From: Candidatus Terraquivivens tengchongensis
GTDB taxonomy: Archaea; Thermoproteota; Nitrososphaeria_A; Caldarchaeales; Wolframiiraptoraceae
Length of the DNA: 64,000 bases
NCBI GenBank assembly: GCA_023261845.1
Contig: JALNJZ010000002.1
Span: 160,001-224,000, forward strand
Direction of reading: 5' to 3'
Below the pieces are notes generated by a model. That model ran no database searches. It saw only the letters and a program-made list of their open reading frames with translations, and had not been told where the DNA came from. This document shows positions 1 to 64,000 of this stretch, piece by piece; within the stretch, counting starts at the first letter, position 1, and every line of letters starts with the position of its first letter. A program made the translations under genes and the position numbers.

Positions 1-74
1 ATAAAGGTTGCATCGATATCTGGGTAAACTTAAACGGTACGTGTCCAAGCTGTAAGAAGCCCGTAGTCAGATAA
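1..74 (+). CDS. 3' end of a RING-finger protein (RING-H2-like, putative E3 ligase), partial at window edge
   Basis: Not in ORF track. Frame from nt 3 reads KGCIDIWVNLNGTCPSCKKPVVR*, and the partial codon xAT fits His, giving the H-x2-C-I-x2-W-x6-C-P-x-C RING C-terminal signature. Confidence 0.75.
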   Translation, partial: KGCIDIWVNLNGTCPSCKKPVVR

Positions 75-116
75 ACCTTTTTATATTAAACAAGTATTAC
101 GTTTACCCTTAGGCGT

Positions 117-1586
117 ATGGAATCAACAACCTCGCTATACAACGAGATAGTCAGGCTGGCGCTCGAACGGAACTTCTTCTTCCCATCATCTGAGATATAC
201 AGTGATGCACCCGCAGGTTTTTACGAATATGGACCGCTGGCAGTATCGATGAAGAACAAGTACATAGAGATATGGCGAAGAGAACTGATTAGAAGAGATG
301 AGATGGTGGAGATAGACGGCTCTCAGATAATGCCGAAGAGTGTATTTATAGCATCTGGACATCTTGAAAGCTTCACCGATCCTATAACTAGATGCACATC
401 ATGTAATGCCATCTTTAGAGCTGATAAACTACTTGAGGAAATCTTAGGATTTTCAGTGTCCGAAAGGCTGGCTACGGAGGAGATGGATAAGCTTATCTCA
501 GAACATAATGTAGCCTGTCCAAAGTGCAAAGGCAAACTTGATAAGGTTTCAAAGTTTAACATGATGTTCAAAGTAAACGTTGGCGTGTCAGGAGATGAAT
601 GTTACCTCAGGCCAGAAACATGCCAGAGCATCTTCGTCGATTTCCTTAGGATTTACAAAACGATGAGAAAGAAACTTCCATTTGCGATCGCACAATACGG
701 TAAAAGTTTCAGGAATGAGATATCGCCCAGACAATCTCTGATTAGGCTTAGAGAGTTCTACCAGGCGGAGATCGAGGTATTCTTTAATCCGAAGAAGGCT
801 AATGATTTACCAAAAGCACGCGAGTATGAGAATTATGTTTTAAGGTTAAAGCCTTTAGAGAAAGATGAGGTCATTAAAGTTTCTTGCAAAGAGAGTGTCG
901 AGACGGGTCTCATCTCGAGCATGCTCGTAGCCTATTACCTTGCCCTCATCCAACGTTTCTACCAAATTGTAGGCATTGACATGGAACGATTCAGGTTAAG
1001 ACAATTGAGTGACGACGAAAGGGCATTCTATGCGAAGGAGGCATGGGATGTGGAAGTTTTGACGAGCATTGGATGGATAGAGCTTGTTGCCTGTAACAAC
1101 AGGACAGATTACGATCTCTCCGGCCACTCTAGAGTTAGCGGTCAAGATTTGAGCGTTTACGATGACGGTGAGAAAATCATACCACATGTATTCGAACTTT
1201 CCATGGGGGTTGACAGAAGTCTGTTTTGTATATTAGAGCATAGTTATACAAAAGAAAGCGATAGAACGTTATTGAAGCTTCCGCCTATGCTAGCACCAAT
1301 TCAGGTAGCAGTTTTCCCGCTTGTTACCAAGGATGGTTTAGACAAAAAGGCAATGGAGGTCTACGAAGCACTAAAGCTAGACTTTGATGCCATCTATGAC
1401 GATAGCGGCTCTATAGGCAGGCGCTACAGGAGACAAGACGAAATAGGCACACCGTTTTGCGTGACTATAGATTATCAAACAATGGAAAATGAAACCGTTA
1501 CAGTTAGGGATAGAGACACAATGAATCAGGAAAGGGTACCTATCAGGGACCTCAAAAGGTACCTCATGGAAAAGTTAAGATATTGA
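117..1586 (+). CDS. glyS: Glycine--tRNA ligase (alpha2, archaeal/eukaryal type)
   Basis: YLRPETCQ, GKSFRNEISPRQ-LIRLREF, ELSMGVDR motifs and C-terminal anticodon-binding domain (SIGRRYRRQDEIGTP). Confidence 0.97.
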   Translation: MESTTSLYNEIVRLALERNFFFPSSEIYSDAPAGFYEYGPLAVSMKNKYIEIWRRELIRRDEMVEIDGSQIMPKSVFIASGHLESFTDPITRCTSCNAIFRADKLLEEILGFSVSERLATEEMDKLISEHNVACPKCKGKLDKVSKFNMMFKVNVGVSGDECYLRPETCQSIFVDFLRIYKTMRKKLPFAIAQYGKSFRNEISPRQSLIRLREFYQAEIEVFFNPKKANDLPKAREYENYVLRLKPLEKDEVIKVSCKESVETGLISSMLVAYYLALIQRFYQIVGIDMERFRLRQLSDDERAFYAKEAWDVEVLTSIGWIELVACNNRTDYDLSGHSRVSGQDLSVYDDGEKIIPHVFELSMGVDRSLFCILEHSYTKESDRTLLKLPPMLAPIQVAVFPLVTKDGLDKKAMEVYEALKLDFDAIYDDSGSIGRRYRRQDEIGTPFCVTIDYQTMENETVTVRDRDTMNQERVPIRDLKRYLMEKLRY

Positions 1587-1633
1587 ACAATTAGGATGAG
1601 AAAGGTTTAAAGCAATAATGTTTATTCTTAAAT

Positions 1634-2308
1634 GTGAACGACATGACTCTACCAAGGGATAGAGAAGAAGAATATAGTGCCAGGTTGCTCTCGCTACTAC
1701 AAGACCAAATTCGGAAGGTTATGGAGATGTCTAGGGCAGTCCTTTTGATGATAGAGGATATCATGAATGAAGTTCCCCTTAAAGACATAGAGGCCAGATA
1801 CGATGCAATCTTGAAACTTGACGATGAAGAACGGAACATTAGAAGGATGATAGAAAAGGACATTGCCAACATAGGTGCACTCCTAACGAGCAAGGAGGAT
1901 TTCATAAGACTGATGAATAGTCTCGATAAAATCGCTGACACATCAGAAGGAATTGCTTATAGACTCGTGAGTCTGATAAAGATGAAGTTCAAAATAAACA
2001 AAGACATATTCAAAGGAGTGCTCCAGCTAGGCGAGGCGGTTCATTCGATCCTCGGTAAACTAAGAGAAGCGTTGCTAAGCGTCGCACTTGATTCTGAGAC
2101 TTTCATGAAGAAGGTTGCGGAAATAGATAACGCAGAAAGAGAAATAGACGACATATACAGGAATTTAAGCCTTGTAATCCTTCAGAGCGATATGAAGGTT
2201 GGCCATATGTTCCTCATAAGGGAAATAGTGTCTTTGCTCGAAGAGATAGCGGACAAGGCTGAAGAATCCGTCGAAACATTAAGGACGCTCTCACTCACGG
2301 TGTTTTAG
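1634..2308 (+). CDS. DUF47/PhoU-like phosphate transport regulator
   Basis: Two helical repeats with E-x2-(A/I)D...D-K-(I/A)-(A/E)-D/E patterns; start may be ATG 1643. Confidence 0.8.
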   Translation: MNDMTLPRDREEEYSARLLSLLQDQIRKVMEMSRAVLLMIEDIMNEVPLKDIEARYDAILKLDDEERNIRRMIEKDIANIGALLTSKEDFIRLMNSLDKIADTSEGIAYRLVSLIKMKFKINKDIFKGVLQLGEAVHSILGKLREALLSVALDSETFMKKVAEIDNAEREIDDIYRNLSLVILQSDMKVGHMFLIREIVSLLEEIADKAEESVETLRTLSLTVF

Positions 2309-2878
2309 TTGACGCATACTTTAAACGATCAAGAGAAGATAGTTGCCGACCTCGTTCAAGACAACATAATAGTGTGGGATGTAAAGAAGGGGAGGGAGCT
2401 CTACAAGTTAGGATGCTACGGAAAACCACTCGGCATACCTAAGCCCAAGAGTTTCGAGTTTGACGCACCACTCATTTTAGACGTGATAGAAGCAGTTTAT
2501 TTGGTAGAGAAAGGAATCATCAGCGTTAAGAAAAACAACTCTTTGATGAAGTTGGATGAGCTGATAGAGTACGGAAAGAAGAATTATGAAAGGTTCGAGG
2601 AGAAGTATTTGGTGTACAAAGACCTGAGGGATAGGGGATTCGTGGTCACACCTGGCATAAAGTTCGGAAGCGACTTCGCGGTATACAAGCACGGCCCAGG
2701 AATAGATCATGCGCCCTTCATAGTCCAGGTCAAGCTCGAAGACGACGAGCTTTCGGCCGCGGATCTGATAAGGGCAGGCAGGCTGGCAACTACCGTCAGG
2801 AAGCGCTTCGTCATAGCCGTCCCGAATCTAATGGATAAAAAGGTCACGTACTTGGCGTTTGAGTGGTGGAAGGCTTAG
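2309..2878 (+). CDS. endA: tRNA-splicing endonuclease, catalytic (alpha) subunit
   Basis: VYKDLRDRG, GIKFGSDFAVY...DHAPF...VRK (Tyr-His-Lys triad); YGKPLGIPKPK loop. Confidence 0.95.
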   Translation: MTHTLNDQEKIVADLVQDNIIVWDVKKGRELYKLGCYGKPLGIPKPKSFEFDAPLILDVIEAVYLVEKGIISVKKNNSLMKLDELIEYGKKNYERFEEKYLVYKDLRDRGFVVTPGIKFGSDFAVYKHGPGIDHAPFIVQVKLEDDELSAADLIRAGRLATTVRKRFVIAVPNLMDKKVTYLAFEWWKA

Positions 2879-2902
2879 AGGTCTTTTTGTATTGATGAAA
2901 AA

Positions 2903-2977
2903 CGGGCCCGGCGGGATTCGAACCCGCGACCCCCGACTTAGAAGGCCGGTGCGCTGTCCATTCTGCGCCACGGGCCC
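2903..2977 (-). tRNA. tRNA-Arg(UCU), intronless, no encoded CCA
   Basis: Reverse complement folds to a cloverleaf: GGGCCCG/CGGGCCC acceptor, anticodon arm CCGGC-CT-TCT-AA-GTCGG, T-loop GTTCGAATC. Confidence 0.96.
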
Positions 2978-3131
2978 TTTTACGTTGCGAAACACAATAT
3001 TTACGCTGTTTATGTTATGATGGTCGCTGCCTTATAAATATCCTTCTATGAACAGTTTTAGATGTTACTTTCTAAAAATTCGGAAAAATTTTGAAAAAGT
3101 TTTTAAGAATTATAAAGGATCAAAGCCCGAG

Positions 3132-3377
3132 ATGACGGATAAACCTGTTATCGAGACAAGATCGTTAGTAAAGATTTATAGAGCTGGTCCAGTCGAGGTG
3201 CCGGCCCTAGGGGATCGTGAAGAACGTAGAACTTCAGCTCTCTATGAGTCCTGTAATTACGCCTGAACTAATCGTAACTGCTTTACTGTTTGCCGTGTTG
3301 ATAGGTGCTTTAGCAGGGCTGTTGCCCGCATAGAGGATCACAAAGTTAACACCTGTCAAGCTTTACGATATGAATAA
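3132..3377 (+). pseudogene. Collapsed MacB/LolCDE-type ABC transporter operon (ATPase N-terminus joined to permease C-terminus)
   Basis: 3132 reads MTDKPVIETRSLVKIYRAGPVEVPAL (ABC ATPase start). From 3244: MSPVITPELIVTALLFAVLIGALAGLLPA*RITKLTPV, then after a 1-nt shift ALRYE* (permease C-terminal motif). Stop at 3331-3333. Confidence 0.85.
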
Positions 3378-3553
3378 CACAATAGTATGACGATAACTCC
3401 TCAAAAGCCCCTTAGCAAACTATAAGGTCTGAGTTGGGGCTTTATATATTGAACATTAACTTCAGCCCCAGCTCTTTAATGACCGAATAAACCAGTTAAA
3501 GCAAAGTCCTTTTATACCAAAAGAATTATATAGGTAATACAGATGAAAAAATC

Positions 3554-4393
3554 ATGCCATATTGTCCCAAATGTGGGAGAGAGGTCTCTCCCGAAGATTC
3601 TTTCTGCAGAAATTGTGGCACCAGTCTGGTTCCTGTTGTTCAATACCCGCCCACACATCCAGTAGTTGCTCCACCACCAAAGTGGAGCAGGAGAAAATTC
3701 ATAGGAGCGGTGGTCGGCATATCAGCTTTGGCTCTGCTTGGGTTTTTTGCGTACCAACAATATGGAAAAGAACTGGAGAAACTTTTTGGTCAGGAGACCA
3801 CGACTACGACAAAGATTGTTACGACTTCGAAGCAGACGACAACAGCCCAACCATATGTTACTACAACAGCTGGCACTACTACAATAACGACCACTACTTC
3901 ACCGTATTCCACTACGACAACAACTACGACGACAACACCTGCTGTAGCATGGCCGAGGGACAAGCCTGAATGGATTGAAAGGGATTGGGAGGAAACAGTT
4001 TATCCTTACTTGGTTGCATACTGTCAAGCTGAGCGTGAAGCTGTTGAAACTACAGTGGTAAACGAAGGAAATGCTACCGCCTACTTTGCTGTATTAGAGC
4101 TTTATGCTCTAGGAAGATATCGTTTTGATGAACCCAACCGTCATCTAGACCACTCTCTAAGAGAGCTTGTACTCTTAAGACGTTTTTCAGGTATAGTCCT
4201 ACATCCTGGAGAGAGAAAGAATTTCCAATTCGTAATAGACGCTCCACCAAAGATTTACGACCCGGTCGTTTGGATATGTTATGACCCAATACTTGACCCG
4301 AAAGGATTTAGTGTAGATAGTAATGCTGAGCTGAGATCCGTAGTTCAAAACAGACATGTGGTTATACGAGGTCGATACGGAATAATTGGGTGA
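3554..4393 (+). CDS. Zinc-ribbon, membrane-anchored protein with Thr-rich linker and C-terminal extracellular domain
   Basis: N-terminal CPKC...CRNC, Pro-rich spacer, SRRKFI + hydrophobic helix, poly-Thr stalk, beta-rich C-terminal domain. Confidence 0.85.
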   Translation: MPYCPKCGREVSPEDSFCRNCGTSLVPVVQYPPTHPVVAPPPKWSRRKFIGAVVGISALALLGFFAYQQYGKELEKLFGQETTTTTKIVTTSKQTTTAQPYVTTTAGTTTITTTTSPYSTTTTTTTTTPAVAWPRDKPEWIERDWEETVYPYLVAYCQAEREAVETTVVNEGNATAYFAVLELYALGRYRFDEPNRHLDHSLRELVLLRRFSGIVLHPGERKNFQFVIDAPPKIYDPVVWICYDPILDPKGFSVDSNAELRSVVQNRHVVIRGRYGIIG

Positions 4394-4399
4394 TTATAC

Positions 4400-6219
4400 A
4401 TGCCAAGGCAAGCCGTTCATATGATTGTTTTGGACGAAGTCATAAGTAGGCTTAGAGTAAGTACAAACCAAGCTGAAAGAAGGATTGGAGATTTGATGTA
4501 TAGAAATAGACAAGCGGCCGTTCTTGGGTGCATAGGTCCTGATATATTCTACTGTGCCCCAGACTTTAACATGATTGGTAAGTTAAGTAATTTCTATAGG
4601 AACTTTAACAACATCATAAATTTGTATAATACGATTGACTTAAAAATAAAGGAGGTTTTTACACTCTTAGGAAATCCTGTTGAAAACACTGTTGGAACAC
4701 TTCTGCCCTCAACGGTAGACATGCTCAAAAGGATTATTGAAGAGATAAAGAGGATGGTTGACCTTTTCAGTTCTATGTTAAATAAGGAACTCTTCAGTGG
4801 CGTTATTGACAGATTTAACCTTCTTGACAATTTATCAAGTCTTCCAAATCTAACGCATTTACTGTTTGATGATTTTATGCCTCCTATGCAGCTTGGTTTT
4901 GATGAAAGGCAATGGTACTGGTTTGATATGCTTCATTGTAGAGAAACTGGTACGTTTGCGAGAAATCTAATTAGACTCGCTGGAAACGATGAAACAAAGC
5001 TTGCGTATGCTTATGGGTACCTAACGCATATAGCAACGGATACGGTAGGTCATCCGTTCATAAATCAAATAGTGGGTGGTCCGTATCGTATGCATCCACA
5101 ACGCTATACCACATGTGAGATTTTCGTAGATTCTTGGGTTTTCTTTGATCGCTTTGGTGAAAGCATAAATACGGGACTCTTAACCAGCTAAACCTCCCCC
5201 AAACCCTTCCAAACGGAATAGCTGATCTTTTACATAGAGCTTTTATAGAGACCTACCAAAACAAATCACATCCATTAAGGATAAACGAAAGCCAAGGAGG
5301 ATTCTTAACGATTGATAATATCAGGTCAACATACGATATCTTTAGATTTAACACCGAGGTTCTTGGAGGCATAACCATAAAACCACCTACAGAACCATTT
5401 AGCGGAGTCCTAGAATTACTAGAAAGGGCACTTGAGAACTTTAAGGGGCCACCATCACCTCCTGAGATTGGAAGACTTTGCAGCATAGAAGAATTCTTCA
5501 GCTCCACGGATTGTATAGAAGGATTTTTCGAATCTATTACGGAATGGCTTGAGTACTTTGGAGAGCTAATTATATGGACAATTGAAACGATATTTTCTCT
5601 GATAGACTTTGTGCTGACAGCTCTGCTAAGCTTACCAATTGCCGTTTTGATGGCTATTCTGTATGGAATTCAATTGGTTATCTATAACCTCTACCGTCAA
5701 GCACGTTCGGTCTTGATGCAAGCTGGACTTCTATGCCCTGAGCCGGATGAGCTACAAACAAGTTATGGGACGAGCCTTGTAACACCTTGCTACTCTCGTT
5801 CATCACCTTTCAAGGGTTATCCACGCGTACACTCCCATTTATTACACAACATTTTATTCCCGAACACAACAGTCGAGGAGCCTGGAACTCTAAGCGCCTT
5901 TTATCAGAGGAATCAGAGTTCTACACCTAGGAAGTTTATTTATGAGGATAGCTTCAGTGAAAGTAACCTGATAGCCTATGCACGTGCTACCAATCCCAAG
6001 GAAACGCGAGATCTCCAAATGAAGGGGCGCTCTATAGGAAATGCTATAAGTTTCTCTTATTGGCTCATCGTAAACTCTTTAAACTCAAATTTAGAGAGTG
6101 TGGTTTACACCAATTGGAACCTGTTTTCTGATAGAGGTTACGGATACAAATGCTGGACAACGAAGCAGAGACTTAGCCATGATAGACCGGTGATGGTTTT
6201 AGACGAGACTTACGTCTGA
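4400..6219 (+). pseudogene. Zn-dependent phospholipase C-family protein split by a single frameshift (~606 aa if joined)
   Basis: MP-x4-H, LGCIGPD, DMLH, GYLTHIATDTVGHP motifs in 4400-5191; the -1 frame is open from 5161 through 6219, including the 5611 ORF. Confidence 0.8.
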
Positions 6220-6478
6220 CAAACAATCCCTTGACAATGGTGTTTTAGTTCAACTTGGAAGTTTTGCTGTGGGTATTAGACTTGATTAAATGTCCGCCTT
6301 TTACCAATAAATCTGACACGCTGCAGAATTTCTGCAATAGATATATGATTACTTTTACGCGCTTTTATCAAGCATAACGCGGTACTCGTCAAATAAAAAA
6401 TATTCGATGAACATATACGGTATGAGTCATTGATCGCTATCAAACCTATATACTCGATAGTGGTCGGGATGTTTTAAA

Positions 6479-7690
6479 ATGCAGGGCTGGAAGCATCATC
6501 ACACTATATGGCTGACGATGATACTTGGATGGATATCGATATACATGATAAGGATGGCACCCTCAGCCTCTTTGGCAAGCATAAAGCATGAGTTTAACCT
6601 CTCATACACGGAGGCGGGCCTTCTTGTTACTGCGTATTTCTACACTTATTTCCTTGCACAGTTTCCTTCTGGATGGATGGGCGACAAATTCGGCCGAAGG
6701 CGCGTGCTGAGCTTGTCCAGTGTACTGTGGGGCATATTGTCTATCTTCACTGCCCTCGCAAATAACTTCCATCAACTCCTAGCGACAAGGATGGCAACTG
6801 GCGTCGCTCAGGGCTTGTACTTCGGTAACGACCGTCCCATAGTCGCGGCATACACGCCGAAAGGTAGTGCTGGAATAAGTCAAGGTATGTCCTTCATAGG
6901 CATAGGCCTCGGAACGGTCCTCGGTATGTACCTGGGCGGCCTTATAACGTCGTTGATGGGATGGAGGTGGATGTTCATATTCTTCGCTATACCCTCCTTT
7001 ATAGTCTCAATCATGATGTTTATGTTGCTCAAGGACGTCCCCTCGAATGGAGACAATGGCTTGAGATCTTTTTCAGAGTTGCTCAGAAATAGAGACTTCT
7101 TGCTTATGTGCCTCGCTGGCATACCGTGCATATATGCCTTCTGGGTCTTAGCTACATGGGCTCCGACGATGTTCATGGAGATGGGTATAGGTGATATCGC
7201 TATGTCGTCGTTGCTGGCATCCATCATAGGTATGGCAGCAGTTCCAAGCCTAATATCCATGGGCTACCTGAGCGATGCCCTAAAGAAGAGAGGCATAAGG
7301 AGGAAGCTGATAACAGTCTTAGATATAACGTTACTATCACTATTCTTATTCCTGTTCAGTTACGCCCTGTCTATAAACTCGAGCCCGATATTGCTGATAG
7401 CATTTTACGCGGTGATCAGTCTGCTTTACTGGGGTTTCATAGCACCGCTTTACGCCATGCTACAGGAGACAGTTCCTAGCAGACTTCACGGCACAGCCTT
7501 CGGTTTGATGAATGGTATACACTTCACCGGGTCGCTGATATCTCCTTGGCTTACGGGTCTGCTGAGGGACTTGACCGGCAACTTCGTCTGGAGTATTTAC
7601 ATACCTGCTACAATGTTGCTGTTCAGCTCCTTGATAATAGCTTCGGTATCACCGGCCTTTAGCTTCAAGGAGAAGACGACAAAACTTTAG
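6479..7690 (+). CDS. MFS transporter
   Basis: About 12 hydrophobic segments; motif A GWMGDKFGRRRVL. Confidence 0.93.
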   Translation: MQGWKHHHTIWLTMILGWISIYMIRMAPSASLASIKHEFNLSYTEAGLLVTAYFYTYFLAQFPSGWMGDKFGRRRVLSLSSVLWGILSIFTALANNFHQLLATRMATGVAQGLYFGNDRPIVAAYTPKGSAGISQGMSFIGIGLGTVLGMYLGGLITSLMGWRWMFIFFAIPSFIVSIMMFMLLKDVPSNGDNGLRSFSELLRNRDFLLMCLAGIPCIYAFWVLATWAPTMFMEMGIGDIAMSSLLASIIGMAAVPSLISMGYLSDALKKRGIRRKLITVLDITLLSLFLFLFSYALSINSSPILLIAFYAVISLLYWGFIAPLYAMLQETVPSRLHGTAFGLMNGIHFTGSLISPWLTGLLRDLTGNFVWSIYIPATMLLFSSLIIASVSPAFSFKEKTTKL

Positions 7691-7732
7691 CATGTTAGCG
7701 TAAGTTTTATAACTTCCACAAAAAAATTTAAG

Positions 7733-9262
7733 ATGAGAGTCATGTCGGCTGAGGCGAATTATCTTCTTTTAATGCCAGAGCATAAGTATCCCAGATGTTT
7801 TTGCACCGAAGAAGAAGTAATAATGGCTAAAAGGATACGCGAATTCGTTGACAAAGAAGTCTTGCCCAATAGACAGAATTTAGAGGGTGGGTGGCACCGC
7901 GATGAAGAGTTAGCACATAAGACGTTATTCGATCTGTATTACAAGTGCCATCAGCTAGGGTTAACTATCTCAAACTTACCAAGCGAATACGGCGGTCTAG
8001 CTTTATCACCAATAGTCAGGTACATGATAAATGAAGAACTGTCCCGTGGCGACGTCGGGTTAGCAACTTTGGTGGGTAAAACGCATTGGATAGCGTCGTT
8101 CATGTACAACAGGGTGCAAGTGAGAGAAGATTTGCTTGAGGAGTTTGCGCCCAAATTGACCAGCAATGTTCCGTACATCACATGCGTAAACATCAGCGAG
8201 CCGGAAGGCGGTGCGAATATAGAAGACCCGGCCTTAGAATTGAGGACCTTGAACACAGTAATCGCCAAAAAGGAAGGGGATTTCTGGGTGTTGAATGGGC
8301 ACAAGATTTGGCCCGGACCTGCCGCCGACCCTTCGTATTGGGATAGGTGGCATGAAAAATGGCCAGATAAGTTTGCCGGTCACCTCGGCTACTGGGTTGT
8401 TGTGACCGAGGATCCTAGCAGAGGTGAGGACGCAGCAGGTATGGTATATCATCCATACAATGCCGAGGGCGTCAGGTTTGGTCTACCATACAAAAAGTGC
8501 GGTCTATGTTGGACTGATGAAAACGTCGAGATATGGTACGAAAACGTTAAGGTTCCAGCCAAGTATAGGGTTGACGTCAAGCCGGGAAATGGTGCCAAGA
8601 TAATTCATGGGTATGTTATTGGACCGGGCAGGCTTGCTGCCGCCGCAAGGCTCACGGGAATTGCGACAGCATGTTTGGAGATCGCTCTGGAGTGGACAAA
8701 GAGCAGACAGATTGCAGGAAAACCCGTAAGGGAGAGGTCATACTTCGCATCCATTCTGGCTGACATGTACAGGATGGTTGACTTAGCTAGACAGTATTAT
8801 CTATCAGTCACTTGGCAACTCATGCACCCCGAGATATATGGTGAATCTTGGGAACCACACATGCTCGCAAAGTTTTCGACGGCGCGCTCTTTCGCTGGCG
8901 AAGCTGCTATGTTCTGCGCAAACAAAGCCATGGAGCTCATGAGCTCGTATGGTTACGTATTCGAGATGAACCTCGAGAAATATTATAGAGATTTCAAGAT
9001 CGTGCAAATGTGGCTTGGAGGTGCCCAGAGAGATAGGCTGGATATAGCACAAGGCTTGTATGGCCCGTTCAAGTGGGCTGGTTACGAAGATTGGTTAAGG
9101 GCGAGATGGCCGAAAAAGTTTGCTGACTTAAAGAATATAATCGAAAAGGAGATAGACAAGACACTCAACAGAACCTCGGGAAGTGAAAAAGAAGCTGAGA
9201 AGATAAGGAAAGAGTTAAGCAGGGACATGGAGTACGACATAGACGAGGCGACAAAAGGTTAA
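7733..9262 (+). CDS. Acyl-CoA dehydrogenase-family flavoprotein (atypical)
   Basis: EELSRGD, ISEPEGGAN, LNGHKIW, RQIAGKP, GYVFEMNLEKYYRD motifs. Confidence 0.88.
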   Translation: MRVMSAEANYLLLMPEHKYPRCFCTEEEVIMAKRIREFVDKEVLPNRQNLEGGWHRDEELAHKTLFDLYYKCHQLGLTISNLPSEYGGLALSPIVRYMINEELSRGDVGLATLVGKTHWIASFMYNRVQVREDLLEEFAPKLTSNVPYITCVNISEPEGGANIEDPALELRTLNTVIAKKEGDFWVLNGHKIWPGPAADPSYWDRWHEKWPDKFAGHLGYWVVVTEDPSRGEDAAGMVYHPYNAEGVRFGLPYKKCGLCWTDENVEIWYENVKVPAKYRVDVKPGNGAKIIHGYVIGPGRLAAAARLTGIATACLEIALEWTKSRQIAGKPVRERSYFASILADMYRMVDLARQYYLSVTWQLMHPEIYGESWEPHMLAKFSTARSFAGEAAMFCANKAMELMSSYGYVFEMNLEKYYRDFKIVQMWLGGAQRDRLDIAQGLYGPFKWAGYEDWLRARWPKKFADLKNIIEKEIDKTLNRTSGSEKEAEKIRKELSRDMEYDIDEATKG

Positions 9263-9264
9263 CA

Positions 9265-9783
9265 TCAACCACAACCATATTTCCTTGCCCACCACTCCGT
9301 CCTAAACTCGCTTTTCGAGCAGTAGCTCGTGAGGATCTTAGCATGTCCGTTTTCCAATAATGCCGCATTCAGATTAACCCCTTCACAAATTACCTTTGCG
9401 ACGACTCTGTTGTATCTATCATAAGGTTGGCCATCGTCTTGGTCTGCTATAGCATGGGTTCCGATAGCACACACCATTTTCGTGAACTCTTTAGCCTCAT
9501 TATAACCCGACTCGTCCTTTTCAGGTGTATTCACTAGTGCGAGTCTTATCCTTATGCCGTCAATCTCTAACGTGTCACCATCTATGACGGCTGTAACCCT
9601 ACCTACGATGCAGAGAGCGCTCCCAGAACATATTTCAGTTTGGGGTGCGGATGTAGTTTGTTCCGTTGTGTTGGAAACAGTGGACTCTATAGCGCCGGGA
9701 ATACTGGATGTTATAGCGAACATTATGAGGTATATCGAGCAGGCCAAAATGATGAGAATTGATATCAATTTTACGAGCTTCAT
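9265..9783 (-). CDS. Thermonuclease (SNase) family protein with N-terminal signal/anchor
   Basis: VIDGDT, IRLALVNTPE, DRYNRVVA, NAALLENGHA motifs; hydrophobic N-terminus. Confidence 0.9.
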   Translation of the reverse strand: MKLVKLISILIILACSIYLIMFAITSSIPGAIESTVSNTTEQTTSAPQTEICSGSALCIVGRVTAVIDGDTLEIDGIRIRLALVNTPEKDESGYNEAKEFTKMVCAIGTHAIADQDDGQPYDRYNRVVAKVICEGVNLNAALLENGHAKILTSYCSKSEFRTEWWARKYGCG

Positions 9784-10466
9784 GCGTTCAACACCTTCTG
9801 TGTAACAGGTTCAGGGAAGTCAATGAAATCTGGATTCTTCCATATATAATGCTTTGGTTTCGTCTTGAATAGCGTAATTGCCTCTGCTAAATCTTCAAGC
9901 GAAAACTTCCCCTCTTTTATCCTTCTGGCTAAGCTCGGTTTTGTAAACCTTTCGCTTAATGAATTTTCGATGACCTCCGCAACTTCTTTAATCTGCTTTT
10001 TGCTTAACGCCCTAAGCCAAGATAGGTTATTCTTTTTGCTTTTCGAGAGTTCAACATTTAGCCCCATGCTCTCCAAAAACTCCATCACTCTCTGCTGCTG
10101 TTTATCAAATTCTCTCTCGTATATTATTTCTTTCATGCCAGCATGCTCAAAGAACGGGTTGTACTTTGCCATGACAGCTAACGTCTCGATGTAAGGAACG
10201 TTTACCAAAGGCATGGTCTCCTTAACGAGCTTTACGCCCAAGCCTATGCCGCGATACTTGGGCGCAACGACAACTCTCGCAATTCGTCTAAAGTTATCAT
10301 TTACGTATTTTATTGCTGCTTTGAGCCCATTATGCCGCATCATTTCTCTAATATGTGGTAACGCTATATTTCGCGGTTTTAGATTGAAGTATGACAAAAC
10401 ATATACTACCACGCCAGCAAGCTCGCCACGTATCTCTGCTTTGAATATGTTGGTAATACCAAACGG
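9780..10466 (-). pseudogene. 5'-truncated GNAT acetyltransferase (type usually fused/linked to an ABC ATPase; Mom-related)
   Basis: RIARVVVAPKYRGIGLG acetyl-CoA motif, IETLAVMAKYNPFFEHAGM; ORF-track extension to 10634 is the antisense of the terminase fragment. Confidence 0.7.
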
Positions 10467-10468
10467 CC

Positions 10469-10868
10469 ACGCCCTACAAGATTCTCGTCGACCAAAACGG
10501 GCGTTGGCGAATACGTTGCCGAGGACATGCTCAACGTCGGCATACTCAATTTGGAAGGTATCGTCCTTACTGGACCAAAAAAGCTTGAGATAGCGAGCTA
10601 CCTCAAACAAAAAATGCAGGAGAACTGCAAACAAGACAGCAAGGGGAAATGGTCTGGGACGTCTCGGTTACACATACCATATCCAGAGGACAACGAGCTC
10701 ACTAGGAGGATAATCGCCGAGCTAAACGTAGAAAAGTACACGTTGACGAAGGACGGAAACATAAAGTTCTACCATCAAGAGGGCACGCACGACGATGTTT
10801 TCTGGAGCCTCGCCCTTGCAGTTTATGCGAGTGGAAATGCCTATAGGATGAGTATAACGCCGCTCTAA
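10469..10868 (+). pseudogene. Terminase large subunit, C-terminal nuclease-domain fragment with +1 frameshift
   Basis: YKILVDQ (10475-10495), one extra A, then TGVGEYVAEDM... reconstitutes D-x-TG-x-G; ends with HDDVFWSLALA. Confidence 0.82.
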
Positions 10869-10917
10869 CGATTTAAGAATTGCAAGAAAATGTAGGGGTG
10901 ATGAGCATTGGCAAAGT

Positions 10918-12069
10918 TTACATCAAACCGATCTGCTCCGCTATCAGCTGGGAAACGTCGACAACCCTTCTACCATTCTGTTGCGAAGACGCGACCTGCA
11001 ATAAGGTTTGAACACACGTCGGACATGCCGTCGTTATCACCTTTGCATTCGTAGATGCAAGCACCTCGAACCTCTTTTTGGATATGCGTTCTGCTGTGGA
11101 CGGGTAAGTAACCTTTAGCAGGCCCCCTCCACCGCAGCAATAGAAATATGAACCATTATTTTCAGGATATACTACATTCGCTATGCTACTTAGCACATTC
11201 TTTGGTTCCTTTACGATTCCGCATATTCTCGAAAGCTCGCAGGGCTCATGATACGTTACCGTTACGTCTAACCTCGGTATTTTCAGCCTCTCTTTCTCGA
11301 GACAGTTGTTAAGAAATTCCGTGAAATGAAGGACCTCAAAGTTAAGTTTTCTTCCAAGCAGCTTCGGATACTCATACTTCAGAGCTAGGTAACATCCTGG
11401 ACATCCGGTAACTACCTTCTTAGAACCAACAGAAGATATTTCCTTGATGTTGTGCTCTGCGAGGCTTTTCGCCTCCTTTAATGCGCCTGCGAGGACGAGC
11501 GGGTGCCCACAACACCATTCGTCCTTCAATACTGTCCAATCCTCATTTAAATAGTTCAGTATACCCGTCACGGCCTGCGCTATTGTCTGTACCATTCCTG
11601 AAAATGATGTAACGCATCCCACAAAATATACGAGGTCCGCCGAATCTTTGATTTTGACGTCAGCATCTGTGTACATTATCCAATCATTCCTAGATGCGTT
11701 GTCCGCTGTGTAAACGTTCTTATACTCAAGTATTGCGTTGGAAAACCTTTTTATGGTGTCGGGGACCATACCAAGCTCAAAAAGTTTCTGTCTTGCCAGC
11801 AAAGATACCTCTCCTATGTTTATGCCTTGAGGACACTTGTATGCGCAAGAGCAGCACGTAGAACATTTATAGAACTTCTCTGATAACTTGATTGTTGGTT
11901 GCAACTCTCCTTTCATAAGGGCTAAGAAAAGCGTTTTACGTCCGCGTGGGCTAACCGATTCATCATAGTTTTCTACCTCTACAATTGGACATATCGAGCG
12001 ACAGAAGCCGCAATGTTCGCAGAAGTTAAGCTTTTTAAGCACGTCTTCCGCAGTAATTTCAAGCGGCAA
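10918..12069 (-). CDS. Fe-S oxidoreductase, GlcF/HdrD-like (2x[4Fe-4S] + two CCG domains)
   Basis: CEHCGFCRSICP, CSTCCSCAYKCP, WCCG...CPGC, YHEPC...CCGGGG...CPTC. Confidence 0.9.
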   Translation of the reverse strand: MPLEITAEDVLKKLNFCEHCGFCRSICPIVEVENYDESVSPRGRKTLFLALMKGELQPTIKLSEKFYKCSTCCSCAYKCPQGINIGEVSLLARQKLFELGMVPDTIKRFSNAILEYKNVYTADNASRNDWIMYTDADVKIKDSADLVYFVGCVTSFSGMVQTIAQAVTGILNYLNEDWTVLKDEWCCGHPLVLAGALKEAKSLAEHNIKEISSVGSKKVVTGCPGCYLALKYEYPKLLGRKLNFEVLHFTEFLNNCLEKERLKIPRLDVTVTYHEPCELSRICGIVKEPKNVLSSIANVVYPENNGSYFYCCGGGGLLKVTYPSTAERISKKRFEVLASTNAKVITTACPTCVQTLLQVASSQQNGRRVVDVSQLIAEQIGLM

Positions 12070-12103
12070 TTTACGTCACTCATTACTTATGAAAATCTTC
12101 CAT

Positions 12104-13378
12104 TTAATTTACCTTACTTTTTAGACGATTTATCATCACCGAAAAAGCGAATGAGGTAGCGAACGAAGGAAGGCTTGCACCCAGTTCCGGTATTAACGTC
12201 ACGACCACGATGTAGGCTGCTATACCAAAGAACCAGGCCAGCATGTTATCTAGCCTTATAGCTTTAGCTTTTTCGTAAAACTCCTCCAGCGTGATAGAAG
12301 ACCGTCTCCTATTCACAAAGAACTCAGCCGAGACGACGCCGAGAAGTGGGACGAATAGGGCACCTATCATAAGCAGGAAGCTTTCGTACTCTACAAGAGG
12401 AACACTTATGGCAAGCGCTATACTAACGCCGGCCACGAGGGCTATAAACCTCCACTGTCTGACCTTCGGGAATATGTTCTGGAACGAGACGGCGGACGAG
12501 TATATATCAGCAAAGCAGTTATCAGTCTCGTCGACCAATATAAGCATCAGCGCAACCCATCCAAAGAATAAGGCACCTATGGATGCTACAACATCCTCTA
12601 TGCCCAAAAGCACGACTAATGCCGCTCCTAGGACGTAGAACCATGTGTTGGAGATCGTATATCCAGCGACAGTTCCGAAGAATGCTGAGTGAGGCCTCTT
12701 AGCAAACCTGTTATAATCAGATATCAGCGGCCACCACGATATCGGCATGACTATTACGAGGTCCAAAGCAAGGAGCAAAGGTATGGCGCTATCGCTACGA
12801 GAGAAGACCCAGCTCCAGAAGTCACCAGAACTGAATACATGATAGGTTATCCAGATCGTCGAGCCGTAGACCAACCATATCGCAACCCTCTCCAACCACT
12901 TCCTTACAACCACCAGAGGTCCGCCGAGCGCAAGTATCATGCACCAGACACCAAAGAAGACAACCCAGAAGCTGTAGGATATTGGGCCGAATATGCTCGA
13001 TGTTAGTAGCGTGGCTGCCTGCGCCATTATCATGAGCTCGAATGCAGTCCAGCCTATCAACTGCACGATGTTAAGTGTCGTCGGAAAGTAGGATGCCTTA
13101 ATGCCGAGCACAGGCCTTAGGCTTACCATCGTAGGCACACCGTACCTGCTGCCCACGATTCCAGGAAGCGCTAGCATGATGCTGCCTATTATGGAGCCGA
13201 ATAACGAAACGAGGAGCACCTCAGAGAATGAGAGACCTTTCAGCAACGAGCCAGCCAAGAGGACGAGTAGCCCGACACCCAAGCTCGACCAAAGGACGAA
13301 GTAGTCCAAGAATCCGAGAACCTTTGCATCCTTTGGTACAGGTTCAGTTCCCCACTCCGGTGGAAGTTTGACTTTCAT
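12104..13378 (-). CDS. cytX: NCS1/cytosine permease family, putative hydroxymethylpyrimidine transporter
   Basis: Multi-TM; NIVQLIGWTAFE, MPISWWPLISDYNRF, DETDNCFADIYS motifs. Confidence 0.8.
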   Translation of the reverse strand: MKVKLPPEWGTEPVPKDAKVLGFLDYFVLWSSLGVGLLVLLAGSLLKGLSFSEVLLVSLFGSIIGSIMLALPGIVGSRYGVPTMVSLRPVLGIKASYFPTTLNIVQLIGWTAFELMIMAQAATLLTSSIFGPISYSFWVVFFGVWCMILALGGPLVVVRKWLERVAIWLVYGSTIWITYHVFSSGDFWSWVFSRSDSAIPLLLALDLVIVMPISWWPLISDYNRFAKRPHSAFFGTVAGYTISNTWFYVLGAALVVLLGIEDVVASIGALFFGWVALMLILVDETDNCFADIYSSAVSFQNIFPKVRQWRFIALVAGVSIALAISVPLVEYESFLLMIGALFVPLLGVVSAEFFVNRRRSSITLEEFYEKAKAIRLDNMLAWFFGIAAYIVVVTLIPELGASLPSFATSFAFSVMINRLKSKVN

Positions 13379-13480
13379 AGTTTATTCAACGAGACCGCTA
13401 CTGTGGGATTGTTATAAATGTTTTAATAAGCGGCTTATTGCAAAAATTGTTTGAAGTTGATACGAACGTGGTAACTGTCT

Positions 13481-14053
13481 TCACTCGACCTTGATGCTAA
13501 TACCCTTCGGCTTGCCCTTCTTCTTGTTGAGGACGACCTCCAAGACACCGTTCTTATACGTAGCCTTAGCACCCTCGGACTCAACCTCTTCTGGCAGCTC
13601 AACTTCTTTGTAGTACTTCCTCTCGGGCGTGTCCACCTTTATTATCAACGTCTTCTCGGTAACGTTCAGTTGGATGTCGTTCTTGTCAACACCAGGCAAC
13701 TCGGCTACTACCCTTATCACGTTCTCCTCGGGTATGACATCGACCAGAGGCTCCCTCTCGCCCTTGAGTTCTAACGGTCTTCTGCCGAGCCTAGGCTTTA
13801 TGTTGCCAAACTCTCTTATGATGGGCCTTCCATCGGGTCCTATTGTGATCGAGTAACCATAAACGAATGGACCTATAATCCTCTCTACGCCCTTCTCAGT
13901 CCTTCTCTCTTTTACGAGTTCTTTGGGAACCATCTCCTCGATCCTCTTGAACTCTTCCTCAAACTCCCTGAAGAAATCCTCCCAGTATCTCTCAAAAAAG
14001 CCGAAAGGGAAGCGTCTAAATCTTCTGAAAAATTCATCCCATTCGTTTGACAA
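13481..14053 (-). CDS. hsp20: Small heat shock protein Hsp20
   Basis: GPFVYGYSITIGPDG, VVAELPGV, ATYKNGVLEV, C-terminal I-x-V. Confidence 0.95.
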   Translation of the reverse strand: MSNEWDEFFRRFRRFPFGFFERYWEDFFREFEEEFKRIEEMVPKELVKERRTEKGVERIIGPFVYGYSITIGPDGRPIIREFGNIKPRLGRRPLELKGEREPLVDVIPEENVIRVVAELPGVDKNDIQLNVTEKTLIIKVDTPERKYYKEVELPEEVESEGAKATYKNGVLEVVLNKKKGKPKGISIKVE

Positions 14054-14124
14054 AATAAAACCACCTCAAGTTAGTTAAAGTATATCCTCTCGTTAATAAA
14101 TTTAACTTAAAAGCATGAGGCTGC

Positions 14125-15150
14125 CTACCTTATACTGCTCGTCGCTTTAGAGAAGAATATCTTGATGATATCGGCCATCCTAACTTCGACACCTATGTGC
14201 CCCTCCTCGCGCTTCATGTAGCGAAATACTTTGAGCAACTTTGAGAAGTCTCTGGCAAAGCTAAACCTGCCGCTTATCTTATCCGCAACGACGTCAAATA
14301 CTTCTTTGTACGGAGAGAACCTTCTTAGAACCTCTGCGGTATATGCTTCTAGGTCTTGGACGTTCTTCAAGAAAATTTCAGCGCAGTAAAGGCTCGGTAT
14401 TATGCCCTCGCCGAGTACGGATAAAACCGTTCCTATGCTTTCGCCAACGCCCACGACCTTTCCGGCGTAGTAAGGCTGACACATCGGTGGCGGTGTTATC
14501 CTAAGAGGTCTGCCGACCCTTTTGACAATCTCGCCTCCATGCTCTCGCATGAAAGCGTCTAAGAAGTATCTCTGCCTTCCAAAGTAGTCCCCGCAACCAA
14601 CATGAGCGTAGGAGTCTCCAAGCGGGAAGAACCAGATGTAGCCAGCATTCATCGGCTTTATGTAAAAGTCATCTATCGGCATCTTGTTATACTTTACTTT
14701 GTACTCAAGCGTGTGGATTATGTAGTCTTTGCTGAGTTTTGGTAGCAGAGCCCTCGGGAACCCGGTCGAGTCTATTATGAGGTCGTACTCGTCATTAAGC
14801 TGCTCAGTGCTCTTGATGTGAACACCAAACTTTACGTTATGTCCGTCCACCAAGTCCCTTTCAAGGGATAGCTTATCGAACGTACATAGGCCTTTGAGCT
14901 TCATCCAGAAACGCGAGCTTCCGAGGTCAACGCACATCTCCTTGCCTTTGTAGAAGACATAATCTTCAAAGTTCAAGCCGACGGGCGAAAGGAGCTTCTG
15001 CATCTCGCTACCGGAGGTAGCCCACGCACAAGGCGGGTAGTAATCCGCGTAGCTGCACATCTCAAACCCGACGACCTCGTACTCAGTCGAGAGCCTGGAG
15101 ACAAGATAGGAGCCTGCCACACCAAGCCCGACGACGGCGATTTTACGCAT
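14125..15150 (-). CDS. FAD-dependent oxidoreductase, geranylgeranyl reductase-like superfamily
   Basis: GLGVAG Rossmann motif, GYIWFFP, VGESIG...GEGI. Confidence 0.8.
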   Translation of the reverse strand: MRKIAVVGLGVAGSYLVSRLSTEYEVVGFEMCSYADYYPPCAWATSGSEMQKLLSPVGLNFEDYVFYKGKEMCVDLGSSRFWMKLKGLCTFDKLSLERDLVDGHNVKFGVHIKSTEQLNDEYDLIIDSTGFPRALLPKLSKDYIIHTLEYKVKYNKMPIDDFYIKPMNAGYIWFFPLGDSYAHVGCGDYFGRQRYFLDAFMREHGGEIVKRVGRPLRITPPPMCQPYYAGKVVGVGESIGTVLSVLGEGIIPSLYCAEIFLKNVQDLEAYTAEVLRRFSPYKEVFDVVADKISGRFSFARDFSKLLKVFRYMKREEGHIGVEVRMADIIKIFFSKATSSIR

Positions 15151-15247
15151 GGTCCGGCGTGAAATTATAAATTACCACCTTAAATTTTTAAATCGAGATA
15201 AAACATTTTAATAGACGAATTCCGAGATTACCCCTAGAACTTCATGC

Positions 15248-15334
15248 GGGCCCGTAGCTCAGCATGGTTAGAGCGGCAGTTGTCGGCCGAGGCTCATAAC
15301 CTGTAGGTCCTGGGTTCGAGTCCCAGCGGGCCCA
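15248..15334 (+). tRNA. tRNA with CAU anticodon, probably Ile2, with 12-nt intron at 30/31 (15280-15291)
   Basis: GGGCCCG/CGGGCCC-A acceptor; removing TTGTCGGCCGAG restores arm GCAGG-CT-CAT-AA-CCTGT; T-loop TTCGAGT. The GGGCCC start favours Ile2 over Met (inference). Confidence 0.9.
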
Positions 15335-15379
15335 TAACTTCATTATGTTTTTAATGCCGGTCATCTACCTTGACCTTGT

Positions 15380-16143
15380 ATGAAACCTAGTGTTTTTGTG
15401 GGCTGTTGCGGCTGGGCTATAAAGGGTGGTAAGCAAGCATACTATAACCGCCTTAAGACGATAGAGCTCCAGGAGACTTTTTACAAGCTACCAAAGCTGG
15501 ATACTGTAAGGAAATGGAAGGAGTCGGCACCAAAGGACTTCATCTTCAATATGAAAGCTTGGCAGGTGGTAACGCACCCCCGAGTAGTGCGACTTGGAGA
15601 AAGGCAGGCATCAAGGTTCCGGAGGGTGTAAAGGAAAATTATGGAAACCTAAAACCAACGAAGGAGAACTTCGAAGCTTGGAACAAGACCGTCGAGGTGG
15701 CGAAAGTTATCGAAGCGGCTGTCGTTGTGGTACAAACACCGCCTTCGTTCGGTTACACCGAGAAGAACTTCGAAAATGTAGATAAGTTCTTCAGCAAAAT
15801 ACAGCGTGAATGTTTCGAGATAGGCTGGGAGCCAAGGGGCAGCTGGCGCGAGAAGCCGGACGCGGTTAAGGAGCTTTGTGAAAGGCACAGCTTGATACAT
15901 ATAACGGACATATTCCGCTGGAGACCCGTCCGCAAACATAAGTTGTTCTACACAAGGCTGCACGGTATAGGTAGCGGTGAGGTGAACTATTCATACAAGT
16001 ACACGGACGACGACTTGGCCAAGCTGAGGCAGATGGTCGCAGATGAATCAGAAGGTAGGGATGCGTGCTACGTGTTGTTCAACAACATTTCGATGGCCGA
16101 CGACGCTTTGAGGTTCAAGCAACTTTTAGAAGCATTTATTTAG
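15380..16143 (+). pseudogene. DUF72 family protein split by a -1 frameshift in a C5 run (254 aa if joined)
   Basis: VGCCGW, IELQETFY, MKAWQVVTHP | PSSATW, QTPPSF, WEPRG, YTRLHG, YVLFNN; CCCCC at 15577-15581 needs one more C. Confidence 0.85.
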
Positions 16144-16158
16144 CTGTATGCACGCCTT

Positions 16159-17598
16159 ATGGGAAGGCAAGGATTAATGGCCGAGTACGAAGACCTAGTC
16201 AAAAGGATACTGAGAAGGAGACCGGAGCTTTCCGAGGAAGAGTTAGAGAAGAAGGTAGAGGAGAAACTGAGAAATTCGCCGATGCTTAGCAAGCTTGGAG
16301 CACTTCTGCTCTTGGCAGATGAGTTAGGGGTTCTTGAGACGCCAGGATGTTCTGCATCAACTTTTGATACGAGCGAATTTACAAGAATATCGTCGCTTGT
16401 CTCAGGGCTGAACGACGTCTCGCTCTATGTCAGAATTATAGCAGTCTCACCACTCGTCAGGCTAAACGGTAGGTCCGTCCTAAGGATGAAGGTCGGCGAT
16501 GAAACGGGTAAGACATCGGTCGTTGCATGGGAACAGAAGGCGGAGGAGCTAGCGACTATAGGACTATCTCCCGGCATGGTCGTCGTGATTATGCATGCCT
16601 ACACGAGAAGCGGTCCTGATGGCAAACCTGAGATACATATAGGGAAGAATAGCTCAGTAAAGGTCGTTGAAGACTTGGGAACCCTGCCGCATGTCGAGAG
16701 CTTCTTCATTCCGGCAAGCAAGGCCTCAAAAACCGAAACGTTCGATATAAAGGGGACGCTCGTCATGACTGGCGAGCTAAGGTCCATCCAGACAAAGTCT
16801 GGTACGGTGAGCATGGTTGAGGCGTTTCTGGCCGATGAATATGGTGAGGCCATTTTGGTAGCGTGGAGGGATAAGGTGGAGCTGATAACGAATACCGCGC
16901 CCGGAACAGAACTCATGCTAACCGACGTCAGATTCAAGGGAGGACAGCTCCAGACAACCATTAGGACATGTATCGCTAAAGCTGCCAAAAGTAAACTGGA
17001 CCTATCAAAGTTGATGACAGAATCCAAGAGGTTGATGAACAACAAGGTCCTTAGGGTACTTGATGTGATCAAACAACGAGACTTCATAGTGTTCATAGTT
17101 TCTGAAGGTGTATGGGTTTATAGACTTCTAAGCAGTTCGCTGGTCGGCGTTGATGTTAAGAAAGGTGATGCAATCCGTGTAATCAAAGGCTTCGTGTCAG
17201 AGAGGAATGGCAGGAAGACGATTGTAACACCAGAATATGGGGTAATGGCGGCAACGGATGAAGATGCAAGAAAGGTTCCGATGGTTGATAGAAAGAGAAG
17301 GCTTGCAGATATAAGTGGTGAGGAGTCTGACATAATAGTCGAGGGAATACTTCACACGAAGACCCCGCTGGGAGCTGTCGAGACGAAGTTCGGCAGGGCT
17401 GAAAAGATAAGCTTCTGGTTAAGGGATGGCGAGACTACGGTGCTCTGCTCAGCGTGGAGGTCTAAAGCTAGGGAGATAGATTCCATACCGATAGGTAAGC
17501 GGATTCAGTTGCGCTGGGTCAGGGTCAGGCAGAACGTCTTTGGCGAGCTTGAGATAGCCGTTGAAAAGGATACAAAGGTAGTCGTGCTGGAAGCATGA
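16159..17598 (+). CDS. rpa: Replication protein A-like multi-OB-fold ssDNA-binding protein
   Basis: Repeated OB motifs GDETG...VVAW, ADEYG...LVAW, RDGET...CSAW; N-terminal helical domain; start may be 16177. Confidence 0.82.
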   Translation: MGRQGLMAEYEDLVKRILRRRPELSEEELEKKVEEKLRNSPMLSKLGALLLLADELGVLETPGCSASTFDTSEFTRISSLVSGLNDVSLYVRIIAVSPLVRLNGRSVLRMKVGDETGKTSVVAWEQKAEELATIGLSPGMVVVIMHAYTRSGPDGKPEIHIGKNSSVKVVEDLGTLPHVESFFIPASKASKTETFDIKGTLVMTGELRSIQTKSGTVSMVEAFLADEYGEAILVAWRDKVELITNTAPGTELMLTDVRFKGGQLQTTIRTCIAKAAKSKLDLSKLMTESKRLMNNKVLRVLDVIKQRDFIVFIVSEGVWVYRLLSSSLVGVDVKKGDAIRVIKGFVSERNGRKTIVTPEYGVMAATDEDARKVPMVDRKRRLADISGEESDIIVEGILHTKTPLGAVETKFGRAEKISFWLRDGETTVLCSAWRSKAREIDSIPIGKRIQLRWVRVRQNVFGELEIAVEKDTKVVVLEA

Positions 17599-18236
17599 GA
17601 CCGATACTCCAAGTCGCTCTGGATTTTACGTCCCTTGAAGAAGCGTTTCGGGTTGCAGAGGCCGCCGTGAACGGAGGCGCTGACTGGCTCGAGATAGGTA
17701 CGCCGCTGATAAAGTCCGTGGGAATCAGTGCCGTGAAGACCATAGCAAAACGCTTTCCGAAAATTACAATCGTGGCGGACATGAAGACCGTTGACACAGG
17801 CTATCTTGAAGCTCGAATGGCAGTAATCCATGGAGCACGCGTAGTTACGGTGTTAGGTCTAGCATCTGACAGGACTATCAAGGAAGCGGCGGATGCGGCG
17901 CATGAATATAACGCCAAACTCATGGTCGACTTGATGCTGGTCAGAGATTTGCGGAAGAGGGCTGAGGAAGTCGTAGCCTTAGGCGCAGACTATGTGCTGT
18001 TGCATATCGGGAAGGACGTACAAAAGGACGGTTTGACACCGCTCACACTGTTAAGGGAAATCGCAAACGCTGTTGACGTTCCTGTTGCGGTCGCGGGCGG
18101 TCTGTCAGCGCTGACAGCTCCGATGGCCGTTAAGGCAGGAGCAAAGATAGTCGTAATCGGTAGTGCTATATCCAGCGCACCAGACCCGGAAACGGCAACC
18201 CGAAAGATCAGGGAAGCGCTGGACTCTGCCATTTAA
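17595..18236 (+). CDS. hxlA: 3-hexulose-6-phosphate synthase (OMPDC/HUMPS family)
   Basis: LQVALD, LEIGTPLIK, ADMKTVDTG, HIGKDVQ, VAVAGG. Confidence 0.9.
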   Translation: MRPILQVALDFTSLEEAFRVAEAAVNGGADWLEIGTPLIKSVGISAVKTIAKRFPKITIVADMKTVDTGYLEARMAVIHGARVVTVLGLASDRTIKEAADAAHEYNAKLMVDLMLVRDLRKRAEEVVALGADYVLLHIGKDVQKDGLTPLTLLREIANAVDVPVAVAGGLSALTAPMAVKAGAKIVVIGSAISSAPDPETATRKIREALDSAI

Positions 18237-19084
18237 ATAAAAGAGCGCTGCTCAAGAAGCTTATATGCCTCTTCGTACAACCTCTGCCCGACCTTAGCCC
18301 TACATGTTCTGAAGATTTCTTCGAGCTTATTCACATCTCCCTTCTTGATGAGTTTGACGATTTCGTTAAGTCTTTTCACGTAAAATGAGAAAACTTGAAA
18401 CGCATACGGATTCAGCTTGAATGCCGAGATAATAAGCTCAGGACTCTCCGATAGCGACGTTGCCGCCGAAAGTATCTGGAGTTTGAAGGTAGTGCCCGAG
18501 AGTTTCTTTGCTTCTCTGAACATCCCGCTATTCATGTTGAAAATCAGCGATACCGCTAATACATGCGATAGGGAGATGACGTGCGCCATAATCTTGTCAT
18601 GCGTCCTCCAATCGACGACGACAAAGTTCGCATCACTGAATAAATTCTTCGCTATGCGAAGCTCAGAACGTCTGCTCTTTATTGGTACCAATGCCATGAC
18701 TTTTCCTTTCATGTCGCTTGCACCAGGTCCAAATAGTGGGTGGACAGAAAGTAGCTTTGCATGTGTGCGCCGCGACCTCTTCAGAACCTTAACTACATGT
18801 GCTTTTAATGATGAGACTTCCACGATAACGCTCCCCTGCTTTGCGTACCTTAAAACATCCTTGATGACAGATGCCGTAACAGCCAACGGGACGGCGACAA
18901 GCGTGACATCCGCATCGTGTACAGCACTCTCGATGTTTCTGCTCATGCTTGCTCCAATTTCTTTTACTAACTTGAATGCTGCGCTTGGCCTTTTATCGAA
19001 GACTTTCACCTCGTCCCCCCTTTTGTAAAAATAATTAGCAAACCAGCTGCCCATCCTTCCGGCTCCGATAATTGCTGCCTTCAT
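18233..19084 (-). CDS. tyrA: Prephenate/arogenate dehydrogenase
   Basis: GAGRMG, EVSSLK, HPLFGP, HDKIMA...SH. Confidence 0.9.
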   Translation of the reverse strand: MKAAIIGAGRMGSWFANYFYKRGDEVKVFDKRPSAAFKLVKEIGASMSRNIESAVHDADVTLVAVPLAVTASVIKDVLRYAKQGSVIVEVSSLKAHVVKVLKRSRRTHAKLLSVHPLFGPGASDMKGKVMALVPIKSRRSELRIAKNLFSDANFVVVDWRTHDKIMAHVISLSHVLAVSLIFNMNSGMFREAKKLSGTTFKLQILSAATSLSESPELIISAFKLNPYAFQVFSFYVKRLNEIVKLIKKGDVNKLEEIFRTCRAKVGQRLYEEAYKLLEQRSFI

Positions 19085-19136
19085 ATGTTTCCAATATCTA
19101 AAGAGAAATTAAAACTAAATAACTTTCCCTACCGGT

Positions 19137-20549
19137 TTAGGACATGCTACTAAGGAACTCGCCTATCCTCTTTACGCCCTCTAGCAGGACTTCTTTTGGT
19201 TGTCCAAGTGATATCCTAAAGTAGTTGAAATAGTTGCCAAACGCGCCACCAGGTGCTACGCTCACGTTCTTATTCTCTAGGAGCTTCACGGCAAATTCCG
19301 AGCCATCAACACCTTTTACGTCAATCCTCGGGAAAACGTACATGGCACCATCCGGTTTATAGAACGTTAGGGGTAAGGGCTTAAGAGCCTTACACACAGC
19401 TTCAGCCCTATCTTTCATCACCTCTGAGTTCTTCTTTGCCTCATCCAAACACTTCAACGCCTCGATGGCGGCATACTGTATGAACTCTGGGATACAAGTT
19501 ATTAGTGTGGACTGTATTGTGGCCATCTTGTTCGTTCTATCGAGGTCTGAGATGGTGAACCCAACCCTAAAGCCGGTCATGCCCCAGCTCTTGGAGAAGG
19601 ACGATATCAGGACGTAATTCACGTCAGGATAGTTAAGGACCGTGTTGTGCTCCGAGCCTGTAAAATTGTAGTCCGCATAAACCTCATCACTTATCAACGT
19701 CAGCTTCCTGTCTTGTGCTATCTCTACTATTCCCTTGAACGTCTTTTTGTCTAAAGCCTTGCCGGTTGGGTTGCACGGATAGTTCAGGATTATGGCCTTC
19801 GTGGCCGCGCTTATCTTTTCGTTAAGCTTATCAAGATCTGGCTCCCAACCATCCTCTAACCGTGTCTCCAACACGATTGGCCTCCCACCCACGTACCTGA
19901 CGCAAGGCTTGTAGATTGGCCATGATGGGTCGATAACTATAACCTCATCACCAGGCGATACTGTTGATGCAAGGGCTAAGTATACGCCGAATGCGCCGCC
20001 CACCGTGGCTATCACTTGGTCCGCCCTGGCATCTGCGCCGTACCTCATCTTCACGTAATCGGCGATTGCCTGTCTTAATTCCTGCTTTCCTTTCGGTTCC
20101 GTGTACCTTGACCTCCCTGCCTTCATCTCTTGGTATGCCCTTTCCACAACGGTGTTTGGTGCCCTGAAGTCAGGCTCACCTACGTCCATCCTGATGACCT
20201 TTACACCTTGCCTCTCGAGGGCCTCCGCCATCCTAGCTATGTCCCTATGCGTAAGGACTTTCCTTTCTGGTGGTTTTGGTTGAACCTTGGTGCACTCTTC
20301 GATGAGTAGCGTTGTTAGCTTTTGTGCAAAATCCTTTTCTATGCCGAGGTTCAGGGCCTCCTTGGTGATAGCTTCTCTTAACGCCCTCTCGATACTCGGA
20401 TCCTCAATGCTTAGACCCTTTGCTTGCTTCAGCTTGCCTACCTCAACACAAAGGGACTGCCGCCTTGCGATGAGCCTGAGAATTTCTTTAGTAACCTCCA
20501 AAACTTCACTCCTTAACTTATCAAGCTCGCTCTCTTTCGCACAGGACAT
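19137..20549 (-). CDS. Chorismate mutase (AroQ) - class I/II aminotransferase fusion
   Basis: N-terminal LDKLR...R...VGKLK...DPSIE...Q; then GEPDF, NYPCNPTG, SDEVY, SFSKSWGMTGFRVG. Confidence 0.9.
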   Translation of the reverse strand: MSCAKESELDKLRSEVLEVTKEILRLIARRQSLCVEVGKLKQAKGLSIEDPSIERALREAITKEALNLGIEKDFAQKLTTLLIEECTKVQPKPPERKVLTHRDIARMAEALERQGVKVIRMDVGEPDFRAPNTVVERAYQEMKAGRSRYTEPKGKQELRQAIADYVKMRYGADARADQVIATVGGAFGVYLALASTVSPGDEVIVIDPSWPIYKPCVRYVGGRPIVLETRLEDGWEPDLDKLNEKISAATKAIILNYPCNPTGKALDKKTFKGIVEIAQDRKLTLISDEVYADYNFTGSEHNTVLNYPDVNYVLISSFSKSWGMTGFRVGFTISDLDRTNKMATIQSTLITCIPEFIQYAAIEALKCLDEAKKNSEVMKDRAEAVCKALKPLPLTFYKPDGAMYVFPRIDVKGVDGSEFAVKLLENKNVSVAPGGAFGNYFNYFRISLGQPKEVLLEGVKRIGEFLSSMS

Positions 20550-20740
20550 TTTACTTCATGAATAACGGCTAACTCATGTATTTAAACAATAAGCTTAAAT
20601 TAACTGAGTTGCTTTCACGTGCGTATTATGAATATTAAACTTTTCTATGAGCGAGCTAAGGAAGCATCTCACCACATTTGAGCAATTGACGCTGGAATGT
20701 CTAACACGAACTCCCTACGCTTAAGTGTTGTCTTCTATGC

Positions 20741-22888
20741 TCAATGTGATTGTGAAGCGTTCAGTGCTTTCAAAACCACCTTTACATCGGCGGCAAGGAC
20801 TGGGGGGTTATAGTCGCCAACGCCGTAAACGAATAGCGGGTTTATATCGACGTCTTCTATCTCTGGGAAATCTTCGGCAAGCTTTGCGATTCTAATGATT
20901 ATCTCCTTAACCTTTTCCTTATCCGAAGGCTTCTCGCCCCTTATGCCCTCGATGAGTTTTGAAGCTTTAGTCTCGTTTATCATCTCTTCTGCATCTTCCT
21001 TTGTTAGCGGCGTGACCCTGAAGGCCACATCTTTGTAAAGCTCTATAAGGGTACCGCCGCTTCCGAACATTATCAATGGACCGAAGGTAGGGTCTCTATG
21101 CATACCTATGGCTGTTTCTCTTCCTTGGGGAACCATCTTCCTAACTATTATTCCTCTTATCTCAGCGTTTGGTGCTTTCTCCTTCACGTTCTTCATGATC
21201 TTTTCGTATGCCTGCCTTACCTCATCTTGGCTCTTAATGTTGAGTATTATTCCTCCGACATCGACCTTGTGGAGTATGTTTGGAGACTCCACCTCTAAGA
21301 CTACGGGGTATCCGACACTATTAGCCGCTTTTACAGCATCTTCTACAGTATTCACTCTAACCTTATCAACTACAGGAATTCCGTACGATTTTGCGACCTC
21401 AGCCGCCTCAGAGGGTAGGAGTATGTTTCTTTTCTCCTCTATTGCTGCCTTTATTATTTTCTCTGCCCTGCTCTTATCTACCTTAATCTCTTTCATGTCC
21501 TCTTCTTTGTTTTTCTCCAAGAACCTGCGATACTTTAGTAGTTGACCTATGGCAGAAACTGCCTTCTCAGGTGTATCGTATGCTGGTATGCCGTTCGAAA
21601 TGAGCATCCTCATAGCATCCTCGCATTCTTTCCCTCCAATGAAGCATACGGTTATCGGCTTTTCTTTGCCCACAGAACTCTTCGCCCTTATGATAGCGTT
21701 TGCTACATCCGCCGGGTCGGTTTGTGCTGTGTGACAGTATAATATTATAACGTTGTTGACCCTATCATCTTCTAGAAGTGTTTTTAGTGCTCCTTCGTAA
21801 TCGCTCGGAGATGCCATTCCAGTTAGGTCGACTGGGTTGTATACGCTACCAAAAGGAGGCATGAACTTCCTAAGCTTCTCTGCTAGGTCATTCGGAATAT
21901 CCATGAGCTTTACTTTAAATTCTTCTGCCGCATCTGTTGCCATAACGCCAGCTCCGCCTCCGTTTGTTAATATTACAGAATTTTCGCCACGGGGTAGTGG
22001 AAGCAAATTAAACGCCACAGCCCAGTCGAAAAGCTCGATTATTGTAGGTGCCCTTATTATCCCCGCTTGTTTAAAAGCTACCTCATAAGCTATGTCTGAA
22101 CCAGCTAAGGAACCAGTGTGAGACCTTATTGCCTGTGAAGTTCTTTCTGATTTTCCTGGCTTTAGCACTATTATCGGCTTCTTTTTGCTCACTTTCTTAG
22201 AAACTTCCAGGAACTTTCTTCCATCTTCCACTCCTTCTAAGTATAGGGTTATAACCTTTGTATATTCATCGTCCCCAAAGTATTCTATAAAGTCAACTTC
22301 GTTTAGGTCTGCTTTATTACCCATGCTGACTAAGTCGGACAGTCCAATTTGCTTTAATGAAGTCCAGCCAGCTAAACCTATTGCCAGAGCTCCGCTTTGG
22401 CTAATGAATGCGATGTTCCCTTCCTTAGGCAATTGCTGTATAAAGCTTGCGTTTACCTTCTTTACGGTATCTGCTACCCCAATTATGTTCGGCCCTAAAA
22501 TCCTTGCACTCCCTTTCCTTGCAATTTCAACAAGTTCTAATTCTTCTTTCACATTGCCTATTTCTTTAAAGCCTGCAGAAATTATGGCGATTGCTTTAAC
22601 GCCTTTTTCTACGCACTCTCTGAGTACCTGCGGCACTGCTTTTGCTGGAACGGCTATGACCGCTAGGTCAACGTTGTGTGGAACATCTTTGATGGACTTG
22701 TAGCACTTTAAGCCTAAAATTTCGTCCGCGTTTGGATTTATAGGGAAAACTTTTTCTCTTGAAGGAGAAAATCTCAAGAGGTTCTTTACTATAGCATGAC
22801 CGATTTTATTGGGTTCTCTCGCCGCTCCTATGACGGCTATGCTGTCTGGTCTAAGAAGTTTAGTTATAACTTCACTCTGCTCGCTCAT
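20741..22888 (-). CDS. ADP-forming acyl-CoA synthetase (fused alpha-beta), paralog 1
   Basis: ILGPN, SQSGA, SHTGSLAG, TNGGG, NPVD, HKVDVGG, DINP. Confidence 0.93.
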   Translation of the reverse strand: MSEQSEVITKLLRPDSIAVIGAAREPNKIGHAIVKNLLRFSPSREKVFPINPNADEILGLKCYKSIKDVPHNVDLAVIAVPAKAVPQVLRECVEKGVKAIAIISAGFKEIGNVKEELELVEIARKGSARILGPNIIGVADTVKKVNASFIQQLPKEGNIAFISQSGALAIGLAGWTSLKQIGLSDLVSMGNKADLNEVDFIEYFGDDEYTKVITLYLEGVEDGRKFLEVSKKVSKKKPIIVLKPGKSERTSQAIRSHTGSLAGSDIAYEVAFKQAGIIRAPTIIELFDWAVAFNLLPLPRGENSVILTNGGGAGVMATDAAEEFKVKLMDIPNDLAEKLRKFMPPFGSVYNPVDLTGMASPSDYEGALKTLLEDDRVNNVIILYCHTAQTDPADVANAIIRAKSSVGKEKPITVCFIGGKECEDAMRMLISNGIPAYDTPEKAVSAIGQLLKYRRFLEKNKEEDMKEIKVDKSRAEKIIKAAIEEKRNILLPSEAAEVAKSYGIPVVDKVRVNTVEDAVKAANSVGYPVVLEVESPNILHKVDVGGIILNIKSQDEVRQAYEKIMKNVKEKAPNAEIRGIIVRKMVPQGRETAIGMHRDPTFGPLIMFGSGGTLIELYKDVAFRVTPLTKEDAEEMINETKASKLIEGIRGEKPSDKEKVKEIIIRIAKLAEDFPEIEDVDINPLFVYGVGDYNPPVLAADVKVVLKALNASQSH

Positions 22889-23073
22889 TTTTCTTTTCCC
22901 GGGGGATTCTCTGATAAAGGCTTTATTTTAGGACTACTGTGGTATTAATGAGTTAAATATAAGTGTTTCATTTTTCCCGCAAATATGAAGGTTTATAGAA
23001 ACATCTGTACAAAATTTATGCGTACCCATCTTTCGGCGCACTTAACATAAAAATTTGATAAACATTATTAAAT

Positions 23074-23718
23074 ATGCGCTCCGAAATCAACATGGTGCGC
23101 TTGGGAAATACATCGTTGTTGGGAAGAAAAGGAAGGAAAATCTTCGAAGAAGCAACGGGTAAACTCATTGGCTACATGGCCAGACATGATGTAAGTCCTA
23201 CCGCATTGAGCTTTTTCGGACTCGCCTTAGCCATCGTATCAGCCGTTCTTTACGTTTTAGCTGCCAACGTACGCGAGTTTATAATCTTGGCAGCCGTCGT
23301 TTTATTAATATCTGGGTTCTTCGACGCAATAGACGGTGCAGTCGCAAGAGCCTCGGGCAAAGTTACCGCCTTTGGCGCGTTCACGGACTCCATGTTTGAC
23401 AGGATAGGAGATGCAGCACTAATCATCGCGATAACCCTTGCAGGTTTTTTGAACGTCCTGTTAGGCATGCTCCTGCTGTTATCTTCATACTTGGTAAGCT
23501 ACTCGAGGGCAAGGGCGGAGGGCCTCGGCATCGAGATGAAAGGTGTAGGACTCTTTGAGAGGGCTGAGAGAATTCTTGTGATCTTTGCAGCATCTATAAT
23601 TGAATACTTCTTTCCCCGCACCATGATGCTAGTCTCTGCCGTGCTGATAGTGATAAATGTCTTGGTAATCATCCAAAGAGTTTTACACGTGAGGTCTAAG
23701 TTGAAAGAAAAATGCTGA
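23074..23718 (+). CDS. pgsA: CDP-alcohol phosphatidyltransferase (archaetidylinositol-phosphate synthase-like)
   Basis: DAIDGAVAR...FGAFTDSMFDR; VSYSRARAE...ERAER; true start may be downstream. Confidence 0.9.
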   Translation: MRSEINMVRLGNTSLLGRKGRKIFEEATGKLIGYMARHDVSPTALSFFGLALAIVSAVLYVLAANVREFIILAAVVLLISGFFDAIDGAVARASGKVTAFGAFTDSMFDRIGDAALIIAITLAGFLNVLLGMLLLLSSYLVSYSRARAEGLGIEMKGVGLFERAERILVIFAASIIEYFFPRTMMLVSAVLIVINVLVIIQRVLHVRSKLKEKC

Positions 23719-23719
23719 G

Positions 23720-24052
23720 CTAAACGGGAACGAATGTTATTTTACCATCCTTAAATTGCAACTCGTAAATGTAGTTTACCTCGAGCTTCACGTTGAGCAT
23801 TTCGTACTCTTCCTCCGTAAGGAAGAGCGTCATCTTCGGTATAATGAGCTCCCTCGCATGAGGTAGCAAGCCCATAGATTGCATCTGAAGGAATACGCCC
23901 TGCATCAACCTTTGTAGCATTAAAGTCTCCTCAGCAAGCACGCCGGTCCTTTCACTTTGTCGTCTGACCTCGACCAACTCTATTATTCTCCCAGGCCTAC
24001 CCGTCTCTGGATCGTTGGTGCTGGAAATCCTGTAAACCTTTACCAGAACCAT
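23720..24052 (-). CDS. Arcadin-1 family protein
   Basis: 110 aa pattern V-K-V...DP-x-G...IELVE...QSMG...PK-x-TLFLTEEEYE-x-L-x-V-x-LEVN-x2-YEL-x-F-x-DG-x-I, recognised from memory as arcadin-1. Confidence 0.75.
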   Translation of the reverse strand: MVLVKVYRISSTNDPETGRPGRIIELVEVRRQSERTGVLAEETLMLQRLMQGVFLQMQSMGLLPHARELIIPKMTLFLTEEEYEMLNVKLEVNYIYELQFKDGKITFVPV

Positions 24053-24104
24053 TTGGCAATAAGATGAAGACAGAAGTATATTAGTTTGTCGAGAATGTAT
24101 GCTG

Positions 24105-26195
24105 CTATGCGATATCCCTCTTCAGTAGTATCTTCACGTCAAAGGCCATACAACCACTTTCGTAGACGAATAGTGGGTTTATGTCAACATCGCTTATAAC
24201 ATCAAAGTCCAGCGCCAACTGGTTCACCGCTGCCAATACGTTCTTCACGGAGTCCACATCCTTCCGAGGGCCCCTAAAACCTTTCAATACCTGATAGACC
24301 TTCGTCTCACTCATCATCTCATCCACGTCAACATCAGTTAGTGGTGCGACCCTGAAGGACACGTCTTTGTAAAGCTCTACCAGAACACCTCCAGAGCCGA
24401 ACATAACGAGCGGTCCAAAAACTTCGTCTCTATGCATCCCCACAGCAACTTGTACACCTTCTTTAACGAACGACCTAACTACGACACCTTCTATCCTAGC
24501 GCCCGGACACCTTTCCACAACGGACTTGATAATTTCATGATAGGCATGCTCCAGCTCTTTACTGTTTTTTATATTGAGCTTTATCGCTCCTATGTCAGTT
24601 TTGTGGAGTACATCTGGGGATTCGACTTCAAGGACAATGGGGTATCCTATACTGTCCGCAAACCCAATAGCCTCTTCCAAGCTTTTTGCGACATTCTTCT
24701 TCGGTGCGGGTATACCATAGAGTCTTGCAACCTCGCACGACTCGGATTGTGTTAAGTTCCTCCCTTCTTTAATGGCTCTTGCTATAATTTCGTGTGCCCT
24801 GTCCTTTTCTCTCTTAACCTCAAGATGCTTGCCCGCCGGTCTGCTCTTATAATAAACGTACTTGTACTTCGTTGCGATAGCTGCTGCCGCCCTTTCTGGT
24901 GTATCAAAGGTAGGTACGCCGTTTTTTATGAGAAACCTTGTAGCATCATCACACTCCTTACCACCTATAAATGCGGAAACAATTGGCTTGTTTTTTCCCA
25001 CTTCACTTACGCAGCTTGCTATCGCCTTGGCAACATTCATGGGGTCAAGTGTGGCTGGATGTGAAAAAAGTGTTATAACTACATGAACTCTTTCATCTCT
25101 CAGTAAGACCGAAAGGGCTCCATAGTATTCTTTCTCCGTGGCCATTCCCGTCAGGTCTATCGGGTTGAGGACCGAGCCGAAACTTGGCATCCACTCTCTA
25201 AGAGCCAAAGCCAAATCATCGGGGATTTCCATCAAATGGAGCCCCAAATCCTCACAAGCATCAGCGCACATTATGCCTACACCGCCACCATTCGTCACTA
25301 TTACAACATTCTCACCCTTTGGGTCTGGTAGCATCGCCAAAGACAATGCGTAGTCAAAAAGCGTTCGTATATCGCTCGCCCTTATGATGCCACACTGCTT
25401 GAACGCTGCATCATAAGCGACGTCTAAGCCTGCTAGCGAGCCGGTATGCGATCTTACAGCCTCAGCCGCCTTTTTTCCCTTCCCCGCCTTCAGAATGATT
25501 ATGGGTTTTTTTCTACAAACTCTCTCGGCAACTTCCATGAACTTTTTCCCATCCTCAACACCCTCCATGTAGAGCGTTATGGCCTTCGTGTGAGGGTCTT
25601 TAGAGAAGAACTCAATAAGCTCACACTCATCTATATCTGCTCTATTCCCCAGGCTTATGATATCTAAAAGACCGATGCCCTTCACTTTAGTCCAAGTTAG
25701 TAGACCTGCCGCTAGGGCACCGCTCTGGGATATCATTACAATCTCTCCCTTCTCTGGAAGATAAGGCAGAAAGCTTGCATTCAAGTTAACTACCGTATCT
25801 ATCAAGCCCACTATGTTAGGTCCTAGAACCCTCACACCGCCTTTTTTTGCAATCTCTACTATCCTCTTCTCAGCCTCAACATTCCCAACCTCTCTAAAGC
25901 CAGATGATATGATGGCCGCAAACTTTACGCCCTTCTCGACACAATCCTCAATAATCTTTGGAACGATGTTAGCAGGTACAGCAATCACCGCCAAGTCGAG
26001 TTCAGATGGTACTTCTTTCAGGTTCGCGTAACACTTGAGACCAAGTATCTCTTCAACATTCGGGTTTATTGGAAAGACCCGCTCCTTCGGAAAACCGTTA
26101 TCAATTATGTTTTTAAGTATCACATGGCCGATCTTAGTTGGCTCTCTCGAGGCACCAACGATGGCCACGGTGCGGGGCCTTACGAGGTACTCCAA
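24105..26195 (-). CDS. ADP-forming acyl-CoA synthetase (fused alpha-beta), paralog 2
   Basis: VLGPN, SQSGA, SHTGSLAG, TNGGG, NPID, HKTDIGA, DINP. Confidence 0.93.
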   Translation of the reverse strand: MEYLVRPRTVAIVGASREPTKIGHVILKNIIDNGFPKERVFPINPNVEEILGLKCYANLKEVPSELDLAVIAVPANIVPKIIEDCVEKGVKFAAIISSGFREVGNVEAEKRIVEIAKKGGVRVLGPNIVGLIDTVVNLNASFLPYLPEKGEIVMISQSGALAAGLLTWTKVKGIGLLDIISLGNRADIDECELIEFFSKDPHTKAITLYMEGVEDGKKFMEVAERVCRKKPIIILKAGKGKKAAEAVRSHTGSLAGLDVAYDAAFKQCGIIRASDIRTLFDYALSLAMLPDPKGENVVIVTNGGGVGIMCADACEDLGLHLMEIPDDLALALREWMPSFGSVLNPIDLTGMATEKEYYGALSVLLRDERVHVVITLFSHPATLDPMNVAKAIASCVSEVGKNKPIVSAFIGGKECDDATRFLIKNGVPTFDTPERAAAAIATKYKYVYYKSRPAGKHLEVKREKDRAHEIIARAIKEGRNLTQSESCEVARLYGIPAPKKNVAKSLEEAIGFADSIGYPIVLEVESPDVLHKTDIGAIKLNIKNSKELEHAYHEIIKSVVERCPGARIEGVVVRSFVKEGVQVAVGMHRDEVFGPLVMFGSGGVLVELYKDVSFRVAPLTDVDVDEMMSETKVYQVLKGFRGPRKDVDSVKNVLAAVNQLALDFDVISDVDINPLFVYESGCMAFDVKILLKRDIA

Positions 26196-26249
26196 TCCTT
26201 TTCACGAAAGTCTGGACGTTTTACGGCTATAAAAACTTCTTAAGGATTT

Positions 26250-26687
26250 TTACTCCTCTCCTCCTCCCGCCTCTTCTTCCAAACTTTCAATGTAACGTCT
26301 ATATTCCTCCGAATCCATTAACTTCTCAAGTTCATTCGGGTCAGAAATCTCTACCTTTACTATCCAACCGTCTTCGTACGGTGAATCGTTTATCAGCTCC
26401 GGTTTATCGATTAGGTTGCTGTTTACCTCAACTATTTTTCCTGTAACTGGAGAATACACTTCCGATACAACCTTCACAGACTCTATCGTACAAAGTGTAT
26501 CTCCCTGCTTAAGCTTCTGGTTGACATTCGGCAACTCGAGGTACATTATATCGCGTAGCTTCTTCTGCGCATAGTCCGTTATGCCGATCATCGCTATTTT
26601 TTTCTTGACTAACTTAATCCACAAGTGGTCCTTGCTGTACATCAAGTCCTCCGGTATTTCAAAACTTTCAGACACGTACGGTTCCAC
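26250..26687 (-). CDS. gcvH: Glycine cleavage system H protein (lipoyl carrier)
   Basis: YSKDHLW, GITDYAQ, IESVK (lipoyl Lys), NDSPYEDGW. Confidence 0.95.
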   Translation of the reverse strand: MEPYVSESFEIPEDLMYSKDHLWIKLVKKKIAMIGITDYAQKKLRDIMYLELPNVNQKLKQGDTLCTIESVKVVSEVYSPVTGKIVEVNSNLIDKPELINDSPYEDGWIVKVEISDPNELEKLMDSEEYRRYIESLEEEAGGGEE

Positions 26688-26733
26688 CTAAAGCGCCCGC
26701 AATAGAATCTTATATTTAAAATTTCCTAAGGCC

Positions 26734-27096
26734 TTACTTTAGCATCTCGCTGAGCCTTTTATACTCGCCCTCCTTATAAAATAGGATCTCGGTCTCAAGC
26801 TTTACCCGCATGCCCAACCTTCTGAATAACTGGAGGAGCGTCCCTCCATCAATCTTATCCTGTAGAGCACCCTTATCCGCCAACTCGACCAGTTTGTTTA
26901 TCACAACCTTTGTCTGTTCAGGGTATTGCTCTAGGGCGGCGTTAAGCACTTCTTCTGCCCTATCGCCAAGGAACGGCCTAAGCTTTTCCATGGGTCCTTC
27001 TGCGGTCTTAGTCTGCTCAACCTTTTGAGCACTCTGCATCAGCTGGCGTAACCTTCTCATCTGTATCCTCTTAAGTTCTAGGTCATCTCCGGACAT
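26734..27096 (-). CDS. PDCD5-like double-stranded DNA-binding protein
   Basis: D-x-EL-x2-I...L-GDRA-x-EVL...QYP...ID-x3-L-x2-L pattern. Confidence 0.75.
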   Translation of the reverse strand: MSGDDLELKRIQMRRLRQLMQSAQKVEQTKTAEGPMEKLRPFLGDRAEEVLNAALEQYPEQTKVVINKLVELADKGALQDKIDGGTLLQLFRRLGMRVKLETEILFYKEGEYKRLSEMLK

Positions 27097-27150
27097 AGCT
27101 AATACAGAAGTGCCATAATCTGCATATAGACTTTTCCGGCATCTAAAGCT

Positions 27151-28494
27151 CTAAGCGACCTTTTTCATGATGCTCTTAAGCGTGGAGATGTTAGTGAGGT
27201 AGCGTAGTCTCACGCCGATACTGTTCAGTCTCTCCGCCGCACCTTCTTCCCTATCGAATACGACGTAATATGCCAATACCTTTCCGCCTAACTCCGACAC
27301 GGCTTTTACACAAGCTTCCGCAGTCTCGCCCGTCGTCGTCAGGTCGTCAACACATATCACCTTATCGCCGTTTTGCACGACCCCCTCGACCCTCCTTCCA
27401 GTTCCGTAGCCCTTCTCTTTGTGTCTAACGTACACCAGCCCCTTGCATAACCTGTCAGCGACTATCGAGGCTATAGGTATGCCAGCAGTTTCTGTCGTGG
27501 CCACTTTATCGGCGTCCACGTTTCCTTCCATGCTTATCCTCACGAGCATGAGTTCAGCTATCTTACTTCTCGGTTCTGGGTGCGAGTAAAGAGCTCTAAT
27601 ATCAACATAGTAGTCGCTCTCCTTTCCGCTCGAAAGTATGAATGGCTTGTCTGGTGAGTAGCGGTAGACACCAGGGGTTCTGATAATTTCCAAGGCGGCA
27701 TTCATGCGTATCCAAGAATCGGTTAAGGTGTCCCTATACTCGGCCGCCACTTTTTTCGGCTCAGGCGAATCAACAACCGACCTGCCAATGTTCACTAGCA
27801 CATTCCAGCCACCATAAATGATTGCCTTCTCCAAGTCGCCGCCCTGCACACCTATGCCAGGGAAGAGGATTATAGGCCCTTCACCAACAACACTCCTTAT
27901 GGTGGCTATATCGTTCGCGGAGGCAGTCTCCGTTGCACTGACGACGAGACCGTCTGCTCCAGAAATTTTTGCATCTTCTGCAAGTATTTCAAAAAGCTTT
28001 TTACCACCCATGTCTAGCTTAAACAACCTTGCCGACTCGGGGTTAGATGGTAGGGTTACAGAAAATACGGCAAGCCCTAGGTCATGAGCCGTCTTGACAA
28101 CTTGACCGAGGTTTCCGAATATTGGGTTTACTGTAAGCCCATCATAGCCCATGTCCTTAACTATACTGATGCCCATGGTAGCCGTACTCGTTATGTCGGA
28201 TAACTTGCAATCGTATATCGTCAGTGTCCCGAGCGACTTGCAAAGCTGTGTAATCTCTTGGTGGTCCTCCATGCTCAAGTGTCTAGTGTAGTTCTCGTTC
28301 ACTTTGAAGGCTATAGCATAGGGCGCCGTCGACTCTACGAGTTGCTCCAACCTCTCTACGTACTCCTTTCTAGATTCTCCCCTCCTCTTCACGTCCAGTG
28401 AAATGCACATTATGCTGCCCTTTTGCCTCCTAAGCTCGGCGTACTTCCTCAAGAACGACATCAGCACACCATCTCTCTGCTCATATGTATGCAA
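27151..28494 (-). CDS. pyrFE: OMP decarboxylase - orotate phosphoribosyltransferase fusion
   Basis: N-terminal DCKLSDI, PSNP, PGIGVQGG, NIGRS; C-terminal LSSGKESDYYVD, K-x-YG, VDDLTTTG; start may be 28461. Confidence 0.9.
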   Translation of the reverse strand: MHTYEQRDGVLMSFLRKYAELRRQKGSIMCISLDVKRRGESRKEYVERLEQLVESTAPYAIAFKVNENYTRHLSMEDHQEITQLCKSLGTLTIYDCKLSDITSTATMGISIVKDMGYDGLTVNPIFGNLGQVVKTAHDLGLAVFSVTLPSNPESARLFKLDMGGKKLFEILAEDAKISGADGLVVSATETASANDIATIRSVVGEGPIILFPGIGVQGGDLEKAIIYGGWNVLVNIGRSVVDSPEPKKVAAEYRDTLTDSWIRMNAALEIIRTPGVYRYSPDKPFILSSGKESDYYVDIRALYSHPEPRSKIAELMLVRISMEGNVDADKVATTETAGIPIASIVADRLCKGLVYVRHKEKGYGTGRRVEGVVQNGDKVICVDDLTTTGETAEACVKAVSELGGKVLAYYVVFDREEGAAERLNSIGVRLRYLTNISTLKSIMKKVA

Positions 28495-28551
28495 GGTCCT
28501 TATATTATCTATGTTGGCATTACGGGACGTTATGTTATCGCAACTTAAGCC

Positions 28552-30000
28552 CTAAGAAACTGGCGACCTACCGAGTCTTACGTTTCTGAGCCTTATAGCC
28601 GGGCCACCGAACCAGACTGGCATGCTCTGCATAGGCTCGCTCTTACCACAATAGCCAGCATAGAATTTGACATCTTTACCGACGGCATCGATCGACGAGT
28701 AAAGACCCTTAGTGGTCAACTCGATGGTCGGATTCCTCAGCATGGACTCGAGTTTACCGTTCTTTATCAGATATGCCTCCAGTCCAACGTATCTTTGATT
28801 CCATCTTCTGTCGTCAATGTTCCACTCCATGTATGAGCTTATGTAGACGCCGTATCTGACACCTTCTATCAATTCCTCGAGCGAGTAGTCTCCGGGCTTC
28901 ATGTAAGTATTGGCCATACGCACTATCGGCTCGACGCCGTAAAAGCTCGCTCTCGACGATCCGTTGCTGAGCGTGCCAAACTCGGCAGCTGTTTCCCTAT
29001 TGTGTAGCAACTCGTTTATCCTTCCTTTATCGATGAGCACTCTCTCCTTAGCCTCGACACATTCGTCATCGTAAAGATAATAGCCGAATGAGTTCGGTAG
29101 CCTAGGATCGTCTACGATAGTAACATGCTCCGAGCCTATGTATTCACCGATAAGCTCACGGGTCACGTAGGTCTCGCCGCCTTGTGCCGCCTCCCTTCCA
29201 AGGACCCTATCGGCCTCTAGGGGATGTCCGGCAGACTCGTGACAGATTATTCCAACGAGCTCAGGTCCCAATACGACATCGAGCGTGTCTGTAGGTGGCT
29301 CTACAGCATCTGTCAGAATCTTGGCTAGCTTCCCCGCCTCTTCTGAAATCCTCTCGTCGAGGAGCCATCTCTCAACCCTTTCCCAGCCTCCAGACTCTCC
29401 TATGTTCTCGAACCTTTGAACGGTTCCCTTTCCAGCCTTCGCCGCGGTCAGCATGTAGGAGAACATGACTCTCGGTATATGGCTATGGATGTTTGACCCC
29501 TCGGACGTGATTATGTGCTTCTCGGTTATTAAGTAGCCGACGCTTAAAACCCTCGCTGGAAGCTTTACATCGTTTCGAGAAGTTGCTTCAACGCTCCTAT
29601 CATCAACATCCTTGAGCAGCTCGACCTTTGAGTCAGGGTCAACATATTCAGGCTTTACCCTCGGCTTAATCGCATAGTTTGCCTTTACAGTCTTTACTTC
29701 TGCCATTCTGATGGGGCTTTTGACAGCTTTTGAGGAAGCTTTTGCAAGCGTGATAGCTCTAACAACAGCATCTTTTACATCCGCTTTTTTTGTCAGGTTT
29801 GTTGAGGCAAACCCCATGGAGCCGGAAACTATGGCCCTTATAGACAGGCCCCTACTTGCGCCGAACCCAGGCGCCTCGGGCACGCCGTTCCTTAGCGTGA
29901 ATTCCTCAAAAATATCCGACTGATACCTTACCTCCGCATAGGAGGCGCCCAGTTTCATAGCATAATTGACTGCATAACTTAGAAGGTCCTCCATCACCAT
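28552..30000 (-). CDS. tldD: TldD/PmbA family metalloprotease
   Basis: HESAGHPLEAD, YDDE, RMANTY, CGK. Confidence 0.92.
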   Translation of the reverse strand: MVMEDLLSYAVNYAMKLGASYAEVRYQSDIFEEFTLRNGVPEAPGFGASRGLSIRAIVSGSMGFASTNLTKKADVKDAVVRAITLAKASSKAVKSPIRMAEVKTVKANYAIKPRVKPEYVDPDSKVELLKDVDDRSVEATSRNDVKLPARVLSVGYLITEKHIITSEGSNIHSHIPRVMFSYMLTAAKAGKGTVQRFENIGESGGWERVERWLLDERISEEAGKLAKILTDAVEPPTDTLDVVLGPELVGIICHESAGHPLEADRVLGREAAQGGETYVTRELIGEYIGSEHVTIVDDPRLPNSFGYYLYDDECVEAKERVLIDKGRINELLHNRETAAEFGTLSNGSSRASFYGVEPIVRMANTYMKPGDYSLEELIEGVRYGVYISSYMEWNIDDRRWNQRYVGLEAYLIKNGKLESMLRNPTIELTTKGLYSSIDAVGKDVKFYAGYCGKSEPMQSMPVWFGGPAIRLRNVRLGRSPVS

Positions 30001-30033
30001 GGCTCAACATTCCAAAAAATCTTTAATTAATTT

Positions 30034-30303
30034 TTAAACCCTTTTTGGGAGGAATTTCTCCTGCTCTTTATCCCTTATGCTGAGTATGGCTTGGGCTCTA
30101 TGTAGCAACAGCCTAGCTTTTTGGTAGAGGCTCTTAGCCTGCTCCATCTCGCCTTCTGTAAGCTTCTGCTTGAGCATGAAATCTTCCAACTTTGAACTTA
30201 TCTCCTGAAGAATCTCTACCACGAGCTCGAGCCTGCTCTCGCTCTCTACAGACATCTGGCAAAACTTCAGCTCCTCCTCGATGTCTGCCAGCACCGTACT
30301 CAT
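30034..30303 (-). CDS. Hypothetical all-helical protein (89 aa)
   Basis: Fills the gap, has an AGGTGG SD-like motif upstream, amphipathic helical composition. Confidence 0.7.
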   Translation of the reverse strand: MSTVLADIEEELKFCQMSVESESRLELVVEILQEISSKLEDFMLKQKLTEGEMEQAKSLYQKARLLLHRAQAILSIRDKEQEKFLPKRV

Positions 30304-30425
30304 GCGGGTTGACCCACCTTCAGTATAATTTCAAAACGTGTCTATTAAGAGTTTTTCTGATAATGTAACGTGGGTTGCAAAGCTTTTATAAACCTGCCCT
30401 ATCCATCCTCTGGTTAAGCACGGAC

Positions 30426-31145
30426 ATGATAGGCCAACCGCAACACATTAAATCAGCAAAAGGCGAAGTTGCAGAAAGGGTTGTGGTTGCAGGAGACCCG
30501 GCTAGGGTTGTTCAACTTTCTAGAATGTTAGAAAGACCAAAACTCGTTAATGAAAACCGTGGCTTTTTGACATACACTGGTTACTTTAATGGTACACCAA
30601 TAACGGTTTCTTGTCACGGCGTTGGCGGCCCATCGTCTGCGATAGTTTTTGAGGAGCTTGTCATGTTGGGTGCCAAGGTCGTCGTTAGGCTTGGCACGAC
30701 TGGAGCATTTTTAAAGCACATGAAGATCGGCGAGGTGGTCATTCCGACTGGGGCAGCATACTTAGGGGGAACGCTTGCGCAGTACGTACCCGATGCCCAC
30801 ATAACCCCTGTTCCTAGCTTTGACGTGACGAATGAGTTGGTTAATACCGCAAGGGAGGAGGGGCTGACGTACCACATCGGGCCTGTATTCTCGAGCGATG
30901 CATTCTACGCTGAGGACCCTGAGTTCGTCAAGAGGTGGTCAAGCAAAGGCTACATATCCGTCGAGATGGAGTGTGCAACACTCTTCGGCCTCGGGATGCT
31001 ACGTGGTGTTAAAACAGGTGCTATGCTCCTCATAAGCGACAACTTGGCAGAGATGACGCCCATGGTAAATGCTGAATATCTTAAGCCATACGTCGAGAAG
31101 GCAGGAAGGGCAGTCTTCAAAGCACTCCTGAGGATAAAGCTCTAA
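30426..31145 (+). CDS. deoD: Purine nucleoside phosphorylase (PNP/UDP family)
   Basis: GDPAR, NRG, HGVGGPS...EEL, RLGT, SSDAFY, VEME; start set at ATG 30426. Confidence 0.9.
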   Translation: MIGQPQHIKSAKGEVAERVVVAGDPARVVQLSRMLERPKLVNENRGFLTYTGYFNGTPITVSCHGVGGPSSAIVFEELVMLGAKVVVRLGTTGAFLKHMKIGEVVIPTGAAYLGGTLAQYVPDAHITPVPSFDVTNELVNTAREEGLTYHIGPVFSSDAFYAEDPEFVKRWSSKGYISVEMECATLFGLGMLRGVKTGAMLLISDNLAEMTPMVNAEYLKPYVEKAGRAVFKALLRIKL

Positions 31146-31909
31146 GATACGCTCTCCAAAACCGACTTGAGCGACGTCACGAAGTCTGACACTTTTTTCT
31201 TCGCAACACTAGCAGTATTATCCTCTATTATATTGACTAGCTCGCTACCTACGACTATTCCGTCAACCATACCTACTAACGTCTTCGCATAGGACAGGTC
31301 TCTTATACCGAAACCAGCCACCAAAGATGTATTGCCGACCAGCCCCCTGACTCTTGTAATGGACTTAGCAGGATCTATGTAAGCTACTTCGCCCGTAACC
31401 GACGATATGCCGATATAAACAAATACTGGATTGTAGCTCGCCATAATCTTGATTGTATTATCTGGATAATTGTAGCTCGCGAAGAACAGTTTTTCGAGAT
31501 TTACGGTGTCGCAGGCTTTTGCATATTCGTCCAAAGCCGAAGGACCAACCATGCCCAAGTCCGGTATTAGCGCACTAGAAGCTCCAGTCTCTGCGACCGA
31601 ATGCATAAACTCCGTTAACTGTCCAGCGGTATTCAGATAACACAACAGTATTTTCGTTGCGTTAACGTTTTTAGCAATATCTAGCGCCATGCCCTTATCT
31701 ATACCCTGCTCCTTTACTCTCCAATAAGATAGCCTTATGCTCGTGCCGTCATAGATGGCGATTTTAGGTGGTATGCCAAGTTCAAGTATATCAGCACCAG
31801 AACTTTTGAGTATATCACAATATTCCATGAATGCATCAGGTGTCGGATATCCCAAAGTCATGTAGGTTATAAGACATTTCTTCTTTCTCGTAATTTCTCG
31901 TATGTTCAA
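31142..31909 (-). CDS. trpA: Tryptophan synthase alpha chain
   Basis: YMTLGYP, LELGIP, YDG, IPDL, GFGI, DGIVVGS; TTG start overlapping the trpF stop. Confidence 0.9.
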   Translation of the reverse strand: MNIREITRKKKCLITYMTLGYPTPDAFMEYCDILKSSGADILELGIPPKIAIYDGTSIRLSYWRVKEQGIDKGMALDIAKNVNATKILLCYLNTAGQLTEFMHSVAETGASSALIPDLGMVGPSALDEYAKACDTVNLEKLFFASYNYPDNTIKIMASYNPVFVYIGISSVTGEVAYIDPAKSITRVRGLVGNTSLVAGFGIRDLSYAKTLVGMVDGIVVGSELVNIIEDNTASVAKKKVSDFVTSLKSVLESVS

Positions 31910-32559
31910 CAAACCTCGCACCGTTTTGCATTCTTTACGAATTCAAAAATCTTTTTTCTGTCCTTTATACCGGGACTGACCTCTACACCGGACGATACGT
32001 CAACGGCATAAGGCCTCACGCTACGTACAGCTTCTGCCACGTTCTCAGGTCTTAGACCGCCAGCAAGTATTACGGGCTTAGGGTAAAGGCACTCAACAAC
32101 CTTTCTACTTATCTCCCAGTCGTGAATCTTACCCTGACCACCGTACCCTCCGACGAGCGAATCAAGCAACAAGGCGTCGAACTCATTTATTGAGTTTCTC
32201 AGAGATTCAACGTCAGAAACTTCATTGACGTTGATCGCCTTTATTAACCTAATATCGGACAACGCATTACGCAACTTTTCGGCACCCGAAAAGTCGTTAC
32301 CGTGTATCTGCAATGCAGAAGGTCTAAGCAGGTTACGAACTCTAAGTAGCTCGTCAAAATCTGATGTAACAGTTACTACCACGCTATCTACAAATACGGG
32401 TACTGTTTTTATCAACTCTTTGGCCCTTTCGTAAGTTAGATTTCTCGGCGATAGTGGTGAGGCTACGACGAATCCTACAGCATCGGCGCCAGCATCCACA
32501 GCATCCATTAGGTCTTGCTCGCGTGTTATGCCGCAGATCTTAACCCTTACATAGGTCAT
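31906..32559 (-). CDS. trpF: Phosphoribosylanthranilate isomerase
   Basis: VKICGIT, QIHG, LAGGL, VDVSSGVE. Confidence 0.96.
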   Translation of the reverse strand: MTYVRVKICGITREQDLMDAVDAGADAVGFVVASPLSPRNLTYERAKELIKTVPVFVDSVVVTVTSDFDELLRVRNLLRPSALQIHGNDFSGAEKLRNALSDIRLIKAINVNEVSDVESLRNSINEFDALLLDSLVGGYGGQGKIHDWEISRKVVECLYPKPVILAGGLRPENVAEAVRSVRPYAVDVSSGVEVSPGIKDRKKIFEFVKNAKRCEVC

Positions 32560-33334
32560 GGCCTCTCACAAGCTCTCTTACGCTACTCTCAATGTTCGTT
32601 GACGTCATTATGAACGTCCCGACCAAGAAAGCATCTGCACCGAGATTTTTCAGGAGAATAACTTGGGCAGGGCTGTTTATACCACTCTCACACACGACCA
32701 GTTTGCGCTTAACTTTTGCACTCGTAAGTATTCGTTTTGAAATATTGATATCGACCTCCAACATCTCTAAATCACGGTTGTTTATCCCTAGCATGTCTGC
32801 CTCCGTATCCATGCCGGAAAGAAACTCTTCCTCTGTGTGAGTTTCTAAAAGTACTTCAAGACCTAACGAGTGAGCCGTTTTTATCATGTCGTCTAAATCT
32901 TCATCGCACATGCTCTGGTCGTAAACTTTCTTTATTAGGAGAACAGCGCTCGCTCCTAACCTCGATGCGGCCTCAAGCTGAATACTGCTAACGATTACGT
33001 CCTTCATAAGTATTGGTATGCTGACAGTTTCTCTAACAGCTCTCAGCTTATCTAACGAGCCATCGAAGAATGTGTTTTCCGTCAAAACCGATATGCCTAC
33101 AGCTCCGCCACGTTCCATAGCCTTAGCCATGCTTTTGACGTCTCCATGTATGCGCCTTCCCATGGTTGGCGACGTCAGCTTCAGTTCAGCTATAATAGGA
33201 ATGGCCTTGCAGGCGAGTATCGCCTCTTTTAAGCTCGGAGGTTTTGAAAATGTTGCCGAAGAAGGTACATCATAGTAGCCGTTCTTCACGCGCTTGATGG
33301 CATTTTCGACCAAAACCTTAAGGAAGTTGGCCAT
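32540..33334 (-). CDS. trpC: Indole-3-glycerol-phosphate synthase
   Basis: IAELKLTSP, SVLTE, LMKD, GINNRDL, ESGI. Confidence 0.95.
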   Translation of the reverse strand: MANFLKVLVENAIKRVKNGYYDVPSSATFSKPPSLKEAILACKAIPIIAELKLTSPTMGRRIHGDVKSMAKAMERGGAVGISVLTENTFFDGSLDKLRAVRETVSIPILMKDVIVSSIQLEAASRLGASAVLLIKKVYDQSMCDEDLDDMIKTAHSLGLEVLLETHTEEEFLSGMDTEADMLGINNRDLEMLEVDINISKRILTSAKVKRKLVVCESGINSPAQVILLKNLGADAFLVGTFIMTSTNIESSVRELVRGHDLCKG

Positions 33335-34388
33335 ATATCTCCTCCATCCTTTCAAGCTTGGATGGATCACCGCTAAGTTTCACCAGCTCCTTCAACTTTT
33401 TGTACGCCTTGCCACTCTCCAAAGACTCCCTTGCCAGCTCCATACCTTCGAGAAAGCTATCCGCCTGTCCGCCCAATAATATGCCCAAAGCAGCGTTGAC
33501 TAAGACAGCATCCTTCTTAGGGCCGCCTTTACCATTCAGAATCATAAAGGCTACTTGTGCCGCCTCCTCTTGTGTCTTAATTTCTAGGTCTTCCCGTCTG
33601 CAAGGCTCAACACCAAAATCTCTTGGTGTCAACTCAAGAATCCTAACATTATTATGCTTCAACCATGCAACCCTTGTTTTACCTATTATCGACACCTCAT
33701 CTAAACCGTCAAGACCGTGCACGATGAAGGCCTCTTCGCATCCCAAGTTCATCAACACATATGCTAGCGTATTCATGATTTTATCATCATATACACCTAA
33801 TAGCTGGGCGTTTACGTCGGCTGGATTCGCAAGGGGTCCGAGAATATTGAATACAGTCCTTATTCCCATCTCTTTCCTTACCCGCTGAACGTTTTTCATA
33901 GCCGGGTGGAAATATGGGGCGTACATGAAGCCTATGCCAACAACCTCGATAGCCCTTTCGACCGATTCAGGCTCCTGCTCAAGCCTTAAGCCAAACATTT
34001 CAAGCAAATCAGCGCTGCCGCACTTTCCAGAAATTGCTCTGTTCCCATGCTTCGCTACTTTGACACCAGCTCCAGCAACAACGAAGGCCGCAACCGTGCT
34101 TATGTTGAATGTTTTGATCCTATCGCCGCCAGTTCCGCATACATCTATAAGCCTTCCATTTATCTTGGGTTTTACCTTACAACAGTATTCCTTCATAACC
34201 TTTGTGAAAGCGGTAAGTTCTATAACAGACTCACCCTTCATTCTGATTGCCGTCAAGAAGCTTGCAAGCTGGGCATCAGTAACATTACCATCCATTATGC
34301 TCCTCATAGCGCTTTCGGCCTCATCGTAGTTTAAGTCGTACCCCTCAACGAGCTTCCTAAGTATCTCCACAAACATATCAAAAACCAT
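33318..34388 (-). CDS. trpD: Anthranilate phosphoribosyltransferase
   Basis: DVCGTGGD, NIST, KHGN, GSAD, HPAM, GLDE. Confidence 0.96.
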   Translation of the reverse strand: MVFDMFVEILRKLVEGYDLNYDEAESAMRSIMDGNVTDAQLASFLTAIRMKGESVIELTAFTKVMKEYCCKVKPKINGRLIDVCGTGGDRIKTFNISTVAAFVVAGAGVKVAKHGNRAISGKCGSADLLEMFGLRLEQEPESVERAIEVVGIGFMYAPYFHPAMKNVQRVRKEMGIRTVFNILGPLANPADVNAQLLGVYDDKIMNTLAYVLMNLGCEEAFIVHGLDGLDEVSIIGKTRVAWLKHNNVRILELTPRDFGVEPCRREDLEIKTQEEAAQVAFMILNGKGGPKKDAVLVNAALGILLGGQADSFLEGMELARESLESGKAYKKLKELVKLSGDPSKLERMEEIYGQLP

Positions 34389-34959
34389 CCAAGAAATTTT
34401 TCAGAATCTTTTTACCATCCTCGCACATCACGGACTCAGGATGGAACTGCACGCCTTCTATAGGATGCTCTATATGGCGAACACCCATTATCTCATAGTC
34501 ATCAATAGATTCAGCCGTAATTACAAGACATGAGGGCAAGGATTTCCTCTCCCCGCAAAGGGAATGGTAGCGGGCAACCCTCAGAGGATTCTTGACGTTT
34601 TTGAAGAGACCCGTACCGTCATGCCTGATAAGACTAGTCTTTCCATGCATGAGTCTCTTCGCCTTTACAATTTTACCACCGAAGGCATAAATTATGCTCT
34701 GATGCCCTAAGCAAACACCGAGTATAGGTATTTTGGGTCCTAACTCCTTGACTATGTCGATACACGAGCCGACGTACTTCGGGTCTTGGGGAGATCCAGG
34801 ACCTGGCGATAAGATTATCCTATCAGGCTCCAGCATTTTAGCACGCTCCAAAGTTATCTCATCATTCCTGTACACAAGAGGTCTGCCGCCCAATTCACCG
34901 ACGTACTGGACTAAGTTGTAAACGAAGGAATCGTAATTATCTATGATGAGAACCCTCAT
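34378..34959 (-). CDS. trpG: Anthranilate synthase component II
   Basis: IDNYDSF, SPGPG, GVCLGHQ, QFHPES. Confidence 0.96.
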   Translation of the reverse strand: MRVLIIDNYDSFVYNLVQYVGELGGRPLVYRNDEITLERAKMLEPDRIILSPGPGSPQDPKYVGSCIDIVKELGPKIPILGVCLGHQSIIYAFGGKIVKAKRLMHGKTSLIRHDGTGLFKNVKNPLRVARYHSLCGERKSLPSCLVITAESIDDYEIMGVRHIEHPIEGVQFHPESVMCEDGKKILKNFLDGF

Positions 34960-36272
34960 TTTCCTTCACCACTAGACATCTTCAACGCTTCCACGAGCGG
35001 GGCAAGTTTGTGTTCAGTCTCCATCCATTCGTTTTCAGCCTTTGACTCCGCGACTATACCTGCGCCTGCTTGAATGAATGCTCTACCATTGTTGATGAAC
35101 ATCGTCCTAATCGTTATCGCAAAGTTTGAGTTGCCGTTGAATGATATGTAGCCGACCGAGCCAGCGTACGGTCCCCTCCTCGTAGGCTCCAATTCCTCTA
35201 TGATCTCCATCGCTCTAACCTTTGGCGCACCCGTTACAGTGCCTGCTGGAAACACGGCTCTAAGCGCGTCGTAGCAATCGCAACCTTCCCTTAGTTTACC
35301 GACAACCCTTGAGACTATGTGAAGCACGTGACTGTACTTGTAGACCTTCTTCAGCTCCGAGACCCGCACGCTACCAAATTTTGAGACCTTGCCTAAGTCA
35401 TTCCTCGCAAGGTCGACGAGCATCATGTGCTCAGAAAGTTCTTTTGGGTCATTGAGCAGGTCCTTTCTTAGCATCTTATCGTTTCCGCGTGGTCTTGTGC
35501 CAGCGATGGGCATAGTTTCGACGAAATTACCATGGACCCTAACGAGCGCTTCTGGGCTGGAGCCTATGATGTATCTTTCCCCCATCTTCAAGATGTACAT
35601 ATAAGGAGAAGGATTGAGCCCACGTAACGCTGAATAGAACGTAATCACGCTGCCCTTAACGTTAAAACTGTACTTCTTTGATAGGACAACTTGGAAAGCA
35701 TCACCGGCGGCTATGTATTCCTTGACAACCTCTACCATTGAGATGAACTTCTCTTTATCAACGTTGGGCCTGAGCTCCGTGTGTAATAGGGGTTGTTGCT
35801 CCGGCTTTTTCACGAGTAAGTGCGTAATCTCATCAAGTCTATCCTCCTTAAGGTAATAGTAGTGTACCCTCCTGTCCTTTCCATTAAATAGTAGGCCGTC
35901 ATAGTATGCTCCAAACTCCATGTCTGGAAATCCATGGTCATCGACGGTTTTCTGAGGCAACTTTTCCAAGTACCTGACCAGATCGTATGATACGTAGCCA
36001 ACGGCGCCTCCAGCAAATTTTAACTTTGCATGGTTGTGATGTATCTGACCTACAGCTTCTCTCAAAGTTTGCAAGGGCTCCGATGTCCTTTTGCGCAGTT
36101 CGCCCTCGGGCGACTTAATAACGCACACACCATCTTTAACTATAACAGTTTTCAGAGGATTAAAGCCCACTAAGCACTGTTGGGCAATCCTACGCCTTGA
36201 ATTTGTAAACTCTATGAGGTATGCATATTCGTAATGCTCGCTCAGGTTTGTGAAAACTTCAATGGGTGACAA
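34956..36272 (-). CDS. trpE: Anthranilate synthase component I (5' end ambiguous; see findings)
   Basis: [45 protein letters not shown]; frame stays open upstream to 36344 without a start codon. Confidence 0.93.
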
Positions 36273-36315
36273 ATCAGTGTATACGTCTTTAAACCTTGGC
36301 CGTTCGTATGTCTGA

Positions 36316-36380
36316 TCAATGCCAAAGGCACATGCCCCGCAACCTTAGCGTAGTTACGAAGATTGATTGTATTTAATAAT
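36316..36380 (-). promoter_or_regulatory. trp operon promoter/leader: TATA-like box, SD-like AGGTTG and 5-codon ORF MCLWH*
   Basis: Minus strand reads ATTATTAAAT (36380-36371)...AAGGTTGCGGGGC-ATG TGC CTT TGG CAT TGA (36333-36316). Confidence 0.6.
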
Positions 36381-36535
36381 TAGTGCACAAAAATGCTCAA
36401 CGCAAAATCGAGAATAATGGCCCAGAAAAACGACGTTTAAACCCAAAAGGATCTAAGTTCTTTTTGAATGTACAATTCTGTTACATTAAAAACGGCTCCA
36501 TGGTTATGTTTAGATACTGCCCATAGCAGTTATGC

Positions 36536-37522
36536 ATGCGTATGAGAGAGCGGAACACCATAACGGTATGGGTTCCTTCTAGCTCCGCAAACCTCGGACC
36601 AGGTTTCGACGTGCTTTCCATAGCACTTAGAGAACCGTCCCTAAAAGTGAGCCTGTCATTCTGTGGCGGTGATAATATCAAGCTTGTACTCAAAGGTAAA
36701 TATGGAGAAACTCTTTGCGCCAGCCCAGAAGTTCACTCCGGATGCAGAGCACTTAGAGCACTCATGAACAAGTACAGCATCAATGAAGGGCTTGAAATGG
36801 TTGTGTATGTTGACATACCGCCGAAAAAGGGCCTCGGACTTTCTGGTGCAGAGGCCGCTGGTGCCGTAGTCGCATTAAACGAATTGCTTTCCTTGGCACT
36901 ATCGAAAGATGAGTTAGTTCACTACGCATCATATGGTGAGCCGGAAGGGCATTTGGATAACGTGTCTGCCTCGGTATGCGGAGGCTTTAACATCGTGGTA
37001 AAAGACTACGTCAGCGGAATGCCGCGCGTTTATAACTTCAGACCACCATCAGACCTTGGCACAGTCGTCATAGTTCCGAATATAGAAAAGAAATCCACGG
37101 AGGATGCAAGAAAGGCCGTTCCCGCATTCGTCCACAAGAGCGATATGATCGGGAACATTTCCAGAGTTGCTGCAGTATCTGTAGGTTTTGTCACAGGCGA
37201 CGTGGAGTGCATTCTGAGAAACATAGCATGGGATACTGTTGTCGAGAGGGCTAGAGCTGATTCTCAGGTGTACGGAAATGGTATAGACTGGCGATTCTTG
37301 GAAGAAGAGAAGCTCTACTTGTTCAAAAAGTACGGCATCGCAGAGACAATAAGCGGTGCTGGCCCCTCAAGGATTTTGTGGTATAGTATATCACGGCATT
37401 CACAGGTGGTAGATGAGGCCTTAGGCTATGTTGTAGACCGTATAAAAGAGCTCGGGTATAGCGTGGAAGGGATTTTCAAGACGTATCCGTCTGGAATTGG
37501 TGCGTATAAATTATCGGAATGA
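36536..37522 (+). CDS. thrB: Homoserine kinase (GHMP family)
   Basis: PSSSANLGPGFD, IPPKKGLGLSG, EGHLDN, ISGAGPS. Confidence 0.9.
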   Translation: MRMRERNTITVWVPSSSANLGPGFDVLSIALREPSLKVSLSFCGGDNIKLVLKGKYGETLCASPEVHSGCRALRALMNKYSINEGLEMVVYVDIPPKKGLGLSGAEAAGAVVALNELLSLALSKDELVHYASYGEPEGHLDNVSASVCGGFNIVVKDYVSGMPRVYNFRPPSDLGTVVIVPNIEKKSTEDARKAVPAFVHKSDMIGNISRVAAVSVGFVTGDVECILRNIAWDTVVERARADSQVYGNGIDWRFLEEEKLYLFKKYGIAETISGAGPSRILWYSISRHSQVVDEALGYVVDRIKELGYSVEGIFKTYPSGIGAYKLSE

Positions 37523-37568
37523 TTTAGATAAAATGGTTTATTAATAGGACGTTTTACGTTAAGCCGTC

Positions 37569-37985
37569 ATGCAAGACGACGAGTTAGAAAAAATAAAGCA
37601 ACGTAAACTTGCCGAGCTTATGAAGAAAATATCAGGAATAAAGGGTGGCTTTGTAACACAGACACCTTCTGAGCCCGTTACGCTTACCGATGAAAATTTT
37701 GATAGTTTTATCTCGAGTAACAGGCTTGCTGTCGTAGACTTTTGGGCGGAATGGTGCGCGCCTTGCAGGATGCTCGCACCAGTTATTAAAGAACTCGCAA
37801 AGGAATACGCCGGGAAGATAACCTTCGGGAAGCTCAACGTGGACGAGAATCCAAAGACCGTTATGAAGTTTGGGATAATGAGTATACCGACCCTAATAGT
37901 TTTTAAAGATGGGCAGCCGGTTGACATGATAATCGGTGCGGTGCCGAAAAGGCAGATAGAAGTGAGACTAAATAGGTACATTTAA
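37569..37985 (+). CDS. trxA: Thioredoxin
   Basis: DFWAEWCAPC, IMSIPT. Confidence 0.96.
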   Translation: MQDDELEKIKQRKLAELMKKISGIKGGFVTQTPSEPVTLTDENFDSFISSNRLAVVDFWAEWCAPCRMLAPVIKELAKEYAGKITFGKLNVDENPKTVMKFGIMSIPTLIVFKDGQPVDMIIGAVPKRQIEVRLNRYI

Positions 37986-38049
37986 AGCAGCATATCCTTG
38001 GAGAAGTGATAATCAAAAAACCCTTTAATAGGTAGTCCGTGCCTCATAT

Positions 38050-39015
38050 TTGGTCAGAACAGAAAAGGCTGGTAGCAAAAATTTGGCCTCACCGGCATGG
38101 ACCGATCTACTTAAGTACGTGGAAACAGCAAGGGCAGAGATAGACAGGAAGCTCCTAGAGAAGATTAATAACAGGAGCGATAGGATAGTTATAAAAAATG
38201 TACTATCCGGTGGGAAGAGATTAAGACCTGTGTTGCTTCTGCTTGCTTACGATACCCTTGGGGGTAAAGATAGAGATGCGGCACTTGATGTTGCCTGTGC
38301 TTTAGAGCTTGCACATAACGCGAGCTTGATTCATGACGACATAATTGACGGTGATATCGAGAGAAGGGGTAAACCAGCGCTTTGGAGACAGATAGGGGTG
38401 GTGAATGCGATCATACAGGGGCACAGGATGATTAATCTTGCTTTTCAGACAGTACTCGACAAGGGAATCGAACTTGCTAAGATATTCCTCAAGGCATGGA
38501 ATGACGCCTCCGCAGGGGTTCTGGAAGAGATATTTTCAGGAGAGCCGTTCTCCAAGAAGCTTTATGCGAAGATAGTCAAAGAGAAGACTGCTTCACTTTT
38601 TGCGGCAGCGACCGAAAGTGCTGCGGTGCTCGCACATTCTGACGAGAAGGTAAGAGAGCTGATGAGGAAGTATGGTGAGATGGTTGGTATGGCGTATCAG
38701 CTTGCGGACGACTACGTCGAAATAGTGAAGGGCAGAAGAAACTTAAACTTTCCTATCTTCATACTTAGACAACTCGAGGAGACAATAAAGCAACTTTATG
38801 TGGCAACGAAAACTGGAAACATTCGTGCGATTTCACCAAAAACTTTATTCAATGTAAAAAAAGTAGACGGCATATTCTTAAAGGAGATCAGGGATTATGT
38901 AATGAGGGCAAAAGAAATAGCATCCAATCCAGCGATACCAGACTCCCGCTATAAAGTTATGTTAGCAGAGTTTCCAAAATACTGCGTCAATTCTATGCTA
39001 AATGAGTTAAGATAG
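38050..39015 (+). CDS. Polyprenyl diphosphate synthase
   Basis: GGKRLRP, HDDIID...RRG, KT, YQLADD. Confidence 0.92.
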   Translation: MVRTEKAGSKNLASPAWTDLLKYVETARAEIDRKLLEKINNRSDRIVIKNVLSGGKRLRPVLLLLAYDTLGGKDRDAALDVACALELAHNASLIHDDIIDGDIERRGKPALWRQIGVVNAIIQGHRMINLAFQTVLDKGIELAKIFLKAWNDASAGVLEEIFSGEPFSKKLYAKIVKEKTASLFAAATESAAVLAHSDEKVRELMRKYGEMVGMAYQLADDYVEIVKGRRNLNFPIFILRQLEETIKQLYVATKTGNIRAISPKTLFNVKKVDGIFLKEIRDYVMRAKEIASNPAIPDSRYKVMLAEFPKYCVNSMLNELR

Positions 39016-39468
39016 TTTTGTTCTCTTTTTAAAGAATCTCTTTTCTATCTCCTCTAGCTTTTTTATGTTCTCTTCCTCGGATGGGTCGAATGTTGTTGAG
39101 AACCATGCATCCAGTATATCTTTTGCTTTTTCCTCGGTCGTCTCGGAAAGACTCATCACCAAAATGTTGGGCTTGTTCCATTTTCGCGCACCCTTAGCAA
39201 TTTCACTGCTGCTACACAGGGCTGCCCTTATGCCCGGAACCTTATTGGCCGCTATCGTTACGCCAGTACCAGTCCAGCAGAATAATATTCCTTCGTCCAC
39301 TTCTCCCTTCAGGATACTCTCAGCAACTTCAACGGCAACATCCGGCCATGAAGCTACGTTCCTAGCAAGGGCACCGCAAAGCTTGACAGTATGTCCCCTC
39401 TTTTTCAGCTCTTCAACGACAAAGTCTGTCAATTTAGTCCTTTCATCACTCCCTACAGCTATCCTCAT
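39007..39468 (-). CDS. rpiB: RpiB/LacA/LacB family sugar-phosphate isomerase
   Basis: IAVGSD, CWTGTG, ANKVPGIRAAL; start set at ATG 39468. Confidence 0.85.
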   Translation of the reverse strand: MRIAVGSDERTKLTDFVVEELKKRGHTVKLCGALARNVASWPDVAVEVAESILKGEVDEGILFCWTGTGVTIAANKVPGIRAALCSSSEIAKGARKWNKPNILVMSLSETTEEKAKDILDAWFSTTFDPSEEENIKKLEEIEKRFFKKRTKLS

Positions 39469-39504
39469 ATCATATTTGAAAATCGAGCGAGCAATATTTA
39501 GCAT

Positions 39505-39852
39505 TTAATTAATTTTCTTAAGTAGTGCCTTTAACGTACCCGAGATCTTTCTAACATCCAAAGATGTGCTCTCTCCTCCGACGTTATTGACCATGGCGAT
39601 GGCCGCTACAAGAGTTCTAACCTGCTTCGAGTTACACCTTATCACGATACCATCTAAATCCTTTTGAATCCTGACCAAGTATGGGTTAACGTCTGCATAA
39701 CCCAACGTACCGACGAGATACTGAAGACTTGACAGTATAGCCTTCCATATTTCAGATTTATCAAGCTTAACATCTCTCGGAAAGTGTCTCACGAAAACGT
39801 AGCGGTATTTAGCCTTCAGCAAGCCATACGCCCTCCTGTACCATCTTGCCAA
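39505..39852 (-). CDS. rnp2: RNase P protein Pop5/Rpp14
   Basis: KYRY, G-x2-G, GIVIRC, ISGTLK; real start probably TTG 39822. Confidence 0.88.
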   Translation of the reverse strand: MARWYRRAYGLLKAKYRYVFVRHFPRDVKLDKSEIWKAILSSLQYLVGTLGYADVNPYLVRIQKDLDGIVIRCNSKQVRTLVAAIAMVNNVGGESTSLDVRKISGTLKALLKKIN

Positions 39853-40486
39853 GTAGCTTAGCTCTGTTTCTAAGCAGTATGTTTAATGGTATGGTTGAGA
39901 GCGCATCAAGCGAACGTTCGAAGTTAAGGCCAAGCGCATTGACAATACACGAAACATCGAAAGGCCCCCTCTGCTCCACGGGGTTAGAGGCACATGAAGA
40001 AAATACGAGACTCAGGTCTTTCATATCGATTAAACGTACAATGCTCCTCATCTTCTGGAGCGCAACCCTATCAGAAATTGTGTCAATAAGTGTAAGCTCT
40101 ATTGAGTTTCGTGTTACAGACAGCATGTGCCTATCGAAGCTCATGAAACCGTTTGGTCTAAATACGACGGTGTCAACCCTTCCGTCCCTTAAGGCCACCA
40201 AGGCCGCATCCCTTGTTAGACAATACACAGTTAACACATCATAAGAGTGTCTGAACTTGGCTGCCGCCTTGAGTACATCGCCCCTTGTCTTAGCAGATAC
40301 AACTGCTTTGCTGTAAATCTCTAAGCCATATTCCTTGGCACTACTCTTTAATTCTTCGAGCATAGGTTTAGGTGCCTCCACGACGAGCGTCGAGTATCCT
40401 AAATCAAATGCCCTCTTACACATCTCCTTCGCAACGTTGACATCAGGAGGTCTTATCCAAAAATCGACGAACGTCCTCTTACCCAC
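39809..40486 (-). CDS. rnp3: RNase P protein Rpp30
   Basis: PHP-like fold cues (A-x2-LGY, RVD, SSCA...QRGP); conserved context. Confidence 0.85.
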   Translation of the reverse strand: MGKRTFVDFWIRPPDVNVAKEMCKRAFDLGYSTLVVEAPKPMLEELKSSAKEYGLEIYSKAVVSAKTRGDVLKAAAKFRHSYDVLTVYCLTRDAALVALRDGRVDTVVFRPNGFMSFDRHMLSVTRNSIELTLIDTISDRVALQKMRSIVRLIDMKDLSLVFSSCASNPVEQRGPFDVSCIVNALGLNFERSLDALSTIPLNILLRNRAKLLGKMVQEGVWLAEG

Positions 40487-40488
40487 AA

Positions 40489-40902
40489 TTATACACCCAG
40501 CTTATCCTTCAAAGCGTTTAAACTTCCAGCAATCCTGATCTCGAGCTTTATAGCATCGCTGTCTGAGAGCCTTAAGCTTCCGAGGTATGCGCTTTGCTTA
40601 TCAAGCCTTACGTAAAGTATACTTTCCTGCCCTTTTTCTTCGAACGCCTCAGAGACCAACGTGGACTTCTCGATAACGCTTAAACATTTCTCTAGTTTAT
40701 CCAGCACTGCCTTGGCTTGGTCCTCGTCATTTAACTCTAAGGTTAACAGCACTATGGGGTCCCCATAATGGCCGATCAGTTGTTCCCTCTTAAGCTTCCC
40801 CTTCTCTATACTGCCCAAAACATTCTCAAGAGCTTTTAGCACCTTCTTCTCGTCTTCAGTGGCATGACATATAACCCTGGCGGTTACGCCCAAAACCCTC
40901 AT
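40489..40902 (-). CDS. RNA-binding protein of the exosome/RNase P superoperon
   Basis: HATEDEKKV, GHYGDPI, RLDKQ. Confidence 0.88.
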   Translation of the reverse strand: MRVLGVTARVICHATEDEKKVLKALENVLGSIEKGKLKREQLIGHYGDPIVLLTLELNDEDQAKAVLDKLEKCLSVIEKSTLVSEAFEEKGQESILYVRLDKQSAYLGSLRLSDSDAIKLEIRIAGSLNALKDKLGV

Positions 40903-40973
40903 AGCCAGACTATGTAAGGGTAGAAGCTGCTGATAAGCTTATTAAATGGAATCAGCACCAGACCTACAAACGG

Positions 40974-41456
40974 TTGAGTACAGGCATGACGGGTCTGTAC
41001 GCGCACCTTTCAAAACTTTGGAGAGAAAAGCCGGAAGAGCTAAAGCAACTCATGAGGAAGAGGCTGATAGAGTGGCGTAAGCAGCCTGCTGTCGTAAGGG
41101 TCGATAAGCCTCTGAGACTCGATAGGGCAAGGAGCCTCGGTTACAGGGACAAGCAGGGCTACGTGGTCTTGAGGGTAAGGGTGAGGAAGGGCGGCTTCGC
41201 AAGAGCGAGGCCAAGGTCTGGTAGGAGACCGAAGGCTCTTGGTGTCGTTAAGCATAAGGTTAACGTATCCATGAAAGAAGAGGCTATAAACAGAGCTAAG
41301 AAGAAGCATCCGAACCTATACCCGCTTGGAGCCTATTGGGTAGCAAGCGACGGCCTTTACAAGTGGTACGAGGTTATAATGGTTGACCCCTACCACCCAT
41401 CGGTCATATCCGACAGAAACCTATCCCTGCCAGCGAAGGTTAGACAGGAGCGCTAA
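40974..41456 (+). CDS. rpl15e: 50S ribosomal protein L15e (short form)
   Basis: RLDRARSLGYRDKQG, RVRKGG, GRRPK, YWV-x2-DG-x-YKWYEVIMVDP. Confidence 0.95.
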   Translation: MSTGMTGLYAHLSKLWREKPEELKQLMRKRLIEWRKQPAVVRVDKPLRLDRARSLGYRDKQGYVVLRVRVRKGGFARARPRSGRRPKALGVVKHKVNVSMKEEAINRAKKKHPNLYPLGAYWVASDGLYKWYEVIMVDPYHPSVISDRNLSLPAKVRQER

Positions 41457-41489
41457 TCATAAGCCTTCAAAAACATTTTTAAAGATATA

Positions 41490-42875
41490 GTGACAAGGTC
41501 AAAAGACATACGTATGGCTCTTGTTAAGAACAAGCACGCATTACTTTCTCACGGTAATGTGGAAGGAAGAAAGATCGTACTGGATATAATTGAGTACACC
41601 CTTAAGTCTGTAGATACTTACGATCTCGTTAGAGGGGTCGTTTTCGTTGAAGGCCAAACGCTAAGCATCAACCGCCTAAAGTACGACCTTTCAAGGATTC
41701 GAAACATATACGTGGTGGGTGCTGGCAAGGGATCTGTGAGGATAGCTGAGGCTTTGGAAGACATCTTAGGTAACAGAATCAGCGCGGGAATAATAATCGA
41801 GAAGAGGGGACAGGGTCGTAAGCTCAGTATGATTAAGGTAGTTGAAGGGGGTCATCCGATACCGGACGGGGCAGGATTAGAGGCAGCGAAGGAAGTTGTT
41901 GAGATAGCAAAGCGCGCTCAGGATGGTGACCTGATAATCGCCTGCATAACGGGCGGCTGCTCTGCATTAATGCCCTTACCAGCCGAAGGCATAAGCTTGG
42001 ACGATAAAAGGATAGTGACGGATTTACTACTAAAGTGTGGCGCTACTATAGATGAGATAAACGCCGTCAGAAACCACATTTCTGCCATAAAAGGTGGGAG
42101 ACTCGCCATGTATGCCCATCCCGCTGAAATAGTCAACCTTGTACTCGTTGATGAAGTGGCAGGACTTCCATGGGGACCGATGGTCCCAGATCCATCAACA
42201 TTCGTTGATGCTGTGCGTGTTCTCAAGAAGTACCGCCTTTGGGAAAAAGTCCCCGATTCTGTGAGGAAGCACCTCGAGATGGGACTGAGCGATCAACGTA
42301 TGGAAACACCGAAGCCAGAAGACTTCGAGCGCTTAAAGGTTCATAATGTGGTGTTGGCAAGCATCGAGATTGCATGCGAAGCCGCGAAAAAGAGGGCTGA
42401 GGAATTGGGGCTTAACTCCATGATACTATCCACGATGATGGAAGGTGAGAGCCGAGAGGTTGGCATAGTCTTGGCAAGCATCGCCAAAGAGGTAGAGAAG
42501 AAATGTAGACCGATCAAACCACCATGTGCACTCATTGCTGGGGGTGAAACAACGGTAACAATCACAGACCATTGTGGTGAAGGAGGACCGAGCCAAGAAC
42601 TCGCCTTAAGCTCCTCCCTTAAAATTCACAAAAGCAAGAAAATAGTCATCGCTTCAATAGACACCGATGGTACAGACGGGCCGACAGATGTAGCTGGGGG
42701 GATTGTTGACGGCTACACGCTAGATAGGGCAAAGGAGAAAGGGATAGACGTTTATGAAAACTTAATGAAGCATGCATCATCCCGCGTACTAAAGGGGCTT
42801 GAGGATGTCATCATCACGGGTCCGACCGGAACGAACGTCGCGGACCTTAACGTTGTGGTGGTTGATGAGTTATGA
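41490..42875 (+). CDS. MOFRL-family (glycerate 2-kinase-like) kinase with altered motifs
   Basis: GAGK, GGHPIP, NAVRNHISAIKGG, GGETTV, TDGTDG, TGTNVAD; start may be 41514. Confidence 0.9.
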   Translation: MTRSKDIRMALVKNKHALLSHGNVEGRKIVLDIIEYTLKSVDTYDLVRGVVFVEGQTLSINRLKYDLSRIRNIYVVGAGKGSVRIAEALEDILGNRISAGIIIEKRGQGRKLSMIKVVEGGHPIPDGAGLEAAKEVVEIAKRAQDGDLIIACITGGCSALMPLPAEGISLDDKRIVTDLLLKCGATIDEINAVRNHISAIKGGRLAMYAHPAEIVNLVLVDEVAGLPWGPMVPDPSTFVDAVRVLKKYRLWEKVPDSVRKHLEMGLSDQRMETPKPEDFERLKVHNVVLASIEIACEAAKKRAEELGLNSMILSTMMEGESREVGIVLASIAKEVEKKCRPIKPPCALIAGGETTVTITDHCGEGGPSQELALSSSLKIHKSKKIVIASIDTDGTDGPTDVAGGIVDGYTLDRAKEKGIDVYENLMKHASSRVLKGLEDVIITGPTGTNVADLNVVVVDEL

Positions 42876-44173
42876 GTCTGGATAGGTCAGAGGCCTTCAA
42901 AATAAAGGAGGTTAAGGCAAGGGAAATCCTTAACTGCAGAGGAGAACCAACGGTCGAAGTTGATGTATTGACGTCAGGAGGTTTTCTGGGCCGGGCATCA
43001 GTTCCAAGCGGCCGGTCGACCGGTAAATACGAGGCCTTCGAGCTTAGGGACGGAGGACATAGGTATCTAGGAAAAGGGGTCCTTAAAGCGGTCAAAAACG
43101 TGAACGAAATAATAGCTCATGTGCTGAAGGGAAAGGACGTAAGAAATCAAAGGGAAATTGATGAACTACTCATCGAGCTCGATGGAACCGAAAACAAATC
43201 AAAACTGGGGGCCAACGCAATAGTCGGTGTATCCCTTGCCGTGGCAAAGGCTGCTGCCGAAGCTCTAGGCGTCCCCCTTTATCGGTACATAGGTGGGCCT
43301 AACGCCTGCATACTTCCCGTTCCGTTCATGAATCTCATAAACGGCGGGAAGCTGGCAGCAACAGAGCTCGACTTTCAAGAGCACATAGTGGTGCCCGTTG
43401 GTGCCAAATCTTTCTCTGAAGCGATAAGGATGGGTACGGAGGTTTACTATAAGCTCGGAGAGGTTCTGGCTGAGAAATGGGGCAGGCATTCTTTGAACGT
43501 CGCTGACGAGGGCGGATATACGCCGCCTGGTATGAAGGACCCGAGGGAGGCACTCGACATTGAATTGAAAGTCATAGAAGAACTTGGATACAAAGACAAA
43601 TTTGTACTTGGGCTTGACGTCGCTGCCAGCCACCTATACAACGAAAAGACAAAGAGGTATACGTTGATGGGAAAAGAGATTAGTAGAGAGGCTCTTATGG
43701 ATTTCTATGAGGAGCTAGTATCTGCTTATCCAGTCAAGTCTATCGAAGATCCGCTGGAGCAGGATGATTTCGAAGGGTTTGCTGAGTTAACGAGGTCTCT
43801 CGGAATCCAGATAATAGGTGACGATTTATTCGTCACCAATATGAGGAGGCTGGAGAAGGGTATTATGACAAAGGCTGCGAACGCTATGCTGCTAAAAGTT
43901 AACCAAGTCGGCTCACTCAGCGAAGCCTTGGATGCAGCACAGTTCGCTTTTAGGAACGGCTATGCTGTCCAGGTCTCTGAAAGATCTGGACAGACAGAGG
44001 ACACATGGCTTGCTGACATAACCGTTGGATTGAACGCCGGACAGATAAAAACTGGTGCACCGTGCAGAAGCGAGAGAACTGCCCAATACAATCAGCTACT
44101 TAGGATAGAAGAAGAACTTGGTAGGGCAGCAAAGTACGCAGGAATACAAGCACTCAAGGTTGGCGTGGTATAA
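42872..44173 (+). CDS. eno: Enolase-family protein (divergent active site)
   Basis: REILNCRGEPTVEV, LGANAI, DEGG, IEDP, GDDL, KVNQ, QIKTG, YNQLLRIEE; but SERSGQT and NGGKLA. Confidence 0.85.
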   Translation: MSLDRSEAFKIKEVKAREILNCRGEPTVEVDVLTSGGFLGRASVPSGRSTGKYEAFELRDGGHRYLGKGVLKAVKNVNEIIAHVLKGKDVRNQREIDELLIELDGTENKSKLGANAIVGVSLAVAKAAAEALGVPLYRYIGGPNACILPVPFMNLINGGKLAATELDFQEHIVVPVGAKSFSEAIRMGTEVYYKLGEVLAEKWGRHSLNVADEGGYTPPGMKDPREALDIELKVIEELGYKDKFVLGLDVAASHLYNEKTKRYTLMGKEISREALMDFYEELVSAYPVKSIEDPLEQDDFEGFAELTRSLGIQIIGDDLFVTNMRRLEKGIMTKAANAMLLKVNQVGSLSEALDAAQFAFRNGYAVQVSERSGQTEDTWLADITVGLNAGQIKTGAPCRSERTAQYNQLLRIEEELGRAAKYAGIQALKVGVV

Positions 44174-44205
44174 GGCTTTTATAATAAACGACTAAAAACC
44201 CATTA

Positions 44206-45225
44206 ATGACTGGAAGCCGGGTGCGGTCTTTGCTCTACGTTAGATTACCGGGTAGGTCTGAAAAGCTGGCCTCAGAGGTATGTTCAGCTATAGAGGCCTT
44301 TAATATGGAGTACAGGCCTCTGAAAAGTCTAGCTGATGCTGAGTACATGAATGGAGATATAGCGATCGTCGTAGGAACAGACAGCGACGTTCTAAAGGCT
44401 TTTCATGAACTCGGCTCAAGATGCGTACCCGTACTCGGAATATGCGAAACTGAGACCAGAGGATTCTTAACGGAGATCTCCATAAAGGATCTACCGCAAG
44501 CGCTCGAGAATCTACAAAAAAAGAGATACGTCATAGAAGAGAATGTGAGGCTTTCGGTCTCTGTGGATGACAAAAATCTTCTGCCCGCGGTGAACGAGGC
44601 CGCAATCTTCCCCTCGAAGAGTGCCACTATAATGGAATACACTTTGACGGTTGATGATGAGATCGTGTGGAGGGATTATAGCGATGGTGTGATAATCTCG
44701 ACACCTTTAGGCTCTAGCGCCTATGCGCTATCCGCTGGTGGGCCTATGGTCGTCCATAAGGCAAAGGTATTCGTAATAGTGCCCGTTAACTCCTTAGATG
44801 TCACAAGGAGACCGTTGGTCATACCAGATGACTCCAAAGTCCTAATAAACGGCATACATTCGAGGGTGAGATGCGAGGTGGTCATAGACGGTACGATTAG
44901 ACTTAAAGTTGATAACAGGATATGTATCAAGAAGCACGAGGTCCCAGCGCGGCTGGTTAGGCTCCCAGGCAGCTCCTACGTCTTGGAGAAGATGGTGAAA
45001 AAGGTACAGCTCGCCGAGGAGCTCTTAAAGATACCTCCAAGCGCAAAACTGATATTAAAGACGCTCGAGTACGAAGGACCTCTTACACATAGGGAGCTAG
45101 TAAGGAAGACCATGCTACCCGACAGGACGATGAGGCAAGCCCTAGCGCTGCTAATAGGTAAGGGAATGGTAAAGAGGAAACCGCTTTTACGGGATGCGAG
45201 GCAGAAGCTCTATTATATAGCGTAG
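44206..45225 (+). CDS. nadK: NAD kinase-family protein with C-terminal winged HTH
   Basis: AVNE, DGVIISTPLGSSAYALSAGGP; tail PPSAKLILKTL...DARQKLY. Confidence 0.85.
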   Translation: MTGSRVRSLLYVRLPGRSEKLASEVCSAIEAFNMEYRPLKSLADAEYMNGDIAIVVGTDSDVLKAFHELGSRCVPVLGICETETRGFLTEISIKDLPQALENLQKKRYVIEENVRLSVSVDDKNLLPAVNEAAIFPSKSATIMEYTLTVDDEIVWRDYSDGVIISTPLGSSAYALSAGGPMVVHKAKVFVIVPVNSLDVTRRPLVIPDDSKVLINGIHSRVRCEVVIDGTIRLKVDNRICIKKHEVPARLVRLPGSSYVLEKMVKKVQLAEELLKIPPSAKLILKTLEYEGPLTHRELVRKTMLPDRTMRQALALLIGKGMVKRKPLLRDARQKLYYIA

Positions 45226-45304
45226 CCATGCTGTTAAAAGTTCTTAAACACATTTAAAAACAAGAAGTAAATCGGGTTATATGTCACGATTGGAGGTTTA
45301 GGTT

Positions 45305-45715
45305 GTGGCGACTAAGGAGCAGATAGCCAGGGCAATTGCAGAACTTCAGATAATAGAGCAGATAGTTAACGAGTTTCAGCTAAGAATAGCGACGCTCGAC
45401 GCAGCATTAAGGGAGCATGAAAGCGCAATATCTCTAATAGAAGAGATGAAGAAAGCAGAGGGCAATATGGAGGTCCTGATACCAATAGGTGGTGGGAACT
45501 TTGTCCATGGTATTATAACATCTACCGATAAGATGGAAGTGAGTGTAGGCGCTGGTGTCGTTATTACCAAGTCCTTAGAGGAAGGTCATCAGATAATGCT
45601 AAAGAGAAAGGACAGTTTGATACGCATGAAGGAAGCATATCTACAAAAGCTTCAGGAACACATCAATAGAGCCGCAGAGCTGAGAAGGTTTTTGGAGAGT
45701 GTGAGGACCGAGTAA
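45305..45715 (+). CDS. pfdA: Prefoldin alpha subunit
   Basis: Coiled coils flanking EVLIPIGGG...VSVGAG. Confidence 0.93.
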   Translation: MATKEQIARAIAELQIIEQIVNEFQLRIATLDAALREHESAISLIEEMKKAEGNMEVLIPIGGGNFVHGIITSTDKMEVSVGAGVVITKSLEEGHQIMLKRKDSLIRMKEAYLQKLQEHINRAAELRRFLESVRTE

Positions 45716-46632
45716 TGCTTGAGGGCATCAAGAAGGCATTCGCGAACCTTACGGATAGGATAAAGACGACCACACTCTCAGAAAGCGAGATAAAGAAACA
45801 CGTTGAAGACTTCAAGCTACAGCTGATTGCCAATGATGTAGCGGTTGAGGTTGCTGAGAAGCTGGCGATGGAGGTCACGGAGCGTCTGAAGACGTTGAAA
45901 GTTCCAAGGTTTTCAGAGCACAAGGAAGCAATCATTCAGGTTTTGGAGGAGAGCATTAGCTCGGTGATCTTGGAGGTCAACCCGGATAGTTCTTTCGTAA
46001 ATTTAGTTAGGTCTAATTACAGCATAGGCAAGCCCACAGTCGTGCTTTTCGTCGGCCCAAACGGTGGTGGAAAGACGACGAGCGTCGTAAAGGTGTCAAA
46101 CTACCTGAAGTCTAAAGGACTGAGCTCAATAATAGCATGCAGCGACACATATAGGGCTGGAGCCATTGAGCAGCTAAAAGGCCTAGCCGAAAGGGTTGGA
46201 GTAAGGGTTGTAAGTCATAAATATGGTGGAGATCCAGCTGCTGTCGCTCTAGATGCTATAGAAGCAGCAAGGGCTGCGAAGGTCAGCACGGTTCTAATAG
46301 ACACAGCAGGCAGGACGGAAGTTGACAAGAACCTCCTTGAGGAGATGAGGAAGATCAAGAGAGTGTCAAACCCGGACGTTGTTATATACGTTGGCGATGC
46401 GCTTGCGGGCAACGTCGTAGTCGAACAGGTTAGGAGGTTCAATGAGTACGTCGGCATAGACTATATAATCTTGGCTAAGCTGGATGCCGACATGAAGGGA
46501 GGCTCCGCAATATCCGTCAGCTACATGACCGGGAAGCCGATACTCTTCGTCGGAACTGGGCAAGGGTTAAACGACCTCGAACCTCTAGACAAAAAAAGAC
46601 TAATCAACACAATACTCGGCCGTGTCTTCTAA
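45715..46632 (+). CDS. ftsY: SRP receptor FtsY
   Basis: GPNGGGKTT, DTYRAGA, DTAGR, AKLD, GTGQ. Confidence 0.95.
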   Translation: MLEGIKKAFANLTDRIKTTTLSESEIKKHVEDFKLQLIANDVAVEVAEKLAMEVTERLKTLKVPRFSEHKEAIIQVLEESISSVILEVNPDSSFVNLVRSNYSIGKPTVVLFVGPNGGGKTTSVVKVSNYLKSKGLSSIIACSDTYRAGAIEQLKGLAERVGVRVVSHKYGGDPAAVALDAIEAARAAKVSTVLIDTAGRTEVDKNLLEEMRKIKRVSNPDVVIYVGDALAGNVVVEQVRRFNEYVGIDYIILAKLDADMKGGSAISVSYMTGKPILFVGTGQGLNDLEPLDKKRLINTILGRVF

Positions 46633-46696
46633 GGTGCGATAAGCACCTCTACTACAGTGTTAAACCTCTATATTCCGGGCCAGCGTAGTATCTGAT

Positions 46697-47332
46697 GTGC
46701 TAAACGTTCGCGAGCAGATAAGTCAGCTCGTTAGAGGAGAAGCACCAGGCCCATCACCATCTTTCACGACCTTACATGTTGTTATGGCACTTCTCGTTTT
46801 AGGAGATAAGGGGAAACTTGGTAGGAAAAAGTTCACCGAAGAACTTGGTCTAGGTGAGGGTGCTGTCAGAACTATCATCAATAGGCTTAGAAAGCACTCT
46901 TTGGCCAAAGTAGATCGCTCGGGTTGTAGTTTGACCGAGAAAGGTAGGAAGCTCTATGAGGCTTTGAGGAATAATATTAGTGAATTTGTAGAGATTAACG
47001 AGAATATGCCTTGGAACTACCGTCACAGCATTGGTATGAAGGTGAAGGACATGGCTAAATTCCTAAAAACTGGTCTGGAGGAGAGGGATGCCGCCGTAAG
47101 GGCAGGCGCGGATGCTGCAATGATAATAACTATGCGAGAAGGGAGTCTGTTAATGCCCGGTGTCAGCAATCTTAGCGAAGAACAGCCGAACTTTGCATCG
47201 AAAATAATGTTATCATTCACACCGTCAGAGGGTGATGTAATAATCATAGCCGGCTCAGATGATAGGGTTAAGGCATTGTACGGCGCGTTAGCGGCTGCCT
47301 ACGAACTCCTAGAAAAGGCGGCTAGACAGTAG
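46697..47332 (+). CDS. Winged-HTH protein (DUF4443-like putative regulator)
   Basis: GPSPSF, LGR-x2...LGLGEGAVRT, G-x-EERDAAVRAGA. Confidence 0.78.
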   Translation: MLNVREQISQLVRGEAPGPSPSFTTLHVVMALLVLGDKGKLGRKKFTEELGLGEGAVRTIINRLRKHSLAKVDRSGCSLTEKGRKLYEALRNNISEFVEINENMPWNYRHSIGMKVKDMAKFLKTGLEERDAAVRAGADAAMIITMREGSLLMPGVSNLSEEQPNFASKIMLSFTPSEGDVIIIAGSDDRVKALYGALAAAYELLEKAARQ

Positions 47333-47693
47333 GCTTCCAAGCTATCGCCAAGGCGCCACCTACTATTCCTAGGATTGCGCCTATTATGAACCCTCCCATG
47401 CTGACTAAGCTAATTATGGAAAATATGAGCACCAAGGTACCCCACATATGCGCCTGCTTTGGTCTAGAATACAACATAAGCGCACCAATTAGGACGACGA
47501 TTCCGGACACGACGTTTACAAGTACGCTATAGTACAATCCTGCACTCCATGGCCACGACCAACCCCACATGCACATCATGCCCATACACCATCGAGTGGT
47601 CGTCCAAGTCATGAAGCCAACAAAGCCAAACAGGAGCATCAACACGGCAGCTGACAATGAGAGAGTGAACGCCAAGCCAGGAGTTTCTTCCAT
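47322..47693 (-). CDS. Small membrane protein (4 TM) with Met/Cys/Trp-rich loop
   Basis: Hydrophobic helices; GGFIIGAILGIVGG C-terminus; WCMGMMCMWGW loop. Confidence 0.75.
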   Translation of the reverse strand: MEETPGLAFTLSLSAAVLMLLFGFVGFMTWTTTRWCMGMMCMWGWSWPWSAGLYYSVLVNVVSGIVVLIGALMLYSRPKQAHMWGTLVLIFSIISLVSMGGFIIGAILGIVGGALAIAWKPTV

Positions 47694-47766
47694 GCCGTAA
47701 TTTTAGTGAGAATCTGTATTAAATATTCGCCCGGTCAACATATATACGGCCGCATTAAGAAAAATT

Positions 47767-48795
47767 ATGCGATACCCGTTGAGGGCGGTCATTCTTAAGA
47801 AATTTAAAGAATTGCCAGAGCTAACAGACATTGAGCCTGACTGGTCTTTAGGTCCCGGCGAGGTTCTGTTAGAGGTTGAGATGTCCGGCCTTTGTTATAG
47901 AGACCTGCTAACGGTTGATGGGTACTTCCCAAGGACAAAACTCCCGATAATCTTAGGCCACGAGATAGCTGGCAAGGTATTAAGAGTTGGTGATGGTGTC
48001 ATAAGCTTCAAGCCTGGCGACAGGGTCGCATCTTTAACATACATTCCATGCGGCAAGTGTAGGTACTGTAAATCCGGAAATGAAAATCTATGCAAGCAGC
48101 GCCTCACTTTTGGTGAGGATATAAATGACTCATTCGCCCAGATGGTGAAGGTACATGAAAGAAGTTTAGTAAAGATACCGGATAAAGTTACACCAGAAGG
48201 GGCAGCGATGGCAGCATGCGTGACGGGCATGGTGTTACACGCGTTCAGACATGTAGCAAGAATCAAAGAGGGCGAGTCCGTGTTAATAACAGGCGCTGGC
48301 GGCGGTGTAGGGATTCATGCGGTTCAAGTTGCAAAAGCCTTCGGTTGCAGAGTAATAGCAGCAACAAGCTCCGAGGAAAAGCTCAAGCATATATTGGATG
48401 CAGGAGCGGATGAGGTTTTGTTATCTGATGACAAGATGGTTGAAAATGTCAAAAGACTTACTGATAATGAGGGTGTGGATGTTGTTCTAGAGGCAGTTGG
48501 TCAGCCTACTTTTGACAAGAGCTTAAGATGCTTGGTATGGGGCGGCAGGATGGTCGTCGTAGGCAACGTAACCGTGTCATCTGTTAAGGTTCCGCTTGGG
48601 CTGATAATCTTAAAGGCGAACTCAATAGCTGGTACGATAGCCGCTACCAAGAGGGACTTAGAGGATGCGCTCAGACTCACGGCGGAAGGAAAAGTAAAAC
48701 CCGTTGTAACTGTCTATCCGCTTGAGAAGGTCTACGATGCGATGGAGAAGATGCGCCGAAAGGAATCAATCGGTAGGATACTACTAAAACCCTGA
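47767..48795 (+). CDS. Zn-binding MDR dehydrogenase, acryloyl-CoA reductase-like
   Basis: LCYRDLL-x2-G-x-FPR...LGHE, CVTGMV, TGAGGGVGIHAVQVAK, LG-x2-ILK, ATKRD...ALRLTAEGK. Confidence 0.82.
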   Translation: MRYPLRAVILKKFKELPELTDIEPDWSLGPGEVLLEVEMSGLCYRDLLTVDGYFPRTKLPIILGHEIAGKVLRVGDGVISFKPGDRVASLTYIPCGKCRYCKSGNENLCKQRLTFGEDINDSFAQMVKVHERSLVKIPDKVTPEGAAMAACVTGMVLHAFRHVARIKEGESVLITGAGGGVGIHAVQVAKAFGCRVIAATSSEEKLKHILDAGADEVLLSDDKMVENVKRLTDNEGVDVVLEAVGQPTFDKSLRCLVWGGRMVVVGNVTVSSVKVPLGLIILKANSIAGTIAATKRDLEDALRLTAEGKVKPVVTVYPLEKVYDAMEKMRRKESIGRILLKP

Positions 48796-48831
48796 AGTAA
48801 AGCATGCTTAAATCCTAATCATATCTTAAAG

Positions 48832-49095
48832 ATGTTTGTGATAGAGAAGATATTGGCATCCATAGAAGAGTTCAATAAGTATAGGTCTCCAGAGGCTAAT
48901 GCCAGGCTTATTTCGTTTGACAAGTCAATAATCAAAATAGAATTCACCGGACCCTTCTGCAGGACTTGCGGCTTTTACGACTACTTCGACGACTTGAGGA
49001 TAATCTTCGAAGAGATGGGGCTGAAGACTGAGATAACACTCATCGAAGAGACGGAAGATGGTGCCATCGTCGATTTCAAGTTAAAGAATACATGA
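48832..49095 (+). CDS. Conserved hypothetical protein with CxxC motif
   Basis: FNKYRSPEA...FTGPFCRTCGFYDYFDD. Confidence 0.75.
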   Translation: MFVIEKILASIEEFNKYRSPEANARLISFDKSIIKIEFTGPFCRTCGFYDYFDDLRIIFEEMGLKTEITLIEETEDGAIVDFKLKNT

Positions 49096-49134
49096 CAGAA
49101 ATTTATTAGGAAGCATTTTACATGGTGCTAATGG

Positions 49135-49311
49135 ATGGTAAAAATCGTAAAGCTTGAACATAAAGAAGAGACCGGAACATACTATATGTGCGAAGAGTGC
49201 GGCCTCATTTATGCTGAAATTAGCATCGCCAAGTGTTGCGAGGACTGGTGCAGAAACCATAAATCTTGCAATCTTGAAATAACAAGAAATGCGATAAAGT
49301 TCGAAGGTTAA
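49135..49311 (+). CDS. Small Cys-rich zinc-finger protein (58 aa)
   Basis: Not in ORF track: MVKIVKLEHKEETGTYYMCEECGLIYAEISIAKCCEDWCRNHKSCNLEITRNAIKFEG*; ends 5 nt before larC. Confidence 0.8.
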   Translation: MVKIVKLEHKEETGTYYMCEECGLIYAEISIAKCCEDWCRNHKSCNLEITRNAIKFEG

Positions 49312-49316
49312 AGACC

Positions 49317-50540
49317 TTGAAACTCATGGTCGTTGACTGTTCGGTTTCAGGCGTATCTGGCGATATGCTTCTAGCGGCTTTACTGGACGTTGGTGCTGAT
49401 AAGGAAGTTGTTAAGCGAGCTATCGAGCGTGTTCCAAAATTCTTAGACGGTTGCAAGGAAATAACGTTCAAGTTGGAAGAAGTTTACGTTGATGAATTAA
49501 AGGCGAAAAGGGTCAAAATAGTGGCCAAAGATGTTGTTAATTCAAGATCAGCTGTTATGCTAATTGACGCAGTCAAGGAATGCGTATCCGACCTGAATTT
49601 ATCAAACGATGCCGCTAACATCGCAATCAACGCCATAGAACTCCTAGCAAGGGCTGAGGCAAATGTCCATGATGAGCCGATCGAATCCGTGCGCCTCCAT
49701 GAGCTTGGAATGGCTGATACCGTGGCGGACATAATTGGTGTAGCAGCTGCCTTAGATTCTCTTAACTTGAGAAGGGAAATGATAGCAACGACGAGGTTGG
49801 CAGTAGGTGGTGGAGTTCTAAAGCTATCCCATGGTATTTTTCCGGCACCAGCTCCGGTTACTTTAGAACTCCTTAAGGTTTCTGGAATACCTTTCAGTGG
49901 TGGACCGATTGAGGGTGAGCTGGCTACGCCTACTGGCGTAGCGCTCTTGGCCTCAATGTCAAGCAGAGTAATCCAGGTTTATCCACCGATGAGTGTGGAG
50001 AAAATAGGCTATGGTGCAGGCTCGATACTGCACGACGGAAACCCGTCCGTTTTACGTTTACTTCTCGGTCAAGAGCAAGAGACTCGTGGGAACGTTGAGG
50101 AGATAATGCTACTTGAGACAAACGTTGATGATGTTTCTGGCGAATCGTTAGCTTATGTCGCAGATAAGTTGTTGTCCGAAGGTGCATTGGACGTGAACAT
50201 CATACAGGCAATCGGCAAGAAGGGAAGACCCACAAGCATACTCAGGGTTCTGAGTAAAAAGGGCCATGAGGCAAACTTTGCGCGTACGATGATGCAGGAG
50301 CTCGGAACGTTGGGCGTTAGGTTTCTAACTGTTGGAAGGTTTGTAGCTATGAGAGAAGAATCTTTGGTTGACGTACGTATTGCTGGCAGAATTTTTAAAG
50401 TAAGGGTTAAGAGGTCCTTCCTTCCCGGAGGAGAGTCCTTAACCCTAAAGCCCGAGTTCGAAGACTTAAGAACGATAGCGCGGGAGACCGGCCTAACCAT
50501 AAGGGAAGTTGAGAATGCGGTAAAGAAACAGATAAGCTAG
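49317..50540 (+). CDS. larC: Nickel pincer cofactor nickel-insertion protein
   Basis: SGVSGDMLLAAL, AEANVH...LHE, HG-x2-PAPAP, TPTG, ETNVDD, KKGRP, GTLGVR, PEFED. Confidence 0.93.
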   Translation: MKLMVVDCSVSGVSGDMLLAALLDVGADKEVVKRAIERVPKFLDGCKEITFKLEEVYVDELKAKRVKIVAKDVVNSRSAVMLIDAVKECVSDLNLSNDAANIAINAIELLARAEANVHDEPIESVRLHELGMADTVADIIGVAAALDSLNLRREMIATTRLAVGGGVLKLSHGIFPAPAPVTLELLKVSGIPFSGGPIEGELATPTGVALLASMSSRVIQVYPPMSVEKIGYGAGSILHDGNPSVLRLLLGQEQETRGNVEEIMLLETNVDDVSGESLAYVADKLLSEGALDVNIIQAIGKKGRPTSILRVLSKKGHEANFARTMMQELGTLGVRFLTVGRFVAMREESLVDVRIAGRIFKVRVKRSFLPGGESLTLKPEFEDLRTIARETGLTIREVENAVKKQIS

Positions 50541-50848
50541 TAGAACATCTGCACATGCATTATGCCGCCGACCTTAATCGCGGCGCTCTCACGGATAAGG
50601 CCCTTACTTATCAACATGCTGACTATCCTATTGCCCAGAAGGTTTATTATCGTAGCTTGCTCTATATAATGTATAACGCTTTCACCCTCGACCAGAACGC
50701 CCCCGTAAAACGAGTTATCAACCTTTATCTCGAGACCGCCCTCTGCAACTATCCTTCTGCCGAGAAGCTCCTCATCACAGATTGCCGCAACTACCTCTCC
50801 AGTCCTGGAATGATGAAGCTTAACCCAGAACCTCCCCCACTCGCTCAT
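50537..50848 (-). CDS. DUF424 family protein
   Basis: AICDEELLG, FYGG, ATIINLLG, HVQ. Confidence 0.88.
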   Translation of the reverse strand: MSEWGRFWVKLHHSRTGEVVAAICDEELLGRRIVAEGGLEIKVDNSFYGGVLVEGESVIHYIEQATIINLLGNRIVSMLISKGLIRESAAIKVGGIMHVQMFY

Positions 50849-51009
50849 CGTTTCCCGTTAAAATGATTTGCTACAAGGTTTTTAAACTTTGGTCATATAA
50901 AAAATCTGGCGCACCTTACACAAAAATGCAACAATCAGTATTTTTTAAAGAGAACTCATAAAAATTTAACGTTTATACCTTACAAGATGGACGACATTCA
51001 TGGGAAAAG

Positions 51010-52143
51010 TTGAAGCTGTATGAATATGAGGCAAAGCAGCTCTTCTCCTTGTACAACATCCCGGTGCCAAAGTCTGGCCTAGCGAAAACGCCGGAAGAAG
51101 CCATGGAAATCACTCAGAAGCTGGGCGGAAAATCCGTCTTAAAGGCGCAGGTGTTGGTAGCAGGAAGAGGGAAGGCAGGTGGCATAAAATTCGCTGGAAG
51201 TCCGCAGGAAGCATACGAACTCGCAAAGATATTGTTGAACATGGAGATAAAGGGCGAAAAGGTCCGTTCTTTGCTAGTAAGTGAAACTGTGGACATAGAG
51301 AGGGAGCTTTACCTTAGCATCGTTATAGACAGATCTGTCGGTGCAGCGTCGATACTAGCGTCTTCCGAAGGAGGTATAGATATCGAGGAGCTTGCGGCAA
51401 AGTCGCCAGAGAAGATCGTAAAGGTCTACATAGACCCATTGGTGGGCTTGAAGCCCTATCATGTAAGAAGGATAACGGAGTTCATGAGCCTTTCTGATGA
51501 GCAGAAGAAAGTGCTTCATGACATTACTCTGAATCTCTATAGGTTATTCGTGGACTTTGACTGCGAGCTTGCTGAAATAAACCCTCTGGCGGTGGATAAA
51601 GAAGGTAAGCTCGTTCCTGTAGATGCAAAGGTCATAATAGACGATAACGCTTTGTTCAGAAGGAAGGAGTTTGCTGAGCGTGCATCTGCAGAGTTAAGCG
51701 AATTCGAGGCAGAGGCGAAGAAGTATGGCTTTAGCTATGTTGAACTTGATGGTGACATCGGAATAATAGGAAATGGTGCTGGTCTGACAATGGCAACGAT
51801 GGATGTCGTTAAGTTGTATGGTGGAAAACCTGCCAACTTTTTAGACATAGGTGGCGGTGCCAGAGCTGACATCGTGGAGAAAGCTGCCTCATTACTTTTG
51901 AAGCATCCAAAAGTAAAGGTTCTGCTTGTTAACGTTTTAGGTGGTATAACAAGATGTGATGAGGTTGCGAAAGGTCTCGTGAACGCCCTAAAGGCTTATG
52001 GTAAAGGCAAAAAACTTGTCGTGAGACTTATGGGGACAAACGAGGAGGAAGGAAAGAGGATTTTAAGCAGTGCTGGAATATCAGCGTTCGACTCCATGGA
52101 GGATGCTGCAAAAAATGTCGTCGAGCTTGTTAAGGTGATGTAA
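51010..52143 (+). CDS. sucC: Succinyl-CoA synthetase beta subunit
   Basis: LYEYEAK, KAQV...GRGKAGG, EINPL, GNGAGL, ANFLD, GGITRCD. Confidence 0.96.
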
Positions 52144-52145
52144 TC

Positions 52146-53024
52146 ATGACGGTGCTGGTAAACAAGGATACCCAAGTCGTAGTTCAGGGTATAACCGGAA
52201 GAGAAGGGAGCTTCCACACTAAGGCAATGCTAGATTATGGTACAAAAATCGTAGCTGGCGTCACACCTGGAAAGGGTGGCCAAAATGTCTACGGTGTACC
52301 GGTCTACGACTCTGTCCATGATGCTGTGAGCAAGCACCCTGAGATTAATACCTCGATTATATTCGTCCCGTCACCTTATGCTCCTGATGCCGTTTATGAG
52401 GCCATGGAGGCAGGGATAGATGTGATTGTACTCATAACTGAGCATATACCGGTTCACGATTCGATGAAGTTTATAAGATATGCAAAATTGAGGGGTGTCC
52501 GTATAATAGGTCCTAACTGTCCAGGTATAATATCGCCGGGAGAATCGAAGGTAGGCATAATGCCAGGTCACGTGTTTTCCAAAGGAATGATCGGCATAGT
52601 ATCAAGAAGCGGTACCCTGACGTACGAAGTAGCCTATGCTATAACGAAAGTGGGGCTAGGCCAATCTACCGCAGTAGGCATTGGTGGCGACCCAATCACG
52701 GGCATGAGTATGATCGATATGCTAGAACTCTTCAGGGAAGATAACGAGACCAAAGCAGTCGTTCTAATAGGTGAGATAGGTGGTGATATGGAGGAACGAG
52801 CCGCCGAATACATAAGAAGGAGCAACTACGAGAAGCCGGTCATAGCATTCGTCGCAGGTAGGACTGCGCCGCCTGGAAAGAGAATGGGACATGCGGGTGC
52901 GATAATCTCCATGGGTGCTGGCGATGCTGAAAGTAAGATAAGGGCATTCGAGGCAAGTGGTGTAAAGGTTGCCTCAACACCAGTAGAGGTTGCTAAGTTG
53001 TTGAAGGATGCGTTAAAGGTTTAG
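52146..53024 (+). CDS. sucD: Succinyl-CoA synthetase alpha subunit
   Basis: [26 protein letters not shown]. Confidence 0.96.
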
Positions 53025-53033
53025 GGTCATATA

Positions 53034-53834
53034 ATGGGCAGGTCGTTAGGCGAAAGGGAATTCATGCAGCTTCTCCTAACGTCGTCGGAAATATTTGAGA
53101 GCGAGCCCCAAGTGTTGGACGTAGAGGACGAGTGCATAATCGTTGGTGATGTGCACGGTGATAAGGAATCGGTCGCTAGGGCTCTTGAATTACTCGAGCA
53201 AAATAGAACCCTAATCTTTTTGGGAGATTACGTTGACAGAGGTCCTTATCAGCTGGAGAGTATGTATGTATTACTGAAAGCAAAGATAGAGAACCCATCT
53301 AGACTCATCCTACTAAGAGGAAATCACGAATCGAGAAGTATGAATCTTTACTACGGATTTTACGACGTCGTGTTGAGCAGGTATTCGCAATCTTTATACG
53401 AACTCTTCGTAGATGTTTTTTCCAAAATGCCAATCTGTGCACTAATCAATAGAGAAATCTTGTGTCTCCATGGAGGCATAGCCGAAGGTCTGGAAAGCAT
53501 AGAGCAATTAAGGACCCTTCCAAAGGGCGATGACGACCCTAAAGACCCTATATATCTTCAGGTGCTATGGAATGATCCGGACGAGAGCATCGAGACGTTC
53601 GCTCCGAGTTACAGAGGCCCGGGCATTAGGCTCTTCGGCGCATCCGTCCTTGAGAATTTTCTGAAGAAGAACGGGTTGAAGATGCTTGTAAGGGCGCACG
53701 AACCTCAGCCTGAAGGGTTTAAGTTCATATTCGGAAATAGGTTGTTATCGCTCTTTTCATGTAGATACTATGGGATAAGACCTGCAGCCGCTCTTTTGAG
53801 GGGAAATGAAATCAAGATTCTCAGCCTTGGGTAG
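53034..53834 (+). CDS. Ser/Thr protein phosphatase (PPP family)
   Basis: GDVHG, GDYVDRG, RGNHE, HGG, WNDP, RAHE. Confidence 0.93.
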   Translation: MGRSLGEREFMQLLLTSSEIFESEPQVLDVEDECIIVGDVHGDKESVARALELLEQNRTLIFLGDYVDRGPYQLESMYVLLKAKIENPSRLILLRGNHESRSMNLYYGFYDVVLSRYSQSLYELFVDVFSKMPICALINREILCLHGGIAEGLESIEQLRTLPKGDDDPKDPIYLQVLWNDPDESIETFAPSYRGPGIRLFGASVLENFLKKNGLKMLVRAHEPQPEGFKFIFGNRLLSLFSCRYYGIRPAAALLRGNEIKILSLG

Positions 53835-54726
53835 CTGACCTCTCTAAGTATTCCAGCATACCCTCAACTGCCAACTTTATACTCGTTCTTACATAGTCCG
53901 GTACTTCCTTTACGTTTACACCGAATTTTTTAGCTAAAGCTTTGCAGGCCGCATCGGTAATTAATTCAACGTCACCACTTTCCTTTTCGGAAGAGATAAA
54001 ATCTTTCCACCAGTTCAGCAGAGATATTTCCCCCTCAAAGACGCTTTTAGATGCTTGTCTGACGCCGAAGTGTGGTACCATCAAAAGCTTTGGTTCCAGT
54101 TTCATCAAGCGCTTAAGGTCTTCTATTAAACCATGATAATCAAAACTCGGAGGTACGGATGATGGTACGAATACTGGGAAGCTCGGATATGTTCCTGAGA
54201 TAACGTCTCCCGTGAATAGAAAAGAGTTGGTTTCCTCGTAAACACAAATATGATGGGGCGCATGACCTTGTGTGTGAACAAACTTAAGTCGCATTTTCCC
54301 TAAAGATACGCGAGCGCAATCCTCAACACTAGACACTTGTTCTGGAGGGATCGGTTCGACCTTTCCAAAGAGGGCTGCTACCTGACCATAAATTTCTTCT
54401 ACGCTGGAAATCAACCTCGTTGGGTCTACAAGATGCTTTACACCTCTTGGGTGCGCAAGAACCTTCGCGTTTGTAGCAGTTTTTATCAGCGAGCCAGCAG
54501 CACCTGCATGGTCCAAATGAACATGCGTAACTATGATGTAGTCAAGCATTGAAGGGTCCAAACCTATGCTCTTGATGTCAGATAAGAGAACGTTGAGGGA
54601 CGAGGCATAACCTGTATCGATAAGCGCAGTCTTTTCGTCAACCAGAAGATATGCAGCGACGAATTCCCTAACACCTAGCGCCATCGTATCTATGAGATAC
54701 ACTCCATCTTGAATCCGCGTTATCAA
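53821..54726 (-). CDS. MBL-fold metallo-hydrolase
   Basis: THVHLDHAG, GHAPHH, FTGD, PHFG. Confidence 0.92.
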   Translation of the reverse strand: MITRIQDGVYLIDTMALGVREFVAAYLLVDEKTALIDTGYASSLNVLLSDIKSIGLDPSMLDYIIVTHVHLDHAGAAGSLIKTATNAKVLAHPRGVKHLVDPTRLISSVEEIYGQVAALFGKVEPIPPEQVSSVEDCARVSLGKMRLKFVHTQGHAPHHICVYEETNSFLFTGDVISGTYPSFPVFVPSSVPPSFDYHGLIEDLKRLMKLEPKLLMVPHFGVRQASKSVFEGEISLLNWWKDFISSEKESGDVELITDAACKALAKKFGVNVKEVPDYVRTSIKLAVEGMLEYLERSATQG

Positions 54727-54818
54727 AACCTTCTCATTCGCTAAAGCATATTGCGATTATTTAACCATACGCACGCAAACTTTTTAACAGAGATGGTTAT
54801 ACAAATCCTTGCACATAC

Positions 54819-55733
54819 ATGATAACAATAATAGGTACTGGAAGAGTTGGTGTTGCGGTAGCGATCCACCTAGCCATTAAGGGATTGGATGACATCATGC
54901 TGATAGACATTATCGAAGGTTTACCGCAGGGGGAAGCTTTAGATCTCACCCATATGTGCGCCACGCTTGGTATTGATATTGATATATCCGGATCAAACGA
55001 TTACAAAGATATGAGCGGGTCCGAACTCGTGATAGTTCCCGCAGGTTTCATAAGGACTGCCGACATGAGTAGGCTTGACCTGCTCTACAAGAATTCAGAG
55101 GTTATAAAGGCTGTCTCGAAGGGCATTAAAGAGTACGCACCCAACTCAAAGGTCATAATGGTAACAAATCCGCTTGACGTCATGACATACCTTGCCTACA
55201 AAGTAACGGGATTCGAGAGGAATAGGGTACTTGGGTTTAGCGGCTTACTCGACACTTCGAGGTATAAGAGTCTGATAGCCAAAGAGCTGGGTGTTGCAGC
55301 ATCAACTATCTATACAACAATAATCGGAGAACATGGAGATACGATGGTCCTCCTGCCACGTTTTACGATGGTTGGGGGTGTTCCATTAGAATCCTTGATA
55401 CCAAAGGAGAAAATTCAACAGATAATCGAGCGCACGAAGAAAATGGGCGCCGAGATCATAAAGCTGAAAAAGTGGTCAGCATCGCATGCGGTCGGCGCTG
55501 GTGTCGCCACGATGGCAGAAGCCATCATCAAGGATACAAAGGCCGTCATACCAGTTTCGACCTACTTACAAGGAGAGTACGGTGTTTCAGACGTCTGCGT
55601 AGTCGTCCCTGCTGTAATTGGTAAGAACGGTATTGAGAAAATCATAGAACTTCCCCTGAATGATGAGGAGAGGGCTGCATTCCTTAAAAGTGTCGAGACA
55701 GTAAAATCGGCAATATCCCAGCTCAAGCTTTGA
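54819..55733 (+). CDS. mdh: Malate dehydrogenase (LDH-like)
   Basis: GTGRVG, GFIR-x4-SR (Arg at specificity site), TNPLD, LDTSR, GEHG. Confidence 0.85.
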   Translation: MITIIGTGRVGVAVAIHLAIKGLDDIMLIDIIEGLPQGEALDLTHMCATLGIDIDISGSNDYKDMSGSELVIVPAGFIRTADMSRLDLLYKNSEVIKAVSKGIKEYAPNSKVIMVTNPLDVMTYLAYKVTGFERNRVLGFSGLLDTSRYKSLIAKELGVAASTIYTTIIGEHGDTMVLLPRFTMVGGVPLESLIPKEKIQQIIERTKKMGAEIIKLKKWSASHAVGAGVATMAEAIIKDTKAVIPVSTYLQGEYGVSDVCVVVPAVIGKNGIEKIIELPLNDEERAAFLKSVETVKSAISQLKL

Positions 55734-55838
55734 TTAGCTCCCTAGTTGATAGGAACACCATTACATCCCAATTTTTTAATGAGTAAAAAATTTAACCAAG
55801 CCGTAGATAGTTTCTTACCTTAAAGGGGGCTCTGTAAG

Positions 55839-57119
55839 GTGGGCATGACAATAACTGAGAAGATATTGGCTAAGGCAAGCGGCAAGCGCACAGTGAGCCC
55901 AGGCGATGTAGTGTTTGCGAACATCGACAAAGTTATGATGCATGACGTCGGCGGTCCTGGTGTCTGGGCGGTATTCCAAGAACTGAAACCGATAATAGGC
56001 GAGATTGAGAAGATATGGGACCCAGATAAGGTATGGCTAACTGAAGATCATTTTGTCCCTCCAATAGATAAACAATCTGCTGAAAACATAAAGACGCTTG
56101 AAGATTTTGCCAAGAGGTATGGAATACGCAAATATTTCAGGTACGGCTTGGGCCAGTATGGTGTTTGCCACACTCTGTCCTACGAAGAGGCGCTGGTGTT
56201 GCCCGGTGAAGTGTACGTAGGCACGGACTCGCATACAAATACCGCAGGGGTGGTCGGTGCGTTTGCTGCAGGCTTAGGACACACGGATATAGCATACGTG
56301 TTGGTACACGGAAAAACTTGGTTCAGGGTTCCCGAGACTTTGCTGTTCAGGATTTCTGGCGAGCTTCAACCTTACTCCACAGCTAAAGATTTATCACTCG
56401 CTATACTGCATGAGATCGGAACGGATGGGGCTAACTATAAAGCAATGCAGTTTTCCGGCTCTGCCATCAAGGCAATGGATATAGACGAGAGGGCCACCTT
56501 GACCAACATGTCAACGGAAGCAGGAGCCAAGAACGCTATAATCGAGCCGGATGAACGCCTGCTTCAATACCTGAGGAGTAGGACGGACTCGCCGCTAACG
56601 CCCGTTTACGGTGATGAGGATGCTGAATTTTCCGAGGTTTACGACATGGATGCGAGGACGATAGAACCCCTTGTCGCGAAGCCTTACTCTCCCGGAAATG
56701 TGTCCTCTGCAAGGGAGCTTAGCGATGTAGAAGTTGACAGGGTTTACATAGGCTCATGTACGGGAGGTAAGATAACGGATTTGAGGATGGCTGCAAGCGT
56801 TCTAAAGGGGAGGAAAGTGAGGGTTAGGACCGAAATAGTTCCGGCAACCCAAAGGACATACATGCAAGCCTTGAAGGAGGGACTGATAGAGATATTCTTG
56901 CAGTCTGGTGCCCTAATCGGTGCGCCGACATGCGGCCTTTGCTTTGGTGGCCACATGGGTGTGCTTAGGAAGGGTGAGGTTTGCATCTCGACGACCAACA
57001 GGAACTTCCCAGGTAGGATGGGTGACAGAGAATCAAAGACGTACCTAGCATCACCCTTAACGGCCGCAGCAACAGCCGTAACCGGCAGGATAACAGACCC
57101 CAGAGACTTGAGCGGGTGA
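55839..57119 (+). CDS. leuC: 3-isopropylmalate dehydratase/homoaconitase large subunit
   Basis: TITEKI, DH, GVCH, DSHT, IGSCTGG, CGLCFG, STTNRNF. Confidence 0.9.
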   Translation: MGMTITEKILAKASGKRTVSPGDVVFANIDKVMMHDVGGPGVWAVFQELKPIIGEIEKIWDPDKVWLTEDHFVPPIDKQSAENIKTLEDFAKRYGIRKYFRYGLGQYGVCHTLSYEEALVLPGEVYVGTDSHTNTAGVVGAFAAGLGHTDIAYVLVHGKTWFRVPETLLFRISGELQPYSTAKDLSLAILHEIGTDGANYKAMQFSGSAIKAMDIDERATLTNMSTEAGAKNAIIEPDERLLQYLRSRTDSPLTPVYGDEDAEFSEVYDMDARTIEPLVAKPYSPGNVSSARELSDVEVDRVYIGSCTGGKITDLRMAASVLKGRKVRVRTEIVPATQRTYMQALKEGLIEIFLQSGALIGAPTCGLCFGGHMGVLRKGEVCISTTNRNFPGRMGDRESKTYLASPLTAAATAVTGRITDPRDLSG

Positions 57120-57620
57120 GTGAATTTGGAAGGTGTATTGAGAGGATGCGTCCACAAATACGGCGATAACGTGGATACAGACAGTATAATACCTGGAAGG
57201 TTCCTGAAAGAGATGGATCCGAAGAAGCTTGCCGAGCATGCCATGGAAGGCATAGACCCAGACTTTGTTAAGAAAGTCAGACCGGGAGACTTCGTCGTTG
57301 CGGGTAAGAACTTTGGTTGCGGCTCTAGCAGAGAGCACGCACCAATTGCCCTTAGGTATGCCGGTATCAAGGCCGTCTTAGCAAAATCTTTCGCTAGGAT
57401 ATTCTACAGGAATGCCGTCGACGGAGGTCATCTTATACCGATTGAAATAGACAACAACGTTTACGAAAGGTTATCTGATGGCGACGAAATAGAGGTTGAC
57501 GTATCGAAAGGTATCGTCAGGAACTTGACTAAGGGTGAGGTCTACAACATACGGCCGATACCAGAGCTTGTGATGAAGATAATCAAGGCTGGTGGAATAT
57601 TCATGTTTAAACATGAATAA
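57120..57620 (+). CDS. leuD: 3-isopropylmalate dehydratase/homoaconitase small subunit
   Basis: NVDTDSIIP, NFGCGSSREHA, SFARIFYRN. Confidence 0.9.
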   Translation: MNLEGVLRGCVHKYGDNVDTDSIIPGRFLKEMDPKKLAEHAMEGIDPDFVKKVRPGDFVVAGKNFGCGSSREHAPIALRYAGIKAVLAKSFARIFYRNAVDGGHLIPIEIDNNVYERLSDGDEIEVDVSKGIVRNLTKGEVYNIRPIPELVMKIIKAGGIFMFKHE

Positions 57621-57660
57621 CTTTATAGAGTGCCCTAGACATGCTATAAAATGTGTGACG

Positions 57661-57789
57661 ATGGAACAGAAAAAGTACCGATGCCCCTATTGCGAGCAAT
57701 CCTTCGATACGGAAGATGAACTCTCAAAGCATATGGATAAAGTGCATATAGGCAAGGGGTTGCTAGAAGGCGATAGGAGAAAGCGGTAG
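57661..57789 (+). CDS. Small C2H2 zinc-finger protein (42 aa)
   Basis: YRCPYCEQSFDTEDELSKHMDKVH; start set at ATG 57661. Confidence 0.8.
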   Translation: MEQKKYRCPYCEQSFDTEDELSKHMDKVHIGKGLLEGDRRKR

Positions 57790-57930
57790 TCGTAGATGAG
57801 TTAAAGTTATATACCCTAAACTTTTCTATAGATGTTTGAGCAGAATTGGTCAAGGCTAAAAAGAGCTCAAAGAAAAAGCGCGCTGGATGTAAAAAGAAGA
57901 AGTAAGCTTATATCACAAATCAATTTTTAT

Positions 57931-59088
57931 TTATGCGAGTTCTTCCATCTTTTTCAAAAAATCGTCTTCAGTACCTCTAGGTATCAGAGCCGATGCAGCG
58001 GTTAAATGTCCATCACCATAACCTCCAACATAGTCAGCCGCCTCCACAACCAACTTTGATACAGAAGGCATCGCCCCCTTATTTATGAGCTCTGCCAACA
58101 ACTTAGGCGCTCTTACAGATACCTTAGTCCACTCACCTTCTATCTCGCCCAACTCTGGTATCACTCGTGGAAAGTTCATGAAACCAACAAGATACTTTCT
58201 TTGGTCGACGAACCCTCTGTATGCCAGAATGAATGTGAACGTTCCTAGGACCTTGGTTCCCATGCCCGCAAAGCTATCCCCAACGGAGAACCACTGAACC
58301 TTCTCATCACGGCTGATACCATGTCTTCTTAAATTGGCCATGACCTTACTAAAGATTTGTTTCCTGTACTCCTCCAGCACCTCTACATCGTTTTCATCTA
58401 AGCTCCTTTTGATACAAGATTCTACTGCTTTCTTGGGTCCATCAGTGTAATAACCTACGCTTCCAAGTATTGTTAGCTTTGTTGATAACCTGTCCCAAGC
58501 CTCTCTGAAAGGTATTATGTAATACCTTTCCCTTCCTGCCGATTCTCTGACTTCAACGTCGCCGACTTCGACAGCATGTTCAAGGGGTATCCTGTTCAGC
58601 GATGTTAAACTTCCACCAAGCTCCGCCGAACCTACCACTGACGCCCATGCCATGTGCTTAACGTCCGCAAGTTTTTCCGCAAAAAGATACGTGGCTGTCG
58701 CACCGCTTACGTCCCTCTCACCACTAAATCCGTAAAGTTCAGGGTTAAGATTCAGAACGTTAGGCTTGCTGACCATAACTGGATCATGATGGTCCAATAT
58801 TATGACGAGTTTATCTCCAGCCAATCTCTCTATTATTTCGGCTTTTCCCGAGCCTATATCCGTATAAACGTATGCGTCGTAATCGGTGCTATGAATTTTA
58901 GACAATATCGCAGGGTGTAGCTTTTCGATACAAACCCTGCCCGTCTTAATGCCTGAAGACTCGAAGGCCGACAGCGCGATCGCCGCTGAACATATGCCGT
59001 CTGCATCGTCGTGGTGAATGACGAGAACGTTGTTGGTTGATGCTCTAAAGAGTTCGCTGGCCCTTTTAAGCTCCTCAGAGTACTTCAT
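57931..59088 (-). CDS. DHH family phosphoesterase (RecJ/Cdc45-like)
   Basis: HHDDADG, TDIGSG, ILDHH, LNP...SGA, C-terminal GDGH-x2-AA; start set at ATG 59088. Confidence 0.88.
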   Translation of the reverse strand: MKYSEELKRASELFRASTNNVLVIHHDDADGICSAAIALSAFESSGIKTGRVCIEKLHPAILSKIHSTDYDAYVYTDIGSGKAEIIERLAGDKLVIILDHHDPVMVSKPNVLNLNPELYGFSGERDVSGATATYLFAEKLADVKHMAWASVVGSAELGGSLTSLNRIPLEHAVEVGDVEVRESAGRERYYIIPFREAWDRLSTKLTILGSVGYYTDGPKKAVESCIKRSLDENDVEVLEEYRKQIFSKVMANLRRHGISRDEKVQWFSVGDSFAGMGTKVLGTFTFILAYRGFVDQRKYLVGFMNFPRVIPELGEIEGEWTKVSVRAPKLLAELINKGAMPSVSKLVVEAADYVGGYGDGHLTAASALIPRGTEDDFLKKMEELA

Positions 59089-59275
59089 AAAATCCACATT
59101 AGAGCTCTGATGGATTATACTAAAAGCGGCAGGCATAACTCTGCATCAACCTCGGACCCGCGCACCGGCTTCAGGCCTACTATTATGCTATGTTCTAGGC
59201 AAAAGATAAGCGTGACCATAGTCATGGTTTAGTTTGTTAAATACATATTGCCAGAATATGACCCCGAAAATACGT

Positions 59276-60445
59276 CTAATCCTGTTTACCTAAAAGCTCT
59301 AGAGCTATTTCGTAGTAAATTTTTGCGGCAGCCTCAAGCTCGTCTATCGATACGCTCTCGTTATAGGAGTGCGCCTGGGAAAGCTCGCCCGGACCCAACA
59401 CGACGCCTGGTATTCCGGCAGCAAATATCCACCCAAGGTCCGTATAAGCCGGAAAGCCGAAAGGCTCAGCCTTAACCCTGACTACCTTCGAAACAGCCTC
59501 CAAAGCCGCCCGCACTACTGGTTCAGAAGCGCTAACCTCAGTGGCCCTATGGTATTGCACGATAGAAGTTGAGAAATCCGTACCACGCCTTTCTGACATC
59601 ACTTTAGATGCCACCTCCTCAAAGGATGCCTTCACGACCTCAGGGTCTTCGCCCGGTATCAATCTCCTATCGATAACTATTACGCACTCGTCAGGAATGA
59701 CGTTAGACTTCACACCGCCGCTTATCATTGTAACGGTTACTGTCGGTTTACCGACCAAAGGATGCCCACTAACTTTCGATAGCGAATCGGCCATTCGTTC
59801 TATTTCGTTGCAGTAAGAGGCAGCGGCAAGTATGGCGTTAATCCCCTCTTGGGGCATGCTGGCGTGTGCAGGTTTGCCCTTTACCCTGACCTTCACCTCT
59901 AGTCTGCCCTTGTGGGCGGTGCAAACTTTCAACCCCGTCGGCTCGCCCACGATAGCAAAGTCGAATTTACTGTACTTTGATAAAAGCGCCTTAGTACCGA
60001 TACTGCTGACCTCTTCATCGGCGACCGCGGCAAGTACGACCTTGCCGCCTATCTTTTCCTGAACGTTAAGAAGGGCCTTTAGGCTCGCGGCCATAGCTGC
60101 AATCGAGCCTTTTGCATCGGCCGAGCCTCTACCATAGAGTCTGCCATTCCTAATAAGGCCACCAAGAGGCTCCACTTGCCATTTATCCCGATCGCCAACC
60201 GGTACAGTATCCAGATGGGAGTTAAAAAGTAGGGTAGGCCCCGCACGGCTACCCTCCAAAATGCAGACAGCATTCGCCCGGACACCGTCCAGCCTGTCTA
60301 TTGTGGATTTTATACCAAGGTCTGCAAGCCGCTCTGCTAGAAAACTAGCTGCCTCTAGCTCCCTGCCAGGCGGATTCTCCGTGTTTATCCGCACAAGTGC
60401 AGAGGCTATAGTCAGTAAAAATTCCCTGTCTATATGTACATCCAT
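59276..60445 (-). CDS. M20 metallopeptidase, ArgE/DapE family
   Basis: SHLDTVP, GRGSADAKG, DEE, GEPT, AHAS, AHSYNE. Confidence 0.92.
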   Translation of the reverse strand: MDVHIDREFLLTIASALVRINTENPPGRELEAASFLAERLADLGIKSTIDRLDGVRANAVCILEGSRAGPTLLFNSHLDTVPVGDRDKWQVEPLGGLIRNGRLYGRGSADAKGSIAAMAASLKALLNVQEKIGGKVVLAAVADEEVSSIGTKALLSKYSKFDFAIVGEPTGLKVCTAHKGRLEVKVRVKGKPAHASMPQEGINAILAAASYCNEIERMADSLSKVSGHPLVGKPTVTVTMISGGVKSNVIPDECVIVIDRRLIPGEDPEVVKASFEEVASKVMSERRGTDFSTSIVQYHRATEVSASEPVVRAALEAVSKVVRVKAEPFGFPAYTDLGWIFAAGIPGVVLGPGELSQAHSYNESVSIDELEAAAKIYYEIALELLGKQD

Positions 60446-60489
60446 GAGAATATTTAATAAAACATCAGCGATATAACCTTAAAATAAAG

Positions 60490-60687
60490 TTAGACAGTTA
60501 GGAGTACCTCGGCAGGTACCTCGATGTACTTCTCGTTGCTGGTCTGCTTCTTCTTTCTCGGTGAGTTCCTCAAAAGGGTTCCGCAGTAGGGACACCTGAC
60601 CTTGTCCGTAAGATGGTACGCCCTACACCTCGAACAGTACTTGTAACCGTTCGCGTAACTTCTCCTAACTTTTCTTGTCGCGCTCAT
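60490..60687 (-). CDS. Small zinc-ribbon protein
   Basis: KYCSRC...RCPYCG-x2-LR-x2-PR. Confidence 0.78.
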   Translation of the reverse strand: MSATRKVRRSYANGYKYCSRCRAYHLTDKVRCPYCGTLLRNSPRKKKQTSNEKYIEVPAEVLLTV

Positions 60688-60764
60688 TTTTTATCAAATA
60701 TTTGTAAAAATTACGATTATTAAACGTTATCTATATATAGTATTTTTTGTATATACTATTAGGA

Positions 60765-61820
60765 ATGATTGAGATAAGAAAACTGCAAAAGGTGGGTACA
60801 GCAACCCTAACAGTATCCCTGCCTAAAAAATGGGTGTTAAAAAAGGGCTTAAAGCCTGGGGATAGGGTCACGCTTATAGAAAACGAGGATGGCTCTTTAC
60901 GCCTAGACGTGGGCGACGTCAAAACAGCAGAAGAAACAGTATTTACGATCAACTATGACCTTTGCAACTCTAACAATATACTAAAAAGATTGATAATAGG
61001 TGCATACTTACAAGGAGCGGATATTCTAAAAATAATCTCGAGCAACGCGCTAACGACAGACACGATTAGTGAAATTCAAGCAACTGTTGATAAACTGCCC
61101 GGCTTCGAGATAGTAGAGCAGACCTATAGGACCGTACTCATCCAAAGCTTCCTAGATCCGTCAAAGTTCCCCATAGAGGTTTTGCTGAAAAGGTTACAAA
61201 TAATGGTGGCTTCCATACTCAACCAAGTAATCTCTTCAATATCTGAAGGCACTCTTGTGAACATCAGCGAGATAACCAGACAAGAGAGCAAAGTAGATGA
61301 GCTATACTTTTTAACGGTTAGACAATTGTTTTTAGCGTTGCGCAGATGGCACCTCGGCATGACCCTTGGCATAGACAGCCCGACCTATGCAGCCGGTGTA
61401 CGACTCGTAGCAAAAACGCTTGAAGATATTGGCGATGTGATTGAGAACATGGCAAAGGGATTGAATTCTGTACATAAATCTTCACTCAAAATAAGCCCCG
61501 AGATCGCTAAGAAGATAGGAGAACTTGGCATTATGGTCCAAACACTCTTTAGTAAGACTATGAAAGCATTCTTCAGCCTTGATATAGACCTATTGAATGA
61601 TGTCTTTGACAATATTTCGTATGTATTAGGGCAGCAGGACAGGCTGACTGAGGACATTCTGCTGATGATAAACGACGAAAGACTCGTATCATACCTTAAA
61701 ATTATCTGCTGGGGCCTCAGTTGTATAGCACGTAACTGTGAGGTAATAGCTGAAGTAGCTTTCAATAGGCTTACAAGAACTCCCTCAAACATTATATTGA
61801 TTGAGAAAGCTCAACTCTAA
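60765..61820 (+). CDS. AbrB-PhoU phosphate uptake regulator
   Basis: IRKLQKVG...VSLPKKW (AbrB), IIGAYLQG, GFEIVE, ESKVDELY, LEDIGD (PhoU repeats). Confidence 0.9.
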   Translation: MIEIRKLQKVGTATLTVSLPKKWVLKKGLKPGDRVTLIENEDGSLRLDVGDVKTAEETVFTINYDLCNSNNILKRLIIGAYLQGADILKIISSNALTTDTISEIQATVDKLPGFEIVEQTYRTVLIQSFLDPSKFPIEVLLKRLQIMVASILNQVISSISEGTLVNISEITRQESKVDELYFLTVRQLFLALRRWHLGMTLGIDSPTYAAGVRLVAKTLEDIGDVIENMAKGLNSVHKSSLKISPEIAKKIGELGIMVQTLFSKTMKAFFSLDIDLLNDVFDNISYVLGQQDRLTEDILLMINDERLVSYLKIICWGLSCIARNCEVIAEVAFNRLTRTPSNIILIEKAQL

Positions 61821-61832
61821 AGGGATTTCAGG

Positions 61833-63509
61833 TTGGGCAAGGGTGAATTAAAGCACAGAAGTCGACAAATATCAGAGGGTATAGACAGAGCACCGCATAG
61901 GGCGCTACTTAAAGCCTTAGGCTTAACGTATGAGGAAATCTCGAGACCATTCGTAGCCATCGCGAATAGTTGGAACGAGATTGTACCCGGACATATGCAT
62001 CTGAGAGAGTTGGCTGAGAGAGTAAAGGCAGGAGTTAGACGTGCAGGTGGTAGTCCTTTTGAGTTTAACACTATAGCGATATGCGATGGCATAGCGATGG
62101 CACATGAGGGCATGAGAGCGTCTCTTCCGAGCCGTGATATAATAGCAGACTCCGTAGAGTTGATGATTATGGCACATCAGTATGATGCTGTCGTGGCGAT
62201 CGCTAGTTGCGACAAAATAGAGCCGGGCATGATGATGGCCTTAGCAAGGTTAAACCTGCCATCGATCTTCATGAACGGTGGTCCTATGCTGATGGGCGAG
62301 AATGGTGGCAAGCGTTTCGCTGTAGGTAATGTGTTTGAGGCTTTAGGTGCATATTATAAGGGTCAACTCACGCTCGAAGAACTTTATGAAATTGAAAAAG
62401 TTGCATGCCCTGGCCCCGGCTCTTGCGCCGGCCTTTACACTGCTAACACGATGGCCGTACTGATAGAAGCCTTGGGAATGAGCCTGCCGGGTAGCTCCAC
62501 GATACCAGCAGTTGACGTAAGAAGGCTCTACGTAGCCGAAAAGACCGGCGAGACAATTATGAAAGCCTTAGAGACCGATTTGAAGCCTAGCGACATCATG
62601 ACATACGAAGCTTTTAGAAACGCTATAGCTGTTGATGCAGCGATAGGTGGTTCAACGAATGCCGTGCTACATTTGATGGCGATAGCCAAAGAACTCGACA
62701 TAAAGCTGACGCTCGATGACTTTGATGAGGTAAGCAGCAGGACGCCACAACTCATAGAACTGATTCCAGGAGGAATGTATGCGATGCAAGACTTGGATAT
62801 GGCCGGCGGCGTTCCAGCCGTAATGAAAAAACTACTCGATGCTGGCTTAATTAATGGGTCCACTATCACGATAACAGGCAAAACTTTGGCGGAGAACTTG
62901 AGAGAATTCGTCCAACCTACAAAAGTAGAAATCATAAGGTCTGTTGAGAACCCAGTACGTCCAACGGGAAGTATAGTAATCCTCAGGGGAAGCCTAGCGC
63001 CAGATGGTGCTGTCGTGAAGATTTCTGGGGTAAAGAGGCTTAAACATGAAGGGCCAGCAAAGGTCTTCGATTGTGAGGAAGATGCTTACGCCGCAGTTAA
63101 GCAAGGAAACATCAAGGAAGGGGATGTTATCGTGATAAGGTATGAGGGACCAAAAGGAGGCCCAGGTATGAGGGAAATGTTGAGCGTTACGTCCGCGATA
63201 GTAGGCAGAGGTATGGGAGAATCCGTGGCATTGGTGACTGATGGTAGGTTTTCGGGCGCCACTAGGGGTCTAATGGTTGGACACGTATCTCCTGAAGCTT
63301 TCGATGGAGGGCCGATAGCTGTAGTTAGGAATGGTGACTGGATAAAGATTGACGCGGAGCTGAAGAGGTTGGACGTCGAACTTGACGAAGACGAGATAAG
63401 AAAAAGGTTTGCATCATGGAAGAGACCTGCACCCAAGTATAAAAAAGGTGTGCTGGCGAAGTATGTAAAGTATGCATTATCGGCATCAGAAGGCGCAGTA
63501 TGGAGATAG
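61833..63509 (+). CDS. ilvD: Dihydroxy-acid dehydratase
   Basis: [48 protein letters not shown]. Confidence 0.97.
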
Positions 63510-63589
63510 CGCATATTTTTATAAGTTTTTATAAAATCGCCGTAATATTTTTATATATCATGAGCTGTTTTTACTCCCGAGGGAATAAT

Positions 63590-64000
63590 ATGCCAAAATT
63601 TGTAACACCACTCGAAGAAGTAAATTGGGAAGAACTTATAGAGATGGATAAGAAGTATTTCCTGAGACCAATATCAACCGCAAAGGAATATTCTCCGTTG
63701 CCAATAGCAAGGGCTGAGGGAGCCTATCTAATAACCTCAGAGAACGTCAAGATTCTGGACTTCATGTCGGTTTTACACTGCGCAAACGCAGGTGCTTATC
63801 ATCCTAAGATAGCCCAAGCAATAAAGGAGTATGCTGACCATTTCGGTTACCTATACGAGGGTGGTTTCTTAGAGCAGATGAGGCCAAAGGTATGCAAATT
63901 CCTCATAGAGGAAGCATTCAAGGGAGATATGGCTAGGGTTGGTTTCGGAAATAGCGGAAGCGAGGCAGTTGAGTATGCGTTAATGATAGCTAGGGTGTAC
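63590..64000 (+). CDS. Class III aminotransferase, 5' part (runs off window)
   Basis: Not in ORF track: MPKFVTPLEE...IARAEGAYL...ILDF...HPKI...NSGSEAVEYALMIAR; open to window end. Confidence 0.88.
   Translation, partial: MPKFVTPLEEVNWEELIEMDKKYFLRPISTAKEYSPLPIARAEGAYLITSENVKILDFMSVLHCANAGAYHPKIAQAIKEYADHFGYLYEGGFLEQMRPKVCKFLIEEAFKGDMARVGFGNSGSEAVEYALMIARVY

What the first reader, a model, noticed from the sequence alone, without database searches (positions are those of the whole stretch)
36272..36347. Candidate tryptophan-sensing +1 ribosomal frameshift at the start of trpE (CUU-UGG, a prfB-like site with Trp in place of the stop)
Seen: on the minus strand a TATA-like box (36380-36371) and SD-like AGGTTG precede ATG 36333, which reads ATG TGC CTT TGG CAT TGA (MCLWH*). 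The trpE frame is +1 relative to it, is open from 36344, and has no ATG/GTG/TTG until an SD-less TTG at 36272, directly before SPIEVF. A slip from CUU to UUU gives [27 protein letters not shown]... (458 aa). Known: CUU-U is the +1 shift site of bacterial prfB, driven by a slow A-site codon, and TrpE proteins normally have a stretch upstream of the SP-x-E-x-F motif. Inference: with Trp plentiful, UGG is decoded and translation stops two codons later; when Trp-tRNA is scarce the ribosome shifts and makes TrpE, the first gene of an overlapping trpEGDCFA operon. I know of no such control described for a trp operon. Caveat: a one-base insertion (ATG-t-GCC-TTT) from decay or assembly error gives the same picture, and the window has other 1-nt frameshifts.
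Basis: partly seen in the sequence, partly recalled or inferred. Interest (0 to 1): 0.85.

Follow-up and report, generated by a model that had tools for sequence, protein, structure and literature searches.

The report
Tryptophan-sensing frameshift opening archaeal trpE
The first gene for making tryptophan in this archaeon has no usable start codon of its own and seems to be reached only when ribosomes slip one base forward at a tryptophan codon in a tiny upstream reading frame, an arrangement kept across two archaeal phyla that would let the cell gauge its tryptophan supply directly.

Summary
On the minus strand, ATG 36333 TGC CTT TGG CAT TGA 36316 overlaps trpE, which lies in the +1 frame. 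That frame has no ATG/GTG/TTG from its upstream stop to TTG 36272.

The same layout (short leader ORF ending NTT-TGG, trpE in +1) is in:
- 35 of 35 genomes of the window's class whose trpE 5' end is assembled;
- 54 of 65 trpE loci sampled elsewhere in the phylum;
- 35 of 44 loci in the class of a Methanobacteriaceae record;
- 2 of 77 bacterial control loci, both chance-like.

Across 69 aligned sites only T-T-T-G-G and a G 11 nt upstream are invariant. A G-rich stretch complementary to the 16S rRNA 3' end sits at fixed distance from the site, whatever the position of the start codon. Of the 69, 39 have no canonical in-frame start upstream of the site, and 14 have a stop codon directly before TTT.

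Best reading: a prfB/Ty1-like programmed +1 frameshift with Trp codon UGG as the slow A-site codon, giving feedback control of the trpEGDCFA operon. The frameshift and its Trp dependence are inferred, not shown. Eight full-text searches found no description of it.

The parts
36469..36474 (-). TGTACA hexamer upstream of the promoter (possible operator of a Trp repressor)
   Evidence: Read. TGTACA-like hexamers occur upstream of 42 of 69 leaders against 7 of 69 control windows of equal length downstream. The name 'TRP box' and its consensus are recalled, not taken from a call.
36384..36389 (-). TGTGCA hexamer directly upstream of the TATA box
   Evidence: TGTGCA or a one-base variant stands at this place in all 7 loci of the genus (exact in 5; TGCGCA in L003, L004 and L006, TATGCA in L008).
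36370..36380 (-). TATA-like box ATTATTAAATA of the trp operon promoter
   Evidence: ATTAAATA lies 36 nt before the leader ATG in all 7 loci of the genus. The start of transcription near 36347 is predicted from this distance, not measured.
36342..36346 (-). Shine-Dalgarno AAGGT serving the leader ATG (AGGT, then 8 nt, then ATG)
   Evidence: The 16S 3' end of this genome reads ...GGATCACCTCCT. In this genome AGGT peaks 7-9 nt before first ATGs of long ORFs.
36335..36338 (-). Internal G-run (GGGG) 7 nt upstream of the shift codon; proposed frameshift stimulator that pairs with the 16S 3' end
   Evidence: It is only 1 nt from the ATG, too close to serve it (GGGG peaks 9-10 nt before starts). It is kept in 7 of 7 loci of the genus. 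G at -11 from the T of TGG is invariant in 69 of 69 sites. The window -16..-6 pairs with the 16S tail at mean -8.0 kcal/mol, and 69 of 69 are at or below -4.
36316..36333 (-). Leader ORF ATG TGC CTT TGG CAT TGA (MCLWH*)
36321..36327 (-). Proposed +1 shift heptamer CTT TGG C (P site CUU slips to UUU; A site UGG)
   Evidence: T-2, T-1, T0, G+1 and G+2 are invariant in 69 of 69 sites; C at +3 in 43 of 69.
34956..36323 (-). trpE body in the +1 frame (from GGC 36323; 455 codons plus stop), anthranilate synthase component I
   Evidence: Synonymous share of codon differences in the first 17 codons after the site is 0.32 in this frame against 0.11 and 0.15 in the other two. The AlphaFold2 model has pLDDT 83.6 and pTM 0.87, with strand 10-14 upstream of residue 18, which is TTG 36272.
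34378..34959 (-). trpG (glutamine amidotransferase); its start overlaps the trpE stop by 4 nt
   Evidence: PF00117, 4.8e-59.
33318..34388 (-). trpD
   Evidence: PF00591, 1.4e-89; PF02885.
32540..33370 (-). trpC
   Evidence: PF00218, 9.1e-61.
31906..32559 (-). trpF
   Evidence: PF00697, 2.6e-40.
31142..31921 (-). trpA
   Evidence: PF00290, 1.1e-31.

Best explanation
TrpE is made by a programmed +1 ribosomal frameshift that reads the supply of charged tRNA-Trp.

Proposed steps:
1. Ribosomes start at AUG 36333, which has an AGGU Shine-Dalgarno 8 nt upstream, and translate Met-Cys-Leu.
2. With CUU in the P site and UGG in the A site, one of two things happens.
3. If Trp-tRNA arrives quickly, the leader is read in frame (MCLWH) and translation stops at UGA 36316. 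No TrpE is made.
4. If Trp-tRNA is slow to arrive, peptidyl-tRNA-Leu slips from CUU to UUU, GGC is read next, and the ribosome goes on to make the 458-aa TrpE (MCL-GIDQ...).
5. The G-run just 5' of the site pairs with the 3' end of 16S rRNA. It lies 1-2 nt closer to the P-site codon than is usual at start codons, so it may favour forward movement as in bacterial prfB.
6. Because trpG, D, C, F and A follow with overlapping stops and starts, the shift probably gates the whole operon.

Shown: the anatomy, its conservation, the lack of any other start, the complementarity to rRNA, and the coding signal in the +1 frame.
Inferred: that shifting happens, that it depends on Trp, the role of the G-run, and the coupling to downstream genes.
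For: (1) Conservation of the layout. It is present in 35 of 35 genomes of the class that have the trpE 5' end; 37 of 76 genomes have TrpE and 2 of those are cut at contig ends. Elsewhere in the phylum it is in 34 of 40 sampled loci, 20 of 20 further loci of family f5 and 0 of 5 from five other families. In the class of a Methanobacteriaceae record it is in 35 of 44 loci.

(2) Control. The same rule on 79 other TrpE loci passes 3. One is that Methanobacteriaceae record. The other 2 are bacterial, with sites 48 and 52 codons from the aligned gene start.

(3) Position matrix of 69 sites. Only TTTGG and G-11 are invariant. There is no conservation 3' of the site. The P-site codon is always NTT and never a synonym.

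(4) No other way in. 39 of 69 have no ATG/GTG/TTG in the trpE frame upstream of TTT. 14 of 69 have a stop codon directly before TTT. 26 of 69 have no start from the preceding stop to 25 codons past the site.

(5) The start codon sits 2 to 7 codons before NTT in different lineages, yet the G-rich element keeps its distance to the site. Its duplex with the 16S tail averages -8.0 kcal/mol against about -2 in control windows. Its spacing is 1-2 nt shorter than the normal SD-to-start spacing in this genome. The review PMC5009743 (passages read) gives 3 nt as the spacing for +1 stimulation in bacteria.

(6) The leader start is the one that is served. GGAGG-type SDs lie 7-11 nt before the leader ATG in several lineages. 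In 18 loci of the 69-site set the TATA box lies 21-25 nt before the leader ATG, and at about 22 nt in most of 20 further f5 loci as printed. That predicts leaderless mRNAs starting on that AUG.

(7) The leader stop lies 1 to 46 codons after UGG, as expected if nothing after UGG matters in the zero frame.

(8) The arrangement is unique to trpE in this genome.

(9) A beta strand at residues 10-14 of the post-shift protein is modelled with high confidence, and the +1 frame shows a coding signature right after the site.
Against: - No experiment, proteomic or ribosome-profiling data were available, so frameshifting itself is not shown.
- In this genome NTT-TGG pairs inside ORFs are not avoided (302 seen, 299 expected). 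The heptamer alone is therefore not strongly shift-prone, and the model leans on the G-rich element and on Trp-tRNA limitation.
- In 24 of 69 Thermoproteota sites, in all 20 further f5 loci and in all 30 site-bearing Methanobacteria loci printed, the G-rich element itself contains an in-frame GTG three codons before TTT. Ordinary initiation is formally possible in those lineages.
- With GUU or AUU in the P site, the first base does not re-pair after the slip.
- A shift at codon 3-8 of an mRNA is much closer to the start than in prfB (codon 26; PMC5009743).
- UGG could simply be a constitutively slow codon rather than a sensor.
- ARAGORN did not call a tRNA-Trp gene in the genome, so its anticodon and copy number are unknown.
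- RNA contigs of a relative begin 14-17 nt downstream of the leader AUG. Contigs cannot place a 5' end, but this does not prove the AUG is on the mRNA.
Confidence: 0.68

Rival explanations
1. Programmed +1 frameshifting happens but is constitutive. UGG, read by a scarce tRNA, merely sets a fixed low ratio of TrpE to leader peptide. Trp control is exerted elsewhere, for example by a repressor on the TGTACA boxes or by feedback inhibition of the enzyme.
For: All the anatomy for a shift fits this as well. Trp is a rare residue here: TGG is 1.03% of codons. TGTACA-like boxes flank the promoter in 42 of 69 loci, and a Trp repressor acting on trpE promoters is known in Methanothermobacter (PMC6737238, passages read).
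Against: A fixed ratio could be set by any slow codon or by a stop. Yet UGG is invariant in 69 of 69 Thermoproteota sites and in all site-bearing Methanobacteria loci. The arrangement was found only at the Trp operon in this genome. A shift that depends on a free A site must respond to Trp-tRNA supply to some degree.
Confidence: 0.12
2. There is no frameshift. TrpE starts by ordinary or near-cognate initiation in its own frame (GTG three codons before TTT where present; something unrecognised elsewhere). The overlapping ATG...TGG ORF is a competing or regulatory upstream ORF.
For: An in-frame GTG is at -3 codons in 24 of 69 Thermoproteota sites, 20 of 20 further f5 loci and all 30 site-bearing Methanobacteria loci printed. 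ATG or GTG lies directly before TTT in 4 loci. Short ORFs that sense amino acids are common in bacteria (recalled).
Against: - 39 of 69 sites have no canonical in-frame start, and 14 have a stop directly before TTT. This includes the window's own genus (7 of 7).
- The GTG is part of the G-rich element and has no SD of its own. In Methanobacteria the GGTGAT lies 3-4 nt before the leader ATG but 14 nt before the GTG.
- Where GTG exists the TATA spacing predicts an mRNA that begins on the leader AUG.
- A ribosome stalled at UGG would cover the GTG and lower TrpE when Trp is scarce, which is the wrong direction.
- This reading does not explain why the codon before TGG is always NTT.
Confidence: 0.12
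3. In this genome TrpE simply starts at TTG 36272 (438 aa) and the upstream leader is irrelevant.
For: It is the first canonical start in the frame. The Pfam N-terminal domain match begins at residue 24 of the read-through, just before it.
Against: - TTG is at that codon in only 2 of 7 loci of the genus; the others have TTA, CTA or CTC.
- There is no SD before it.
- The 17 codons upstream show a coding signature in the trpE frame.
- Those codons form a confidently modelled first beta strand, with pLDDT block 91.
Confidence: 0.03
4. The conserved TTTGG and G-rich stretch are a DNA operator or an RNA element (riboswitch-like or protein-binding), and the reading-frame relations are incidental.
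For: The conservation is at nucleotide level, and repressor boxes exist nearby.
Against: - The frame relation (a start codon in frame with TGG, trpE in +1) holds in every site-bearing locus even though leader length varies.
- There is no Rfam match at E up to 1.
- There is no convincing conserved fold: -8.1 kcal/mol and 1 covarying pair among 7 sequences.
- TrpE would still lack a start.
Confidence: 0.03
5. Sequencing or assembly error, or a decaying gene.
For: A single extra base would give the same picture in one genome.
Against: The same frame arrangement is found in 35 of 35 genomes of the class and in two phyla. TrpE is otherwise intact.
Confidence: 0.01

Closest known systems
Autoregulatory +1 frameshift of bacterial release factor 2 (prfB): CUU_UGA_C with an internal Shine-Dalgarno 3 nt upstream
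   Same: A short zero-frame ORF is followed by the functional protein in +1. The P-site shift is CUU to UUU, with UUU_U as a minority variant; here NUU, and UUU in Methanobacteria. The A site is slow and its speed reports the thing being regulated. C follows the A-site codon (43 of 69 here). An rRNA-complementary G-rich element lies just 5' of the site. PMC5009743, passages read.
   Different: Here the A-site codon is a sense codon (UGG) and not a stop. The sensed molecule would be charged tRNA-Trp, not the gene's own product. The host is archaeal. The element is 4 nt (7 nt in this genus) rather than 3 nt from the shift codon. The shift occurs at codon 3-8 rather than 26.
Yeast Ty1 / ABP140 / EST3 +1 frameshift (CUU_AGG_C)
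   Same: It is a seven-base site differing by one letter from the one here (CUU_UGG_C). A sense codon in the A site is slow because its tRNA is scarce, and peptidyl-tRNA-Leu slips to UUA/UUU. The next +1 codon is GGC. PMC5009743.
   Different: It sets a fixed ratio in a eukaryote and is not known to sense an amino acid. No upstream rRNA-pairing element is involved.
Leader-peptide attenuation of bacterial trp operons (trpL)
   Same: A very short ORF with Trp codon(s) lies ahead of trpE, and its translation speed reports charged tRNA-Trp and sets operon expression (recalled textbook knowledge; PMC6737238 cites a review of it).
   Different: Attenuation acts on transcription termination through alternative RNA hairpins and uses tandem Trp codons. 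Here there is one Trp codon, no conserved hairpin, the leader overlaps trpE, and the output would be a change of reading frame.
'Hungry codon' frameshifting under amino-acid starvation (Gallant and co-workers)
   Same: Frameshifting is caused by an empty A site when one aminoacyl-tRNA is limiting. PMC5009743.
   Different: It is known as an error seen in laboratory constructs. The 2016 review says of productive use for starvation-specific trans-frame proteins that 'no examples are known'.
TrpY repressor and TRP boxes of Methanothermobacter thermautotrophicus
   Same: It is the only described Trp control of an archaeal trpE operon (PMC6737238, passages). TGTACA-like hexamers flank the TATA box here and in relatives.
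   Different: It acts on transcription. It does not explain the leader ORF, and its original paper could not be read. The box consensus is recalled.

Membership tests
Anthranilate synthase component I (TrpE) | Pfam Anth_synt_I_N plus Chorismate_bind domains over the full length | tested here: met
   PF04715 at 1.4e-26 and PF00425 at 4.6e-91. The model has pTM 0.87.
prfB-type autoregulatory +1 frameshift | Short zero-frame ORF with the main coding sequence in +1, and no independent start for the latter | tested here: met
prfB-type autoregulatory +1 frameshift | Shift site CUU_U (rarely UUU_U) that allows re-pairing on UUU | tested here: met
   NTT-T in 69 of 69 sites, of which CTT 37, GTT 27, ATT 3, TTT 2. 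TTT-T in Methanobacteria. This is sequence only; slippage was not measured.
prfB-type autoregulatory +1 frameshift | The A-site codon is the stop codon UGA, read by the gene's own product RF2 | tested here: not met
   The A-site codon is UGG in every case, and the product is TrpE, not a decoding factor.
prfB-type autoregulatory +1 frameshift | Internal Shine-Dalgarno-like element 3 nt 5' of the shift codon | tested here: inconclusive
   An rRNA-complementary element is present in 69 of 69 sites. It lies 4 nt from the shift codon (7 nt in this genus). That is 1-2 nt shorter than the normal start spacing in this genome. Its effect is untested.
Ty1-type hungry-codon +1 frameshift | Heptamer CUU_NGG_C with a slowly read sense codon in the A site | tested here: inconclusive
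   The sequence fits (CTT TGG C here). The abundance and charging of tRNA-Trp are unknown, and tRNA-Trp was not called by ARAGORN.
Leader-peptide transcription attenuator (trpL type) | Alternative terminator and antiterminator hairpins after a leader with tandem regulatory codons | tested here: not met
   There is a single Trp codon. The consensus fold of 7 genus sequences is -8.1 kcal/mol with 1 covarying pair. Nothing is conserved 3' of UGG.
TnaC-type Trp-sensing arrest peptide | Conserved residues after the Trp and a defined stop position at which free Trp blocks release | tested here: not met
   The leader tail after W varies from 0 to 45 residues and is not conserved.
Known RNA families (Rfam 15) | Match to a curated covariance model | tested here: not met
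   No match at E up to 1 in 36150-36550 on either strand.

The most novel reading that the evidence does not exclude
An ancient 'frameshift attenuator' shared by archaea. The ribosome itself reads the level of charged tRNA-Trp at NUU-UGG and, by slipping +1, opens trpE and with it the trp operon. This would be the first natural case of hungry-codon frameshifting used to control an amino-acid pathway. It is conserved from Thermoproteota (including ammonia-oxidiser-like and Bathyarchaeia-like lineages) to Methanobacteria. It would therefore either predate their split or have been transferred as a module.
Probability: 0.55. Interest if true: 0.95.

Novelty: new variant of a known kind. Interest (0 to 1): 0.92.

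Why it matters
How archaea match amino-acid synthesis to supply is largely unknown. A 2019 paper states that for Trp little is known beyond one repressor in one methanogen, and that Crenarchaeota may use a third mechanism (PMC6737238).

If this reading holds, several things follow:
- A large part of the Archaea, including abundant ammonia oxidisers and methanogens, would control the Trp pathway by a decoding trick. It combines the logic of bacterial attenuation with the mechanics of prfB.
- It would fill the gap named in the standard review of recoding, which says of productive hungry-codon frameshifting that 'no examples are known'.
- It would be a rare cellular programmed +1 frameshift in Archaea.
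- It would show that the 16S 3' end can act on elongating archaeal ribosomes.
- It would correct the start of trpE in hundreds of genomes, where gene callers must be choosing a GTG, a late start or a truncated gene.
- It offers a compact, portable amino-acid sensor for synthetic biology.

Tried and rejected
- **Assembly error or pseudogene:** rejected by conservation.
- **TTG 36272 as the start:** rejected.
- **Transcriptional slippage:** rejected on the sequence, by inference. Most lineages have only three T in a row.
- **A tRNA with an enlarged anticodon loop:** ARAGORN without intron handling listed four odd '???' tRNAs. They became ordinary intron-bearing tRNAs with -i, so there is no support. 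tRNA-Trp was not called at all.
- **Avoidance of NTT-TGG in genes, as a sign of shiftiness:** none found (302 against 299 expected).
- **Other genes with the same device in this genome:** 10 loose hits and 6 hits of a wider scan. Only trpE holds up.
- **A conserved RNA fold or known RNA family:** none.
- **The search for related loci on genome contigs:** It was useful only as a control set and for two archaeal leads.
- **RNA evidence:** for a relative's locus (L147), contigs of RNA runs X5 and X6 (one study) and X9 (another) start at 396, 393 and 396. The leader ATG is at 379, and the contigs leave 224-392 uncovered. A fourth run has one 57.8 kb contig across everything, which is possibly DNA. 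Contigs cannot place a 5' end. At most this is a weak hint that there is no long 5' leader. It neither shows nor excludes that the AUG is on the mRNA.
- **Papers:** the Methanothermobacter trp paper (Xie and Reeve 2005) is not held. The TRP-box consensus and any mapped trpE start there are therefore recalled or unknown. Supplements were closed, so lists of conserved frameshifts in earlier surveys could not be checked.
- **Literature:** eight full-text searches found no description of a frameshift at trpE. For these I saw listings and abstracts only. I read passages of PMC5009743 and PMC6737238.
Full report
**The observation**

One search shows the following on the minus strand:
- a TATA-like box, ATTATTAAATA, at 36380-36370;
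- AAGGT at 36346-36342;
- a G-run at 36338-36335;
- the short ORF ATG (36333) TGC CTT TGG CAT TGA (36316).

The frame one base further on is open from 36344. It encodes a complete anthranilate synthase component I: Pfam Anth_synt_I_N at 1.4e-26 and Chorismate_bind at 4.6e-91. Its first ATG/GTG/TTG is TTG 36272. Downstream follow trpG, trpD, trpC, trpF and trpA, with overlapping ends.

**Not an error**

The window is contig C2, 160001-224000, of a 1.22 Mb, 14-contig genome rated 99.4% complete. All six other species of its genus (TrpE 75-81% identical) carry ATG TGY CTT TGG CAK plus a stop 1 to 5 codons later, with trpE in +1. Five of the seven loci have no TTG at the position of 36272.

In the 17 codons between the site and that position, the synonymous share of codon differences among the seven is 0.32 in the trpE frame. 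It is 0.11 and 0.15 in the other two frames.

An AlphaFold2 model built from a 9-row alignment has pLDDT 83.6 and pTM 0.87. It places the first beta strand at residues 10-14 of the post-shift protein (pLDDT block 91). That is upstream of residue 18, which is TTG 36272. TrpE therefore begins upstream of 36272, in a frame that has no start codon.

**How far the layout reaches**

- *The window's class.* It holds 76 genomes in one order, four families and 15 genera. TrpE was found in 37 genomes, and two of those genes are cut by contig ends. All 35 others, from 10 genera, have a short ORF that ends ...NTT TGG with trpE in +1.
- *The rest of the phylum.* A sample of 401 genomes gave 226 with TrpE. 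I fetched 40 trpE 5' regions from other families, and 34 have the layout. The six without it start with an ordinary ATG or GTG. Twenty further loci of family f5 all have it. Five genomes of five other families, where trpE lies inside an operon, do not. That makes 54 of 65.
- *Naming the phylum.* One of these contigs is the public record titled 'uncultured Nitrososphaerota archaeon' (L022 = L149). I therefore take the phylum to be GTDB Thermoproteota. Which class the window belongs to I did not establish.
- *Control.* The same rule applied to 79 other TrpE loci from a public scan (77 bacterial) passed three. Two bacterial hits lie 48 and 52 codons from the aligned gene start and look like chance. 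The third is a record titled 'uncultured Methanobacteriaceae archaeon'.
- *Methanobacteria.* Following that record, 60 of 61 genomes of its class have TrpE. Of 44 loci read, 35 carry ATG-x-x-AGT GAA TGY/TAY TTT TGG with trpE in +1. Seven of the nine without it are longer TrpE types with an ordinary ATG or GTG start.
- *One other archaeon.* A Hydrothermarchaeota genome has an ordinary start.

**What is conserved**

I aligned the 69 Thermoproteota sites on the T of TGG.
- The only invariant positions are T-2, T-1, T0, G+1, G+2 and G-11.
- G or A is at -12 (55 G, 14 A), G at -9 in 51, and C at +3 in 43.
- Position -3 is C 37, G 27, A 3, T 2.
- Nothing is conserved after +3.
- The codon before TGG is always NTT and never a synonymous Leu, Val, Ile or Phe codon.
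- TTT in the trpE frame is never TTC.

These constraints make sense only if both frames matter at this one spot. The leader start lies 2 codons (this genus), 4 (32 of 34 loci outside the class), 5 (typical in the class), 6 (Methanobacteria) or up to 7 codons before NTT. The G-rich element keeps its distance to the site throughout. In this genus it lies outside the leader ORF, 1 nt before the ATG. It is therefore an RNA-level element tied to the site, not part of a conserved peptide.

**The G-rich element**

The 16S rRNA of this genome ends ...GGATCACCTCCT. The mRNA window -16..-6 pairs with that tail at a mean of -8.0 kcal/mol, and 69 of 69 are at or below -4. Control windows average about -2, and the region of the initiation SD averages -4.4.

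At the first ATG of long ORFs in this genome, the usual distances between motif and ATG are:
- GGTGA, 5-7 nt;
- GAGG, 8-11 nt;
- GGGG, 9-10 nt.

At the site, the element lies 4 nt (GGTGG type) or 7 nt (GGGG, this genus) from the zero-frame P-site codon. That is 1-2 nt too close, and a +1 step relieves it. This is the geometry described for prfB, where the spacing for +1 stimulation is 3 nt (PMC5009743).

**No other way into trpE**

Of the 69 sites:
- 39 have no ATG/GTG/TTG in the trpE frame between the preceding stop and TTT;
- 14 have a stop codon directly before TTT (xTA GTT TGG);
- 26 have no canonical start from that stop to 25 codons past the site.

The rest have an in-frame GTG three codons before TTT (24; it is the GTG inside GGTGR), or ATG/GTG one or two codons before (5), or a far upstream ATG (1). 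All 20 further f5 loci and all 30 site-bearing Methanobacteria loci printed have the GTG. This is the main point against a universal frameshift.

Against the GTG as the real start:
- It has no SD of its own. In Methanobacteria, GGTGAT lies 3-4 nt before the leader ATG and 14 nt before the GTG.
- In exactly the lineages with GTG, the TATA box lies 21-25 nt before the leader ATG: 18 loci, 12 of them at 22 nt, and about 22 nt in most of the 20 f5 loci printed. That predicts leaderless mRNAs beginning on that AUG.
- Elsewhere the leader ATG has a GGAGG-type SD 7-11 nt upstream.
- In this window, AGGT lies 8 nt before ATG 36333.

**Mechanism proposed**

1. Ribosomes start on the leader AUG.
2. With NUU in the P site and UGG in the A site, prompt arrival of Trp-tRNA keeps the zero frame. 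Translation ends 1 to 46 codons later.
3. A vacant A site lets peptidyl-tRNA slip to UUU. Two of three pairs are kept, or three with CUU via G:U and with UUU.
4. GGN is read next and TrpE is made.

This is the logic of prfB with a sense codon, and the heptamer CUU_UGG_C differs by one letter from the Ty1 site CUU_AGG_C (PMC5009743). The link to Trp is inferred from two facts. The A-site codon is UGG in every carrier. The device sits only at the head of the Trp operon, and it is unique in this genome.

**Weak points**

- Nothing here shows a shifted protein.
- NTT-TGG is not avoided in the genome's ORFs (302 seen, 299 expected).
- The shift would occur unusually close to the start.
- tRNA-Trp was not found by ARAGORN.
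- RNA contigs of a relative start 14-17 nt after the leader AUG, which contigs cannot resolve.
- There is no conserved RNA fold and no Rfam family at the site.

**Comparison with what is known**

It works like prfB and Ty1 but is a member of neither. The stop-codon and RF2 feature of prfB is not met. It is not a transcription attenuator, having no hairpins and a single Trp codon. It is not a TnaC-like arrest peptide, since nothing is conserved after W.

The 2016 review of recoding says of productive hungry-codon frameshifting that 'no examples are known'. It lists only a few archaeal cases, none in amino-acid synthesis. A 2019 paper says little is known of archaeal Trp control beyond TrpY. Eight full-text searches found nothing on a trpE frameshift. 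Supplements and the TrpY paper could not be read.

**Verdict**

My odds:
- about 0.8 that TrpE is reached by a +1 shift at this site;
- about 0.68 for the full Trp-sensing model.

It is a new variant of a known kind of recoding, of high interest because of its breadth and because a single proteomic peptide or reporter series would settle it.

Noticed in passing
window 36469-36474 and 36384-36389 (minus strand); upstream of the leaders in L119-L158 and L166-L196: TGTACA-like hexamers flank the TATA box of the trpE promoter, often as TGTACA-N5-TGTAC directly upstream of TTTAAATA. They occur in 42 of 69 upstream windows against 7 of 69 downstream control windows. Exact TGTACA occurs in 18 against 0. 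The same promoter design is visible in Methanobacteria. This suggests that a TrpY-like repressor site travels together with the frameshift leader.
   Followed up: partly
L198-L204 (Methanobacteria class): A second and a third, longer TrpE type (open frames about 500-590 aa) start with an ordinary ATG or GTG (MFSPSLEEV..., VFYPKIEE...) and have no leader. The leader goes with one TrpE lineage, not with the host class as such.
   Followed up: partly
L197 (G415) and L208 (G447): Two Methanobacteria trpE loci have neither the NTT-TGG site nor an obvious canonical start near the beginning of the homology. L197 reads ...GGAGGTGTCGATATCAAC... How they start is unexplained.
   Followed up: no
L134, L135, L153 (family f10): These trpE genes seem to start at an in-frame GTG. 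In L134 and L135 an overlapping ATG ORF in another frame also contains ...GTC TGG... (MMLSKSVW / MLLFKSVW). It may be chance or a diverged relative of the leader.
   Followed up: no
L169, L178-L180: Some Methanobacteria loci have an ATG in both frames four bases apart: ATG CAT GGG AGT GAA TGT TTT TGG, and ATG GGA GTG AAT GTT TTT GGC. Both routes to TrpE are formally open there.
   Followed up: no
whole genome G000: ARAGORN called 35 tRNA genes, many with introns, but no tRNA-Trp. Without intron handling it reported four tRNAs with odd anticodon loops, which resolved to intron-bearing tRNAs.
   Followed up: partly
positions -6 to -4 of the 69 aligned sites: The E-site codon before NUU starts with a pyrimidine in 62 of 69 sites and almost never has G at its first or third base (1 of 69 each). 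This may be a further constraint on the shift, since E-site effects are known for prfB (recalled).
   Followed up: no
G063:C98 (L109) and G367:C1: The open frame around trpE is much longer there (657 and 695 aa, the first with an internal TGA). These may be fusions or read-through with a neighbouring gene.
   Followed up: no
G000 contig C12, plus strand near 76937...GAGGCGCTTG ATG TTT TGA... precedes a 355-codon +1 frame with no nearby start. It resembles a prfB-style UUU_UGA site (duplex with the 16S tail -5.6 kcal/mol). I did not examine it.
   Followed up: no
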